The position numbers were made by a program, and so were the translations under genes. A DNA stretch of 64,000 nucleotides from a virus: the IMG/VR virus record IMGVR_UViG_3300001472_000003, positions 85,501-149,500 of that record; one strand, 5' to 3'. Under the pieces are notes generated by a model. It searched no databases. It saw nothing but the letters and a program-made list of their open reading frames with translations, and was not told where the DNA came from. Shown here in pieces: positions 1 to 64,000 of the stretch. Numbering within the stretch: the stretch's first letter is position 1; each line of letters starts with the position of its first letter.

Positions 1-105
1 TTGTAAATTGCATAAGAAGAATCTTAGCCACGATGTAGGAACTCCAGTATATTGTCCCTCTCCTTGAATAGAATGAAATATTTCTGAATACAAATATTCT
101 TTCAT
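1..105 (-). CDS. queE: 7-carboxy-7-deazaguanine synthase, radical SAM (5' fragment, runs off window)
   Basis: Not in the ORF track. Manual translation from ATG 105 gives MKEYLYSEIFHSIQGEGQYTGVPTSWLRFFLCNLQ, matching the QueE signature EIFxSIQGEG..G.P...R...CNLxC. TAATG overlap with the upstream def stop. Confidence 0.85.
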   Translation of the reverse strand, partial: MKEYLYSEIFHSIQGEGQYTGVPTSWLRFFLCNLQ

Positions 106-644
106 TATGTCATCTCCTTCATTGAATTTATTTGATTTTCCCTAATAATATCTATTATACTATAATTTTTATTTTTAGTCCACCTTTTTATTGCGGCTTC
201 TTTATGGAATCTATTAGCTCTTTTAAAAAAAGTTATACCTTCAATAAGATCATGTTGTTGCTGAAATACTCTAGCACTCATACCTGTAAATTTTTCTACA
301 TTAAAATTACCTGCAGGATCTTGAAATCTGACACGTATGTGTTTTGGTCTTTTAATTTTCATTATTATACCTGGATGGGATAAACATGTCTCATCCAACA
401 CAATTAATTCATCTGATGATGATGTGATGATAGGATTAAAACATACAAATTTAGGATCTGTATTAAGAACAAATACTTTATATGGCAATCCTATTTGATT
501 AGCAGATACACCATTACCTTCAAAATGTATAAGATTTTTAACTAACATATTGGCTAATTCTTTTGGATCTATTTGAGGCTCTTTAAAATTAAAAATATTA
601 GTAGGATGACTTAGTAATTCATTATATTTAGCTAATTTTATCAT
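105..644 (-). CDS. def: Peptide deformylase homologue with degenerate active-site motifs
   Basis: GNGVSANQIG, NP.I, ETCLSHPG, RP..I.V.FQD..G and ARVFQ fit the PDF fold; HExxH is replaced by QQHDL. Confidence 0.85.
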   Translation of the reverse strand: MIKLAKYNELLSHPTNIFNFKEPQIDPKELANMLVKNLIHFEGNGVSANQIGLPYKVFVLNTDPKFVCFNPIITSSSDELIVLDETCLSHPGIIMKIKRPKHIRVRFQDPAGNFNVEKFTGMSARVFQQQHDLIEGITFFKRANRFHKEAAIKRWTKNKNYSIIDIIRENQINSMKEMT

Positions 645-2356
645 GCCGCAATCCTCGAGAAATTTTTAATTTTTTCAAATTTAATAACATTATGAAATTT
701 ATCAAATAATGCATCACCTTTATGGCTTATAATAAATAGGTTTGTATCAGCAGTTAAATCATTTATTATTTTAAGAAATTCTTCAGTGCCACTATTGTCT
801 AAAGATGAATCGAACACTTCATCCATCAATAATAAATTGGTACTTATACTATTTTTTATCTTAGCAATAGCTCTCCATGTAAATAATAATGCTAGGTCTA
901 TCCTCATCTTTTCACCTTCTGAAAACGAATCATAAGAAAAATCATCTCTATATCTAGATCGAATTTTTTCATTAAAATTTTCATCGAGCTCAAATTTAAC
1001 AAAGAAATCCATTGCTGCTAAATACTTGTTAACAAGTTTATTAATAATAGGAACATATTGTTTAATAATTCTAGACTTAATGCCAGAGTCTCTTAATATT
1101 TTAGATGCAGAATCAAGTAATATTTTTTTATCTATAAGATTATTTTTTTCTGTTCTTAAAAGTCCTAATTCTTTTTTTAATTCTTTAAGTGTTTTTTCCG
1201 CTGTATTATCTTCTTTAAGTTTACTTTTAATTGTATTATTGTCATTTTGAAATTCTTCGATTAGTCTATTACACGCATTTATAGTAGATTGTATATTACT
1301 ATACTCTCGTTGTTTATTATCTACTTGTTTAATAACATCTAACATTTCATTCATTGTTTTGTTAGTATTATTGGTTTCATCTTTTAATAGAGTTAAACCA
1401 TTCTTTGATTCATCTAATTTTTCTTGTTTAGATAATACATGAGAGCATTTAAATTCTTCATCTATATCTTGGTGACAAGTTGGACAATTTTCATGATTAT
1501 CAAAGAACGAAATTTCTTTTTCTAAATTGATAATATTTTGTTCTATTTTTGTTTCTATTTTTGTTAGTTGATTTATTTTTGCTTCAATTTTAGTTTTATC
1601 TTTTATTTGTTCTTGTAATATATCGATAGATTCCATAATATTTTTTTGTTCTATATTATATAAAGATATATTATTAGTATTCTCTTTAATCTTAATATTA
1701 TTAGATTCAAGACGTTCATTATTATTATCCGATAATGATTTGATATGATTCTCTTGCAATGCAATTTTATCTTCAGATGAATTTATTTTATAATCATTCT
1801 CTAATGTGTCATCACGATGTTGTTGGCTTTTTGATTTTAATAAAATATTCATAGTAGAAAATACTTGCAAGTCTAAAAGGTCTTCTATTACCTCTCTTCT
1901 ATTAGAAGATGATAGTTGCATAAATGGTGTAAATGATGCACTACCTAATACTACAATTTGTGAAAAAGATTTATGATTTAATTTTAATATTTGATTGGTT
2001 AATAAATCTTGATAGTCTCTAATAGCTGCATCTTGATTTATCATTTTACCATTTTGATATACTTCAAATATTGTAGGTTTAATTCCTCTTTTAATTATAT
2101 AATTATGTTTACCTACTGCAAATTCAACCACTACTAAAGCATCCCGCCCATTTATAGTATTAACTAATTGTGCTTTGGTTATTTTTCTAAAAGCTCTACC
2201 ATATAATGCTAAAGACAGAGCATCTAATAATGTAGACTTTCCTGCGCCATTCTCACCTACTATTAGTGTAGATTTAGATTTAATCAAATTAACTTCAGTC
2301 CACGTATCCCCAGTAGATAAGAAATTTTTCCATTTTATATATTTAAATTTTATCAT
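641..2356 (-). CDS. gp46: Recombination endonuclease subunit (Rad50/SbcC-like)
   Basis: Walker A GENGAGKST, CPTC zinc hook, FSEGEK signature, LLLMDE Walker B, ISH motif. Confidence 0.97.
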   Translation of the reverse strand: MIKFKYIKWKNFLSTGDTWTEVNLIKSKSTLIVGENGAGKSTLLDALSLALYGRAFRKITKAQLVNTINGRDALVVVEFAVGKHNYIIKRGIKPTIFEVYQNGKMINQDAAIRDYQDLLTNQILKLNHKSFSQIVVLGSASFTPFMQLSSSNRREVIEDLLDLQVFSTMNILLKSKSQQHRDDTLENDYKINSSEDKIALQENHIKSLSDNNNERLESNNIKIKENTNNISLYNIEQKNIMESIDILQEQIKDKTKIEAKINQLTKIETKIEQNIINLEKEISFFDNHENCPTCHQDIDEEFKCSHVLSKQEKLDESKNGLTLLKDETNNTNKTMNEMLDVIKQVDNKQREYSNIQSTINACNRLIEEFQNDNNTIKSKLKEDNTAEKTLKELKKELGLLRTEKNNLIDKKILLDSASKILRDSGIKSRIIKQYVPIINKLVNKYLAAMDFFVKFELDENFNEKIRSRYRDDFSYDSFSEGEKMRIDLALLFTWRAIAKIKNSISTNLLLMDEVFDSSLDNSGTEEFLKIINDLTADTNLFIISHKGDALFDKFHNVIKFEKIKNFSRIAA

Positions 2357-3417
2357 ATTGTATTAAGTGCTTCCGTATATAATTCTCTCATTAATTTTGA
2401 TAATGCTATTTTATCTGTCTCATCATTAGTAATTGATTCGACATACTTGTCTAATATAGTTAATGTGTCTTCTGCTTCATCTATAAGACTATTATCATCT
2501 TCCATATCAAGATTTAAATGGTCTTCTACAACCTGTAGATGTGCTGGGTTTGACTTTTCTATTTGTTCTACATACATATCAAACCAATATGGATTTGATT
2601 TTTCTTTTACAATAAGCTTAATGAAACAATCATTTAAATGGCTGAAATCTTCAGTTACTGAAGAGGTTGGATCAATATCACTATCACTATACCATATTTT
2701 ATGATATATTCTATGTGTATTTTCAATAAATGTTAATTCACGTGTATCTGTATCAAATATATGAAATCCTCTTTTATCATTCCAATCAGACCACGTCATT
2801 TCATATGGTGCACCTAGATATGATATATTGCCTTTAGTCGATTTATGATGGTAATGTCCTGTATATACAATATCAAATTTTTTAAAAATATCTGCTTCAT
2901 ATCCATGATCACTAACTGATCCTTTAAACCATTCAAATCCAATAAGTTCTAAATGACCCATAAGTACTTGTGCTTTTGTATTGTTTATATGGTCAAAGCA
3001 TAATTGCTGATTGTCTGTTGCTATCCATGGCATTAAACAAATATCTAATCCATCAATATTAATATCAGTAGGATTTTTATATGATATAATATTTTTATAT
3101 CCAGACAATAATAAATCTACACTATTACAATCATTAGTATTTTTAAAATAATCATTGTGATTGCCAACTAATGAATGTAATGTAATATTATTATTTTCTA
3201 ACTTGTCGTAGAACATTTCTTTTGCAGACTGTAAAGAAAAATAATTAATATATTTTCTTCTATCAAATGAGTCGCCTAAGTCTATTACTGTATCTATATT
3301 ATATGATTTTATTGTAGGAAAAAATATATTGTCATAAAATTTTTTATAATAATTAATAAACTTTACATTATCATTTCTTACACCAAAATGTTGGTCAGTT
3401 ATTAGCGCTATCTTCAT
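2353..3417 (-). CDS. gp47: Recombination endonuclease subunit (Mre11/SbcD-like)
   Basis: TDQHFG, LGDSFD, GNHN and GHYH phosphoesterase motifs; adjacent to gp46. Confidence 0.96.
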   Translation of the reverse strand: MKIALITDQHFGVRNDNVKFINYYKKFYDNIFFPTIKSYNIDTVIDLGDSFDRRKYINYFSLQSAKEMFYDKLENNNITLHSLVGNHNDYFKNTNDCNSVDLLLSGYKNIISYKNPTDINIDGLDICLMPWIATDNQQLCFDHINNTKAQVLMGHLELIGFEWFKGSVSDHGYEADIFKKFDIVYTGHYHHKSTKGNISYLGAPYEMTWSDWNDKRGFHIFDTDTRELTFIENTHRIYHKIWYSDSDIDPTSSVTEDFSHLNDCFIKLIVKEKSNPYWFDMYVEQIEKSNPAHLQVVEDHLNLDMEDDNSLIDEAEDTLTILDKYVESITNDETDKIALSKLMRELYTEALNTI

Positions 3418-3955
3418 TTACTAAAACTCCACTGTCTTTAATTAATCTAACTCGTCTTTGTTCTTTTTTTTCTGCTTCTTTATCTTCATAATTTTTAATA
3501 AAGTCTGTCATGTATTCATTTTTCAAATCAACATAAGCAGGTTTTACCGCTTCGTCCATATGTTCAGATTGTGAGACTATTGTATTAAGTATCATACTAT
3601 TTTCTACAAACTTATGTCTAACATACATTTGTTTCTTTTCTTTTTGTATTCGTCTAAGAAATGCAAAATATATTATTTGTGTAAAATATGCAAACGGGTT
3701 TGATGATTTATCTGGGTTAAAATTATTTAAATAATTAATACAATTTTCGAGACCATCTGAAATCATTTCTTCTCTAAAGGTATAATTAATAAAATTAGGC
3801 TTCCTAGATAATCTATTTGCTATTTGATGTAGACACACTCCGACATATTCGGGTACCCTAGGAGCAGGCTTCTCAGCTTTCTCCGCTTCTAATCTTTTAT
3901 TTCGATGTTCAACAAGAACAGCAAATAATTTTTTATTATCTACATAATGTGCCAT
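3395..3955 (-). CDS. gp55: Late-transcription sigma factor
   Basis: HYVDNK, NFINYTFREEMISDG and NPFAYFTQI are hallmark motifs. Confidence 0.97.
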   Translation of the reverse strand: MAHYVDNKKLFAVLVEHRNKRLEAEKAEKPAPRVPEYVGVCLHQIANRLSRKPNFINYTFREEMISDGLENCINYLNNFNPDKSSNPFAYFTQIIYFAFLRRIQKEKKQMYVRHKFVENSMILNTIVSQSEHMDEAVKPAYVDLKNEYMTDFIKNYEDKEAEKKEQRRVRLIKDSGVLVNEDSANN

Positions 3956-3963
3956 TTTATTTC

Positions 3964-4392
3964 CTAATTTAATTTATTCTTATCTATTTTTAATAATTCA
4001 AAGAATGCTTCGAGATCATTTTTATCTGGAGATGCACTTTTTTGTTTATTATTATTATTATAACCTTTTTCTTGATTAGTGTCAACATAAATATCCGCAT
4101 CATCAAATTCTTTATTTACAACAGTGTTATATTGATCTATTATAGTATCATGTATGTTAGTATAACTATTGATAATAAATTTAGGATTTATAGTTACTGT
4201 ATCGCCTTTTTTTATTTTACCAAATGCTTGCCAAGGACCAACTAAAGCATAGACAATTCTTTGACCATTATTGTTCAGTATATATAACCACGGGTCTTCT
4301 ATGACAAGTAAATCGCCAGTATATGCTGGATTTTTAGCAATAATGTTCTCCCCATTGCTTAATTTTAAACAAATATATTTTTCATTTAACAT
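3964..4392 (-). CDS. Conserved hypothetical protein (Sm-like fold) between uvsW and gp55
   Basis: LKLSNGENIIA N-terminus; conserved position in marine T4-like phages. Confidence 0.6.
   Translation of the reverse strand: MLNEKYICLKLSNGENIIAKNPAYTGDLLVIEDPWLYILNNNGQRIVYALVGPWQAFGKIKKGDTVTINPKFIINSYTNIHDTIIDQYNTVVNKEFDDADIYVDTNQEKGYNNNNKQKSASPDKNDLEAFFELLKIDKNKLN
4057..4085 (-). promoter_or_regulatory. Consensus sigma70 promoter TTGACA-17-TATAAT upstream of gp55
   Basis: Minus strand reads TTGACA CTAATCAAGAAAAAGGT TATAAT, embedded in the 142-aa ORF about 100 nt before gp55. Confidence 0.8.
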
Positions 4393-4394
4393 TG

Positions 4395-5861
4395 TTATAC
4401 CTTTATTTTTATTGTATAAATTTTATATTCAAACTTCTCTTCATTATAGGTTTTAATTCGTTCTGCGAAGTGTTGTATAGTATAATTGTGTTTACTCTTA
4501 TGTGTTAAATCATCTGCTATATCATAAAGGGTTGCAGATGATTTTGAATCGCTTTTACGTAAACCTCTACCGATTGATTGTAGATTTCGTATTCTTGATT
4601 TAGTTGGGCTAGCAAAAACAATATTATGAAGATTCTTAATATTTATACCTGTCGAAAAGGTGCCATATGATGCAACTATTATCGCATCAGATTCTTCCTC
4701 AACTAATGCCCTTATGTCTTCTCTAATATTGGCTTTTATATCACCAGAGACATAATGTAATTGTCTTTGAAATAATGCTTTATCTATTTCATCTTTAATA
4801 TCTTTAAAAAGTATTTTACCATGTTTATCTACAAATTGAAATAGTAAAAGTGTATTACCTTTTAATGACATCACAAGATTTTTAATAAATGTATTTCTTG
4901 CATTAAGCCTAACAATATAATCCATTTCTTCTGCATAAGTTGATTTGGATAATAACTTTCTTATCTCAGTAGGATATTGTAATACTAAAGCTTTAATTTT
5001 AAAGTCAGCTAAATGCCCTTGACCAATTAATTCAGATGATGTAGTAACTTTTTTTACTGCACCAAATAATCCTTCTAATACAAGTTTATGAGTTTGAGTG
5101 CCATCTAGTGTTCCCGTAAATCCAAATCTATATTTACAATTTTCTAACTTTGTCATTATAGCTGTTAATGATTTTGATTTGAATAAATGAGCTTCATCGC
5201 CAACAACTACATCGAAATCTCTAAACCATGCTTTAGGTTGTTTAAATATTGATTGCCATGTTGTTATAACAATAGGTGTATTAATACTTTCTTTCCATTC
5301 TTTAGATTCTGTTCCTGTAATTACTGTGCATTCACCTTCATAACCATATTCTTTAAAATCAGTTTTCATTTGATATACTAAGGATGTTGTGGGAACTATA
5401 ATTAGTTTAATACCATCATAATATTGTGTTAACAGATATATTATTAATGATTTACCGGATGCTGTGGGTGATAGTAATAATGATCTATTAAATCTAATAG
5501 CATGCATAAAAGCTTTTATTTGATAATCTCTTGGCATATATTTTAAATTTAATGATTGTATAAAGGTGCTAGCATCACTTTCTGAGAAGGTATTGCCACC
5601 CAACATATCATCAAGTTCTACCGCATAATCTCTTTCTTTAGCAAATGTATATATGTAATACTGTAGACCTGCGTATATTAATTGTGTGGCTGGGTTATAT
5701 AATCTTATTTTTCCATCCCACATTTTATTACGGACTGATGGTATAAATTGTGCACCGGGAATTGTAAATGTAAAATATTCACTTAATTCATATCCAAGAC
5801 TTGGTTCTACGTCTAACTTAATAAAAACTTCATTATAATAATTTATTTTAATATCTATCAT
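4395..5861 (-). CDS. uvsW: RNA-DNA/DNA-DNA helicase
   Basis: WDGKIRL, SPTASGKS, DEAH and QSIGRGLR SF2 motifs. Confidence 0.96.
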   Translation of the reverse strand: MIDIKINYYNEVFIKLDVEPSLGYELSEYFTFTIPGAQFIPSVRNKMWDGKIRLYNPATQLIYAGLQYYIYTFAKERDYAVELDDMLGGNTFSESDASTFIQSLNLKYMPRDYQIKAFMHAIRFNRSLLLSPTASGKSLIIYLLTQYYDGIKLIIVPTTSLVYQMKTDFKEYGYEGECTVITGTESKEWKESINTPIVITTWQSIFKQPKAWFRDFDVVVGDEAHLFKSKSLTAIMTKLENCKYRFGFTGTLDGTQTHKLVLEGLFGAVKKVTTSSELIGQGHLADFKIKALVLQYPTEIRKLLSKSTYAEEMDYIVRLNARNTFIKNLVMSLKGNTLLLFQFVDKHGKILFKDIKDEIDKALFQRQLHYVSGDIKANIREDIRALVEEESDAIIVASYGTFSTGINIKNLHNIVFASPTKSRIRNLQSIGRGLRKSDSKSSATLYDIADDLTHKSKHNYTIQHFAERIKTYNEEKFEYKIYTIKIKV

Positions 5862-6292
5862 ATACCTACTTTAAATTTTTCCCAATCAATTGCAGACTTA
5901 ATATTAAATCCTCTATTAACAAGAGACTTAATAACATTCTCTAAAAAATCTACTTTCTCTTTAGCTAAAGCAGTTTTCATATTGTGTTCTATTATTTGAT
6001 TGTCAGAATCAATATATAGTGAGAGATCTTGTTTTATTATTTTAAGTGGATTAGGTTCCCATCCAAGTTCATTCAATTCAGTATGATCCATATGGCCTTG
6101 AAAATAATCCCATTTTTGTTTATATAATCTTTTATAATCTATTTCTAATTTTCTTAATTTTAATCTTTCATAAGAAAACATTTTATAATATTTAGAATGT
6201 AGCTGTGGTATTTTTAATGATTCTTCACCTAACTCAGTTCTATCGATGTTAGAATCATTTGACCAAGCTTCCATTATCTCTTCCATTGTCAT
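5858..6292 (-). CDS. uvsY: Recombination mediator
   Basis: ESLKIPQLHSKY and RGFNIKSAIDWEKF motifs; adjacent to uvsW. Confidence 0.93.
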   Translation of the reverse strand: MTMEEIMEAWSNDSNIDRTELGEESLKIPQLHSKYYKMFSYERLKLRKLEIDYKRLYKQKWDYFQGHMDHTELNELGWEPNPLKIIKQDLSLYIDSDNQIIEHNMKTALAKEKVDFLENVIKSLVNRGFNIKSAIDWEKFKVGI

Positions 6293-6326
6293 AGAGGCTC
6301 CATTACGAAATTATACTTTTTAATTT

Positions 6327-6355
6327 ATAATAACATATTATGAGGTAAATGTCAC
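6327..6355 (-). promoter_or_regulatory. sigma70-like promoter for uvsY-uvsW (GTGACA-17-TATTAT, extended -10 TG)
   Basis: Minus strand GTGACA TTTACCTCATAATATGT TATTAT at the late-to-replication gene boundary. Confidence 0.55.
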
Positions 6356-6879
6356 GTTATTTTTTTGATTTCGAAAAGATTATATCTAAAAGATGCGGTT
6401 GCTTCAACATATGGAATATCTTGTGCTCTATTGTCAAATTGCAAGTCTCCTATACTGACTGGATATAATTGAGAGAATACAGCTGCTATATTTGAATTAT
6501 TATGGCTAGTCATAATTGTTAAAGTACCATCTGCATATATTCCTTCTCCGGTACCATCTGCAGATTTTTGAATAGCTTTATATTGATCAAAGTTTTCAGG
6601 ATATCCTACAGCAACTATCCAATTATATAACTCAAGATAATTTGTCATATCTTCGTCAACCATAAAGGTTATCATCAACTCTCCGAATGTTATATGGTCA
6701 CCTGGAATTGGTATTTTAAGAAATGGTGTATCTTGTCCTTGTGTTTCTCCTAATGACACACTAGGCAAATTAACAGATTGACACATAAATGAAGTATATG
6801 GCAATTTTTTAATATCCAATCTATATTTTAAACTGGAAAGAAAATTTTTATTTGGTGGTGAGGAGGTTAACACACTCAT
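6352..6879 (-). CDS. gp3: Tail completion / tube terminator protein
   Basis: NFLS, QSVNLPSVSLG, PGD and FMVDEDMTNYLELYNW motifs. Confidence 0.92.
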   Translation of the reverse strand: MSVLTSSPPNKNFLSSLKYRLDIKKLPYTSFMCQSVNLPSVSLGETQGQDTPFLKIPIPGDHITFGELMITFMVDEDMTNYLELYNWIVAVGYPENFDQYKAIQKSADGTGEGIYADGTLTIMTSHNNSNIAAVFSQLYPVSIGDLQFDNRAQDIPYVEATASFRYNLFEIKKIT

Positions 6880-7124
6880 TATTGCAATTCCTTTATTTTA
6901 TTATACAATTTTAAAGCATTCTCTTCATTTATACACTTTATCGAAATACTTGAAATACTTTCATGTGAGAAATTCTTTACTAATTGTAATTCTAAATTAG
7001 ATTTATATTTTTCTAGATAATTATTACAATTCTCATTATTTGTGAATGTTAAACCCCCATGTATTTTTATATCGGGCGATGGTTTATTTGTATAAATTAC
7101 TAGTGCTAATAAAAACCATTTCAT
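6879..7124 (-). CDS. Small hypothetical protein with hydrophobic N-terminus and two Cys
   Basis: MKWFLLALVIY...ENC...KC; AAGGA SD and its own late promoter; TAATG-coupled to gp3. Confidence 0.65.
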   Translation of the reverse strand: MKWFLLALVIYTNKPSPDIKIHGGLTFTNNENCNNYLEKYKSNLELQLVKNFSHESISSISIKCINEENALKLYNKIKELQ

Positions 7125-7153
7125 ATTATAATTTCCTTGTATTTTTATACATA

Positions 7154-7161
7154 TATTTATG
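7154..7161 (-). promoter_or_regulatory. Late promoter CATAAATA
   Basis: NATAAATA directly after the gp23 terminator. Confidence 0.65.
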
Positions 7162-7164
7162 CAT

Positions 7165-7190
7165 AAAAAAAGGTGGCCAAAGCCACCCTT
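7165..7190 (-). terminator. Intrinsic terminator after gp23
   Basis: GGTGGC-TTTG-GCCACC followed by T7 on the minus strand. Confidence 0.88.
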
Positions 7191-7210
7191 ATTTATTCTG
7201 TAATCAGAAA

Positions 7211-8524
7211 TTACATGATATTTGATACCATAACTCTTCTGTAATATACGTTAGAGTCTTTAGTCAATGCACCATTACCGGCAGAGGCACCATCAGCAAA
7301 AGGATTAGCTACAACACCATAACGTGTTTTAAAGCCTATCTTAGGTTGAAATGTGTTCTCTCCAACTGCACGAACCATTTGCAATGGAACGTATGGGCAA
7401 TAGAATAAACCAGCATCAAATGCACTAGAACCTTTATATCCTAATGTATAATAGTTACCTGTTGTATACGGATCAATGTATACTCTATATCTACCATTAA
7501 GAACTCCAGCAAATGTATTTCCTGTGTCATCTATGTCTAAGTTGTTGCTATTTAAAGCAGGTGTGTAATCTAAAACACCAGCCATTTGTAATGCAGAAGC
7601 TACATCAGAAGAACAAATTAATACGTTTCCTTTGCCTCTTCTTGTATCTTTAGCAATCTGGTTAGCATCTCTTTCAATATTGAACATTAGTCCTTTGAAT
7701 TTTTCAACTGACCATCTACCATTTGAATCAGTATCAAGATCAAAAGTACCAGCAGTTGTTGTATCTGTCTGTGCACCCTGCTTAGCAGTAATGTTGATAG
7801 TTCTAATGATTTCTCTATTGATTTCAGCTAAGATTTCTGTAGAAAGAATATTTGATAATTCTGTCTCAGCATCTAAACCATGGATAGCTTTTAAGTCTTG
7901 AGCTAATTCCATTGTATACTCAGCTTTAAGAGCTCTTGAACCTGCTGTTACGGATACCTTCTCAATTGAAAAAGCCATTTCAGCAAATGCAGCGTTTCCA
8001 GATGAACCTAATGCTTCAGCTTGTGCTGTAGGCATTGCATCTGCGAAGTTGTATAAACCAGCTTCTGCGTTATTAGCAGTTGCAGGTGCACTTCCAACAT
8101 TTTTATCACCAAGTGTATTAGCACCTGCGGATACAGTTGAGAATGCTGAATCTGATTCATTATAGAAAACTTCATTACCTGACTGATTAGTTTGTCTTGA
8201 ACGCATTGCAAAGATTAATCCTGTTGGACCAGTCATTGGCTGTACGCCACATAAATCATATGCTACTAGGTTTGGCATAGCTCTTCTTACTAAGCTAATT
8301 AAAACTGGATCATATGTATCAATGCCAGAACCACCTACGCCAGCGTTGGCAGGTGTTTCATTTAAAAGTGATTGTGATGAAAAAGCAGACCCTTCCTTAA
8401 GAGCTACTTCAGTGTTCTCAAGTAGTTGAGCTGTAACAGACCTTTTATGGGCATCTTTGATCTCAGGTAGATCGGTATGCTCAATTATTGGCTGCCACTT
8501 TTTTGATAGTGTTTCTGTTAACAT
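7211..8524 (-). CDS. gp23: Major capsid protein
   Basis: DPVLISLVRRAMPNL, GVQPMTGPTGLIFAMR, SRALKAEYT.ELAQDLKAIHGLDAE, FQPKIGFKTRYG. Confidence 0.99.
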   Translation of the reverse strand: MLTETLSKKWQPIIEHTDLPEIKDAHKRSVTAQLLENTEVALKEGSAFSSQSLLNETPANAGVGGSGIDTYDPVLISLVRRAMPNLVAYDLCGVQPMTGPTGLIFAMRSRQTNQSGNEVFYNESDSAFSTVSAGANTLGDKNVGSAPATANNAEAGLYNFADAMPTAQAEALGSSGNAAFAEMAFSIEKVSVTAGSRALKAEYTMELAQDLKAIHGLDAETELSNILSTEILAEINREIIRTINITAKQGAQTDTTTAGTFDLDTDSNGRWSVEKFKGLMFNIERDANQIAKDTRRGKGNVLICSSDVASALQMAGVLDYTPALNSNNLDIDDTGNTFAGVLNGRYRVYIDPYTTGNYYTLGYKGSSAFDAGLFYCPYVPLQMVRAVGENTFQPKIGFKTRYGVVANPFADGASAGNGALTKDSNVYYRRVMVSNIM

Positions 8525-8563
8525 TTGTCTCTCCCTTAATTAACAGTTAAGTTTAACCGAAAT

Positions 8564-8571
8564 TATTTATC
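8564..8571 (-). promoter_or_regulatory. Late promoter GATAAATA for gp23
   Basis: NATAAATA overlapping the gp22 stop, 40 nt upstream of gp23. Confidence 0.7.
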
Positions 8572-9598
8572 TTTTTACGGTTCTTGTAATGGCGGCGGCA
8601 TAATGTGACATTGTAGGATCACTAGATACCTTCACTGTCTCTTCTTCCAATTCGATAGGCTCTTCGTCTACTGACTCAGTGACCAATTGCTTTTCACCAA
8701 AATAATTTTCTTTAATAATAGATACTTTTTTAGAAAAAGTCTCAACATCATCAGCTTCAATTCCTTCGACTAATGATTGTAACTTTTCTTTTTGTGTATC
8801 AACTAAACCGTCTGCTGCTTCAATAACAATATCTTTTTTCTGATATGATTCAACAGTCTGTTGTAAAGAAATTTTATCTTCAATTTCTTTATTAAGTTTA
8901 GATTCTGTTTCTTCTAAAGTAGTAGCTAATTCTGCAGCTATATCTAACTTTTCATCAGAAACCTCAATATGGTTTTCAACGAAAAGTCTCTTTAAACCAG
9001 ACATTAGACTTTCAGCTATTTCTACTTTAAAATTAGATTCTATTGCTACTTCATTTTGATTGACCCATTCTTCAGTAACATAGTTGAGATAATGATCTAC
9101 TCTTGTAGCTGTATCTTCTTCTATTTCCTTTTTCATTTCATCAATCTTTGATTCGAATTCTTCTTCTACTCTAGCTGTTTCTGCAATTACTTTTGCATTA
9201 ACTGCTGCAGCGAAAATGGTTTCAGCTTTATCTCTAAAATCTTCAGATAACTCTGTACCAAAAATGTCATCAATATCTTCTTTGTATGATACTGATTTTG
9301 CATCTCCTTTAGTTTTAATAGAACCTGCATTTTTACCCATCATAGCATCATATGCAGTCTTAAGAACAGTTTTGTTCATTTTGTTTAGATGCGACATTGC
9401 TGATGCTAGCATTTGTGATTTTGTTTGTCCAGGTGTCTTATCATCGATTTTAGGCGTAGATTTATCACCAGCAGACTTATCAGCTTTTCTTGAATTGTTT
9501 TTTGTTGCAGTAGGCTCAGGCACTTCTGAAGGCTCACCAGTGGCCTTGAACTCGTCGAGCTGCTCGTCCTCTACAATTTGCTCTTTTTCCTCAGACAT
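8567..9598 (-). CDS. gp22: Prohead core scaffold protein
   Basis: LSEDFRDKAETIF.AAV and VDHYLNYVTEEW motifs; acidic coiled coil; synteny. Confidence 0.93.
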   Translation of the reverse strand: MSEEKEQIVEDEQLDEFKATGEPSEVPEPTATKNNSRKADKSAGDKSTPKIDDKTPGQTKSQMLASAMSHLNKMNKTVLKTAYDAMMGKNAGSIKTKGDAKSVSYKEDIDDIFGTELSEDFRDKAETIFAAAVNAKVIAETARVEEEFESKIDEMKKEIEEDTATRVDHYLNYVTEEWVNQNEVAIESNFKVEIAESLMSGLKRLFVENHIEVSDEKLDIAAELATTLEETESKLNKEIEDKISLQQTVESYQKKDIVIEAADGLVDTQKEKLQSLVEGIEADDVETFSKKVSIIKENYFGEKQLVTESVDEEPIELEEETVKVSSDPTMSHYAAAITRTVKR

Positions 9599-9632
9599 TT
9601 AAAGACTCCCTTTTAAAGTAAATATCTCATAG

Positions 9633-9640
9633 TATTTATA
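9633..9640 (-). promoter_or_regulatory. Late promoter TATAAATA for gp22
   Basis: Exact T4 late consensus in the intergenic gap. Confidence 0.8.
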
Positions 9641-9643
9641 CAT

Positions 9644-10297
9644 TTATGAAATTAGCGATTTCAGAAACTTATCAAACAGTTTGAGCGATTGCTCGTTGAG
9701 CTCTTTTACAGAACGATTACCTGTCTCCAGAATTTCTTCAACTACTTGTTGTGCTTTCCAACTTCCATCTATATTGATCCATTCTACACCTTCCATAATG
9801 CCCTTTACAAAGGCATCTGGCGCTGAAGGATCAGCAACGATATCAGCTGCTGTGGCAAGATGAAAATCACCTTGTACTTGCATGGTTCCATTTTTTTCTT
9901 TTAATGAACCCATTCCTCTTGAAGAGACTGCTAATTCGCAATCTTCCTTCATTAAATTTTTAACGATTGTGCCGTATGGTGTTTCCATTATTTTAGCTTT
10001 TCCAATAATATTTGACCCATCAGGCTTTAGAGAGGTTATTTTATGTGAAACTCTTTCTAAGTTAATGGTCGGTCCACTAGGATGCCCTAGTTCACCAAAG
10101 GCTCTATTTTTTAATACCATTTCTTTATTGTATCTGGCTGTCTCGTTCACCAACACTTCTGCTGGATACATCCTGCCATTACGATTTTTAATATCGCCTT
10201 GCATAAAGATACCTTCGATAAAAAAGCTTTTTTCACCTTGATCATTTTCTTCTTGAAGAACTTTTACATCTTCAACACGCTCAGTAAAAAGTTTCAT
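9644..10297 (-). CDS. gp21: Prohead protease
   Basis: IEGIFMQ, NRNGRMYP, GELGHP, VSSRGMGS and DPSAPDAFV motifs. Confidence 0.97.
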   Translation of the reverse strand: MKLFTERVEDVKVLQEENDQGEKSFFIEGIFMQGDIKNRNGRMYPAEVLVNETARYNKEMVLKNRAFGELGHPSGPTINLERVSHKITSLKPDGSNIIGKAKIMETPYGTIVKNLMKEDCELAVSSRGMGSLKEKNGTMQVQGDFHLATAADIVADPSAPDAFVKGIMEGVEWINIDGSWKAQQVVEEILETGNRSVKELNEQSLKLFDKFLKSLIS

Positions 10298-10306
10298 TAT
10301 ACTCTC

Positions 10307-10765
10307 CTATTGTATAACACTAGCAACGAAATCTAACATTTTATCAAATGATTCTTCGCTTTCTTCTAAATGATTAATAAAAATTTCTTTATTATCATCA
10401 GTCAATTCTTCTGCTACTGCTATTAATTTAGCTGCTGTCTCAGAGTCTACTTCAATTGTCTCGCCATTTTTAAATGTTAATTCTAAAGCTGAGTCTGATT
10501 CAGTAATTTGTTTTAATGATTCAATTATATTATCAGTTTCTAAATCATTATCTTCATATATTTTTGCATCATCACCTTCTTTGTAACTGGCTATTTTGGA
10601 GTCATCTTTTTTAAGATTTCTACCATTCATAATATCCCATATACTTTTACCATCTTTAAATGGTAGGTCTGTTGCACCAACAATATGTTTATCCTTAAAT
10701 TGTTTATCACCGGGGCTCTCAGGTTGAGACACCTCAGCAATTATATCTTTTAATAGTTTAGCCAT
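10307..10765 (-). CDS. Prohead core protein (gp68-like position)
   Basis: Acidic helical protein between gp20 and gp21. Confidence 0.55.
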   Translation of the reverse strand: MAKLLKDIIAEVSQPESPGDKQFKDKHIVGATDLPFKDGKSIWDIMNGRNLKKDDSKIASYKEGDDAKIYEDNDLETDNIIESLKQITESDSALELTFKNGETIEVDSETAAKLIAVAEELTDDNKEIFINHLEESEESFDKMLDFVASVIQ

Positions 10766-11129
10766 CAGTCTTTTCCTCCGACTCTTGGTCTTCTGTTGTT
10801 GGCTGATCTTCTACATCGTCAGATGATTCATCTTCATCATTCTCATCTTCATCAGTATCTTCTTCTTCAGATTCTTCTTCTGGTGCGTCTTCGATTTCTT
10901 CATCTTCTTCAACATCCAAATTATCTTCTTCTTCAGATTCATCTTCTATCTCATCTGAGTTTGCAAATTTATTCACAAACTCTGTTCTTTTACCAGCTAT
11001 AGTATCCCTAACACGGTCTAACATAGCATTGTTAAAATCATCTATTACTCCAACAGGTTTTGCATTAACTGCATTCTGTACTAACTTAAGAGCTTTTTCT
11101 GTATATTCAGCCATAATTAATTTCTCCAA
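10758..11129 (-). CDS. Prohead core protein gp67-like, highly acidic (true start probably 11114)
   Basis: D/E-rich C-terminal half; directly after portal; GGAG SD precedes the ATG at 11114. Confidence 0.65.
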   Translation of the reverse strand: MEKLIMAEYTEKALKLVQNAVNAKPVGVIDDFNNAMLDRVRDTIAGKRTEFVNKFANSDEIEDESEEEDNLDVEEDEEIEDAPEEESEEEDTDEDENDEDESSDDVEDQPTTEDQESEEKTDG

Positions 11130-11131
11130 AT

Positions 11132-11139
11132 TATTTATC
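11132..11139 (-). promoter_or_regulatory. Late promoter GATAAATA
   Basis: NATAAATA at the end of gp20. Confidence 0.65.
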
Positions 11140-12668
11140 TAATTCGATTGTGGTAAATCGTTTTCATTAGCATTTTCGTCAGGTTCTCCTTTAATTTCTT
11201 TATCAATAGCTGCAATTTCTTCACTATTGAAATTAAGAACATGTTTTTTAACGTATGCTTCAGAAAAATATTTACCTACATATTGATCAATATCATTAAG
11301 AGTTTGTAACCGTTCTCTTAATATTTCTGTCTTTTTTAATTCTGAAAAATGATTGTCAGAAACATAATCATATTTGATTTTATCTTTCATCATTTTCCAT
11401 TCTTCAATTGTCATTATACCTTTTAGAGAGACTTGTTTTTGCATTACATTATCAAAAATTTCTGTAAATTTTAAACGCAATCTACTAACAAATTTACTAA
11501 ATTTTAATTCGTCTCTAGAAATTTCGGATGCTCTACCAAGGCTAAATCCGGATTCCGGTTCTAATCTTGATACAGGAACACTTAATGATTTGTATAATTT
11601 CTTTTGAAAATATAACACATCATCCATTTCTCCAAGGTTCGTTCCACCAGGCAATGTTGTTATTTCAGTACTTCTACCACCTTCTCTTCTAGGCAACCAA
11701 AAGTCTTCTAACATTGTCATAAATTTACGATCATCACGCACTTCTCCAGTACCTGCATCATAAACTAATCTATTTTTATGTTTGGTCATCATATCTCTGA
11801 GATGCTGTTCTGCTTTCATTTTAGGCAAATTGCCAACATCTATATAAAATATTCTTCTTTCTGGTGCTCTTGATATTCTATATATAACTGCAGCATCTTC
11901 TAAAACCTGAAGTTGATTTAGAGGTTTTATTGCTTTATGTAAATGTCCTATAACTAATTTGTTATTTTCATCCATAATACCTGATGTTACATGGCATATA
12001 GAATCTTTAGCAATTTTCATACCACCTTTACCTGTTGATATACCTGGTTGCATATCAACGATTGTTTTTTTATTATTAAATCCTTTATCATTGAATATAA
12101 AATATTCATTTTTAATTTGTGATAATACCGCATTTTTATTCGCAGATTTTTTTTGAATTTCTTTTACTTTTCTTATTTTGCGAGGATCAATATATCTTAA
12201 TTCTTTAACACCTGCTTTAGTGTCTGATTCATCAATGATAATATGAAAGTATATTCTACCATCAATATACCATCGTCTAAATAAATCATATGCTTTAGAT
12301 TCCATTTTTAGTAATCTCATCATATGATCAAATTCATCTCTTACTTTCTTTTTAATTCCAGCAGAAAGATTAGTGAGGTCTAAATTAATATCAACAATTT
12401 TTTCATTTGTTGCATATACAATTGATTCATTAACAATGTCATCAACTGCTATTTCAACATCCGGATTCATAGACATTTTTCTATATCTAGAAACTAATTC
12501 TGCTTCATTTTTTGCTGCACCTTCTAAATCAACATATTGTCCATATGCACCACCTGCAGCAATAGACATAGCTCCGTCATCTTCTTCGGGAGCAACAAAG
12601 GATTTAAGTTGTTGTTGAGGTTGTTGTAAGTCTTTGCGTTTTATTTCAAAACCAAATAGTTCAGCCAT
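11139..12668 (-). CDS. gp20: Portal protein
   Basis: IYRISRAPERRIFYIDVGNLPK and MLEDFWLPRREGGRSTEITTLPGG. Confidence 0.99.
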   Translation of the reverse strand: MAELFGFEIKRKDLQQPQQQLKSFVAPEEDDGAMSIAAGGAYGQYVDLEGAAKNEAELVSRYRKMSMNPDVEIAVDDIVNESIVYATNEKIVDINLDLTNLSAGIKKKVRDEFDHMMRLLKMESKAYDLFRRWYIDGRIYFHIIIDESDTKAGVKELRYIDPRKIRKVKEIQKKSANKNAVLSQIKNEYFIFNDKGFNNKKTIVDMQPGISTGKGGMKIAKDSICHVTSGIMDENNKLVIGHLHKAIKPLNQLQVLEDAAVIYRISRAPERRIFYIDVGNLPKMKAEQHLRDMMTKHKNRLVYDAGTGEVRDDRKFMTMLEDFWLPRREGGRSTEITTLPGGTNLGEMDDVLYFQKKLYKSLSVPVSRLEPESGFSLGRASEISRDELKFSKFVSRLRLKFTEIFDNVMQKQVSLKGIMTIEEWKMMKDKIKYDYVSDNHFSELKKTEILRERLQTLNDIDQYVGKYFSEAYVKKHVLNFNSEEIAAIDKEIKGEPDENANENDLPQSN

Positions 12669-12687
12669 AATATCTCCTAAGTAGTTT

Positions 12688-12711
12688 AGAAGGGGTTTTT
12701 ATACCCCTTCT
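12688..12711 (-). terminator. Hairpin between gp19 and gp20 (terminator or 5' stabiliser)
   Basis: AGAAGGGGT/ACCCCTTCT 9-bp stem with no clear U-tract; late promoter GATAAATA at 12715-12722 just upstream. Confidence 0.55.
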
Positions 12712-12722
12712 TACTATTTATC

Positions 12723-13271
12723 TTATACTCCACCGGCGTTGCCAGTAGGTCCAGATACTGTCCAATAATCATATTGAAACTCAATCTGAAATTCTTCAAT
12801 TGCGTCGACAGTTTCCCAACTAACTTCAATTTCATTAATTAAGGTTGGAAACAATCCATTAAATTCATATGTTCTAATAGGATTGCCAGTTTTTGAATAC
12901 TGTACAACTTGTGCTTGTGCTTTATATAATCCAGGAGCAGAACCCCCAGTGTTTCTTATATTTCCTTCTAGAGAGTTAATAGAATTAACCCATTGCTCCA
13001 TAGCATTACGGATTAGGAAATCTTCGTCGTTTATTACTGTAACAGTCCATGGATTAAATGTTCTATCACCTGCTAGTCTAACTTTTCTTCCAAAGTATGG
13101 AACTTCGATTAAACCTAATGTTGATGCTGGTAATTGAGCTGTTTTAACCAAGAATGGTACTTTAAGATCAGCTGTAGCATTTGCTGGATTTTGAATAGTC
13201 ACTTGGAATAATGACTGTCTAGCTCCACCAAGGGCTAATTGAGATCTTATTTCGTTTATATTAAATGCCAT
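12723..13271 (-). CDS. gp19: Tail tube protein
   Basis: GGAR..LF, VPYFGRKVRLAGDRTF.PW, NDEDF.IR and IEEF.IEFQYDYW. Confidence 0.97.
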   Translation of the reverse strand: MAFNINEIRSQLALGGARQSLFQVTIQNPANATADLKVPFLVKTAQLPASTLGLIEVPYFGRKVRLAGDRTFNPWTVTVINDEDFLIRNAMEQWVNSINSLEGNIRNTGGSAPGLYKAQAQVVQYSKTGNPIRTYEFNGLFPTLINEIEVSWETVDAIEEFQIEFQYDYWTVSGPTGNAGGV

Positions 13272-13287
13272 TTCTCTCTCCTATCCC

Positions 13288-15204
13288 TTAGAACTTGCCA
13301 ATGATTTCGGAGAACTCAACACCTGTTCTAACTGCGACAAAGTTAAGTTGAATAAAGTTGATAGATTTTGCTGGCTTAATATAAATATCAGCTAGAAATT
13401 CATTTCTATCAATAACTTCACCAGTATTGTTTGTTCCATCACAAACTACTGCGAAGTCATATATCCCCCTTCTTCCTTGTACATCTCTTAGGAATGGTTC
13501 AACTAAATTTTTAAATTGTGCTCTAGTAAATTCATCATTCAATTCAAACAATGAAAACTTAGCAGCAGTAGCAATTGCTTTTTCAAGAACAATGAATAAT
13601 CTTCTTACATTGATTCTATCGAATGCACTTGGCTTACCTAATAATGTCTTATCTCCAAACAGGATTGTGCCCTGGCCAGGAAAGTTTACTATTGGGTTTA
13701 TGTCTGCTTTATAAAGCACGTCTCTATCTGCTTGTCTAGGATTATAAGGCAATTTAACAATGTTTTTAATAATACCTCTATTATAACCAGCTGGTGAAAA
13801 CCATGGATCTCTTAAATCATCAGTTCTTACTGCAAGTCCGGCTACATCACCGTTAAAAGGTACATATCTATATACATCATTATACTTATCATATTGATAT
13901 TTGTATCCTGAATCTAATACGGCATATGATGAAGCTGTTAATGAATTTCTAAATGCAACTGAATCTGTTGCTTCATCACCAGCATTATTAATTACATCAG
14001 CTCTATCTGGTGAGATAAATGCGACGCAATCTTTTCTTGACTCACAAATATTATCAATAATATAATTAGCTAAACCTGCATTATTAGTTCCATTAGTAGC
14101 TTTACCTTGTAATATCATTGATACATCAACATCTGCACCGTCTTTATATAAATCATAACCAACCGCTAAATCTGATAAAGATATTGATGATTCACTTACT
14201 GAATCAACTCCGCCTTGTAGACTAGTTGTTAATGGTGTTGTTGTTCCTAAAGCAGCCATATTAATTGCTGTATTAACATATGAAGCACCACCTCTATGAT
14301 TAATAGCATATATCCATGAGGATCTGTTATTAATCGCAGTGTTATAATAGATATAAGAGCCGTCTGGAGACTTTGCATCTGTGGCTCTTGATAATCCCTC
14401 AAAAACCTCTATGACTTGTCCAGTCGTGCCTGTTATAGACCCATCTTCATCAACAACAACTATATGAATCTCGTCTGCAGATCCACTTTTATTTGTAGTC
14501 CAAGCTGATGTAGCTGGTGCACCATTTACATTATTATAATATTCCCAATTTCTTATAGCATTGCCATTGAAGTCAGTACTTAATGTATATTTAGATGTGA
14601 ATGTTATAACTGATGTATTAACTGCAGATACTTTCATATCTTGAATACCAATTGTGCTGTTACCCACAGGAATGATATCACCTATATTTACTACAGTTGA
14701 TTCATCATCTGTTGTATTTGCTGTTGTACTACCAACACCAATCACAATTGTATTAGCTAATGCAGATGAAAAAGCAGAGGTAGTATCACATGTGGATACT
14801 TTAATACTGTTACCTAATGTGCCTGGATACTTTGCTGCAAAAGTCAAAGCTGACTCTGCAAATGTTCCATTTTCAAATGCGTCTTCGTTTTTTATGGCTA
14901 CCGCTGTTGCACCAGTGGCGGCCGCGTTTCTTGCGTTCGTATCAACAACTCTTGTTACATATAATGCATTACCATATGCTAAAAAGTTGGCTGCTGTAAA
15001 AAATGTTTCGAAGGTGCTATTATTAGGCTTACCGAATCTTGCAACTAATGCTGCTTCAGAATCGATAAGTACACGCTCTTCTACGCTCCCCCAGTTAAAA
15101 ACGCCTGCAATAGCGCCTTCAGTCGTTGAGACTGCTGGGACAACTGTAGTAAGATCGATCTCACTAACTTTTACACCTGGGCTAACTTGGAATCCCATCT
15201 TCAT
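13288..15204 (-). CDS. gp18: Tail sheath protein
   Basis: SPGV..SEIDLT, PWFSPAGYNRG and FDRINVRRLF. Confidence 0.98.
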   Translation of the reverse strand: MKMGFQVSPGVKVSEIDLTTVVPAVSTTEGAIAGVFNWGSVEERVLIDSEAALVARFGKPNNSTFETFFTAANFLAYGNALYVTRVVDTNARNAAATGATAVAIKNEDAFENGTFAESALTFAAKYPGTLGNSIKVSTCDTTSAFSSALANTIVIGVGSTTANTTDDESTVVNIGDIIPVGNSTIGIQDMKVSAVNTSVITFTSKYTLSTDFNGNAIRNWEYYNNVNGAPATSAWTTNKSGSADEIHIVVVDEDGSITGTTGQVIEVFEGLSRATDAKSPDGSYIYYNTAINNRSSWIYAINHRGGASYVNTAINMAALGTTTPLTTSLQGGVDSVSESSISLSDLAVGYDLYKDGADVDVSMILQGKATNGTNNAGLANYIIDNICESRKDCVAFISPDRADVINNAGDEATDSVAFRNSLTASSYAVLDSGYKYQYDKYNDVYRYVPFNGDVAGLAVRTDDLRDPWFSPAGYNRGIIKNIVKLPYNPRQADRDVLYKADINPIVNFPGQGTILFGDKTLLGKPSAFDRINVRRLFIVLEKAIATAAKFSLFELNDEFTRAQFKNLVEPFLRDVQGRRGIYDFAVVCDGTNNTGEVIDRNEFLADIYIKPAKSINFIQLNFVAVRTGVEFSEIIGKF

Positions 15205-15241
15205 GTCTCCTTTTAGTGTATAATCAAAAGAATTCTATACC

Positions 15242-15249
15242 TATTTATC
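15242..15249 (-). promoter_or_regulatory. Late promoter GATAAATA for gp18-gp19
   Basis: NATAAATA in the gp17-gp18 gap. Confidence 0.7.
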
Positions 15250-15260
15250 ATATTGAGTGA

Positions 15261-16892
15261 TTAGAAGACTCTATCGCCTGATTCCCAATCAATAACCTCA
15301 ATCCCACCTGATTCATTATGATAATCGTGTCCATCTGATATTATTCCAAATGGAGATACATCTTCTTCAATGTATCTTAAATTTTGTTGTTCTATATTTC
15401 TTCTTATATCTATGTTAGTTAGTTCTTTAAAGTATTCTTGATTAGCTAACCACCCAAATAATACCATACACATCATCAAATCATCATGGTAACCTTCTTC
15501 AGCTTGCCACGATTCACCCTTTGAAATAAATCTGGTCATTTCCTCTAATAAAGGATAATCAACAAATAATAATTTATTTCCTTCTATCAATGTTTTTAAT
15601 TGTAAACACCCAACTCTTTTAACTTGCTTTGTTGTTCTTACACCTAGGTATTGTTGGCCAATTCCACCAAAACCTGAACTTAATACCTGACCTGCTCTAC
15701 CTCTTGCAGCAGACATTAATATGTTAGGTGCTTCAAGATCAGATTGTAATACATTCGCAACTGCCATACCTATATCATTTGATTCAATTAATATATAGGC
15801 TTCATTATACATTTTTTGATATTCAAATATTATATTAGGATATACCATCGGTGCTATTTCATTATTTTGATAACATGCTACTACTCTATACGGAATCTCA
15901 GAAACATCTAATATTAAGAAAGCAGAATAGTCTCCCATTGTGCCTCTTGCAGTATCAACTACAATAGTATATATATGGTTTTCAATTGATTTTTCATATA
16001 TTCTCATATGATCATTTTGATGAATAGGATCTTTATATACAAGAGTTCTAAGTTTAGATGGACTTATTAATGTATTACTAGAACCTATAAACTCACATTC
16101 AAATTCAATACGAAATTGCTCTTCTGATGTGTTGCGTATTGTTTCTTCTTTCCATTTTTCATCTCTTCCTGGAACATCAGACCAATGCACATCTATTCTT
16201 TTGTAACTGTTTCTATTTTCTTCAGAATTAATCCATAATTTGTAAAATAAATTTAATCCATTAGGTGTCGATGTAACAAGTACTTTAGAACTTTGTCCTG
16301 AAGATATTGTTGGATATACTGATGAGAAAAATTCTTCTTGTATATGTGAGGGCACAAATGCAAATTCATCTAGATATATTAGATTGTAAGATCCACCACG
16401 AACTGAACTAGCTGAGGTTGAAGCAGCTAATATTTTTGATCCGTTTTCTAATTCTATATTACCTTTATTCCATTCGACTATACCTAACTGCAACCATCTT
16501 GGCAAATGTTCGAATGCTAATTGTATTCTTGATAATATATCTCTTGATTGAGCTGATTTGTGTGCTAATATTGCTATATTAAAATTTTCATGAAACATTG
16601 CATACCATAATAAAGTAGCACCAACAGTTGTTGTTTTGCCTGATTGTCTTGGCATTTTACATATAACAAATCTTTCATTATTAACAAGTTTGACTATTTC
16701 TTCCTGGAAATCATATAAATCAAAACTAACAAGACCATCATCAATGTTTACAATCTTAATATATTTTCTGATAAAATAAACGGGATTCTTAGAACACTTA
16801 ATAAATTCCTGAATTTGTTCTTCAGTAAACTCAACAGGAACATTGGCTCTTTTTAAATTTGGATTACCTAAGTAATTTTCTCTATCACTCAT
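15261..16892 (-). CDS. gp17: Terminase large subunit
   Basis: YLGNPNLK, PRQSGKTT, YLDEFAF, STPNG.N.FY and HDDLMM. Confidence 0.98.
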   Translation of the reverse strand: MSDRENYLGNPNLKRANVPVEFTEEQIQEFIKCSKNPVYFIRKYIKIVNIDDGLVSFDLYDFQEEIVKLVNNERFVICKMPRQSGKTTTVGATLLWYAMFHENFNIAILAHKSAQSRDILSRIQLAFEHLPRWLQLGIVEWNKGNIELENGSKILAASTSASSVRGGSYNLIYLDEFAFVPSHIQEEFFSSVYPTISSGQSSKVLVTSTPNGLNLFYKLWINSEENRNSYKRIDVHWSDVPGRDEKWKEETIRNTSEEQFRIEFECEFIGSSNTLISPSKLRTLVYKDPIHQNDHMRIYEKSIENHIYTIVVDTARGTMGDYSAFLILDVSEIPYRVVACYQNNEIAPMVYPNIIFEYQKMYNEAYILIESNDIGMAVANVLQSDLEAPNILMSAARGRAGQVLSSGFGGIGQQYLGVRTTKQVKRVGCLQLKTLIEGNKLLFVDYPLLEEMTRFISKGESWQAEEGYHDDLMMCMVLFGWLANQEYFKELTNIDIRRNIEQQNLRYIEEDVSPFGIISDGHDYHNESGGIEVIDWESGDRVF

Positions 16893-17283
16893 CAGATACT
16901 GTCTTTTTTATAAGTTTTTGTAGATCATTTGTACTCCCAACAAACAAATTATTGTTTATTGTTTTAGGTCCTTTTATACCATCTAAATCTTTTTTACGTT
17001 TTTGTAACTCCAATAGATCTTTATTGGCATCTGATAATGCTCTTACTAAAACAGCTGCAACCTCGTATGTTCTTGGGTGTTGACTTTGTTGTGCTAATTC
17101 AACAATACCGTTTAATGCATCTTGACCTCTTTCAATAATGCCATATAAATTTTCTCTTGCATATTGAAAATCATCATCAGATGAATTGGTAGATTGTTTT
17201 AACTTAGAACTTGCATCGTATAATTCAGTTTTAACATTATCTATATCATCAAGGTTTAATGCATCACTAATTTCTTTAGTCAT
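16885..17283 (-). CDS. gp16: Terminase small subunit
   Basis: DFQYARENL, HPRTYEV and NNNLFVGST..LQK. Confidence 0.93.
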   Translation of the reverse strand: MTKEISDALNLDDIDNVKTELYDASSKLKQSTNSSDDDFQYARENLYGIIERGQDALNGIVELAQQSQHPRTYEVAAVLVRALSDANKDLLELQKRKKDLDGIKGPKTINNNLFVGSTNDLQKLIKKTVSDE

Positions 17284-18115
17284 TATCTATATCCGTTCTT
17301 GCAATTATTATGCCTGAATTTGCTTCTATATCAATTAATGATCTATCTACAGTTATTGAAGCATTTGTTGTTGCATTATTATTTGCATCCATTCCTGGTG
17401 TTATCACAATACGGTCTCCGTCAATTGGATTTGCATTTGATGTATTGAATGCACTTGTAGTATTTATATCTTCAAATATATTAGTATTAGCAAGTGTAAT
17501 TATATTAGCATTAGATGAAATAGGTCCAAATAAATAACCTTTAACACTAAAATCTAGTTTATGGACAAGAGCTCTTCTTGTCTCAAAATCACCTTCATAT
17601 TGGTCATCAGTAGTAAATTGATTTAATATAACTGGTATATCAAAGGGATAGTCAAGATCTTCCATTAATTTCATAGATACTGTGTATTCTGGTGTAAAGA
17701 ATGGTATTATTTGTTCTATTATTCTTATTCCATCTTCTTCATTTTTTACCATAATACTTAATTCAAAGCTTATATCAAATGGTGTTGGGGTATAAACAGA
17801 TTTTATTTTGTTTATAGATCCTGGTGTAGCTTTTGCAAATTTGCGGGTTGGATTTAATCTGCGCGAAGCATCATATTGAAATCCTGTCATTTCAAAAGAC
17901 ATTCTTGGTAATTGTATTGCTACTTTTCTTCTAAGAGTTGGATCTTCCTGTGTTCTAACTAGGTATTTTTGAGATGGGCCATAATTAACAGGCACTCTTA
18001 ATGTTTGTTTAACTATACCATTTTGTTCTCTGTCTATCTCAATATCATTAAATAATGTGCCGAACATTACTATATACTTACGCAGGATACCATTATAGAA
18101 TTTTTGACCTAACAT
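17276..18115 (-). CDS. gp15: Tail sheath stabiliser / completion protein
   Basis: FGTLFNDI, VPVNYGP, LPRMSFE and IIEQIIPFFTP. Confidence 0.95.
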   Translation of the reverse strand: MLGQKFYNGILRKYIVMFGTLFNDIEIDREQNGIVKQTLRVPVNYGPSQKYLVRTQEDPTLRRKVAIQLPRMSFEMTGFQYDASRRLNPTRKFAKATPGSINKIKSVYTPTPFDISFELSIMVKNEEDGIRIIEQIIPFFTPEYTVSMKLMEDLDYPFDIPVILNQFTTDDQYEGDFETRRALVHKLDFSVKGYLFGPISSNANIITLANTNIFEDINTTSAFNTSNANPIDGDRIVITPGMDANNNATTNASITVDRSLIDIEANSGIIIARTDIDND

Positions 18116-18840
18116 TATTTAATTTCTCCGAACGGATTGGATTCACTAAAATCTATTATAGCTGCACCATCTAATTCAAACTCAGATGATCTATCTGTTT
18201 TATCTGTATCTCTTAGAGAAAATCCATCGTTAATAATTTCAACACCACTTTCGGTTACTAATTGTGTATTGGCTTCTGTGGTTATTGATATTTTATCTAA
18301 TGCATATGGAATAGATAATTTTTCTTCAATACCATCTATATCTCTAATGCCAGTGTTGAGTTGCTCATTGCTATACTCAAACAATTCACAAACAATATCA
18401 TACGTTTGAAGGGAACCCATTTGATAAAATATAGATTCGTGCTCAACATATTTAACTTCATATAATTTTTGGTTCATATTAAAGTGAATAAGATCACCTT
18501 CATGGGGTAAATTTTGAAATGTTGTCTGAGATATATCTTGCTCAAATCGTCTTTTGGCTATAGTAAATGTTATTCTATCTCTATATTCTAAACCAAATCT
18601 ACTAACAAAATCACCTTCGCCCTCAAACCCTTCGACATTCTTTATATAAACCTCAATTAAATATGTATCTTCAAACTTAGTTAATGTATCCTCATTAAAA
18701 ACATCATCTAAATCTACTACTGCTCTCGGTAAATAATAAACTTCATGACCATACATTTTAATTGATTCAATAATTAAATCTTCAATTAAAGTCTGTTCTG
18801 ATTGTGCATTAAAGTTATTAAAAAATACATTGGTAGGCAT
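18115..18840 (-). CDS. gp14: Neck protein
   Basis: EQ.LIEDLIIESIKMYG..VYYLPR, P.EGDLI and CELFEYS.E. Confidence 0.95.
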   Translation of the reverse strand: MPTNVFFNNFNAQSEQTLIEDLIIESIKMYGHEVYYLPRAVVDLDDVFNEDTLTKFEDTYLIEVYIKNVEGFEGEGDFVSRFGLEYRDRITFTIAKRRFEQDISQTTFQNLPHEGDLIHFNMNQKLYEVKYVEHESIFYQMGSLQTYDIVCELFEYSNEQLNTGIRDIDGIEEKLSIPYALDKISITTEANTQLVTESGVEIINDGFSLRDTDKTDRSSEFELDGAAIIDFSESNPFGEIK

Positions 18841-18844
18841 ATAA

Positions 18845-19591
18845 TTATCCTATCATATCTGTCACTGGTAAACTATAAGCTGACATCATTTCTTCTTCAA
18901 GTCTTCTAATCTCTTCATTAGCATCTGCTAATATTTGTGCACCATTAAATGTTACTCCTCCAGGAAGTTGTAAACCTTCAAATTTTGTTAAATTAGAACC
19001 CCATTGATATTTAATCTTTGCTGTAGCATAATTTTGCAACCAACGATCTTTCCAAATATCAGCATATACAGATCCATCAACAACCTGATAAGCTTCAGCT
19101 ATTATGGTGTCTCCAACATTAACCTTATTCCAATCCATATCAATATGTAATTTATTCATATGCCTGTTATATCTTAATGGTTGTTTACCAACAAGAAGTT
19201 CTTCCATAAATTGTATATTTTGCATGTTCATATAATAAGAGGTTAACATATAATCATGTTTACTTAGATCGTATAAATCATTTAATGCGATTTGATATCT
19301 GATATTGAATAAATTATTTGTAGATAATCCATCACCAATATCAAATATATTAACTACGCCTATAATATTTTCTGGTACAGTTAAATACTTATTAGTTATG
19401 TCGTCTGATGTAACAGTAAATTTTGCAAATTCTTTTGAAGTTCCATCAAAATGATAATCTGCGTAATATGATAATGATTCATCTATCCTATCATCTATTT
19501 GGTCATCATCTACATTTATTTCAATAACTGGTTTACCTAATTTACGTAAACAAAATTCAGCGAATGTTGTTTTACTTGTTGGTTGTGCCAT
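18845..19591 (-). CDS. gp13: Neck protein
   Basis: CLRKLGKPVIEINVDDDQ, YHFDG and QWGSNLTKF.G.QLPGGV. Confidence 0.96.
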   Translation of the reverse strand: MAQPTSKTTFAEFCLRKLGKPVIEINVDDDQIDDRIDESLSYYADYHFDGTSKEFAKFTVTSDDITNKYLTVPENIIGVVNIFDIGDGLSTNNLFNIRYQIALNDLYDLSKHDYMLTSYYMNMQNIQFMEELLVGKQPLRYNRHMNKLHIDMDWNKVNVGDTIIAEAYQVVDGSVYADIWKDRWLQNYATAKIKYQWGSNLTKFEGLQLPGGVTFNGAQILADANEEIRRLEEEMMSAYSLPVTDMIG

Positions 19592-19603
19592 ATTTCATCT
19601 CCA

Positions 19604-19650
19604 ATAAAAAAGGGAAGTATATCTTACTACGTATTTATGCTTCCCTTATT
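19604..19650 (-). terminator. Terminator-like hairpin with the gp13 late promoter (CATAAATA, 19632-19639) starting in its 5' arm
   Basis: AAGGGAAGCATA...TATACTTCCCTT followed by a T-run, then GGAG SD and the gp13 ATG. Confidence 0.65.
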
Positions 19651-19684
19651 ATATAGATTTATAACGATTTATCCTGCAAATTGT

Positions 19685-21601
19685 TTATGCTACAAATATA
19701 TATGCAGCGCCTTTTGTAGAATTAAATTCATGACTACCTGCTACAGTTGTTTGACCATCTCCTGAAATTTCAATACCTCCCTTATTATAAACAAATCTAT
19801 TAAGAGAAGCGTGATCACTATTAAATATAGGACCTCCTGTTACTGCCCATGATGTTCCGGTTCTCTCTGCCCAATACAGTGCTCCTCTTCGTGTTGGATG
19901 TGGATTACCTTGATTAGGAGATGCTATTGCTACAATATTACCGTTATTAGAAATATCTAAAGCCCTGCCAAACTCTTGATCTTTATGTCTTACTGGCGCG
20001 TGGATAATAGCTTGTTCTGTCCATGTAGTACCTGATCTTACAAATATGTATACTTGCCCAGAAGTGTTCGTTGAATCAAGATTTGAATCATCTCCACCTG
20101 AGGTTGCCGCAGGCCCGTCTTCATAAGGAGCTCCAAAAGCTACTGTACTTCCATCTTGGTCAATAGATACTGCAAAACCAGCACGATCACTTCCACTTCG
20201 ATCTGACCCAAGTAATATTGCTTGTTCTGTCCATGCACCTGAATCATATTTATATACATAAACCTTAGATTTATCATAAGCTCCGGATACAACATATAAA
20301 CCGTTACCAGACATCGAAACATCGTGACCAAAATTTGCGCCAGATTCAGCATCTGATGCTGTTATTAAGGTACCATTGTCCCATGAACTTCCTGTTCTCT
20401 TATGTATTATTGCATACCCAGCTCCAACATTAGATGACATTCCTCCTAGTGCTCCAATTATAAGTTCATCTCCAGTATCTGACATACCTAGAGAAGTACC
20501 ATACCTAGTTGGGTTATTGCCACCATGACCAGACCAATTGAATGTAGCTTCATGTGCCCAAGATGATCCAGATTTAACGTAAACATGCACTCTTCCATTG
20601 CCACCACTTCTATAATAAGTTGGTTCTGATATAGCAATTGTTTCACCATTTGATGACATAGCAAATGCTCTTCCAAATCTACTATTATTTTCAACATTAC
20701 CCCCATGTGATGGTGAATTAGCTGTTAGTGTTTGTACTAAAGACCATGTAGTGCCTGACCTTTCGTATATATTTGCAAATCCTTGAGTACTATTACCATT
20801 ATTATTCTCAGGAGCTCCAACGATTGCTAGGTTACCATTTGTAGAAATTGCACAGGATTCACCAAAAGCTGCTCCACTAGATAAACCAGTCACTGGTAAA
20901 GATACTTGTTCAGATGCTGAGGTCCAAACACTATATGCTACATCTAGAGTCACAGCAGCCGTTCCTATATTAGTTCCATCTGTTACTGATATTGTTAATG
21001 TTCCTCCAGCCAATTCTGATGCTCCTGCTACAACTGTAACAGTATTGTTACCTGTGTGATGAGATATATCCACTTGAGATGTATTTGTTATATTTGTATT
21101 TGAGGTTGTAACAGTTACTGGTGTGCCTTCTGGTTCACTTGTAGTGTAAGTTATGTCAATTGACTCTCCAATTGTTCCAAAACTATGAGAAGATATACTT
21201 GCAGATATAGTTGGTGTTAGATTAATTGAATCGATTGATCTCCATTGTGTAGCTGTTCTGATATATAAATCATTAGTAGCAGTTACAAATGCATGATCTC
21301 CAGCTTGAATGCCAGATGAAGGTAAATCTGATTCATTAGCATATACTGTAACAGCTCCACCCGATAGTGATGTTAAAGATACGTTTGATGTGGATCCATC
21401 TGCTTTATTAAAAACCAATGTTGTTCCACTAACACTAACAGTAGAGACTGATGTATCAGTAGAAGGTACAATTTGTTCAAATCTAGTATTTAATGCTTGT
21501 CTAGTCCATACATTTTTAGAAGATGAATATATAAACTTTGTGTTTTCATGTGTAACTACCTGGCCATCTGATGGCGTAGTAGGTAAATTTAAGTCAGCCA
21601 T
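19685..21601 (-). CDS. Fibre/adhesin with N-terminal anchor module, Ig-like domain and 7-blade FG-GAP beta-propeller
   Basis: Seven FG..(S/D).G...GA...G..Y...R.G..W repeats. Confidence 0.8.
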   Translation of the reverse strand: MADLNLPTTPSDGQVVTHENTKFIYSSSKNVWTRQALNTRFEQIVPSTDTSVSTVSVSGTTLVFNKADGSTSNVSLTSLSGGAVTVYANESDLPSSGIQAGDHAFVTATNDLYIRTATQWRSIDSINLTPTISASISSHSFGTIGESIDITYTTSEPEGTPVTVTTSNTNITNTSQVDISHHTGNNTVTVVAGASELAGGTLTISVTDGTNIGTAAVTLDVAYSVWTSASEQVSLPVTGLSSGAAFGESCAISTNGNLAIVGAPENNNGNSTQGFANIYERSGTTWSLVQTLTANSPSHGGNVENNSRFGRAFAMSSNGETIAISEPTYYRSGGNGRVHVYVKSGSSWAHEATFNWSGHGGNNPTRYGTSLGMSDTGDELIIGALGGMSSNVGAGYAIIHKRTGSSWDNGTLITASDAESGANFGHDVSMSGNGLYVVSGAYDKSKVYVYKYDSGAWTEQAILLGSDRSGSDRAGFAVSIDQDGSTVAFGAPYEDGPAATSGGDDSNLDSTNTSGQVYIFVRSGTTWTEQAIIHAPVRHKDQEFGRALDISNNGNIVAIASPNQGNPHPTRRGALYWAERTGTSWAVTGGPIFNSDHASLNRFVYNKGGIEISGDGQTTVAGSHEFNSTKGAAYIFVA

Positions 21602-21627
21602 TGCTTTTTATTCCTTTTTATTTCATT

Positions 21628-24600
21628 TTATGTTGTAACAAAAGTATACACTGCACCAGCATCTGTTGTATTAGTATCTTCACGTGGTGCACCGACTATT
21701 ACTGTTGATCCATCACCAGATATTTCTGAAGCTGAACCAAATTCGTCATTATTCTCTATATCTGTTGATGTTAAAGATTTTTGTAGACCCCATCCAGTAT
21801 CATTAAAAATATAAGCAGCTCCTGAATTATTCATCGTTGTATCTTCTTCGGCAGCACCAAATATCACTGACTTACCATCACCACTTAAAGCTATAGCTTG
21901 TCCAAAATTATCTCCAAGTGTTGGATTGTCGGGTACAAATTTTCTCAATTGTGTCCACGATGTATCTGTTCTTCCAAAAGCATATGCCACACCAGCAGTG
22001 GCTGATGTAGAATATAAAAGATTTGATCCTATTATTATAATATCACCACTATCATCAATATCAGCAGATGAACCAAATCCATTATTTTGAGTATCACTAT
22101 TATCAGAATGTTGAATAGCCGCTTGTTGTGACCAAGTTGTACCACTTCTAACCCATACAAAACTCTTACCTTTTAACGAATCATGTTTCATAGAACCTAC
22201 AACAACAGTATCACCATCTTCATCAATAGCTACAGAACAACCAAATCTATCTTGACTAGTTATTCCAGCTGATTGAATTTTTTGTTGTTGACTCCATGTA
22301 CTTCCTGTCCTAACAAAAATAAAAGCCGTTCCAGCAAATGTACCATTATCATCATCGTATGGTGCACCTACAATAGCATAATTAGCATCTCCAGAAATTC
22401 GTACACAGTTATCACCAGAAGAACCACCTCCACTCATCTGATCATGAGCTACTCCATCAGAAGCTAATAATCTCGCTTGTTGAGACCAAGATGTACCAGA
22501 TCTATAATAAATGTAAGCTGCACCTTGCTGTTCTGAACTAACACCTTTAGCTTGAGGTGATCCTACTATAACATAATTACCATCTTTAGATATATGAACA
22601 CCTTTACCAAAATACCAAACATCATTATTTCCAGTATGATCGTCAGGAAGTAATTTTGCTTGTTGAGTCCAATTTGTTCCTGATCTAGTAAAAATATAAG
22701 CAGCACCAGGAGCGCCATTGTTACTAGATCCTCCTTTAAACCAAGCACCTACAACTAATGTATCTCCTGCATCGTTTAATGAAATAGACTGTCCAAATTT
22801 GTCACCATTTGCTATATCATTTGATTGTATCATTGCTTGCTCAACCCAAGTTGTGCCAGATTTAATATAAATGTATACTTTTCCTCTATTACTTCCACCT
22901 GTATCTTCCAATGGTGCACCTACTGCTTTATAAGTACCATCATTTGAAATAGCAACAGAGTAACCATAATCATCATCATTTTGAGGATCTGAAGCTTTTA
23001 ACATTTGTAATTGATCGGTTGCTGCAGCCCAACCACTACTTTTTTGATAAACATATGCTCTGCCAGTTTGAACAGAATTAGGAGTACTATAGTGCCTTGA
23101 ACCAGTTGCAATTATAGTACCATCATTTGATAAACTAACTCCACCATCCCCTAACTGTCTAATATTAGGAGGACTACTATTATAACCAACTGGATCAGAT
23201 GGTATTATTTTAGCTTGTTGAGACCATGTACTTCCTGATCTTGTATAAACAAATACAGCTCCCCCTTTAGCATTAGATCCATCGACAGGTGTTTTTGAAT
23301 CATTATTTATGTCTATAACAGCTAAAGATGCTCCATCTGTCGATAAAGATATTCCTTTACCATAACCATGATTACCTCTACCAATAGCATTGCCGCCGGA
23401 TACAGTAAAATTAGTTTGTTCCGACCAAGTGGTTCCTGTTCTTGTATATACTAAGATTCTATTTTGTGAAGAATGTGTTGCAACTAAATAACTACCATCC
23501 CCATTAAGAGCTAAGGAAGCAGCATATCCTTCACCACTCATATTTGAAGGCATCATTTTTTGTTGAAATGTAAAATTATTTGAACCATCATTTTTATAAA
23601 TAAATATTTCTTTTGATTGTTGCGCTCCAACTGCTATATAATTATTATCATCACTTATATCAAAATCAATAGCATATTGCATATCATTTACAATTTCTCC
23701 ACCTGTTGGGGCTAATACTGCATGTTGTGACCAATTAGCACCAGATCTTGTAAAGATATAAAGAACTCCTGTATCCATTAAGTTTGATGGGTTGTCATCA
23801 GAGTAAGCACCAGCTAATGCAATAGTTCCATCAGCTGACATCACAACCTGTCTACCAAAACCTCTATTGTCACTTGGGTGACCACCAGTTCTGGACATCA
23901 TTGTCAAATAATTCCATGTTGTTCCAATTCTTTTCCAAAAATGTACATGACCTCTATCGTGTTCTAGAGATCCTATTATTGCATAATTCCCATCCTCACT
24001 TAAATCAACAGCTACACCAAAATTATCATTAGATCTTGCATTAAATGGTCTTAAAATTTTAGCTTGTTGGACTCCAGTAGACCAATCAAATGCGAATTGT
24101 ATAGTCATTGTTAATGTATCAGCAATAGTGTTGACACCATCTGTGGCTGTTATAGTAATTGTCTCGGTTGTGTTCTGTACTGGTGTATCAAATGTTAAAG
24201 TATTATTTGCTTGATGTACGGTTATACTTGCATTGGATGTACTTGATGCTGTTATTGTGTAAGGAGTATCTTCTGGTTCATTTACTGTATAACTGACATC
24301 AACTGAATCACTTGAACCCATTGATATACTAGAGACACCTAAGGATAAAGAAGGTGATAGATTGACTGTTGCAATCTTATACCAACCGGATCCATCAGTG
24401 ATAAATAATGAATCAGTATCAGTTACATATACTTGAGTGCCTGATACTAAATTAGTTATAGGCAATTGAGAAGCACTTGCATAATTTGTTAGTATATTAC
24501 CTGCAAAAGCGGCTAAGCTAACATTAGCATGTGTACTATCATCTTTTTGTATTACTAAAGTATTGCCACTAATAGACATTGAAGATACTCCGACACTTTT

Positions 24601-24744
24601 GTTTTCAAAATCGGATATTTGAGAAGAAGACATCGTCGATACATGTCTCCATTTATTTTTATCACTGTTATACCGCATTGCTTTACCTTGAGCAATAAAT
24701 AACTCATTATTGCTTGGATTGCTTGGAAAATCTATTACTGGCAT
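21628..24744 (-). CDS. Fibre/adhesin with anchor module, Ig-like domain and 14 FG-GAP blades (two propellers)
   Basis: Fourteen FG-GAP repeats counted; N-terminal ~220 aa homologous to the 638-aa neighbour. Confidence 0.8.
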   Translation of the reverse strand: MPVIDFPSNPSNNELFIAQGKAMRYNSDKNKWRHVSTMSSSQISDFENKSVGVSSMSISGNTLVIQKDDSTHANVSLAAFAGNILTNYASASQLPITNLVSGTQVYVTDTDSLFITDGSGWYKIATVNLSPSLSLGVSSISMGSSDSVDVSYTVNEPEDTPYTITASSTSNASITVHQANNTLTFDTPVQNTTETITITATDGVNTIADTLTMTIQFAFDWSTGVQQAKILRPFNARSNDNFGVAVDLSEDGNYAIIGSLEHDRGHVHFWKRIGTTWNYLTMMSRTGGHPSDNRGFGRQVVMSADGTIALAGAYSDDNPSNLMDTGVLYIFTRSGANWSQHAVLAPTGGEIVNDMQYAIDFDISDDNNYIAVGAQQSKEIFIYKNDGSNNFTFQQKMMPSNMSGEGYAASLALNGDGSYLVATHSSQNRILVYTRTGTTWSEQTNFTVSGGNAIGRGNHGYGKGISLSTDGASLAVIDINNDSKTPVDGSNAKGGAVFVYTRSGSTWSQQAKIIPSDPVGYNSSPPNIRQLGDGGVSLSNDGTIIATGSRHYSTPNSVQTGRAYVYQKSSGWAAATDQLQMLKASDPQNDDDYGYSVAISNDGTYKAVGAPLEDTGGSNRGKVYIYIKSGTTWVEQAMIQSNDIANGDKFGQSISLNDAGDTLVVGAWFKGGSSNNGAPGAAYIFTRSGTNWTQQAKLLPDDHTGNNDVWYFGKGVHISKDGNYVIVGSPQAKGVSSEQQGAAYIYYRSGTSWSQQARLLASDGVAHDQMSGGGSSGDNCVRISGDANYAIVGAPYDDDNGTFAGTAFIFVRTGSTWSQQQKIQSAGITSQDRFGCSVAIDEDGDTVVVGSMKHDSLKGKSFVWVRSGTTWSQQAAIQHSDNSDTQNNGFGSSADIDDSGDIIIIGSNLLYSTSATAGVAYAFGRTDTSWTQLRKFVPDNPTLGDNFGQAIALSGDGKSVIFGAAEEDTTMNNSGAAYIFNDTGWGLQKSLTSTDIENNDEFGSASEISGDGSTVIVGAPREDTNTTDAGAVYTFVTT

Positions 24745-24760
24745 TTATTTTATTCCTTAT

Positions 24761-26431
24761 TTAAACTGGTTGTGAATTTGCTACTTTAAACCATCCTGAT
24801 CCATCTGTAACATATAAATATCCGGTATCTAAGGCTATAGCTTGATCACCCGATTGTAAACTTGAGAATGGGAATATAGAGGCATTGGCGTATGTTTCCG
24901 TTCTACCTGCAAATGCATCTACACTTACAGATACACCATCTATAACTAAATCATTATCTGATTCAAGTTGTGCGTTCTCAACACCTCTTGCTCTTTTTCT
25001 TGTTGATGATACGCCATCTAAATCTGAAGCTTTTTCTGGTCTCCATCTTCCTTTTCCAGCATTCCATTTGAAACGTCTTCCTTCATGAGTGTGAACAGTT
25101 CCATCAGCTAAATTCGATGGTATAGTTCCAGTCGGGACCCAATATTCTACTGCACCTTCGTTAGAAAAGGCACCCCAGGCTGTTAGAATTAAATGTTTAC
25201 CATCTGAAGATAATGCATTAGCATAGTTACCTGTCAGGCCTGGTGTCACAGCTTGTTTTTTCAAAAGAGACCATGTTGATCCTGATCTTTCGAATGTATA
25301 CCAATACTTATTTTCTCCAGCATTTCCAGATAGTATTAAAAGGGATCCATCATAATTAAATGACATTGACCTACCTATTGTAGCACCATCATCAGATGCA
25401 CCATCTGGTCCATTGACTACTGCTTGTTGATCCCACACATTTGTACTACTATTCCATTTTAATATTGCTACTCTACCAGCATAGTCATCTGAGTCATGAT
25501 GTCTGAAATATATACTTAAATAATTGCCATCTTTACTCATTCCTAAAGCCTGGCCGTCGGTTGCATATTGGCCTGATTGATCGTAGGTTTGGACAGCACT
25601 AATGTTCCATAAATTTGAACTGGTATTGTATCTCCCAGTAAAAATTTTAACTACTTTATCTGTAGTATTATTACGCTGACCTGAATACTGGCTATCATTT
25701 AGAAGACAAAATTTTTCTCCAGCACCATCTAATACAATATTGCCCTTTATTCCAAAATTACCTCCCGTAGTAGGTGTATTTAATTGGCCAAAGTATGCCC
25801 ATGTTGATCCAGTTTTATGGAAAATATAATTTAATGAACGCCCATTGGCAGAATTTTTTCCTGCTGCTATACATCGAGTGCCATCCGCATTTAATACAAT
25901 TCCATAATATCCAACAGCACCATTAGTTTGCCCACCGTTTCCAAAAACATTAGTCCAAGTTGATCCTGTTCTTTCAAATATTTCTATCCGTCCACCGTCC
26001 GGATGACCATAATTACCACCTGTTACAGCAATCGTCTCTCCAGCTTCATCAATAGCTACTGATCTATGATGTGGGTTATCATCATATGAACCAAAAGTGT
26101 CTGGACCATTACCATATTGACTGTAAACAGCATGATTAGTATTACTAGTTAATGTTGCTTGTGTTGTAAACGTATTACCTGTTCTAGTTAGAACATATGG
26201 AAATCCACCAGAAGCGTGAGTATGAGCCACTGCACCAGGAGCTCTATTTCCTACTACTATATAATCGCCATTCGCTGAAACCGCAGAACCACCAATTCCT
26301 GATTTTTCTCCAGCCCCAGATTGAACTGTAAATTTAGCATCTCTGACAAAAGATGCATTTACATTAGCCCCTACAGAAGATGAACTGAATGATCCTGTAA
26401 TTGCTGTTGATGTTGGTAATGAAAGTGCCAT
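24761..26431 (-). CDS. Beta-propeller (degenerate FG-GAP) adhesin with C-terminal anchor module
   Basis: ERTGSTW-type blade repeats; the last ~110 aa match the anchor module of the neighbours. Confidence 0.75.
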   Translation of the reverse strand: MALSLPTSTAITGSFSSSSVGANVNASFVRDAKFTVQSGAGEKSGIGGSAVSANGDYIVVGNRAPGAVAHTHASGGFPYVLTRTGNTFTTQATLTSNTNHAVYSQYGNGPDTFGSYDDNPHHRSVAIDEAGETIAVTGGNYGHPDGGRIEIFERTGSTWTNVFGNGGQTNGAVGYYGIVLNADGTRCIAAGKNSANGRSLNYIFHKTGSTWAYFGQLNTPTTGGNFGIKGNIVLDGAGEKFCLLNDSQYSGQRNNTTDKVVKIFTGRYNTSSNLWNISAVQTYDQSGQYATDGQALGMSKDGNYLSIYFRHHDSDDYAGRVAILKWNSSTNVWDQQAVVNGPDGASDDGATIGRSMSFNYDGSLLILSGNAGENKYWYTFERSGSTWSLLKKQAVTPGLTGNYANALSSDGKHLILTAWGAFSNEGAVEYWVPTGTIPSNLADGTVHTHEGRRFKWNAGKGRWRPEKASDLDGVSSTRKRARGVENAQLESDNDLVIDGVSVSVDAFAGRTETYANASIFPFSSLQSGDQAIALDTGYLYVTDGSGWFKVANSQPV

Positions 26432-26800
26432 GTTTTTTATTCCTTATTTAAACTAGTTGTGAGTTTGCTACCTTGAACCATCCTGATCCATCAGTAACAT
26501 ATAAATATCCTGTATCTAATGCAATTGCTTGATCCCCAGATTGTAGACTAGAGAATGGGAATATAGAAGCATTAGCATATGTTTCTGTTCTGCCAGCAAA
26601 GGCATCTATACTTACTGTAACACCATCTATATTTAAATCTAAATCTGATTCAAGCTGAGCGTTCTGAACGCCTCTTGATCTTTTTCTTGATGAAGATATT
26701 CCATCTAAATCAGATGCTTTTGCTGGTCTCCATCTACCTTTAGCAGCATTATATTTGAATTTTCTACCTTGATGTGTATGTATGTCTCCATCTGCCAGAG
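24761..26800. repeat. Diverged direct repeat of ~350 bp (24761-~25110 and 26448-~26800)
   Basis: Alignable DNA with mostly third-position differences, encoding near-identical C-termini. Confidence 0.85.
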
Positions 26801-28172
26801 AAGATGCAATTTCTCCTGTTGGCTTAAAATATTCTACTGATCCTTGGTTAATTTCATTACCTAATCCACCTGCCAGGCCATAACCTGTACTAGAATATCT
26901 TGCATTTGGAGCGGAGACTAATATGTGCTTGCCATCTGAAGATAATTCTATATCTCCTATTGAATTTAAACCATTTACATGAGTATGTTTTGCTTTAAAT
27001 GTCCATGTAGAACCAGTTCTTTCATAAATATACCATGCCTGTTGAGTTTGAGTTCTACCATTATGGTTTGGATTTCCTTGTGAACCATTAGTATTACCTA
27101 TTGCTACCAATACTGATCCATCATAATTAAGTCTAAAATGTCTACCTATATACATACCATTATTTGTAGTAGCTCCACCTGCAGTAGCATTATCGATAAC
27201 TGATTCTTCGACATAAGCGTTGCTACCATTCCATTTAAATACATGGAATCGTCCAGTGAAATCTACTGTTCCATCTCGAAATGATACTATAACATATATA
27301 CCATCGTTGCTTATTTCTATGTGATATGCTTGACTTTCAGCAGAAGAGTGTCCAGTCTGGTCAATAATTTGAAGATGACTTTGCCATGCTGATCCATCAT
27401 AGTAAAAAGTTTGTAGTCTTGCTCTCTTTCCTATATTAAAATCATTATCGTTCCGTTGTAAATCTAAACATGCAATACGTGTGCCATCATTGTTTATAGA
27501 TATACTTCCTATACCAACTGCGTATCCTCCAGGACCAATTCCAGACCCACCATTAGTTCCAGTATAAAGGTCTGATTGCTGACTCCAAGAAGAACCTGAT
27601 TTGGTCCACATAGCAAGTCTTTGATCATTACCACAACTAGCAATAATTGTATTTCCATCTCCGGATATAGCAACACCATGTTCACCTAGTCTTTGTCCAC
27701 CATCATCTAGGAATGCATTGTGAGACCAAGATGCTCCTGAACGAGTCCATACATCTATAGCACCATCAGTTGTTCCTGCGGAACAACCTACAATAGCTGT
27801 TTCACCCGCTTCATCTATATCTACACCTTTCTTTTGGACTTCTGCAAAATCACCATACCGATCATTAGCACCCATACGAAACATATATGATGGTATAAAG
27901 GTTGTATCTATAGTCCAGACATCTCCAGTCTTTTTATATATTATAGGTCGTCCAGTACATCCATTACCAGTATTTGCTCTATTTGCAATTATTGCATAGT
28001 CGCCATTTGCTGACATACGCATTCCATGACCTTGAAAGTCATTATTTCCAACACTTGATTGTAAATTAGAATGTCGACCGGCGCCAACTATTAAAGGTGT
28101 TAAGTTAGCAGTGTTTGTTGTTGTGACGAAAGACCCGACTACGTTTGCTGCGCTTGGTAATGAAAGTGCCAT
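26448..28172 (-). CDS. Beta-propeller (degenerate FG-GAP) adhesin with C-terminal anchor module; paralogue of 24761-26431
   Basis: Same MALSLP start and near-identical C-terminus; divergent propeller. Confidence 0.75.
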   Translation of the reverse strand: MALSLPSAANVVGSFVTTTNTANLTPLIVGAGRHSNLQSSVGNNDFQGHGMRMSANGDYAIIANRANTGNGCTGRPIIYKKTGDVWTIDTTFIPSYMFRMGANDRYGDFAEVQKKGVDIDEAGETAIVGCSAGTTDGAIDVWTRSGASWSHNAFLDDGGQRLGEHGVAISGDGNTIIASCGNDQRLAMWTKSGSSWSQQSDLYTGTNGGSGIGPGGYAVGIGSISINNDGTRIACLDLQRNDNDFNIGKRARLQTFYYDGSAWQSHLQIIDQTGHSSAESQAYHIEISNDGIYVIVSFRDGTVDFTGRFHVFKWNGSNAYVEESVIDNATAGGATTNNGMYIGRHFRLNYDGSVLVAIGNTNGSQGNPNHNGRTQTQQAWYIYERTGSTWTFKAKHTHVNGLNSIGDIELSSDGKHILVSAPNARYSSTGYGLAGGLGNEINQGSVEYFKPTGEIASSLADGDIHTHQGRKFKYNAAKGRWRPAKASDLDGISSSRKRSRGVQNAQLESDLDLNIDGVTVSIDAFAGRTETYANASIFPFSSLQSGDQAIALDTGYLYVTDGSGWFKVANSQLV

Positions 28173-28191
28173 GTTTATATTTCCTTAAAAT

Positions 28192-28235
28192 TATTTATAT
28201 TAAAATAGGTAGAGATCGCATGGACCCCTACCTAT
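28192..28235 (-). terminator. Terminator after the 547-aa gene, followed by late promoter TATAAATA (28192-28199)
   Basis: ATAGGTAGGGGTC-CATGC-GATCTCTACCTAT then TTT, then TATAAATA. Confidence 0.75.
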
Positions 28236-28247
28236 AATATTTTTTTA

Positions 28248-29891
28248 TTAAGCAGAAACGTTTGTACGCTTAATCTTAATAGTACCACTATTATTGGCTG
28301 GTGTAGCTAATAATGATAAGGTGCCTGCTGATAATGATGCATCTAATGCCATTAATGAAGCATTAGTTATTAATGTACCATATTCAGTTAAGTAAACATC
28401 TGTACCATCTTGTGTTACGTTAACCATTGTAAAATGCTTATCTGTTCCTGATGTACATTCAACAATATACTGAGCTGCACTATATGTTGCAATTGCAAAT
28501 GAATCAACAGTTATTTGATTTGTTGATGAAACAGTTGTTGTTGCTGTTGTAGGCAATTTGTCTAATGTTACATCAAATGTTGAAGCATCATCTCTAGTAA
28601 ATGTAAGAGTATTGTTACTTGATGTCCATCCTGCTCCTTGTGTTGATGTATTTGCTCTTAGAGCTACATCAAACGTAGAAGCATCTGCTCTTGTAATAGT
28701 TAAAGTACTATTGGCTGAGGCAAAGGCTGCACTTGATGAAGATGTGTTAGCAGGTGTTGGAACAACAGCTACAAAAGCACCATCATAGTAGATGTAAAGA
28801 TCAGCGTCATCACTGTCATACCATAAATCACCTTCTAGTGGTGATGATGGAGCAGTATTAGAAACTGTAGTTGCAGATGTTATAATTGACATATCAAATG
28901 TAGAACCATCTGCTCTTGTCATTGTTAATGTACTATTAGCAACTGTATATGCACCAGATGATGTAGATGTATTAGCAATAAGGGTTGTGTTTGCAACGCC
29001 TGTCATGACAACATCAAATGTACTTGCATCATCTCTTGTTATTGTTAAAGTGTTATTAGCAACAGTATATGCACCAGAAGCAGCTGATGTATTAGCAATA
29101 TTTGTTAAATCAGTACCTGTTGCAATATTAATATAGGTAGTACCATCTTCGGTTACTTGCCATTTGTCTGTTGATTCATTCCATCTTAATGCTACGTTTG
29201 CGCTTGATCCACGCTCGATTTCAATACCAGCATTTAATGAAGGAGTTCCAGTTTGACCTGAAGCTAAAGTAATGATAGCATCATTTACAACTAAATTGTT
29301 TGTATCAATATTTGTTGTTGTTCCCTGAACAGTTAAGTTACCGGAAATTGTAAGATCATCAATTGTTAGATCAGACATTGCTACATCAAATGTACTTGCA
29401 TCATCTCTTGTAAATACAAATGTACCGTTAGATCCTGTAAATGCAGCACTTGATACAGATGTGTTTGCTCTTAAAGCTACATCTGTATCTGTTCCATCAT
29501 CTCTTGTAAATGTAAGAGTTGAGTTAGCAGCAGTAAAAGCAGCACTTGCTAAAGATGTATTAGCTCTTAAAGCTACATCTAAAGTTGTACTATCAGCTCT
29601 TGTTAATGTTAATGTACTATTAGCAGCAGCAAAAGCAGCGGATTGTGTTTGTGATCCAATGTCTACAGCTGTTGTAGTTGAATCTGCTCTAGTAAATACA
29701 ATCGTATTGTTACCGGCTGTAAAAGCAGCAGATGCTAATGATGTGTTAGAAGCAGATGCAACTAATTGATCATCAACGTATTTTTTAGTGGCTGCATCAG
29801 TATTTGCAGTCGGTGTAGCAAGATTGATAATCTTGTTAGCATTTGAGTTAACGCCATACTGGGCGAGAAATTCTTTATTAATGGTCGCCAT
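28248..29891 (-). CDS. Fibre protein with eight ~31-aa ANTS..AAF..ANSTLT.TRDD repeats
   Basis: AATKKYVD motif, 8 repeats, P..GDLWYD motif; C-terminal domain shared with the 323-aa gene. Confidence 0.75.
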   Translation of the reverse strand: MATINKEFLAQYGVNSNANKIINLATPTANTDAATKKYVDDQLVASASNTSLASAAFTAGNNTIVFTRADSTTTAVDIGSQTQSAAFAAANSTLTLTRADSTTLDVALRANTSLASAAFTAANSTLTFTRDDGTDTDVALRANTSVSSAAFTGSNGTFVFTRDDASTFDVAMSDLTIDDLTISGNLTVQGTTTNIDTNNLVVNDAIITLASGQTGTPSLNAGIEIERGSSANVALRWNESTDKWQVTEDGTTYINIATGTDLTNIANTSAASGAYTVANNTLTITRDDASTFDVVMTGVANTTLIANTSTSSGAYTVANSTLTMTRADGSTFDMSIITSATTVSNTAPSSPLEGDLWYDSDDADLYIYYDGAFVAVVPTPANTSSSSAAFASANSTLTITRADASTFDVALRANTSTQGAGWTSSNNTLTFTRDDASTFDVTLDKLPTTATTTVSSTNQITVDSFAIATYSAAQYIVECTSGTDKHFTMVNVTQDGTDVYLTEYGTLITNASLMALDASLSAGTLSLLATPANNSGTIKIKRTNVSA

Positions 29892-29965
29892 TATTTTTCT
29901 CCAGAACTAGTTATTAGAAAATCTTCCGTTTTTACAATATAATATAAGCATTGTGCACATACATT

Positions 29966-29973
29966 TATTTATA
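29966..29973 (-). promoter_or_regulatory. Late promoter TATAAATA (second copy at 30053-30060)
   Basis: Exact consensus twice in the 172-bp intergenic region. Confidence 0.65.
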
Positions 29974-30063
29974 ATAATTTATGTATCAAATGGATATATT
30001 AGTATCAAATTTTTAAAAATATTTTTATGTATAATCAATTGTTATACACGGATATTTATAATT

Positions 30064-31035
30064 CTACATTGTTACAGCTGTGCGATATATTTTTATATCC
30101 ATCGATGTAGATATGGTTGGTGTTACTATTAAATTTATGTGTGAACCAGACATATTAGCTGAAAAAATACCTAAATCTGAGTTGGTAGATATTTTGCCAA
30201 ATTCAGATATATATACATCATTAGTATCATATACAATGTTTATTTGAGTAAATTGTTTACTAGATGGGGAATTTATTTCTACTAAATATTGAGAAGAAGA
30301 ATATAAACTTTTAGAATAAGAATCTATAACTGTTGATGACAATGACGATGTTGTTGCAGAATTACTAGTTTTTATTACATTATTTCCAATATTAACTATA
30401 TTTAATTCTACTGTGTTTGCAACAATATTATTAGCTTCAATAGTTGTGTGAGCTATATTATTTGCTTCTAGTACATCTTCTAATCCAGTAAATATTTTAA
30501 TATAATTTGATCCATTGTTGGTGAATTTCCATGAATCATCTGTCTCATCAAAATATAATGATGTATTAGGCAGAGCACCTCTATTAATGTTAATACCTGA
30601 ATCAAATGGCGAATTTGTGTTTGCATCTACTCTAGTATTTAAATTAATAAAATTAGTACCAATATTAAGTTCAGTACTGTTAATATATGTTATATTGCCT
30701 GTTACAGTTAAATCACCCTCAATAATGAGATTGTTTGCTACTGTATCATCAGCTAGTTGACCAAGGTCAGCAAATGACAAAACTCCATTACCATTTGTAA
30801 TAATAGTTTGTCCATTAGCACCGTCTAATGTTGGTAATAGATATTGACTGTTAACAGATATAGAATTGGCTGATAATAAAGAAACATTTGCGCCGATTTC
30901 AAATACATTTGAGCCATTAGAACTAAACATGACTCCATCTGGCATATTTAATGCTAATTCACCAGTACCCAGATTAGTAGTATTTGGCGTACGCCCACTA
31001 ACGGACGTCCGTTTGATATAAATCTTTGACGACAT
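30064..31035 (-). CDS. Fibre protein with gp37-like N-terminal docking domain
   Basis: IKRT...GRTP...L..GELALN N-terminus; LPT.DG.NGQ.I.TNG.G.LSF fibre motif. Confidence 0.75.
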   Translation of the reverse strand: MSSKIYIKRTSVSGRTPNTTNLGTGELALNMPDGVMFSSNGSNVFEIGANVSLLSANSISVNSQYLLPTLDGANGQTIITNGNGVLSFADLGQLADDTVANNLIIEGDLTVTGNITYINSTELNIGTNFINLNTRVDANTNSPFDSGININRGALPNTSLYFDETDDSWKFTNNGSNYIKIFTGLEDVLEANNIAHTTIEANNIVANTVELNIVNIGNNVIKTSNSATTSSLSSTVIDSYSKSLYSSSQYLVEINSPSSKQFTQINIVYDTNDVYISEFGKISTNSDLGIFSANMSGSHINLIVTPTISTSMDIKIYRTAVTM

Positions 31036-31052
31036 ATGCGTTCCTTATTCAA

Positions 31053-31094
31053 CCTCTATATAGAGGGATAACAATAAAACCTCTATATAGAGGT
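31053..31094. repeat. Tandem pair of the perfect palindrome CCTCTATATAGAGG
   Basis: Copies at 31053-31066 and 31080-31093 in the leader of the 323-aa gene. Confidence 0.9.
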
Positions 31095-31131
31095 GATACT
31101 AAATACTTATATATTTAGGATATTTAAAAGT

Positions 31132-31419
31132 TTATTTTTTTGAACGTGATTTAGATAGTGAATTGTTTTTTGCTTTAGGATTTAATGCAACCTTTTTAGC
31201 TTCATATGTTTCAATTTGTTTTTCTAATGATGCAATTTTTTGTTTTTGAAGTGTATTTTGTTCCATCAAAGTAGCATTACTTTTAGAGCTCTCAGCAGTA
31301 CTATTTTGTAAAACAGTAACTTGAGCTTTATATTTTATTAACTCTAATGATAAAGTTTGTACTTCGTTCGTAAGATATTGGAGATATGTTTGATTTAATT
31401 GTTCGTCTAAAGATGACAT
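31132..31419 (-). CDS. Small coiled-coil protein (possible fibre chaperone)
   Basis: Heptad-like L/I pattern; lies directly after a fibre gene. Confidence 0.6.
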   Translation of the reverse strand: MSSLDEQLNQTYLQYLTNEVQTLSLELIKYKAQVTVLQNSTAESSKSNATLMEQNTLQKQKIASLEKQIETYEAKKVALNPKAKNNSLSKSRSKK

Positions 31420-31455
31420 GATATAATAACCTCATAATTATTAATAATAAATTGT

Positions 31456-31486
31456 AAAAAAAAGAAGGAGAAACCCCTTCTTTTTT
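31456..31486 (-). terminator. Intrinsic (possibly bidirectional) terminator after the 475-aa gene
   Basis: A6GAAGG-GGTTTCT-CCTTC followed by T8. Confidence 0.75.
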
Positions 31487-31497
31487 GTTTTGTTTTT

Positions 31498-32925
31498 TTA
31501 GAATGCGCCGCCGTCGATGATAGCATCGAATTGTGCTAAATTAGACGCAGTATATGTTACTTCTCCTGCAGGAGCTGCACCTAAATTTGTTGTAGCGGCA
31601 TATACGTTTTCTGATGCATCCCAGAATATACCTCTGAATTTATCAACTCCGCCGACATCATATGTGCCATAAAAACCGACATCAACTGCATCAGTATCAT
31701 TTCCGGTTTGGTCATATGCTAAAGCTAACATATTATCTGTAACAGAAACTGTTGTTGATTGTACTGTTGTAGTTGTTCCTTGGACAGTTAAGTTACCTGC
31801 AATAACTGCACTACCGCCAATTTCTAAATCACCACCTGCATGAATAGCTCCACCTACTCCTACTCCACCTGATACTTGGATAGCTCCGGTAGAAGTATTT
31901 GAAGATGCTGTTGAATCATTAACATCAACTACACCGCCAACTGTTAATGCATTTGTGATAGATGCTGCATCGGACATAGTTACGTTGCCAGTTAAAGTTG
32001 ATGTGCCTTCTACAGTAAGACCTTGACCAACAGTAACATTTTTTCTACTTGCAATACCACCAGCTGTTATAATTGAACCAGTAGTGTTTGATGTTGATTG
32101 AGTATCATCGGTAATTTCTAACGCACCAGAGATACCTAATCCACCTGTTGTAGATAACGTTCCTGTTATATTAGTATTACCAAATTCTGCTGTTGTTGCA
32201 TTTACTTCGCCAGTAATTGTTGTATTGCCAGCTGCTAATGTGTTATTAATAACTATTGCTTGAGATGTTGTTGCACCTCTTGTAGTAACAGTTTCTAATG
32301 TTGATTGGTTTACTGCTGTAATCTGTGTGCTGTTACCAGACATACCAATATCAGTTCCACCTACAAAGTTAACTGTTTCTGTGGAACTATCACCACCACC
32401 TGCGGGTGTAAGTGATACTTGACCAATAGATGAGTTACCTGTTGTTGATAATTCGTATGTGCTTGTATCAACGGTTATTTGTGTACTATTACCACTAACA
32501 ACTGCTGCTCCAGTTCCAACGATTTTAGAAATGTCAGTTCCTACACCAGCATCTCCACCACCTGTTCCAGTTAATGTAATATTACCTTGAATTGTATTAC
32601 CACCCGTTCCAACTGCATATGTTGTCCCGGTTACAGTTACTTCTGAGGAGTTGCCTGAAACAAGAGAAGCACCACTACCAGCTATTGTAATACTATCATT
32701 TGATAGTGTTAAATTATCTACAGTTAAAGTTACTGTAGCAGCTGATGAGTTACCGCTTTGTTCTAGATTGTATTGATCTCCACTTACTGAAAAAACTGAT
32801 GTTCCGTTAGACGAGAAAAGTTTCTTGTCTACGACGTTGATGGCTAATTCACCTTCAGCTAATGCGCTGTTAGCTGGCACACCACCTGGGGTGGTACTCC
32901 TTTTTAATTTAATAATTGACGCCAT
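31498..32925 (-). CDS. Fibre protein with gp37-like N-terminus and IDGGAF C-terminus
   Basis: IKLKRS...G.VP....LAEGELAIN; STSNTTGS/GGVGVGG beta-helix repeats. Confidence 0.8.
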   Translation of the reverse strand: MASIIKLKRSTTPGGVPANSALAEGELAINVVDKKLFSSNGTSVFSVSGDQYNLEQSGNSSAATVTLTVDNLTLSNDSITIAGSGASLVSGNSSEVTVTGTTYAVGTGGNTIQGNITLTGTGGGDAGVGTDISKIVGTGAAVVSGNSTQITVDTSTYELSTTGNSSIGQVSLTPAGGGDSSTETVNFVGGTDIGMSGNSTQITAVNQSTLETVTTRGATTSQAIVINNTLAAGNTTITGEVNATTAEFGNTNITGTLSTTGGLGISGALEITDDTQSTSNTTGSIITAGGIASRKNVTVGQGLTVEGTSTLTGNVTMSDAASITNALTVGGVVDVNDSTASSNTSTGAIQVSGGVGVGGAIHAGGDLEIGGSAVIAGNLTVQGTTTTVQSTTVSVTDNMLALAYDQTGNDTDAVDVGFYGTYDVGGVDKFRGIFWDASENVYAATTNLGAAPAGEVTYTASNLAQFDAIIDGGAF

Positions 32926-32929
32926 TTAT

Positions 32930-33586
32930 TTACTCCTTAGATATTTTAGACAGGCCTTGTCTTTTAACCTCTACCACTTTCGGTTTAAAATGATATAATT
33001 CTTCAGTTTTAATTGGTTTTGGTTTCTTCTGTTTATTTATATTTTCTTCTTGTTTAGGTTTTTCTCTTAATTGTGCTATTCGTTTTTTAACTAATGGTCT
33101 AAACATATATTTATCATAATTATCTACAGGGGTTTCTTTTAAAAGTTTTTCTTTTAAAAGTTCATCTGCTTTTTGTTTAGCTACCATAACCTCTTTTTTT
33201 GTGTCTTCTACCTGCTTCTCTGCTATTGTCTTCATTTGGCTTTTAAATTCACTAGCTGTTGTTGATATGTTAATTTTAGTTTCTTGTAATTCTAATAATC
33301 CTTGTAGTCGTTGCATCTCAGTGTTAAGCAACATATTTTTTTTAACAAGATCACTTATTATTTCTTGTTGATTAATTATATACCGTCGCCAGAAATCATC
33401 ATCAAAATTATCTGCATCATCACCCGGAAAAGAATTCTCATGATTTGCTTGTTGTGAACTTATATAATTATTACTATACTCTATTTTAGGTGTAGTGTCA
33501 ACAAGATTCTCTTCAGGAATTGTTTTTTCTTTAGTAACTATTTCTTTTTTTATAACCGGTCTTTTAATTCTCTTTTTTGAAGCCAT
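32930..33586 (-). CDS. Lys/Glu-rich coiled-coil protein
   Basis: Central heptad region resembling the 95-aa ORF; charged termini. Confidence 0.6.
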   Translation of the reverse strand: MASKKRIKRPVIKKEIVTKEKTIPEENLVDTTPKIEYSNNYISSQQANHENSFPGDDADNFDDDFWRRYIINQQEIISDLVKKNMLLNTEMQRLQGLLELQETKINISTTASEFKSQMKTIAEKQVEDTKKEVMVAKQKADELLKEKLLKETPVDNYDKYMFRPLVKKRIAQLREKPKQEENINKQKKPKPIKTEELYHFKPKVVEVKRQGLSKISKE

Positions 33587-33616
33587 AATAATATCACCTT
33601 ATTTTTTTATAATTAT

Positions 33617-33633
33617 ATTATACCATATTTATC
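33617..33633 (-). promoter_or_regulatory. Adjacent late promoter GATAAATA and extended -10 TGGTATAAT
   Basis: Minus strand GATAAATATGGTATAAT upstream of the 218-aa gene. Confidence 0.5.
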
Positions 33634-34445
33634 TAATAATTGCCACCATCAATATCATCTGCAATTGGTGCACCATTAACATCGTATTGTAATATCTGTC
33701 CTTGGCTTCCTGTTGTAAATGCCACTGTTGTTGTATTAGCTCCTGACATTACACCTCTTTCAACCAATTCTCTAATCCCCGTACCACCATCTTTTACTTC
33801 TAAAGGATTCGAAAGACTATTAATTGTAACATTATTTAATGTGCCATCTGTAATATTTGTATTAGATATATTACTATCGGTTAATGAAGCATTGCTTATT
33901 ACAGCATCTGATAATCCTACACCTGATAGCCCCAATTGTCCTGTATACACAGCACCAGATAAAAATATGCCCTTTCCCGATGTTACAGATGTAGGCAAAT
34001 TAGAACCTATAAAATTTAAAACACCTGACTGATAGTCAAAATACCATTCATCATTGTTGCCAGAACCAGTCTCAAATAACTGTGTTCCTGATGATGCTGG
34101 ATTTGCTGCTGCTGATGACGCAGAATATACTTTTAATTGATATGTGGAACCAAAAACTGGAGGTATCCAATTTACTATGCTTGTAGTCCATGTTCTTCTG
34201 GTTGTAGAGGTTAAATCTTCTGTTGTTTGTATTGTTGTATATACTTTGACAATACTTGTATTAGATGTAGGAATAACATTAGGAATTGATGCGGCATCAC
34301 TCCAAATAGCTAATGGATCAATAATAGGTTTAGATACAAATACTTCGTTAGGTGCTTTTTTAAGATCATTAGTATCAGTTTTTACTCTACCAAAACCTAT
34401 TTTTTTCCAAAGTAAATCAACTTTTTGTGAATCTGATATGGTCAT
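33633..34445 (-). CDS. Virion structural/fibre protein ending in IDGGNY
   Basis: KVDLLWKK N-terminus, WYFDYQSGVL and L.V.DGGTG fibre motif. Confidence 0.7.
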   Translation of the reverse strand: MTISDSQKVDLLWKKIGFGRVKTDTNDLKKAPNEVFVSKPIIDPLAIWSDAASIPNVIPTSNTSIVKVYTTIQTTEDLTSTTRRTWTTSIVNWIPPVFGSTYQLKVYSASSAAANPASSGTQLFETGSGNNDEWYFDYQSGVLNFIGSNLPTSVTSGKGIFLSGAVYTGQLGLSGVGLSDAVISNASLTDSNISNTNITDGTLNNVTINSLSNPLEVKDGGTGIRELVERGVMSGANTTTVAFTTGSQGQILQYDVNGAPIADDIDGGNY

Positions 34446-37168
34446 TATGATATACTCAAAGCTGATATAGATTGGCCTGATGATAGACCAATAGAAATTA
34501 ATATTTGATTTCCAAACGCATTGGTACCATTTTGGCTTCCAAGTGTTAATAGAAAACTACTATTGTTATATGTAGTATTTGAAAGAATTCTATCACCTGA
34601 TGTAAATGCGCATCCATCAGATCCATTGCCTCCACTTCCTGTATTGCCGCCTGGTATACCACTACCAGCATATGTATCTCCTGCATTTAACCATCCATTT
34701 AAGGTTGATGCAGAATCTATGCCTGTTCCAGGAGCAGCTATATGAAATGAGGAAACAATTCCACTTAATGTAACGTTAAAGTTAGCTACCTGAGTCCTTC
34801 TAAATGCTATTATTATTTTTTGTGTGCCTGATCGACCTGAACTAAGATTGGGGCCAGCAGGTAAAAATCCAGTGCTTAAATCCGAGGCAAAGTGTTGTAG
34901 AGATCCATATCTAATTACAGCTTCATCAGTGCCAATAATGGTTTGTGCACCAGTCCATGTTGAACTTGTATAGTAATTTGTTGAACTTGAGAATGTGGGA
35001 TTAACACCAGTAAATCCGGTTATTCTTACCGCATCATCGTTATAAGTTGCTCCTAATGAATCACTAACAGGTATAGCTAATTCATTTATGCCAGAAGATG
35101 ATCCATTCATTACAGATATTTTTGTATTACTAAAATTTACTGTGGTGCCTGTTCCATTTACATTCTTAACATTCATATTAAAACCTTGAGTTCTTTTTCC
35201 TCCTCCATTGATATTTAACTGAAATGTTTCTAATGTTATAGGAGATGAAATTCCAGTATTAGCTATTGGATAATTTGAATTTAATTGTGATGGTGGTAAA
35301 ATAGTATATGTTTTACTTTGGGAATTTATTATTGATCCAGATTCCCCTTCAAATGTTTGTCCGCTACCAAAAGTAAAAGGTGTTGTTGTATTCCTATATG
35401 TCTGTCCTGTTAGATTTGTTATTTTTGTGCCTATAACATTAATTTTAGCATTGTTTGTATAATATGGAATGCCTGAAATATATGCTAATGTTCCGGCTGT
35501 ATTTTCTGTGATGGTTGTTGTTGAAAAATCTATACTTGGAGTTGATGTTAAGTTATCTTTTATAAAATCTAACTGACTTGTATTACCTGTTGTACTATGA
35601 GATAATTTATATGTATGAGCTCCAATAGATAAATTATTTTTACTTATTCTCGATTTAAATCCTGAATACAATCCTGAAGCATATATTTTTTGAATATTAG
35701 AAACACTAGTTCCTGTATTACTAAATTGATTGAAATCATTTTCATCAATTATAATTAACGAGTTGTATGTGCCTGAATTATCATTTGAGTCAAATACAAC
35801 ACTTCCATCGACAGAATTATCTATTAAAGATGATAGTGTGCCATTATTAGCATCGTGAGTAAATTGGGTAGTAACAGAACCAGATGTTTGAATGTTTCCT
35901 GTGGTGGTGTATCTTATAGGTGTATCACCAATATTTAATGTTGTTCCGCTTGAGTTGTCTATAAATCCTGATGCTACTCTTGGCGAAGAACCAACAGAAC
36001 TTGAAGATAAAGTAAATGTTTTATTGGCTAAACCTTGAGGAGCAGCAATACTTGTATCAAATATTTTTATAACACTTGTTATACTATCAGGTAAAGAAGC
36101 AGGATTAGCTGTTGAATGAGTATTGATTGATAATGTTATAGTGTTAGTACTAAAACCAGTATCTGATGTATAGATATGATCTATTCTAGATCCTTCTGTC
36201 CCGCCTTCTACTGATGTATTGGATATTGAGTCTGATGTTCCATCTCCCCAATTAATATGGAATGTAGCAATGACTCCATTAGCATTAGTAGTATTATTAT
36301 CAAGAAATATTTGATCTCCTGTATTAGCTTCAATAATATTACTTCCATTAGTTAATGCATCGTGTATAGTAAATGCTGCAGCAGGATCTGGTGTAAAAAC
36401 AACTATAGCATTATTTACTATTATCTGTGCATTATTACCTTCTCCAAGACCATTATCATTTCTTGCAATTACTGTTATATTATATGATCCACCAGATGTG
36501 TTTGTATATGTATGGTTTGGTGTTGAATCACTTGTATTATTGGAAAAAGATCCATCACCCCAATTTATATCAAATCTGTTTGGATTGCCTGTTGTAGATA
36601 TTGTTAATTGTGTATCTAATGGTGCACCTCCTGAAGTGTTGCTTATTGCAAATGATACATCTCTTACATACGTATTATTATATACATTTAAAACAACCTC
36701 ATTTAATTTATCAACTGCATCTGATACTTTTGTGTTCGCAGTTATTGATGTAACTGCACCTTCTGCAGTAACTCCTGCACCATTAGAATATATACCGTCT
36801 TCAACTGGAATTCCCATAGGTATTGAGTTTGCTATTCCAGATATTCCAGTGACTGCACTATCAACATATTGTTTAGTAGCAGCATGTGTATCTTCAGTAG
36901 GGTCAGATGTTAAAATTAATGTAGGAAATGTTGCAGTATTTGATACTGTTAAATCAGTTGCTTGAACATTAGCAATTGTTTCTCCAAAATTTAATTTGGC
37001 AGTATCATTTCCTCGTGCAACTAAAACAGGAACATTACCTGATACTGATCCTATAAATAAATCATTAGATGTGAATGAATATGCAAGCTCTCCACTTGAC
37101 AATATACCATTTGCTGGTGTATCATTTGTGTTACTCGTTCTAATTTGAATAACATTATATTCAGACAT
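34445..37168 (-). CDS. Large fibre protein with gp37-like N-terminus and two PKD (Ig-like) domains
   Basis: IQIRTS...P..G.L..GELAY; AATKQYVD; two INWGDG...H.Y PKD signatures. Confidence 0.75.
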   Translation of the reverse strand: MSEYNVIQIRTSNTNDTPANGILSSGELAYSFTSNDLFIGSVSGNVPVLVARGNDTAKLNFGETIANVQATDLTVSNTATFPTLILTSDPTEDTHAATKQYVDSAVTGISGIANSIPMGIPVEDGIYSNGAGVTAEGAVTSITANTKVSDAVDKLNEVVLNVYNNTYVRDVSFAISNTSGGAPLDTQLTISTTGNPNRFDINWGDGSFSNNTSDSTPNHTYTNTSGGSYNITVIARNDNGLGEGNNAQIIVNNAIVVFTPDPAAAFTIHDALTNGSNIIEANTGDQIFLDNNTTNANGVIATFHINWGDGTSDSISNTSVEGGTEGSRIDHIYTSDTGFSTNTITLSINTHSTANPASLPDSITSVIKIFDTSIAAPQGLANKTFTLSSSSVGSSPRVASGFIDNSSGTTLNIGDTPIRYTTTGNIQTSGSVTTQFTHDANNGTLSSLIDNSVDGSVVFDSNDNSGTYNSLIIIDENDFNQFSNTGTSVSNIQKIYASGLYSGFKSRISKNNLSIGAHTYKLSHSTTGNTSQLDFIKDNLTSTPSIDFSTTTITENTAGTLAYISGIPYYTNNAKINVIGTKITNLTGQTYRNTTTPFTFGSGQTFEGESGSIINSQSKTYTILPPSQLNSNYPIANTGISSPITLETFQLNINGGGKRTQGFNMNVKNVNGTGTTVNFSNTKISVMNGSSSGINELAIPVSDSLGATYNDDAVRITGFTGVNPTFSSSTNYYTSSTWTGAQTIIGTDEAVIRYGSLQHFASDLSTGFLPAGPNLSSGRSGTQKIIIAFRRTQVANFNVTLSGIVSSFHIAAPGTGIDSASTLNGWLNAGDTYAGSGIPGGNTGSGGNGSDGCAFTSGDRILSNTTYNNSSFLLTLGSQNGTNAFGNQILISIGLSSGQSISALSIS

Positions 37169-37428
37169 TAGAAAAATCCGCCATGCACGCCAACTTTTTG
37201 AACGATGAAAGTATTAGAATCAACATCATAAACTAAACTGACAGCTGCTTCATTAGATATTGTGGCATCACTTTGGAAAACCACTTGTTGTTTTATACCA
37301 GCACTTCCAAACATTATTCTTGATACTTGTTCTGGTGTGGCTGTTTGAACTTTTGCAATCGCAGTTTTACCACTTCTGAATACGGTAGTGGTATTAGCAT
37401 TTATTCCTGTGCTTGTATCTATAGCCAT
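37168..37428 (-). CDS. Small adaptor protein ending in VHGGFF
   Basis: LVYD......F......GGFF C-terminus; TAATG-coupled to the 907-aa gene. Confidence 0.65.
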   Translation of the reverse strand: MAIDTSTGINANTTTVFRSGKTAIAKVQTATPEQVSRIMFGSAGIKQQVVFQSDATISNEAAVSLVYDVDSNTFIVQKVGVHGGFF

Positions 37429-37429
37429 T

Positions 37430-37774
37430 TTAGCTTCCTCTTGTTACACCGGGTGTGACAGTTACTAAACCTTCTAATACACGTGTTGCATTATTACTAT
37501 TTAACGTATTATAAACCTCAACATCATATACATATCTTCCAGCAGGAACGATATTAGTTTCTGCTGATGTCATACTTAATTCCATGATACCGCCGGTTGG
37601 ATTTGTAATATTCGTTGATATTATATGAAATATGCTAGATGAATGTGTTTTTCTAAAATGACATGCTGATGTATGATCTGTTAAATTAAAAATATCTCCG
37701 CTCATGTCTGTAATATTTACTACGATATTAAATTTACTTCCTTGATCTATAATAAGATTAGCTTTTGCTGCCAT
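37430..37774 (-). CDS. Conserved small virion structural protein (BppU-N-like Ig fold)
   Basis: ANLIIDQG, GRYVYDVE and RVLEG.VTVTPGVT motifs typical of marine T4-like phages. Confidence 0.75.
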   Translation of the reverse strand: MAAKANLIIDQGSKFNIVVNITDMSGDIFNLTDHTSACHFRKTHSSSIFHIISTNITNPTGGIMELSMTSAETNIVPAGRYVYDVEVYNTLNSNNATRVLEGLVTVTPGVTRGS

Positions 37775-37806
37775 CGTACAATCCTCTTTATATTATTAAT
37801 TATATA

Positions 37807-37814
37807 TATTTATA
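37807..37814 (-). promoter_or_regulatory. Late promoter TATAAATA restarting the fibre operon
   Basis: Exact consensus 33 nt upstream of 37774. Confidence 0.75.
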
Positions 37815-37838
37815 CTAGTTAAAATCCTTAAAAAACCG

Positions 37839-37867
37839 TTGACTCTTTCATATTTTTATGTTATAAT
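37839..37867 (+). promoter_or_regulatory. sigma70 promoter TTGACT-17-TATAAT with extended -10
   Basis: TTGACT ctttcatatttttatgt TATAAT, 38 nt before the ATG at 37906. Confidence 0.8.
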
Positions 37868-37905
37868 AATTATTGTATGATTAGCTAAGATAGAGGGCCC
37901 TACTA

Positions 37906-38589
37906 ATGAATTTTGTTTGTGTTAATTTTGGCAACATGTACCATAATGCATATGTAGACGCTCTTTATTATATGATATTTATGCGTAATAAAATAAACAG
38001 CTTTACATGTATTACTGATAGAAAAAGAAATATTAGAAAAGAGATTAACCAAATAATAATTAGTGATGACGAATACGAAGGCGCATGGAATAAACTTTAT
38101 TGCTTTCATGATATAGATTTGCCGAATGAATTTGTATTATTGGATTTAGATATTGTATTGCAATCTAAATTTAAATTTAATGAACTAAAAGAAATAATTG
38201 ATAACAATAAGTTATTATTTGTTAATGCAGATTGGGCTATAGATAGTAGACCTTATCAGCCTACCCAAATAAATTCATCTTTACTGTATATTAATAAAAA
38301 TTTAAAATCCTATAATAAAATTAGAAAATCTATAGACAAGGGAGATTGGTATCCATATGCTACTATGGATAGATATTTATTTAATATACTTAATAAAAAA
38401 GAAATAGGTTATTTTGATTCATTAAAAATATATTCATATATGGATAATGAATATATGGAAAAAAATTATGATGTATGTCTTTTAAATAAATTTGATGGCA
38501 AAATATTCGATTATATTATAAGTAGTAACTGGATATTTAAATACTACCCAATTCATCTTTCATATCCATCCACATATCATATTGATTAA
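37906..38589 (+). CDS. GT-A fold glycosyltransferase
   Basis: VCV.FG..Y...YV..L, F.CITD, WNKL, LLDLDIV (DxD) and INSSL motifs. Confidence 0.75.
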   Translation: MNFVCVNFGNMYHNAYVDALYYMIFMRNKINSFTCITDRKRNIRKEINQIIISDDEYEGAWNKLYCFHDIDLPNEFVLLDLDIVLQSKFKFNELKEIIDNNKLLFVNADWAIDSRPYQPTQINSSLLYINKNLKSYNKIRKSIDKGDWYPYATMDRYLFNILNKKEIGYFDSLKIYSYMDNEYMEKNYDVCLLNKFDGKIFDYIISSNWIFKYYPIHLSYPSTYHID

Positions 38590-39199
38590 TAATATATGAT
38601 ATAGTTATTCTGCTGCCAGATTTATTAGCCGCACAATGCCAAACTTTTTTATTGCCCTCATCATGACCACCAAAATACCCAGTTTTTACATTCCAACCAA
38701 TACTATCTTTATGTATAATATATTTTTTAGCACTTAAATCATATTCTTCAAAATATCCACCACCACAATCACTATATGTAAATAATACATTATATCCTCT
38801 AGCATTAGCATTATGATGCCATCCTATATATCCATTTACGGGGTAATATGTTAGCAAAGAATTGTTAGATGCACCTAATTCCGATGTCATATTATTAGCA
38901 AGACTCATGACTTTATCTCTATTATTTAATTTATGAGCACCTACACTTGTTCTATAGTCTATAAGTAATGAACATTCAGGAAAGCCTTCGTGCTTATTGC
39001 CATTCATAAGCCATTGATGGTAATCATAACTTGTTCCACTTGTAATATCCATTCCATCATTATACTCTTTACCATCTCTACCTAATCTTTCATCATATGC
39101 TATATCATATAATGTTTTAGTGTCTTCAGATAAAATATTATCTTTAATATCATTTAAAATATGTAATATACTTTTATTTTTAATCTCTATCTTGTCCAT
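38537..39199 (-). CDS. 2OG-Fe(II) oxygenase-like (DSBH) protein
   Basis: YP.NGYIGWHHN ... WHCA ... RITISY; HxN...H plus RxT/S pattern. Confidence 0.65.
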   Translation of the reverse strand: MDKIEIKNKSILHILNDIKDNILSEDTKTLYDIAYDERLGRDGKEYNDGMDITSGTSYDYHQWLMNGNKHEGFPECSLLIDYRTSVGAHKLNNRDKVMSLANNMTSELGASNNSLLTYYPVNGYIGWHHNANARGYNVLFTYSDCGGGYFEEYDLSAKKYIIHKDSIGWNVKTGYFGGHDEGNKKVWHCAANKSGSRITISYIINQYDMWMDMKDELGSI

Positions 39200-39914
39200 C
39201 TATCCACTCTTTCTTTAAAGTATGATGCATTATAACTATATCAGATTTAACTTCAGATTTTTTATATGTATTAACATAATTCCATCTTGCATCGTCTTCC
39301 ATTATATCTATTTTCATTTTATGATTTTTTATATTTAAAAGGAACCACCATGCGAATTGGTCCCATTGTTTAACACTATTTAAATATTCAGGATATTTAA
39401 TAGTAAATTCTTTAGATGATTGATACTTAAATTGTTTATACCAAATATCTAAAAATTTTAAAATATGGGGCCTTTTCCAATACCCGAATATACCACAATG
39501 ATGAATCATTTTTGCATTGTCATTTTTTTCTTTTGTTAAAAATACTTCTGCTGCAGCATATTTACGAATTGAGGTAGTACATATATCTGCTTCATCCGAT
39601 AATTGATCAAAGATTAAGGATATATCTTCATGCATAATTTCCGTATCTGCATCTATATAAAATGTTTTATCATATGGAGTCTTAGATAACATGTACAGTT
39701 TAGTACGAATATTATATGGACAATCAGTTATAATAGAATCAAATACACCAGAGTTATTGGCTATTGTCCTCCATCGTTCCTCAGTATATAAAGTAATATT
39801 TGCTTCAGGGTAATAATCTTTTAAAGATTCTGCAGAATATATTGCACTATGAAGATATGGTATTTTGCACGTAGCAGCATACATAAACCCATTTTTATTT
39901 TTTATTTCGTTCAT
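39180..39914 (-). CDS. GT-A fold (GT8-like) glycosyltransferase
   Basis: A..SA.SLK, KL......PYDKTFYIDAD (DxD), WDQ, RWN and I.HH motifs. Confidence 0.8.
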   Translation of the reverse strand: MNEIKNKNGFMYAATCKIPYLHSAIYSAESLKDYYPEANITLYTEERWRTIANNSGVFDSIITDCPYNIRTKLYMLSKTPYDKTFYIDADTEIMHEDISLIFDQLSDEADICTTSIRKYAAAEVFLTKEKNDNAKMIHHCGIFGYWKRPHILKFLDIWYKQFKYQSSKEFTIKYPEYLNSVKQWDQFAWWFLLNIKNHKMKIDIMEDDARWNYVNTYKKSEVKSDIVIMHHTLKKEWIDGQDRD

Positions 39915-40308
39915 TAATTATACCAACAATTGTGTTTACTAAAACTTCCATTTTATTTTTGGATTTTCGTATAGAACGTTTAAATTCTTTGTTGGTTGTA
40001 TTTTTTACTTCATCCATCTCAAATGCTTCAAGTTTTGCCATAAACAATTCTTCACCATCTATTCTTGCTTTATTTTCAACATCACGTTGATTTTTTCTGC
40101 TTTGCATTTCTCTAAATATGCGCAAAGATTCATCAGTATTTTTATCTATTTGTTGGATTGTATATTGTGATATAAGTGATTTATAATCACTATTTCTTTC
40201 ATCTCTAGGTATAATAATTTTTACCTTATTACCATTATCATCAACACTATTAACTTCTATTTGTTTTTTTTCTTCTGGTATTAACCATTTGGGTTCTATA
40301 TATCTCAT
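39895..40308 (-). CDS. Hypothetical helical protein (possible fibre chaperone)
   Basis: LF.AKLEAFE..EVKN...K..IRKSK motif; between the fibre gene and the GT. Confidence 0.6.
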   Translation of the reverse strand: MRYIEPKWLIPEEKKQIEVNSVDDNGNKVKIIIPRDERNSDYKSLISQYTIQQIDKNTDESLRIFREMQSRKNQRDVENKARIDGEELFMAKLEAFEMDEVKNTTNKEFKRSIRKSKNKMEVLVNTIVGIINERNKK

Positions 40309-40311
40309 AAT

Positions 40312-41715
40312 CTATGCTATCCTCAACCATAATGCAATTGTTGTAATACTGTTTTTAGAACTTGATACAGTATCACTTGTGAAATTACCTGTATAATTAC
40401 CACTATATTCTGCTGTAAAATCCCTAGAATATGACCCAGTAAACATACGTGTATACTCTCTATTATATATGCCTGTAAAACTACCAGTATATTGCCTATT
40501 ATAAGATCCTGTATATTGCCTATTATACGATCCAGTATACTGTCTATTATATGTTCCCGCATAATAGCCAATATATGATCCTACATATGAACCTGTAAAT
40601 CCAACTGGGCCAACTCTAGTATAACTTCCAGTATAATAATTGTAATGATAGCTAGGCCTTCCATTAAAATATGAAGTACCTACATGACGGGCATATGTTC
40701 CGGTAAAATATCCAGTTATTTGTTGTGATGTATAAGTTCCAGTATAACTTCCAGAATAACTCCCCGAAAAATTTGTTGTTAATGCACCTGTATATTGTCC
40801 TGTATATTGGCCGGTATATTGGCCACTATAACTTGCTGTAAAATCTCTATTATATACTCCTGTATATTGTCCAGTAAAGCTTCCTTGATATTGACCAGTA
40901 AATAATCCAGTATATTGTCTATTATATGTTCCTGTAAATGATCCTATGTATGTATTTGCCGCAACTTGTTGCCTTGTATCAATAAATGTATCACCTACTT
41001 GAACCCATGTTCCAGTTGTTGGTGGTATTGTGGCTAACGAATATCTACCCACTTCTGTAGATGCAATTCTATTTCTATATCTATCTGTTAATGTTTCTAT
41101 TTCAACATCAGTCATTTCTTGCATTGTGCCATCTATACCAAGCTTTAATGGTCTTATTACTGTTGGTAAAGAATCATTTGTTTTTTTCCAAAGATAAGAT
41201 GTGTTAGAAGAACTACCCCCACTACCTCCAAATGTATCTGTTAATGATGCAACTGATACCCAAGTGCCTGAAAATATTGTAGCGGGAGTTGCTGTAGAAA
41301 GATAATATTGACTTATAGATGGTGTTGATGTATTAGCTAAATTAGATGAAATATAATTCATAATATTGTTATCTAAATTATTACTAGACATTGGTCTAGG
41401 TTTTTTATTATCTAATTCTAAAGGACTAACAGTTGTTTCTGATACTGAGACAAGATTCTGTGATAAAGTTGTAGTAGTTGTAGTTATTTGACCATTTGCT
41501 GGATGTGTGCCAATAGACTCCACTCTTGCAGTATCTGAAAAATAACCTATTGTAGTACCAACACCTGCTATATTTAATGCACCTGTACTATTATCAGACT
41601 CTAATGATACTTTTCTTAATACTAAGTGTGTGATATAATCCATATCTGTATTAGACATTTCTTGAATATCAACTGAAGTATTTCCAGTTCGTATTAATTT
41701 TAAAGGGTTGCCCAT
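40312..41715 (-). CDS. Structural protein with three PLK..QEM base repeats and a (Y/F)xGx tetrapeptide needle
   Basis: About 190 aa of near-strict 4-residue aromatic periodicity inserted in the third base repeat. Confidence 0.75.
   Translation of the reverse strand: MGNPLKLIRTGNTSVDIQEMSNTDMDYITHLVLRKVSLESDNSTGALNIAGVGTTIGYFSDTARVESIGTHPANGQITTTTTTLSQNLVSVSETTVSPLELDNKKPRPMSSNNLDNNIMNYISSNLANTSTPSISQYYLSTATPATIFSGTWVSVASLTDTFGGSGGSSSNTSYLWKKTNDSLPTVIRPLKLGIDGTMQEMTDVEIETLTDRYRNRIASTEVGRYSLATIPPTTGTWVQVGDTFIDTRQQVAANTYIGSFTGTYNRQYTGLFTGQYQGSFTGQYTGVYNRDFTASYSGQYTGQYTGQYTGALTTNFSGSYSGSYTGTYTSQQITGYFTGTYARHVGTSYFNGRPSYHYNYYTGSYTRVGPVGFTGSYVGSYIGYYAGTYNRQYTGSYNRQYTGSYNRQYTGSFTGIYNREYTRMFTGSYSRDFTAEYSGNYTGNFTSDTVSSSKNSITTIALWLRIA
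40484..40555. repeat. Three imperfect 24-bp tandem repeats (YNRQYTGS); related 12-bp repeats at ~40787-40823
   Basis: ccagtatattgcctattataagat / cctgtatattgcctattatacgat / ccagtatactgtctattatatgtt. Confidence 0.85.
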
Positions 41716-41727
41716 TATATATTTTCC

Positions 41728-44082
41728 TTATTGTGGCCAAGCCACATCGCCATTTGCATATAAAATTTCTAATTTAGCACCAGTACTATCAACAATACGC
41801 GCTGCAGTGCTTAAAACAATATTAGCATTAAAATTGGTTACCGCATCAAATGTGTCAATAGTCTCTTTTAATGTAGTTCCACTTGATAATCCTATTTCTA
41901 ATGTATTATTACTATTTTTCCAATCAAGAGAAGCAACACCAGCTACAGAAACATCAGATACACTTGTTATTCTGCCTTTATTATCTACTGTAAATTGAGG
42001 CACAGCAGATGCACTACCATATGTTCCTGCAACAACTCCCGAAGTAGCTAACCTTGCTGCAACTAAAGTACCAGAAGATATATTTGATGCATTTCTATAA
42101 TATGAACCTTCTTGACCATCTAATAAATCTGCATCTAATCCACTAGTAGCACCGTCATTATTCTCATGCCATATTTGATAAGAATGTGTAGCATTAGAAC
42201 TAATTACTAATCCACTATTACCAATACCAGTATTAGCTACTCTTATATTTATTGGCGTAGTACTATCTGCATCTGTGTCAGCAATATGGACAGTACCATT
42301 ACCAGAAATATGTAAAGTATTAGCTTGAACGTTCCATCTTTTAGTAGATGATCCTAATGATATTGCATTTGTAGTAGGAATAACATTGTTAGCAAAATAA
42401 CCTTTTGTATCTATAATATCTCCATTATTATCACCTAAAACTGTGTTTCCGGCAACAGAAAAATCACTTGTTACAGAAATTTCTTCGATAGTGGCATTGG
42501 AAGATATAATTGATTGTGCGTGCACATTTTGCCAATTTTTTGCAGATGATCCCAAATCATAAGTAACATCCTCGGTTGGTATTATATTAGTATTTACAGT
42601 GGCATTAATAGTTACTACACTATCTGTATTTGCTCCAATTTGTGTATCGTTTAGAATTGTAAAATCTTGTGCACTTGTATTAGAAATAAAATTAATATTT
42701 CCAACAACTTCCATATCTTGCTCTACTCTTAAATGGCCTTGGATTACTGTATTAGACCCACCTATTGTTACATTAGCACCAATATTAGCAGCCCCATCCA
42801 CTTCTAAAGATCCAATCGTATCAATATTGCCAGTCGTAGCTGATACTTCAAATGCATTAGCAGTACTATTAGCTGACACAGATATACCATTATTTGCATT
42901 TATTGATCCACTAGCACCAATGTTGCCACCACTAACATTAACACCATTTGCTGATATTTGTCTGGTTGTTAAATAATTAATAAAGCCATTAGCATATGCT
43001 TTAGATGAGGTGCCAATGTTATATGTATTAGTAGCACTAGGAGCTACTTGTCTAGTAGTTGTATTAGATGTAATAGTAACAACACCAGTTACTGATAAAG
43101 CAGAACTTAAAGCAACATTATTTGTTACTGTTAATTGATCAGAAATACTGACATTTCCAGAAGTATCAAGTGTACTGGACATAGTAACTGCCCCAACTAT
43201 GTTTGCCGTGTTAGAGAGCGTTAAAGCGCCAGTAACTGCTAATTTATCGCCAATACTTACATTTCCTGTTGCAGTAGTTATGCCTGTAATACTAAGATCC
43301 CCACCAACAGATAAATCATTAGATAAAGCTACATTAGAGGTTATATTAACTTCGCCTCCAGCAATTGAGACATTAGCAGATGTAATATCAACCTGTGTGG
43401 ATGATATACTTGTATTAGAATTAGTTATATCTACATTTGCAGATGTTATAGTTACATTGGAGCCTACTGCAAATTCGCCACCAGTGATTTCTGTGTTTGA
43501 TGATGTGACACTTACATTACTTGTTGTCACTAAATTGCCAGAATCAACTATTAAATCACCAGAGATAAATGTATCAGATGTTATATCTACTGTTGTGGAT
43601 ATGATATGTATATTAGCTCCAGATAAACTAACATTTGATGTTGATGTAATTTGTTTGCCCACAATATGGGTATTTGTATTATTAATTGTTATATTAGCTG
43701 TAATGGTACTATTAGCACCACCTATAACAGTATTGTCTGTTGTAGTTACTCTTTTGTTAAATAAAACAGTGTTACCTACAATAGTATTAGAATTTATATT
43801 TAATGTTGAATTAGAAGCAAAAGTAGCATTTGATCCTATAGTTAATAAACCACTTGAATCTACAGTACCACCTCTTATTATATCTTTAGCAATTAAAGTA
43901 TTGGCACTAAAAAAACCATTAACATGAGCATTGCCTGTAGTTTGACCTCCTGTACTATTTGCAAATGTTGTTATAACAACAGTGCTCATATCATATACTA
44001 TTTGATTAGTACGTTCAATCCACGATGCGAAGGTATCTGTTTGGGTAGCTACATTAGCACCTATATATTTTGACTCTGACAT
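41728..44082 (-). CDS. Tail fibre protein (beta-helical shaft)
   Basis: TDTF.SW..RTN N-terminus, YDLGS..K.W repeats, NDG..SGLDADLLDG and GTYGS..AVPQFTVD.KGRIT motifs. Confidence 0.8.
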   Translation of the reverse strand: MSESKYIGANVATQTDTFASWIERTNQIVYDMSTVVITTFANSTGGQTTGNAHVNGFFSANTLIAKDIIRGGTVDSSGLLTIGSNATFASNSTLNINSNTIVGNTVLFNKRVTTTDNTVIGGANSTITANITINNTNTHIVGKQITSTSNVSLSGANIHIISTTVDITSDTFISGDLIVDSGNLVTTSNVSVTSSNTEITGGEFAVGSNVTITSANVDITNSNTSISSTQVDITSANVSIAGGEVNITSNVALSNDLSVGGDLSITGITTATGNVSIGDKLAVTGALTLSNTANIVGAVTMSSTLDTSGNVSISDQLTVTNNVALSSALSVTGVVTITSNTTTRQVAPSATNTYNIGTSSKAYANGFINYLTTRQISANGVNVSGGNIGASGSINANNGISVSANSTANAFEVSATTGNIDTIGSLEVDGAANIGANVTIGGSNTVIQGHLRVEQDMEVVGNINFISNTSAQDFTILNDTQIGANTDSVVTINATVNTNIIPTEDVTYDLGSSAKNWQNVHAQSIISSNATIEEISVTSDFSVAGNTVLGDNNGDIIDTKGYFANNVIPTTNAISLGSSTKRWNVQANTLHISGNGTVHIADTDADSTTPINIRVANTGIGNSGLVISSNATHSYQIWHENNDGATSGLDADLLDGQEGSYYRNASNISSGTLVAARLATSGVVAGTYGSASAVPQFTVDNKGRITSVSDVSVAGVASLDWKNSNNTLEIGLSSGTTLKETIDTFDAVTNFNANIVLSTAARIVDSTGAKLEILYANGDVAWPQ

Positions 44083-44273
44083 TATTTACCCTTAAATATT
44101 TTGTTAATTAAATCTTTTAACTCTCGCATTTCATTACCTAAACATTCTATTTTCTTCTCAAGAGAACAAACTTTTTTATTTTCTTTTCTTTTAACTTTAT
44201 ATTCTTCATATGACATTCTATTAGTATTTAGTATCGCTTTTGAATGTAAATCTTTTTCAAATTTATTTATCAT
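44082..44273 (-). CDS. Small conserved hypothetical coiled-coil protein
   Basis: D..SKAILNT...YEEYK motif; follows the large DUF4815-like gene. Confidence 0.65.
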   Translation of the reverse strand: MINKFEKDLHSKAILNTNRMSYEEYKVKRKENKKVCSLEKKIECLGNEMRELKDLINKIFKGK

Positions 44274-44285
44274 AATTATAATCCC

Positions 44286-47200
44286 TTATACAGATAGTGC
44301 TAGTGCTCTATAATCATTTACTTTAGGAATAATATTACTACTAGTAGTTGTTAATACAATTTTTATTGCAAATGATTTATATTCATCATATTTAACACCA
44401 TTATCATCAAAATAAGAAGCTACAAATTCATTTTGAGGGTCTTTAAATATAGCATGATCATGAGATAAAATTTCTAACTGTGTTCCTGCTTTAGTGAATC
44501 CAAGTTCCTGGTCAACAATAATTACTGATGTGTTAACTGAGGCAACTCTAGTTATTTGATAATCTGTATTAGAATCAGAATTAACAATTTTCAATAATGT
44601 TCCTGTTCCAACAAGATTGGCAGATCCATTAGAGAATCCAGGAGTATTACCAGATACACTTATTGTTGATACACCATTTGATGTAGATCCAACACCAACA
44701 AGAGGTGTTGTATTGGGACTATTTGGAAGATCATATTCATATTCTATAACATCAAATTCATTTGATGTTGAACTAAAAACGTCATTACCTAAATTTGTTA
44801 ATTTAGTCCATTTTTTATTATTAAATTCCTGATTATCAGCTGAATTTAATCCTTTTAAAAATACATGTACATCTGTTCCTGCAGGTCTATATGCAGATAC
44901 AAATATTTTCAAATCTTCAGCATCTAATCCTTCTTTTAAATTTACAGTTCTAGAAATATATTTACAAACAGATGACCCATTAGCATATGCTTCATTACTA
45001 ATTGTATTATTAATGTCTGATTTAAATGCCAATAAACTTGTTGATTGGGTATCTAATGCAGGAGATAGTGTAATTTTACCAGTTGATAAATTCATCGTAG
45101 TTGTTAATGTTTTATTGCCTGAATTGTCAACAATTTCATTACTTTTACTATATACTGCTGGTTCAAACGATAATATTCTGTTATTATCATTAAATTTCAT
45201 ATCTACTATTGTTGTGTTAGATACACTGTCTGCAGCTGTTAATGTAGATGTACCATTATTTGTAATATTACCAGCAAATGATAATCTATACATTAAAGGT
45301 TGGAAATAACTTACAATTTGATTATCAACCGTTGTTATAACTGCATTAGCATTTGAATCAGCTGCGATTAATGTATCACTATTTGCAAATAAATATGTTG
45401 AATTTGATGCATTACTATTAGTTAAATGTAAAACACCATCATTATTGTTGTAGTAACTTACGCTACCTGAAGGTGTTATTTGGTAATTAGCTATAGTATT
45501 AGAAAATAATGGTTGCCCCTTTATTGAAAGTTGTGTATTATTCGCTATACTGTTTACAGATAATACTTGAGATCTAATAGACCCATTAGAATCCGCACCG
45601 ACAACCACAATTCTATCACCAACACTAAAATCCGTTGTGAATGTAGTACTTGTTCCAACTAAATTACTACTTGTTGCGGACATACTTATCGTTTGTGCAC
45701 TAACATTAGCTCCAGATTTATATACTAATTCACCATTAAAAAATGATCCACTTATATCTTGGATCTTTAAAAATTCTATATCAGGGTTATTGAATATTGC
45801 TGTTCCAGATGTAGAAGAAAAATCACATCTATATATGTTTACTTTTAAATTTTCATCTTGTGTAGCTGTCCATGTTCTATTATTTGTTGAAAGAAATAAA
45901 ACACCATCAAAGCTATCTTGTGTTATATTATCTGATCCTGTTGTTAAATCAGATTGTCCAATTTTTGACACCCATAATTTATAACTTGGGTTATTGCCAT
46001 CTGGTTTTATGATTACAGCATATTCATTACCTTGCCTCATAAACAATGGAGAGTCAAATGTTACAGTAGTGGATATAGATCCATTATTACTTGTGCTAAC
46101 TTCAGCTGAAGTTAAATGTTTTATTCCAAAAGGTAATATTTCTTGAGCAGGTGTTCCATTAAATACTGTTCTCATTTCTATAGTAACACCTTCAACTGCA
46201 TCTTTTTCTGCAAAAAATAAATCTATTTTAGGTACAAAGATACCTTCTTCATCTTGTGAAATACTAGGTCCAATATAAAATGTTTGAGCTAGTGGGTCAT
46301 CTACACCGGCACCTGGATCACCTCCATTACCTACACCACCAGTTTCTCCACCTCCTCCACCATCGTCACCACCATCATCTTGTTGCTGTTGCCATGTCAC
46401 CTGTCTACTTCTACGGGATTCTACTGATCTTGATGTCTCAATTGTTGTGTTTGACCATCCTATTCTATTAAAAGTTGGTTGTCTTGTACTAATAGACGAA
46501 CTACCTTTTTCGATAGAAAAGTTATATGCATTATATGCGGTTAAGCTTATTGATGTTGCATCTTTCAATGAGGTAGAAAATACTTCATCAGCTACTGTTA
46601 ATATTCTCTCACCTACAAAGAATGTTTGTGATGGAATTCTGAAGCTACCTGCAACAACACCAGCACCATCTGCGGTTATTGTTCCTCCAAATTCACCTAT
46701 TTCTTCTATATCATTTTCTGTTATATCTGCACCAGTTCCTGTAATTATAGCAGCTCTGCAATGTTGATCTACAGCTGTGTCATCAAAATATATGTAGTGT
46801 CTAGTATTAGGTCTTAAACCGTGTACTACAAATTTTACAATTCTTGATCTCATATATGGTTGCATAGCCATATCAGTCATATATTCGCCAACTTCTACTG
46901 TTGATATATTACTATCTGATATATTCAGAAGTTGTCTTGTTTCTCTAATTGTTCTATCTCTTATAACTTCAAATGTATTTGTGGTCTCAGTTCCGCCACT
47001 ATTGCCATTATTCCAACCGGTAGTTGTTGAATTCAATAAAACATCTCGTGAAACATCATTTATAATATCAAATCTTCTTTGGTTTATTACGTCTATTTTA
47101 TTTAATTCTCCAATTAAACTTTCAAATCCAGATGTCATATCAATTACTACATTATTAACTTTTTCTGGGTTTATAGTAGTATCATAGAAATTATCATAGT

Positions 47201-50200
47201 TTGGAAATAATGTCATTGTGCCATTATATCGATGAAATAACTCAGTAGCATTTCTGGATTTTGTAGCATATGGATTAGATAATACTAAATTAGCAGAATA
47301 ATCATTTGTTATAAGATCACCTGTCTTTGTAACATTTGAACTCAATGAACTATTAAATGATAAATCTAAATTTACTTGTTCAACTTTTGGAATTAATTGA
47401 GCTGCAGCTTTATCAACACCTGCTTTATATTCTAAGCTATTAATATTACCAATACTTAAATCTTTAAATGCATCTACCAATATACCATTTTTAAATCTAT
47501 CTAATCCATTAGAACCCTTTATTATTAAATCGGTGGTTTGTTTTTCTAATAAATTTAAAGAAGTATAATATTCAAGTCTTGATAATCTTTCTTCCATATC
47601 ACCAATATCAGACATTGTATATCTTCTAATTTGCCTTACACTTGTTTTAATACCATATGATGGTCGTTTACTTGTAATAGCATCTGTTATACTTAATGAT
47701 GGATATACTGGCACAGATACTGTAGCTATTATCATACCTGTATCTGGTTTTGTTGGAGGAACAGGAGATTCTGATGCTAATCCTTTAATAACACCTATTT
47801 GTCCAGTAGATTCAATATGCAGCATATCAATCCTAGAAAGATAATGTTTAAAATCAGCTACAAATTCTCTTCCAGGAGCTACAAATTTGTCATTGCTAAA
47901 TGATATTGTATTTGATGGATTTACTGTCGCTGATACAATTGTATTCGCATATACTCCAGTATTAGCTGTCATAGGTCTAAAATCTATTGAGTCCCTTAAA
48001 TCATATTGTTTGCCTGATGTAGGAGAATTAAATAAAGGAATGTCTTCAGTCCTAAATTGGGTATTATCAATACTACCTGAATCTGTCGGAGCATATGAAT
48101 CTATTGAAAAAAATCCGGAGCCTCCACCAGTACTATCTTTTTGAAATGCATTAAAGTGAACCAATAACTTATCTGAAGCAGATATTGTTAAAGATGAACT
48201 TGATTTTTGTTCTAATGTAGATATACCATAATATGCATCTTTTTGACCTGGATTTATAGCAAAATGAGAAGTTACATCTGTTTCCGTATTTGCATATGTA
48301 GAACCTTTATATACGGCTATTAATTGTAAAGCATCTGGCACACCCAGAGACCATGGACCAGATGTGCTATTTACATTATTAGAAGTATCAATTTTTGTAA
48401 ACACTTCTCTTAAATTTTTATTTACTTGAACAGCACTGTCTATTTTGACAGGATATATTACCGCAGCATTAATAGTTGATGATAATGACTCATCTAAATT
48501 AATTGTCATTTTTTGTTGGCTTTGTGATATTACAACATTTGCAGATCTACTAGACAATGGTATTGCGGTATCTTTTGGAAAATTTCTATAATGTGCAGCA
48601 TTATTAAGAGTAGAACCAAATGCAGATTCGAGAACTATATGAGTCGTGTTTGTTATAGCAGCAATTCTAGAAGATGATGATTCTCCTGATATTGATATAT
48701 AGTCACCTACATTATATTCTGATACAAAATTAGTTCCATTACCTTCGATTGTAGTATTGGAATGTGAGGTTGCTGTGCCAGTTCGCGCTACAGTATTAGC
48801 TCCTGTCAATGATGTAACAACAATTTGGCGTTCTTGTACACTGTTAAGTGTTGAATCATCTGTAAACGGAAATTTGCTATTTCCAGATAATACTATTTCT
48901 AAAGAACCGTTACTTGCAAATGTTATAGCATCATTCATATCTCTGTGTATAAATGTTGTATTATTAATACCTTGAGAATTGCGTATAGTTGATACTCCGG
49001 TAGATCCTAGCGGATGTACACTAACTGCTAAACCACTATCTTTTAATACAGCTTTATTTGATTCCAGTAATATATCAGCTACAAAATCATAGGTAGAGGT
49101 AAAATGGATTGATCTAACACTACTAAATTGTTTTCCTGCAGTCATTGATATATCAAACAAATATACTCTATATGTTGCTGTGGGAGTGCCAGGAACACCT
49201 TCATGATTCTCTACTGCTCTAACTCTAGCAGTCCCTATTGAATTAGGCAACGATGATGGTGCTTCTGCATATTCACTAGTTATACCTTGATAAGCCGCTG
49301 AATGTAATGTTATTTGACTTCCTGATGTATAATTTAACGAACCAAGCAATTCATTTACTATTATATAATTGCCAAAATTTGGAGTTATTGTTTGATTTAA
49401 TTTATCTACTTGAGTTGTAGCTTTTTCTACAGGAATTCTTGTTGCGTCATGTAATTGAACTCTATATCCATCAACATATGCCAGACCTGCACCAACAACC
49501 ATACTTGTATGTGTTGTATTACTGACAATATTCTCTGATCTTATAGCAAAAGGTTTAACAACATAATCACCACTTTCATCATTAGTTCTTGATGCCAACT
49601 CTTGACCTAATCTATTATATTGTGTAGTTTGATTTCTAGTTATGGTTTGTCCACTTTCAAAATCAACAAGAGAAAAGAAGTTATTAGCAGTAGTTTTTTG
49701 TGCTTTAGTTTTAACAACTAATTTAGGTTCTAATTTTAATCTAAATGCGCCTGGAGCATTTTCATTATTAAATCCTTGGGCATTATCAAGTAATGATGTA
49801 TCAATAGAATTATTAACTACACTTTCTACTACCTCAAAGCCAACTGATAATTCATGAGCATTGGCAGTATATTTAGATACAATTATATCTTGTGGTGCGA
49901 CGGATACAAAATGCCCTTTTTGGAATATTATACCATCATTAATTTTAAACATATATGAGTTACCGATTGCACTATGAGTAGAATTAGCTACAGTAACATT
50001 AGCTATAGGATCATTATTAGCATACAAAACCTGAAGTACTTCATTATTAGCAAATTTCTTTTCGCCACCAGTTCCAGTATTTCGATATTTTATATAAAGA
50101 GTATTTAAATCAGGTGTTTGTGACTCAAAACCAGATGATTCATTTATAATAGTCGCGGTTAAATTAGATGCTGCAGATACTAACACCTGGTTAGCATAGT

Positions 50201-50477
50201 TAGATACTATAGTGTTTTGTCCATCAGCTTGTAAATCATTTATTTTAATATAATCAATGCCTTTGTCAAAATTAAATGTACAACCCTTTACAATAGTACC
50301 GTCAATTAAAATATTAGCACCAAATTTTTCTATTTGATCTTGCAATATTGTTTGTAATTGGGTAAGTTCCCTTGCTTGTACAGCTACGCCCGGTCTAAAT
50401 AAAACTTTATGAAAATTTTTAGTTTGATCGAAATCTTCATAATACGGACTAATGTTTAAATCTGTTTGTATTGGCAT
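44286..50477 (-). CDS. Large baseplate/virion structural protein (DUF4815/VrlC-like)
   Basis: DLNISPYY.DF, VLFRPG.AVQARELTQLQ, RYTM.DIG..E.R...LEYYTSL, RFKNG..VD.F and DPLAQTF. Confidence 0.85.
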   Translation of the reverse strand: MPIQTDLNISPYYEDFDQTKNFHKVLFRPGVAVQARELTQLQTILQDQIEKFGANILIDGTIVKGCTFNFDKGIDYIKINDLQADGQNTIVSNYANQVLVSAASNLTATIINESSGFESQTPDLNTLYIKYRNTGTGGEKKFANNEVLQVLYANNDPIANVTVANSTHSAIGNSYMFKINDGIIFQKGHFVSVAPQDIIVSKYTANAHELSVGFEVVESVVNNSIDTSLLDNAQGFNNENAPGAFRLKLEPKLVVKTKAQKTTANNFFSLVDFESGQTITRNQTTQYNRLGQELASRTNDESGDYVVKPFAIRSENIVSNTTHTSMVVGAGLAYVDGYRVQLHDATRIPVEKATTQVDKLNQTITPNFGNYIIVNELLGSLNYTSGSQITLHSAAYQGITSEYAEAPSSLPNSIGTARVRAVENHEGVPGTPTATYRVYLFDISMTAGKQFSSVRSIHFTSTYDFVADILLESNKAVLKDSGLAVSVHPLGSTGVSTIRNSQGINNTTFIHRDMNDAITFASNGSLEIVLSGNSKFPFTDDSTLNSVQERQIVVTSLTGANTVARTGTATSHSNTTIEGNGTNFVSEYNVGDYISISGESSSSRIAAITNTTHIVLESAFGSTLNNAAHYRNFPKDTAIPLSSRSANVVISQSQQKMTINLDESLSSTINAAVIYPVKIDSAVQVNKNLREVFTKIDTSNNVNSTSGPWSLGVPDALQLIAVYKGSTYANTETDVTSHFAINPGQKDAYYGISTLEQKSSSSLTISASDKLLVHFNAFQKDSTGGGSGFFSIDSYAPTDSGSIDNTQFRTEDIPLFNSPTSGKQYDLRDSIDFRPMTANTGVYANTIVSATVNPSNTISFSNDKFVAPGREFVADFKHYLSRIDMLHIESTGQIGVIKGLASESPVPPTKPDTGMIIATVSVPVYPSLSITDAITSKRPSYGIKTSVRQIRRYTMSDIGDMEERLSRLEYYTSLNLLEKQTTDLIIKGSNGLDRFKNGILVDAFKDLSIGNINSLEYKAGVDKAAAQLIPKVEQVNLDLSFNSSLSSNVTKTGDLITNDYSANLVLSNPYATKSRNATELFHRYNGTMTLFPNYDNFYDTTINPEKVNNVVIDMTSGFESLIGELNKIDVINQRRFDIINDVSRDVLLNSTTTGWNNGNSGGTETTNTFEVIRDRTIRETRQLLNISDSNISTVEVGEYMTDMAMQPYMRSRIVKFVVHGLRPNTRHYIYFDDTAVDQHCRAAIITGTGADITENDIEEIGEFGGTITADGAGVVAGSFRIPSQTFFVGERILTVADEVFSTSLKDATSISLTAYNAYNFSIEKGSSSISTRQPTFNRIGWSNTTIETSRSVESRRSRQVTWQQQQDDGGDDGGGGGETGGVGNGGDPGAGVDDPLAQTFYIGPSISQDEEGIFVPKIDLFFAEKDAVEGVTIEMRTVFNGTPAQEILPFGIKHLTSAEVSTSNNGSISTTVTFDSPLFMRQGNEYAVIIKPDGNNPSYKLWVSKIGQSDLTTGSDNITQDSFDGVLFLSTNNRTWTATQDENLKVNIYRCDFSSTSGTAIFNNPDIEFLKIQDISGSFFNGELVYKSGANVSAQTISMSATSSNLVGTSTTFTTDFSVGDRIVVVGADSNGSIRSQVLSVNSIANNTQLSIKGQPLFSNTIANYQITPSGSVSYYNNNDGVLHLTNSNASNSTYLFANSDTLIAADSNANAVITTVDNQIVSYFQPLMYRLSFAGNITNNGTSTLTAADSVSNTTIVDMKFNDNNRILSFEPAVYSKSNEIVDNSGNKTLTTTMNLSTGKITLSPALDTQSTSLLAFKSDINNTISNEAYANGSSVCKYISRTVNLKEGLDAEDLKIFVSAYRPAGTDVHVFLKGLNSADNQEFNNKKWTKLTNLGNDVFSSTSNEFDVIEYEYDLPNSPNTTPLVGVGSTSNGVSTISVSGNTPGFSNGSANLVGTGTLLKIVNSDSNTDYQITRVASVNTSVIIVDQELGFTKAGTQLEILSHDHAIFKDPQNEFVASYFDDNGVKYDEYKSFAIKIVLTTTSSNIIPKVNDYRALALSV

Positions 50478-50487
50478 CTTTTATCCT

Positions 50488-52299
50488 TTAAAACTCGATA
50501 ATAAGTTTAATTGTCTCACTTTGAGTATTTGATCTGGATACAGGGATAATATTCTCAACATATAATATTTCTCCTGATCCTGATATTAAGTCTGGAATTG
50601 TCACTGCTGATAAACTGGCTACCGCACCAGATGATATTCCTTCAAATGTATTTAGGTCATCTACATCAGATACATTTACTATCCCTAATTGGTTGGTTAC
50701 TGATATACTTGTTGTATTTACAGAAAATAAATCAGCATTGGCAACTAAAGCGGTATTTGGACTTTGTGTAACCACTTCATCTATAATAAAGCCACCGAAA
50801 GCACTGCCACTACCAGTAGTAATTACATTAGCAGTATACTTATGTCGTTGATCAAAAACCGTAGTTGGTTGTATTGTTGATGTTACTTCACCTGTATTAT
50901 TAGAAACGGACCCTCTAACTGTCTCTGCTGTCTGAAAAAAACCTATGGCATCAGTCAATGATATTTGACTTGAATTTGATCCTGTGATTACACCAGTTGC
51001 ATTAGATGTATCACCAGATAAAGTTTCACCTACAGTAACAACTCCAACAGATGATGTTATATCAATAACTACATTTGCAAATCTAGGATCTTTTATTATA
51101 GAAATTTGTCTAAAATCATTTTCAGTAGATAAAATACCATTTTCTGTATTTGCTTGTGTTGTGGTTATACAAACATAATGGCCGTCTAATTCTTTAACAA
51201 TATCAGATCCATGACCATATTTGGGGCTTATTATAGGCCTAATTGAAGCACTATTGGCGGTTATAGAAGTATTTGTTGCAACATTTACTATACCAGTATT
51301 TCCAATAACTGTTGCATTAGCCCATGTATAATTAGTACCTACATTAACAATATGTATATTACTTACTGTATTAGTTGTTGTATTTACTAATGCTCTTGCT
51401 AATGTTCCAGTTCCATCACCAGTCACAGAGACGGATGGAGATATAACAAATGTAGACGTTAAATCAGGTATAACATTAAAAGGCTGATTCACTACAATTC
51501 TTCGTGTATTTCCAGAAACTATATATTCACTTACAGTTCTTAATTGCCCAATTCCTACACCTGAACTTATATAAAGTGCGGAACCTTTATAAAAATCAGT
51601 ATTAGATGATAATACATCAGAACTACTTTCAATTGCAAATATTAAATTGTTGCCGCCAATAGAAGCTTGGGATATAGCACCGTTTGCTCTAGCATTATAT
51701 TTTTCACCTCCGGTATTAACAATTATTGTTTGTATTGATCCTGGTGTTGCATTTCCAGCAACATTATTATCAGGAATAATAGGTATGTATTCGTCAGTAG
51801 CAAATTTATCCCAATTAGCGGTTGATATTGTATATAGATATTTCCATTGATATCCATCAACCGTTTTAACATAAATTGAATCATTAGCTGATGTTTCTGA
51901 CAATAAAGGTGCAGATAAAGAGATTGAATCATTATTATTATCTAAACACACAAATACATTATATTCAGAACTTTCCTCATTAACAACAAAAAACTGCTCA
52001 CCACTCAATTCCTTTTTATCATCATACATTGTATATTTGGTGTTTGCTGTCCAATTATATCTATGAGCCATTGATTTAATATCTGCAGCGGTAATTTGTT
52101 TACCTCCAATTAAATTTCTATATATTTGAAAATGACTATTACTCAATGCATCATGTGGTGTATCTGGAATAGAATCATCTTCAAATGGTGTATGTTTACC
52201 ATAACCAACATATAATATTGTATTTGCTGGTTCGTCTATAGCTTCAATAAATTGTTTTGCGCTATGTATATTAAAATCTTTACGTATTATTTTTGCCAT
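50488..52299 (-). CDS. gp8: Baseplate wedge subunit gp8-like
   Basis: Y.MYDD, VFVCLDNN, DGYQWKYLY, P..GHG and SGEILYVEN..PVSR...Q.E.IKLIIEF. Confidence 0.8.
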   Translation of the reverse strand: MAKIIRKDFNIHSAKQFIEAIDEPANTILYVGYGKHTPFEDDSIPDTPHDALSNSHFQIYRNLIGGKQITAADIKSMAHRYNWTANTKYTMYDDKKELSGEQFFVVNEESSEYNVFVCLDNNNDSISLSAPLLSETSANDSIYVKTVDGYQWKYLYTISTANWDKFATDEYIPIIPDNNVAGNATPGSIQTIIVNTGGEKYNARANGAISQASIGGNNLIFAIESSSDVLSSNTDFYKGSALYISSGVGIGQLRTVSEYIVSGNTRRIVVNQPFNVIPDLTSTFVISPSVSVTGDGTGTLARALVNTTTNTVSNIHIVNVGTNYTWANATVIGNTGIVNVATNTSITANSASIRPIISPKYGHGSDIVKELDGHYVCITTTQANTENGILSTENDFRQISIIKDPRFANVVIDITSSVGVVTVGETLSGDTSNATGVITGSNSSQISLTDAIGFFQTAETVRGSVSNNTGEVTSTIQPTTVFDQRHKYTANVITTGSGSAFGGFIIDEVVTQSPNTALVANADLFSVNTTSISVTNQLGIVNVSDVDDLNTFEGISSGAVASLSAVTIPDLISGSGEILYVENIIPVSRSNTQSETIKLIIEF

Positions 52300-52303
52300 A
52301 TGA

Positions 52304-55063
52304 TTAACCTATTGTCACACTACTATTAGCTACAGATAATTGTAACCCAACTGCTTCTTGAACTTTTATTACTTCGCCAAATAACTTTGTACCTGAGACG
52401 TGAAGAATATCTTTTAGTACTTTAGAATATTTATCTAACGATAATCCTGACTGAATTACATAGGACAATTCTTGATAATAAAAATTATCGTGCAATTTTG
52501 AACTATCACTTAAAAAACTTTGCTTTGTTCTCCAACGTCCTGTACCAACACCATAATGCAATACATTAGCTGTACCGGTAATAACAAAATTAGAATTTCC
52601 AGATAGAGTAAGATCTCCACCATTGATATATCCAAATCCACTATCAATTACTTCAACCCCTGTAGCAACTCCATTAGCTGTTTGTGCGGCCGCACCTATT
52701 ATAGCATTGTCACCCATTCTTTTAGAATTCTCATCAGTTATAACTGATAATATATCTGCTGTTGCTCCACTATTAACACCAGTAATTCCAAAACTATTTT
52801 CAAATGAAGTATTAAATGATGTTCTTTTCATTGCAATATGAGTACCATTTGAACTTTTAACTATACCTTTTGCATTAAATATATTATTTATTGATGTGTT
52901 AGATGATACATTAGCCGTTGCATTACTATTCAATCCAGATACTGAATTAGTAGAAGTAAACGTGCCGTTAGTATTTGCAATATTAATTACAGTAGAATTT
53001 GCAAATGAAATTATACCTGTTGCATTAGATGTTGATTGTATAATACCTTCACCAGTATTGAATGATCCTGTGAGATCAAGTATATTCATTGATATACCAG
53101 CTTGCTGTATAGTTTGTGTTATTGCTTCACCAACAGCAAAACCACCTGATACATTATCTAATTCTAATATTAAATCTCTTCTATTAAATCCTGCTATATA
53201 TGGATTAAATGCAAATGTAAGTGGAGCTAAATTATAATTTTCACCTGGGTTAATACCACTTAATGAATTTATAGATCCTATTACAAATGTATTTGATGAT
53301 AACATATTATCTAGTATAGTATTAAGATCGCCGTGTCTATCTTTTGGAAATCCATATCCATAATCAAAATTGGGATTTATATTAGCCCCTGTACCACCAG
53401 ATGTTATTACTGTTGATACACCATTTGAATAATAACCTCCACCAGGAATAGTTACTGTTATAGTATTAATAGTTCCATTTGCAAATGTTTGAACATTAGC
53501 TACAGCATTAGTCGATGCAGCACCTCCTGAAAATGTTACTGTATCAGAATTACTATAACCAGAACCACCATCATTAACAGTAATTGAATCTAAAAAACCT
53601 ATACCTGAATTACTAGCATCTAATTTAACATCTAAATATGCTTGATTAGCTATATTAATATCTTTTATAAAATCAGTATAAAGAGATATTGTTTCTGTAT
53701 TGCCTATGGTACCAACATTAAAGTCCGCTCCTTGACCAGATCCAGCTGAAATAATATTCGCTATACTATTTGAACTATCTCCAACAACGAATGCATTATT
53801 AGTTGTATAAAAAGATAAATTATTTGCTGCTATGCCAAGATATGTTGTATTTGAATTTACTAGATTGCCTGTAATGTGTGTATTAGTAGTTATATCAATA
53901 ACTGCATTTACAGTTGATACACCTTCTAAATATAAATCAGACGAATCACTAAAGCTGCCTGTATTTACTATAATTATTAATGATCCTGATGCACCATTAG
54001 CAGAAGTGCTTGCAACTATTCCATTTGCTACAATACCCCCAGATGAATTTGCACCATTAATATAATTTCCTATCTCTATATTATTTGATATATCTGAGCC
54101 ACTTAAATATGTCACTGTCTGATTAGGTTGTCTTATTGTTTCAAATCTAAAAAAATTTGTTATGTTTGGATCACTATTTGTGTGGTTATTATATTCAATA
54201 GTAGCAGAACTTACACCAGTATTTGTAGCATCAGTGAGCGTATAACCACTTCCTCCATCGATAGCTGATTGAGCAAATGTTAAAGAAGCTAACTCAAAAA
54301 GAACTCTTCCGGTTGCATTCTCAATAGATATCACTCTAGCTTTACCACCTTTACCTTCTGATGAGATTATATCAAATGTATCACCAATTTCAAAATCCTG
54401 ACCACCATTTGTTAAGTCAATATTTGTTAATGATCCAGTAACAACTGGACAATCAGCAGTATCTCCATCACTTGTTATTAATTCATTTAATAAAAATAAG
54501 CCTCTAACATTAGATAATGTTAATACAATTATCTCTTTACCACTAATTAATCTGGTTGATATTGATTCAACAAAAGCTTTACTATTACTAGATGATCCTA
54601 CAATTTCTTTTCCTAGAAATGTTAATACTTTATCTGTGTAAGATGTTTCTAAATATTGTGGTTTAAAATAATCAGAGTCTGATGCTCTAAATATTGATTT
54701 GCTCGGATACTTAACCTGTATCTCTTCATCAAATAATAATCTAAACAATAATTTAAAGGATCTTGGTGACCCTTTAGATGTGTATAAATCCTTGATATGT
54801 TTAACTAAAAATTTGGTATCTACCTTTGTATTGAGTGGCAAATTTTGCAAATATGTATTTTTAAAATGTATTAAAAAATCATCAACAGTGTTATCTATAT
54901 CTCTATTTTGTGCTAATAATCTATTTACATTTATTGTTTCATTATTACTTTCTAAAAATTTAAAATATTCAGTAACAAATGCAACAAAAGGTTTTGCTTC
55001 AGACTGATATATTTCCGGAAATTGTTCCGATATAAAATTAGATATATTTAAATTGCCATCCAT
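52304..55063 (-). CDS. Baseplate wedge subunit gp7-like
   Basis: QFPE, IKDLY.SKG..SFKLLFRLLF and HDNFYYQELSYVI...LH.SGTKLFG; lies between gp6 and gp8. Confidence 0.7.
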   Translation of the reverse strand: MDGNLNISNFISEQFPEIYQSEAKPFVAFVTEYFKFLESNNETINVNRLLAQNRDIDNTVDDFLIHFKNTYLQNLPLNTKVDTKFLVKHIKDLYTSKGSPRSFKLLFRLLFDEEIQVKYPSKSIFRASDSDYFKPQYLETSYTDKVLTFLGKEIVGSSSNSKAFVESISTRLISGKEIIVLTLSNVRGLFLLNELITSDGDTADCPVVTGSLTNIDLTNGGQDFEIGDTFDIISSEGKGGKARVISIENATGRVLFELASLTFAQSAIDGGSGYTLTDATNTGVSSATIEYNNHTNSDPNITNFFRFETIRQPNQTVTYLSGSDISNNIEIGNYINGANSSGGIVANGIVASTSANGASGSLIIIVNTGSFSDSSDLYLEGVSTVNAVIDITTNTHITGNLVNSNTTYLGIAANNLSFYTTNNAFVVGDSSNSIANIISAGSGQGADFNVGTIGNTETISLYTDFIKDINIANQAYLDVKLDASNSGIGFLDSITVNDGGSGYSNSDTVTFSGGAASTNAVANVQTFANGTINTITVTIPGGGYYSNGVSTVITSGGTGANINPNFDYGYGFPKDRHGDLNTILDNMLSSNTFVIGSINSLSGINPGENYNLAPLTFAFNPYIAGFNRRDLILELDNVSGGFAVGEAITQTIQQAGISMNILDLTGSFNTGEGIIQSTSNATGIISFANSTVINIANTNGTFTSTNSVSGLNSNATANVSSNTSINNIFNAKGIVKSSNGTHIAMKRTSFNTSFENSFGITGVNSGATADILSVITDENSKRMGDNAIIGAAAQTANGVATGVEVIDSGFGYINGGDLTLSGNSNFVITGTANVLHYGVGTGRWRTKQSFLSDSSKLHDNFYYQELSYVIQSGLSLDKYSKVLKDILHVSGTKLFGEVIKVQEAVGLQLSVANSSVTIG

Positions 55064-56859
55064 TATACGCGCTCTTGTGATACATTAATTGTTATATCTT
55101 CTCCGTTTAATTGAAGAATAGTATTTTGGTTTGTTACTATATCGGAACCTGATATTCTAGCTTTTAATTTTATTGAATCACCTAAGTAACTATCTACAAT
55201 TAATCCATCGATAGTAACAATACCATTATTGTAATCTACTGTTCCAATATTGTTATTTAAAACTTGGTATATCCCATTAGTATTAGTTACTATATTTAAA
55301 AAACCTACAGAGTTGTCAATTATAAACGCACTAATAGAGTCATATGTAAAACTTGAACTCTCTATCGCAGGCAAATGCGTACTAATGCTAGTATTAGAAC
55401 CCAATATACCGTCTACAATTAAACTATTGTGGAAATGATAAGAAGACGAGAAAGAAGAATTAATTGTAGGTATAACCTTTTTAAAAGGATGAATAGTAGT
55501 TTTATTACTTAATATATTAGGATTTGATTCATCAATAGTTGACGAGAATTTTGATTTTCTTAGAGGCTTATCAAATGTATTAATATTAGAATTTGCAAAT
55601 TTAATCATAGCAGATGAAACTATACTTGTTATTTGAGAAGGTGTAGCATTGGTTGTATTAATATTATAATTAACATCGGTAGATACACTTAAATATGTAA
55701 AATCTGGGTTAACAACATCTACATTTATTGCAACTGGTGTTCTTTGTTCTAAAAACGATTTGATCAATGTCTTTTTTGATTCAGGAATTCCGTCTGCATC
55801 AGTCAAATCAACAGACAATATAACTCTACCATATTTTGGTGGATTAGCTTCTTCACCACCATATACAGCAATTGATTGTACTTCAGGAAATTCTGTTTGT
55901 ACAATTATTTTATAATCATTAGGAGTAACAGCTCTATCTTGTATTTGAAATGACTTAGGAGCATTAAATCTTATTGATTCAATAGATTCTATATTTGCAC
56001 CTCCAGTTGATTCTATATTAGTTAAAAGAGATATATTACTATAACCATCTATATTCGTTGTTGTAGTAAATGAGGTTGCTTTATTTGATATTTCTTTTGA
56101 TGCTACTCTATAATGAACTTCCGCAATATTTCCAGCTATTGGTTTTCTTCCTACTATATTATCACCAAATTGAATTTCCCATTTTTCATTACTTGTTGGT
56201 GCTATAAAAAATATATTAGATGTTGCACCCTCACCAAATAAGCTTGTTGCTTTTCTCCATGATGTATTTGTTGAAACAGTATTTGATTCCCTGACCGTCA
56301 ATTCAATACTTCTTGTGTCTATATTTTTATTACTTAATTTATATTTCTGTGAGTTATTAGCAGAGATTGTATAATATTCGGTTATTTGTCTGCCTTCGTA
56401 AAAAGCAACATTGGATGCAATATAGTCGCCCAATTCATCTTGTTTTAAAACATGTGCGCTTTCGGTTCTAAATGTAAATGTTCTTCCGTCTATAGCAGTG
56501 GATATAGGATAATGTTTGGGTATAGTAATAGTAGATGGATTATCATTAGGTATAATAGTAACATCAAGATGCGCTACCGATGATCTTGAACTTCTAGGAT
56601 TATAATTTAATTCTTTGGCATGTGATATCATAGCGTCTCTAGTAATAGCACTATCTATAAACATTTCACTTGCTAACATATTAGTATAAAAATTATTATA
56701 AAAGCTATTATATGCAAGCACATCAATTAATACATTTAAATTTGATCCTTCATAATCTAAGTCTTTAAACGCACCTTCATTTCTTATAAAGGTTTTTAAA
56801 TTTGCTTTAATTGTATCAAAATCTAAATTTAAAATATCTAAGCTGGAATTTGCTGGCAT
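55063..56859 (-). CDS. gp6: Baseplate wedge subunit
   Basis: LDFD.IK.NL, DYEGSNL.VLIDVLAYN, QDRAVT..DY and YGGEEA.PP.YG. Confidence 0.93.
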   Translation of the reverse strand: MPANSSLDILNLDFDTIKANLKTFIRNEGAFKDLDYEGSNLNVLIDVLAYNSFYNNFYTNMLASEMFIDSAITRDAMISHAKELNYNPRSSRSSVAHLDVTIIPNDNPSTITIPKHYPISTAIDGRTFTFRTESAHVLKQDELGDYIASNVAFYEGRQITEYYTISANNSQKYKLSNKNIDTRSIELTVRESNTVSTNTSWRKATSLFGEGATSNIFFIAPTSNEKWEIQFGDNIVGRKPIAGNIAEVHYRVASKEISNKATSFTTTTNIDGYSNISLLTNIESTGGANIESIESIRFNAPKSFQIQDRAVTPNDYKIIVQTEFPEVQSIAVYGGEEANPPKYGRVILSVDLTDADGIPESKKTLIKSFLEQRTPVAINVDVVNPDFTYLSVSTDVNYNINTTNATPSQITSIVSSAMIKFANSNINTFDKPLRKSKFSSTIDESNPNILSNKTTIHPFKKVIPTINSSFSSSYHFHNSLIVDGILGSNTSISTHLPAIESSSFTYDSISAFIIDNSVGFLNIVTNTNGIYQVLNNNIGTVDYNNGIVTIDGLIVDSYLGDSIKLKARISGSDIVTNQNTILQLNGEDITINVSQERV

Positions 56860-57257
56860 TATCTTACCCTATCTAATATGAAGTCTAATTGTATTGGTTC
56901 TTCTTTATTTATTACATAAAATGTAATTGATACTGAATACTGATTCAGATCGGGATTTGCTGATACGATAACATCAATTAACCCTGCTCTTGGCTCGTAA
57001 TTTTCTATTGTTGATATTATAGCATTTTGTATTGATTTTTCTGTAAATGGAGTAACATTTTCAAAAAGGTAAGCTCTTAAATCACCACCAAAAGTCGGCT
57101 GAAATAATCTTTCACCTTGTGATGTTTGCAATATATTCATGATGCTTTGTTTAACAGCATTTTCATTTGTATTTTTTAAAATATCTTTTCTGATAGGATG
57201 AATAGCAAAATCATTTCTAAAATCACTATATATTTCTCTATTTGATTGTGTAGCCAT
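56859..57257 (-). CDS. gp25: Baseplate wedge subunit
   Basis: AVKQSI.NI..T..GERLFQP.FG and IENYEPR. Confidence 0.95.
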   Translation of the reverse strand: MATQSNREIYSDFRNDFAIHPIRKDILKNTNENAVKQSIMNILQTSQGERLFQPTFGGDLRAYLFENVTPFTEKSIQNAIISTIENYEPRAGLIDVIVSANPDLNQYSVSITFYVINKEEPIQLDFILDRVR

Positions 57258-57276
57258 ATTTACCTCTATATCTTAT

Positions 57277-59328
57277 TTATTCACCAACTGGATAATTAGG
57301 TTTTAATTCTTTTGCATCTTTTAATTGTCGCTTTAATTCTTTTATTTCGCTCTCAACATCATCTTCATTCGTTAACTCACTTTTTAATCCATTTATTTTT
57401 CTAACATATTTTATTCTTCTCTCGTAAGTCTCAATTAATTCTTCTAATGCATTCATTACGTCTGTATCATCTTCTTCAGCTTCTTGATAAAATTGCCCTT
57501 CGCTTTTCAAAACTGGAGTAAACACAATAATTGGATTACTAGATAATTGATTTTGTCTAGCTTGTAATTTAGAACTTGATGCTCTATATTGCTTGTAAAG
57601 TTTTGTTTTTGTTGTTTGATGCTTTAATGGCAATCCTTCAAACATTCGTTCTGCATCTTCTTTAAATAAGGTTAATTCACCTTGAAGCTTGGCAACTCTT
57701 GCATTTTTAGATAAACTAGGTGATTTTTTAACCTCTGACATACTTGATTCTTTTAAATCACTTATTTCACTCTGTATTGATTTTATTAGTCCATCTTGTT
57801 TTTCTTTCCATTTTTCAGTATATTTGCTCCAAAACTCTGGTGCAGCTTCTGGTAAACCTACATCAGGTTTTAAGTAACCTTGGTCAGTCATTCCACTAGT
57901 AGCAGGCCCTCTAATACCTGTCATACTTCCATACCAAATAAAGTCACCAGTTACTCGACTAATTGATACTGTAAATGTTATTTCATTACCAGCTAATGCA
58001 TCTCTAACAATATATATTCTTTTAGTAAAAGGTATTTCTTCTTTTTTATCAGCACTTGGTGTAGTAACTACTGGTGCTTTTTTAACAATAATTTTATTTT
58101 TTTCAGTTGCATTATTTAAAACAGTAGCAGTAGATTCTTTTTTGACTATTGAAGCTACCTCTCCTTGTTCTGGTTTTATTTTAGTTATTATTTTGACGGA
58201 TTCTTTTGGTATAATATCAACTTGAGTTTTTTCTTTAACTGCATCAGTCTCTGGTACAGTGAGAGGTATGCCTTTTATTATATCCTTAAATATTGGTGCA
58301 CCTGATGCATCTTTGCCAGATTCAACTAAATCTACATTAGGACATAATTTACATATCTCTAAAGTATTAGTAGGATCATTTAATACTCCCATAAGTTTAT
58401 CTACACTAGTATCAGTTTTGCCTAATGCAGGACTCCATATTTTTTCAAACTCAGCAATTGCTTTTTGTTTTGATGCATTATATTTGCCTAAAATTTCTGT
58501 ATTACTTACACTAGGAATTTTAATGCCGGCTAACTTATTTGTTCCGCCAGTTAGTGAATTACTTATACCGCCCAATTCACTAATATTTGATCCAAATGCT
58601 TTTGACAATTCTCCTGTTAATGACCCATCACCAGAACCAGATAGAAAGTTTTGAGCCTTTCCAATATCATTACTTAAACCAGATTGTATTGCATTTGTAT
58701 CTATATTGCCTAAAGCAGCACTAATAGATCCTGATAAATTTGAACCTGCAGCGGCAGCGCCATCTATACTACCACCAAGAAATTGGCTTAATTTATCACC
58801 TGCAGATTTTATACCATCACTCAATTCTTTCCCAAACTCTGGATCATTTAATTTCTTTGACAAATCTTCGAAATCTTTTTGCATATTTTGAGCTACTTCA
58901 GATTCAGGCTTTGCTAAATCACTAATCTTACTGTTAATTTCATCTAATGCCCCAGACACCTCACTTTTAATCTTGCCTATATTTGCTGCTATACCTTTTG
59001 TAGGGTCATTAATAGCTTCTAATGCTTTATCTGTAGCAAGAGATATTGCTTCCTCTAGTCCTTGTAATTTGCCATCAGGGCCACATGTAATAGGAGGAAG
59101 ATAATCAGTACCATCACTTTTTTTAGGTGCATTCTGTTCGCCTGCAGTTGTATAATCAACCTTTACTACTGCATATTTTTTTGATAAAAATAAAGTGCTG
59201 CCATTTTGTTCATATGATACTGACCCAAAGTAATTAGATCCATAATTTTTACCTTGAACACTATCAATTACTATAGGTTCTTGGAATAGTGATACAATTT
59301 TAGTGTCTTTGACTTCTTGAAATGGCAT
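57277..59328 (-). CDS. Hypothetical 683-aa protein (helical/coiled-coil, Gly-Ser-Ala-rich core)
   Basis: Long ORF with AAGGA SD between gp5 and gp25; no recognised domain. Confidence 0.7.
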   Translation of the reverse strand: MPFQEVKDTKIVSLFQEPIVIDSVQGKNYGSNYFGSVSYEQNGSTLFLSKKYAVVKVDYTTAGEQNAPKKSDGTDYLPPITCGPDGKLQGLEEAISLATDKALEAINDPTKGIAANIGKIKSEVSGALDEINSKISDLAKPESEVAQNMQKDFEDLSKKLNDPEFGKELSDGIKSAGDKLSQFLGGSIDGAAAAGSNLSGSISAALGNIDTNAIQSGLSNDIGKAQNFLSGSGDGSLTGELSKAFGSNISELGGISNSLTGGTNKLAGIKIPSVSNTEILGKYNASKQKAIAEFEKIWSPALGKTDTSVDKLMGVLNDPTNTLEICKLCPNVDLVESGKDASGAPIFKDIIKGIPLTVPETDAVKEKTQVDIIPKESVKIITKIKPEQGEVASIVKKESTATVLNNATEKNKIIVKKAPVVTTPSADKKEEIPFTKRIYIVRDALAGNEITFTVSISRVTGDFIWYGSMTGIRGPATSGMTDQGYLKPDVGLPEAAPEFWSKYTEKWKEKQDGLIKSIQSEISDLKESSMSEVKKSPSLSKNARVAKLQGELTLFKEDAERMFEGLPLKHQTTKTKLYKQYRASSSKLQARQNQLSSNPIIVFTPVLKSEGQFYQEAEEDDTDVMNALEELIETYERRIKYVRKINGLKSELTNEDDVESEIKELKRQLKDAKELKPNYPVGE

Positions 59329-59337
59329 TTGTGTATC

Positions 59338-60633
59338 CTAAGGGTTCATGTGTATATTATTGGCAACTTCTGTTAAATCACCAGATGCGGTTACATCAAT
59401 ATTAGCTTCTGCTTCTATCGTCATATCATTTGTGGATTTTATAGCCATTGTATTATCTGCAGCAAAACCAATAGTATTGGCAGCTCCTATATTAATATTA
59501 TTTACACCAACCACACTATAATCACCAGTATTCATATGAAAATGATTATTAGTAACAGATATATTGCTATTACCACCTATAGTTGTTTTACTATTTATTC
59601 CAACAGACAAGGTGCTATTTTTATTAATTGTTTCTGTATGATTTTCTGTGACACGTATACTATTATTTCCATTTATTTGTGTGCTTGAGTCTGATACAAT
59701 TTCTGTAACTTTATTGCCTTGTACTTTTGTTATCATATCACCTTTGACGGTCAGATAATAATCTTTATCTACTTCAGTAATCATATCACCTTGTACATAC
59801 AATCTAGCATTGCCAGCCACAGTAACATTTAATGATCCTCTTATATAACAATTTTTATTGTCAACAACTATTTCATAATCCTTACCATTTATTTTAGTAA
59901 TACGATTGCCGTCTGGTTGTATTTCCCTAAATGTACCTGCTGTATGATATTCATGTATTCTTTCTGCATTGGGTGTATCATCAATCTCAAAGGTATGACC
60001 ACCTTCTGTAGTATTAACATGATTAAAAGGATACGTAGATTCATTTACATCATCAGGATACTTGTCTCTTTCTTCCCCACCATACCTAGGATTAGGCTCA
60101 CTCCAGGATGATCTATTATATAATGATCTATCATTTTTATCAGGCATTACAGAAAATACGTGTGGAGCTATTGCTGTAGGAACATCTTCTAATTTGGTTT
60201 CTCTTTTAGTAGAAAGCATATTACTACTTTCTGCATCGTCCCGGGATAGTATTGGTATATCCGATTGGTCAATATTAGAAGGATATTTGCCATTAGGATC
60301 GTTAAACCCCAAATCAGGATTAGGATAATTAGTCGGGTGGCCTGCAATTGTGCCTAAAACAATAGGTTTTTGATTATATCCAGGATCTAAAAACATGCCA
60401 ATAACCCATGTGCCTTCTACTATTCCTGTTGGAGATCTGCCTATACCAGATACACCAGCTGATGTAATATCTTGTATTACTTGTGCCCATGGTAAAACTG
60501 ATGTTGGTACATCTGATTTCAATTCACTATGTATTCCTGCAAATCGAACTTTGATTCTACCCATTTGTTCAGGATCATTTCTATCCTCTACAACTCCAAT
60601 GTATATATTATTGCTTTTTGTAGTGTTTTTCAT
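59338..60633 (-). CDS. gp5: Baseplate central spike (no lysozyme domain)
   Basis: GVVEDRNDP..MGRIKVR OB-fold, YPFNHV..TEGGH..EIDDTP..ERIH, beta-helix, IHMNP end. Confidence 0.93.
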   Translation of the reverse strand: MKNTTKSNNIYIGVVEDRNDPEQMGRIKVRFAGIHSELKSDVPTSVLPWAQVIQDITSAGVSGIGRSPTGIVEGTWVIGMFLDPGYNQKPIVLGTIAGHPTNYPNPDLGFNDPNGKYPSNIDQSDIPILSRDDAESSNMLSTKRETKLEDVPTAIAPHVFSVMPDKNDRSLYNRSSWSEPNPRYGGEERDKYPDDVNESTYPFNHVNTTEGGHTFEIDDTPNAERIHEYHTAGTFREIQPDGNRITKINGKDYEIVVDNKNCYIRGSLNVTVAGNARLYVQGDMITEVDKDYYLTVKGDMITKVQGNKVTEIVSDSSTQINGNNSIRVTENHTETINKNSTLSVGINSKTTIGGNSNISVTNNHFHMNTGDYSVVGVNNINIGAANTIGFAADNTMAIKSTNDMTIEAEANIDVTASGDLTEVANNIHMNP

Positions 60634-61897
60634 TATTTAAGCCTTTTTTAAATCCTATTTTTACACAATAAAAAGATGTATCAAATTCTTGTCCGTCTGT
60701 AATATGATCAACATCTGTTATTAGCCAATTACCAGAAATTAAATTATCATTTAATTTTGGAATAGTAAATCCATGAACTGTTGGTAAATTTAAACTAATT
60801 ACTTTTCCAACTGATAAATCTACATTGCCAGGAACTTTAACATTCATTTTTAAATTTTGTGTTAATAAACTATATGATAATCTTCTTGGTATAATACTTT
60901 TAGCATATTGATCAAACCGTGTTACATCTGTAATATATGTTGATCTTTCATTAATTTTATAAGCATGCTTTTCTAAAAAACTATCACTATTAGGATTTAC
61001 CGCGGTTTTATCAGTAGCATATTCATTAATATCATTAAAGTGGGCATGTGCTATATAATCATGGTATGTAATTTGTTTAGATATAATATCTACCTCTTCA
61101 ACACTAGAGGATAATCCTCCATTATATATTCTGTCTCCGATATTTGATCTTGAATCAATAACATAATTTTTAATATTATAAAATTCTTTTTCCCATTTTT
61201 TTGTTACTGATGCTAAGGAAGTTCTAATAGATTCATCATAATTATATGTTGCAATTGGATTATCTCTACCGTCTTTTATAAGTTGTTCAATATTATGAAA
61301 ATTAAACCCATCTTTATTTCTATAAAACGCATAATAACTTGACGCGCTGGTTTCACTATATGCCCGTCCACATAAATGTTTCATTGTTTCGAATGGTAAT
61401 AGTCCATTAACAAGATAATCTGCTCGGTTTCCTGTTGGATGATAATTAAAAATAGTGTTGTCTACACTTTGCAAAGTATCTTCATAGACATTTAGAGCAC
61501 TTAATGATATCATATCATTTAAGTATTTGTCTACACTAACTAATGCATTTTCTATATCTTCTAATGTTATACATTGTAACTTATATCTACTTGTTGTTGA
61601 TCCAACGGTGGATACAACATTATCTACAGAAGTTATTTGAAACTTATAAGACCTTATACCAACACCACTTGAGTTTAATGTAACATTAATTTGTTCTTCA
61701 CCTACAATTGGTAATGAATTGATTATATCTAATGCATCAACAATATATATTACACAATTAAATGAAGGCGACATCAACGATTCATTAATCTGTATTGATT
61801 CTAATAGTGGGATAAGATTAATTTTTTCATCACCACTAATGATCTCTAATGATTTTAATCCTCCAGAACCTGCTGGACTAAATTCAGTTGCGGCCAT
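60608..61897 (-). CDS. Baseplate hub protein (gp27-like)
   Basis: LPIVGEE, FY.NKDGFNF, VPGN..L.VG and SGNWLIT.V.H; lies upstream of gp5. Confidence 0.75.
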   Translation of the reverse strand: MAATEFSPAGSGGLKSLEIISGDEKINLIPLLESIQINESLMSPSFNCVIYIVDALDIINSLPIVGEEQINVTLNSSGVGIRSYKFQITSVDNVVSTVGSTTSRYKLQCITLEDIENALVSVDKYLNDMISLSALNVYEDTLQSVDNTIFNYHPTGNRADYLVNGLLPFETMKHLCGRAYSETSASSYYAFYRNKDGFNFHNIEQLIKDGRDNPIATYNYDESIRTSLASVTKKWEKEFYNIKNYVIDSRSNIGDRIYNGGLSSSVEEVDIISKQITYHDYIAHAHFNDINEYATDKTAVNPNSDSFLEKHAYKINERSTYITDVTRFDQYAKSIIPRRLSYSLLTQNLKMNVKVPGNVDLSVGKVISLNLPTVHGFTIPKLNDNLISGNWLITDVDHITDGQEFDTSFYCVKIGFKKGLNNEKHYKKQ

Positions 61898-62399
61898 CTA
61901 ATAACTCTTCTAAATTTTCTTCTGCGGTAGATAAATAAGTTTTATCTAATAATAAAATATTTCTATTATTTTCATTTTTTTCATCTTCTGCTGTATATGC
62001 ATCTACTGCAACCCAATCACCAACACCTGCATTTGAATATACATAACTATCAGGAGTATACAACATACCATCAGAATCTTTATAATATTCAATAGTATTT
62101 TTTGCTGTTTCAGTACTGCCATATTTTAATTTAATATGTTTATCTAATTCTATACTATTCATTGGCCATTGATAGTAAGGATCAACTATATCATTGGACA
62201 AACAAACTAACCAAAAATAATCTGTGCTCCCATAGTAGTGATATGCTATTGATTCAATTGAATCACCTTGTTTTATAGTATATGGCAAATATGCTTTTAA
62301 ATCATTTTCAATTAGATCTCGAATTTTTACACTTTCAAGTATATTTTTTACAGTATAATTTTTATATACAATATTTTTAAAATATTTAAAATAACTCAT
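61884..62399 (-). CDS. gp53: Baseplate wedge protein (LysM-like)
   Basis: YF.YF, Y.IKQGD..E.IA..YYG...YFW.V.L.N.I.DP...WP and NE.NR.I.LL. Confidence 0.92.
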   Translation of the reverse strand: MSYFKYFKNIVYKNYTVKNILESVKIRDLIENDLKAYLPYTIKQGDSIESIAYHYYGSTDYFWLVCLSNDIVDPYYQWPMNSIELDKHIKLKYGSTETAKNTIEYYKDSDGMLYTPDSYVYSNAGVGDWVAVDAYTAEDEKNENNRNILLLDKTYLSTAEENLEELLDGRN

Positions 62400-62413
62400 T
62401 ATAATGATCCTTA

Positions 62414-63298
62414 TTATGTTGAAATGTCTGGGAAAGTAAAATCATCTCTTGTAATTATTTCAACTTCACGTAAGGACATTGATACTGCATAGTATACAGG
62501 ATTGCCTGTGCCTGCATGAAATGCTGCTCCATTAGGTGCTTGATTAATATTTAAAGCTGATATTACGCATCTTTTAATTTTATATAAAGAACTTGATGAC
62601 CCCATAAATGTTATATCTACTTCATCTGGGTATGTTAATAATGAATCTCCTCCACCACTTGTTGTTATACCTTTAGCAGTCGGGTGCATATGTTTTTTAA
62701 GTTCGTTAAATATTTCTAATAGTTTATCTTCATCTTTTTGATTTGTTGGAGATAAATTCCAGGTAAAATTATGGGTTCTTAAATTCACACCATTAAACAA
62801 TAATGCAGCATGAGGATTTGGAATATTACCTTTAGCTAAATCTACTACACCACCCAATTCATTTGATATCCCTCCAACCGCTCTTCTTAATGCAAGACCC
62901 ACTGCAGCTGTTGTAGAAAGATCTCGTGCTCTATCTAATATTTTACCACCTTCAGTGGCAGCCATTGATAATTTAGAACCACTTGTATTTTGTATATTTT
63001 CTATAGCATCACTAAGAGCTAATCCTGCTTGCAACATTTCACCACCAAACGTGCCTAATTCAGCATCTTGATACGATGCGGAATATACTTCATTAAGTTC
63101 TTGTGGAATAGGCAATTGAATATTATTAATAATTTTCCCCTCTACATACGATTTGTTTCTATTGTATTTTATAAAAGAAAACATCATTGCATGTGAGCCA
63201 ATATTAGCTGGATATTGCAATTGTGCAGGTGCACCTGAAGATGCTTTGCTAGTATTAACAACAGCAGCTACTGGTTTTCTGTTACCCATCATTTCCAT
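62414..63298 (-). CDS. gp48: Baseplate tail-tube cap
   Basis: LQYP, I.LPIP, NP...LLF.G..LRTH.F.W.L.P and L.E.EI.TR.D. Confidence 0.85.
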   Translation of the reverse strand: MEMMGNRKPVAAVVNTSKASSGAPAQLQYPANIGSHAMMFSFIKYNRNKSYVEGKIINNIQLPIPQELNEVYSASYQDAELGTFGGEMLQAGLALSDAIENIQNTSGSKLSMAATEGGKILDRARDLSTTAAVGLALRRAVGGISNELGGVVDLAKGNIPNPHAALLFNGVNLRTHNFTWNLSPTNQKDEDKLLEIFNELKKHMHPTAKGITTSGGGDSLLTYPDEVDITFMGSSSSLYKIKRCVISALNINQAPNGAAFHAGTGNPVYYAVSMSLREVEIITRDDFTFPDIST

Positions 63299-63311
63299 GT
63301 TTATTACTCCT

Positions 63312-63319
63312 TATAAATA
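63312..63319 (+). promoter_or_regulatory. Late promoter TATAAATA for gp4 (5 nt before ATG)
   Basis: Exact consensus. A candidate divergent gp48 promoter GATAAATA lies at 63390-63397 on the minus strand inside gp4. Confidence 0.75.
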
Positions 63320-63324
63320 TACTT

Positions 63325-63777
63325 ATGGCATATAGAGGTAGATACAACCCAAAAAATCCAAAGAAGTATAAAGGTGACCCATCTAATGTTATTTATCGTA
63401 GTTTGTGGGAGCGCAAACTTATGATATATTTAGACAACCATGATAAGGTATTATTCTGGTCAAGTGAAGAATTTTGTATTAGATATCAAAATCCTCTAGA
63501 TGGTAAATGGAGAAGATATTTTCCAGACTTTTGGGTCAGAATGATTAATAAGAATGGAATAACCGAGACTGTGGTAATAGAGGTAAAACCTAAAGCACAA
63601 ACAATACCACCTTTAATGGAGAATAAATATACAGTAAAGGGCAGAGTTAGTAGAAGATGGTTGAACCAAGTAAAGACATATGGAATGAATGAAGCTAAAT
63701 GGAAAGCTGCGGATGCATTCTGTAAAGATAGAAAATGGAAATTTCAGATTATGACAGAAAAGGAATTGGGTATATAA
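63325..63777 (+). CDS. gp4: Head completion nuclease
   Basis: Y.P.NPKKY.GD...VIYRSLWE, WSSEE, RYFPDF, IEVKP and N.AKW.AA. Confidence 0.95.
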   Translation: MAYRGRYNPKNPKKYKGDPSNVIYRSLWERKLMIYLDNHDKVLFWSSEEFCIRYQNPLDGKWRRYFPDFWVRMINKNGITETVVIEVKPKAQTIPPLMENKYTVKGRVSRRWLNQVKTYGMNEAKWKAADAFCKDRKWKFQIMTEKELGI

Positions 63778-63803
63778 ATGACAGTATTTAAACAGAGTAA
63801 TTA

Positions 63804-64000
63804 ATGGAATATGATCTTAAATCTAGAGTAATACAATCTTTACAAAATGTATATGATCCTGAGATGCCTTCTATTAGCGTTTATGACTTAGGTTTAATTT
63901 ACAAGATTGAAATAGAAGGCGATAGGTGTATGGTAGAACATACACTTACCAGCATGGCATGTCCTTTTGCTGATCAAATCTGTGCTGATATAGAAAGTGC
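63804..64000 (+). CDS. DUF59 / SufT / PaaD-like Fe-S assembly protein (5' fragment)
   Basis: Not in the ORF track. Manual translation MEYDLKSRVIQSLQNVYDPEMPSISVYDLGLIYKIEIEGDRCMVEHTLTSMACPFADQI matches the DPE...V.DLGLIY...TLT...CP motif. Confidence 0.88.
   Translation, partial: MEYDLKSRVIQSLQNVYDPEMPSISVYDLGLIYKIEIEGDRCMVEHTLTSMACPFADQICADIES

Follow-up and report, generated by a model that had tools for sequence, protein, structure and literature searches.

A marine T4-like phage gene predicted to encode a triplicated beta-prism-like base and a hairpin stalk with matched tetrapeptide-repeat arms

Results

The DNA analysed here, hereafter the window, is a 64,000-nucleotide stretch (positions 85,501 to 149,500) of IMG/VR virus record IMGVR_UViG_3300001472_000003, a complete 149.5-kb viral genome with direct terminal repeats that belongs to an uncultured marine T4-like phage. 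The genome carries the T4-like myovirus markers major head protein, portal, sheath, large terminase, gp5-like hub and baseplate wedge subunits. On the minus strand of the window, the wedge genes are followed in order by a giant protein, a tail-fibre protein, the gene that is our subject and that we call the needle gene, three small genes and more fibre genes, and a fibre-assembly-like gene also lies downstream of the needle gene.

44286-50477, minus strand: DUF4815/phrog_358 giant protein, 2063 aa, upstream of the fibre and needle pair
41728-44082, minus strand: tail-fibre protein upstream of the needle gene, 784 aa, given as context (phrog_25747 tail fibre, 1e-15)
40312-41715, minus strand: needle gene, 467 aa, from the open reading frame list; probable beta-prism-like base plus tetrad hairpin

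The needle protein has no Pfam or PHROG family at E<=0.01 and no NCBIfam match. Its gene sits in a tail/baseplate module in the query genome, and a like neighbourhood surrounds its homologues in the metagenomic loci L002, L003, L006, L007 and L011 and in Phage C48C1; we infer that its product is a virion protein of the baseplate/tail-fibre module. A DUF4815/phrog_358 giant lies upstream of the fibre-plus-needle pair, directly or a few genes away, in four of five related metagenomic loci (L002, L003, L007 and L011), and was not seen within the L006 flank. An 82-aa open reading frame at 40323-40571 (minus strand), in another frame of the needle's returning arm, was rejected as an artefact of repeat DNA.

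The first ~255 residues of the needle protein together with the last 19 make up three homologous repeats of about 90 residues, and the third of these is split by a long hairpin of tetrapeptide repeats, or tetrads. The parts of the gene are as follows.

41428-41715, minus strand: base repeat 1 (residues 1-96); profile-profile (hhalign) probability 96.8% with repeat 2 and 97.3% with repeat 3; AlphaFold2 pLDDT about 85-94
41155-41427, minus strand: base repeat 2 (residues 97-187), with a short terminal hairpin; hhalign probability 98.8% with repeat 3, E 9e-17; AlphaFold2 pLDDT about 90
40951-41154, minus strand: N-terminal part of base repeat 3 (residues 188-255), ending in the DTRQQ hairpin entry; from hhalign and AlphaFold2
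40723-40950, minus strand: outgoing arm, 19 tetrads (residues 256-331); from the parse, and a strand in AlphaFold2 at pLDDT about 30
40684-40722, minus strand: QITGY bulge (residues 332-336) and two tetrads (337-344); the bulge faces GPVG in the zipped register
40636-40683, minus strand: tip, 16 residues (345-360), with a turn at N351-G352-R353; DSSP strands 336-350 and 353-366, pLDDT about 65
40600-40635, minus strand: two tetrads (residues 361-368) and GPVG (369-372); from the parse and the zipped register
40372-40599, minus strand: returning arm, 19 tetrads (residues 373-448); from the parse
40315-40371, minus strand: closing strand of base repeat 3 (residues 449-467, ending in LWLRIA), a conserved C-terminal anchor; pLDDT 89-94

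The closing-strand anchor is conserved in 217 of the 256 proteins examined. When a first model was compared with solved structures by exhaustive structural alignment, beta-prisms of the MABP type ranked first, with Z scores of 6.8, 6.4, 5.7 and 5.2 against 2.9 for the next match; the superpositions cover ~115 residues at an rmsd of 3.6-5.3, and all Z scores stay below 8. A second, independent model placed the same MABP beta-prism domains first (Z 5.4, 5.4, 4.8, 4.7 and 3.3). Over the matches with Z 4.7-6.8, identity is 8-11%. The top-ranked structures are those of Mpf2Ba1 (PDB 8B6V), Plu-MACPF, MVB12B and perforin-2/MPEG1. With Foldseek, neither model matched any structure in PDB or BFVD, and no sequence-profile match of the base to a known beta-prism family was found in Pfam or NCBIfam. 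The triplication of the base provides the three-fold internal pseudo-symmetry that characterises the MABP, or beta-prism, fold, and it thus fits the assignment. With Z scores in this middling range, the modelled base probably has an MABP-type beta-prism fold. The sequence-only reading had placed the needle where the other base repeats carry only a short hairpin, and the insert indeed replaces the terminal hairpin of base repeat 3.

Residues 256-448 parse as 19 tetrads, the bulge QITGY, two tetrads, a 16-residue tip, two tetrads, GPVG and 19 tetrads, just as that reading had it, with one small correction: 40381, which it gave as the end of the tetrad region, is the first residue of the last tetrad, and the true end is 40372. 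The repeat period is four, with an aromatic residue at position 1 in about 100% of cases and glycine at position 3 in 81%, and strict agreement with (Y/F)-x-(G/R)-x is found in 33 of the 38 tetrads of the long arms. A collagen-like fibre (period 3, G-X-Y) and a pentapeptide-repeat fibre (period 5) were considered, and both are ruled out by the period of four. The tip is the longest non-periodic stretch of the query and is centred exactly at the predicted mid-point, and the QITGY and GPVG irregularities lie exactly opposite each other about the turn N351-G352-R353. The whole hairpin can be zipped with a single one-residue bulge, giving 25 Tyr/Phe-Gly and seven Arg-aromatic cross-strand pairs with no Tyr-Tyr and no Gly-Gly pair.

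The DNA repeats of 12 and 24 bp that had been claimed for the arms are likewise present in both. Tandem Repeats Finder reports 12- and 24-bp repeats at 40730-40919 in the outgoing arm and 24- and 48-bp repeats at 40484-40581 in the returning arm, and the identity of the 12-, 24- and 48-bp repeats is 73-92% in each arm. Tandem repeats of this kind within each arm indicate that separate recent duplications have occurred in each.

AlphaFold2, run with a 50-sequence alignment, models one long strand over residues 244-350 and another over 353-465, with the connection at 351-352; this is the single long hairpin that structure prediction had been expected to give. Confidence is high in the base (pLDDT ~85-95), intermediate in the tip (~65) and low in the arms (~30), and a 320-aa homologue is predicted with a like topology, at pLDDT >90 in the base and ~43 in the hairpin. 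Because arm pLDDT is low, the hairpin topology is predicted but its geometry and register are unreliable. If the arms do adopt ribbon geometry, the ~97 residues of each would extend for roughly 30 nm, in keeping with the ~30 nm suggested at the outset.

The modelled arms may also need partners or oligomerisation in order to fold. A precedent for such an arrangement is the tip of the T4 long tail fibre, gp37, reportedly described by Bartual et al. in 2010 (PDB 2XGF). Two, three or six copies of the needle protein might bundle their hairpins into a multi-stranded beta-needle resembling gp37, which is a trimer with a needle domain (PMC6957217). A protein that folds only together with partners could well show low confidence when its arms are modelled as a monomer, and the hairpin's sticky Tyr/Gly face could supply a core. 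An out-and-back path within an intertwined assembly requires equal arms just as a lone hairpin does. In gp37, as predicted for the query, each chain extends to a tip and then returns, which obliges the outgoing and returning strands to match; gp37 contacts the host through residues at its tip, as is proposed for the query. However, the gp37 needle is an intertwined trimer with seven His-coordinated iron ions and no tetrad repeat, whereas residues 256-448 of the query hold only two isolated histidines (H344 and H357) and no HxH, the motif expected for such iron sites. The needle protein has no sequence relation to gp37 (no Pfam/PHROG relation at E<=0.01), and its base is already a single-chain pseudo-threefold body that gives no obvious reason to trimerise. 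We therefore regard an oligomeric needle as unlikely, and prefer a hairpin extended from a single-chain base.

To see how the insert varies, homologues were collected by a word-indexed search (227 homologues) and by an exhaustive search with the base only (329 clusters at 50% identity). Inserts were delimited by the conserved hairpin entry (DTRQ) and exit (closing strand), which gave 213 distinct complete inserts ranging in length from 4 to 1209 residues. Arm lengths were compared in the 69 distinct homologues with exactly one copy of the tip motif [LIVM][YFL][YF][AGS]G. The difference between the two arms (arm 2 minus arm 1) is constant to the residue in 47 of these, a number that random motif placement would put at 0.66, and it stays within four residues in 56; among single-motif homologues with inserts of up to 300 residues the arm lengths correlate at r = 0.994. 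The exactly mirrored proteins have arms of 8 to 136 residues in 29 different lengths, which implies at least 28 length changes matched in both arms, and in 38 of the 47 the arm length is a whole multiple of four. The first 48 proteins follow this rule, and so do 22 further representatives at 50% identity. In inserts lacking the motif, the longest non-periodic stretch falls at a relative position of 0.4-0.6 in 80 of 132, where 20% would be expected. The far outliers of the arm test are long proteins; off-centre motif matches in very long proteins were set aside as chance, the real irregular tips being central in those inspected (P0049, P0091 and P0099).

Arm lengths thus co-vary strongly, as the sequence-only reading had asked, but its stricter view that a homologue with unequal arms would speak against the hairpin runs into one such case. 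The closest homologue, P0001, whose base is 87% identical to that of the query, lacks 84 nt, or seven tetrads, from arm 1 only, so that 12 tetrads stand against 19; this is one exception beside about 56 conforming proteins, and the shortened arm may be genuine or may stem from faulty assembly. Arm mismatches of 6-18 residues occur in a few other homologues. The matching rule is therefore strong without being absolute, and bulges can take up small mismatches. Because arm lengths co-vary and AlphaFold2 draws a single long hairpin, the two arms must grow together, and the earlier proposal that both expand in step is borne out. The sequence comparisons strongly support an out-and-back beta-hairpin stalk of this kind, which would lengthen in both arms together.

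Matched arms also bear on the idea that there is no defined hairpin at all and that the insert is a beta-solenoid or a disordered, FUS-like Tyr/Gly/Ser low-complexity region. Low arm pLDDT is compatible with that idea, as is a composition resembling [G/S]Y[G/S] low-complexity segments, which are FUS-like. Yet a solenoid or a disordered chain requires neither a central tip nor equal arms, and with 47 of 69 proteins exactly mirrored against 0.66 expected, and the irregularities of the hairpin mirrored about its tip, both are disfavoured to the point of being extremely improbable.

The register of the proposed hairpin can be examined in the homologues as well. The information that mirrored positions share is highest at the tip and drops with every shift of one tetrad, which indicates that the bulges are mirrored too, and the best mirror register contains 857 Tyr-Gly pairs against 9 Tyr-Tyr pairs. 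Covariation between the arms at polar positions is weak, with a small peak one tetrad off the best overall register; at that peak there are no large-large pairs where four would be expected, a difference that is not significant after multiple tests. Two alternatives with tyrosine opposite glycine remain for the exact register. A further claim, that every Arg-bearing tetrad faces one bearing Gly or Ala, fared less well: it is true at the offset of 19 used by the sequence-only reading and false at the exact mirror offset of 20. Such Arg-Gly size complementarity holds in 4 of 13 offsets and in 18% of shuffled arms, which is the level of chance, and no depletion of large-large pairs between arms was found across 36 homologues. 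In the Tyr-opposite-Gly register of the query, arginine faces an aromatic residue and not glycine.

Pairing of this kind has parallels in short sheets. Merkel and Regan (1998) reportedly described an "aromatic rescue" of glycine in beta-sheets, and the Koide laboratory is said to have studied aromatic cross-strand ladders in single-layer beta-sheets with OspA-based self-assembly mimics. In these systems, tyrosine beside glycine across antiparallel strands stabilises sheets that have no hydrophobic core, which is the same pairing as in the query register; they are nonetheless short sheets, natural or engineered, whereas a repeat fibre occurring in nature, as proposed here, would run to as many as hundreds of residues.

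The family forms a graded series. Its smallest members have almost no insert (4-28 residues), and several of these keep the tip motif alone; in others each arm has a tetrad or two, and the series continues to inserts of hundreds of residues. Its longest relatives carry extra globular domains at the centre of the insert. Within the query's clade, the base is 74-87% identical and the arms about 50%. Conservation is lowest in the tip: P0002-P0004 share 26-32% identity with it, while their bases are 74-77% identical to that of the query. A conserved base and a variable tip point to a base that anchors the protein and a tip that lies distally. On the grounds of this divergence and of the globular domains found at the same place in larger relatives, we suggest that the tip contacts the host. 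The opposite polarity would have the tip plug into the virion and the beta-prism body, resembling a lectin, serve as a distal host-binding head on an adjustable stalk. Lectins and lipid binders are common among beta-prism folds (PMC6753088 for MABP), and the canonical L-Y-Y-A-G tip motif is conserved in many distant members, as would be expected of an attachment site. However, it is the base that is most conserved and the tip that is most variable within the query's clade, and large relatives add their globular domains at the tip and not at the base. Members with almost no hairpin also exist, in which the base must attach by itself. A tip buried in the virion therefore seems highly unlikely, and we retain a distal tip.

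All members of the 329 clusters are viral or metagenomic where their taxa are known, and none has a name or a Pfam/PHROG assignment. Among cultured phages, a tblastn search with the base only gave no match, megablast with 20 kb gave no match, and the whole protein matched only Phage C48C1.

Directly behind the needle gene lies a conserved cassette.

37906-40308: cassette region behind the needle gene
39895-40308, minus strand: helical partner, 137 aa, chaperone-like; in L002, L003, L006, L007 and C48C1 a homologue sits immediately after the needle gene or genes
39180-39914, minus strand: candidate GT-A-type glycosyltransferase, 244 aa; from synteny and an invariant D88-x-D90
38537-39199, minus strand: possible Asp/Asn-hydroxylase-like cupin, 220 aa; from synteny and an Atlas match (score 0.93)

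Homologues of the cassette stand behind the needle gene, or behind its last tandem paralogue, in the five other loci compared by sequence (L002, L003, L006, L007 and C48C1), even with needle proteins that have as little as 26-38% identity to the query. L011, the locus of P0001, was compared by size and has the same gene sizes and order. The helical protein is 137-164 aa long whatever the length of the needle; it is thus no lengthwise partner, and a role as a chaperone or in binding the base is more likely. Single-sequence searches of PDB with the neighbours of the needle gene gave no match. A profile of the 244-aa protein matched only glycogenin in PDB (E 0.018), and four of six members of its family have a weak Glycos_transf_2 match, so that leads for this ~240-aa transferase candidate are weak matches to glycogenin/GT8 and to GT2. 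The ~220-aa protein has no Pfam match and no PDB match by single sequence or family profile, and its sole functional lead is the Atlas resemblance to viral "Asp/Asn beta-hydroxylase" clusters. A 114-aa fibre-assembly-like gene follows in three loci, and an opposite-strand glycosyltransferase (phrog_1962) often follows the cassette. The synteny is conserved and places a GT-A-like enzyme, as judged from its sequence, beside the needle gene. Because this cassette and its candidate glycosyltransferase follow the needle gene, we suggest that the needle, rich in Tyr, Thr, Asn and Arg, may be modified after translation.

Discussion

In regard to how the needle protein is built, we consider it likely that a triplicated base carries one drawn-out hairpin of matched tetrad arms that ends in a host-contacting tip. 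In this explanation, the body would be a single-chain, internally triplicated, beta-prism-like domain, and the terminal hairpin of its third repeat would have grown into a long two-stranded antiparallel beta-ribbon as (Y/F)-x-G-x tetrads were added on either side. Across the ribbon, aromatic residues of one strand would face glycines of the other, giving one Tyr/Gly face and one Thr/Ser/Asn face. The stalk would hold a variable tip away from the base, where it would most likely contact the host surface. Stalk length would evolve by slippage of the 12- and 24-bp repeats, the survivors being mainly those with an equal tetrad change in both arms. This account starts from what the sequences show, namely the parse, the triplication of the base, arms matched throughout the family, a mirrored register and a conserved gene neighbourhood, and it presumes a ribbon geometry, a location in the virion, a distal orientation of the tip and host binding.

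The MABP domains offer a functional analogy for such a design. In MPEG1 the MABP domain carries an "extraordinary elongated beta-hairpin", and the tip of this hairpin, which is hydrophobic and basic, binds membranes (PMC6753088). As proposed for the query, the MABP proteins (MPEG1/perforin-2 and bacterial MACPF; PDB 6U23, 6SB1, 2QP2, 8B6V and 3TOW) have a pseudo-threefold beta-prism body with one hairpin extended, though perhaps not the equivalent one, and the hydrophobic/basic tip of that hairpin touches the target surface (PMC6753088). Unlike MABP domains, the query has an added helix in each of its repeats. Furthermore, known MABP hairpins are tens of residues long and are not built from repeats, whereas hairpins of the query type reach hundreds of residues.

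Known phage fibres are trimeric beta-helices, beta-spirals, coiled coils and the gp37 needle. To our knowledge, a stalk made from one hairpin of a globular domain and stretched by a four-residue repeat is not among them. Literature searches on cyanophage tetrapeptide-repeat fibres, cryo-EM of T4-like cyanophage baseplates, long Tyr/Gly beta-hairpins and C48C1 found no description of the design. The matched tetrad runs point to an undescribed kind of length-tunable protein fibre. We would go further only tentatively, to a new class of fibre in which a free-standing two-stranded beta-ribbon, tens of nanometres long, would be held only by a ladder of tyrosine over glycine and perhaps hydroxylated or glycosylated by the products of the neighbouring conserved genes, those for the glycogenin-like transferase and the hydroxylase-like protein. 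If this is true, ribbon length would be set by compensatory repeat expansions in two strands, a protein counterpart of the compensatory base changes in RNA stems.

The arms stay matched in inserts from 4 to more than 1200 residues, and a folding constraint is thereby readable from the sequence alone. The design is also a possible scaffold for rigid or semi-rigid protein spacers of chosen length. The family is abundant and unnamed, and it probably has a part in how abundant marine T4-like phages recognise their hosts. The cassette ties the needle to the many unexplained glycosyltransferase and oxygenase genes of those phages.

Several relatives depart from the simple plan. No closing-strand anchor was found in P0011, P0014, P0102 and P0108; in P0011 and P0014, which were read directly, the reading frame breaks within the tetrad array and the C-terminal end reads as a translation of the repeats in their alternative frame. 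Slippery DNA may have led to errors in sequencing or assembly here, or these may be genuine frameshift variants. P0018 (415 aa) has two tip-like motifs, Q-R-F-F-S-G-Y and Q-N-F-F-S-G-F, with tetrads between them, and may form two successive hairpins instead of one. At L007 (8001-14913), tandem needle paralogues of 791 and 1499 aa precede the shared cassette. Finally, Phage C48C1 (Kyanoviridae; OQ984149.1, 141011-151054; also L001, 7983-17434, and L010, 1-3055) has a 3347-aa open reading frame that begins with the base and ends with the closing strand found in the query. Tetrad and octad repeats fill the thousands of residues between these two, broken up by several globular domains, and the protein is an extreme and possibly branched member of the family.
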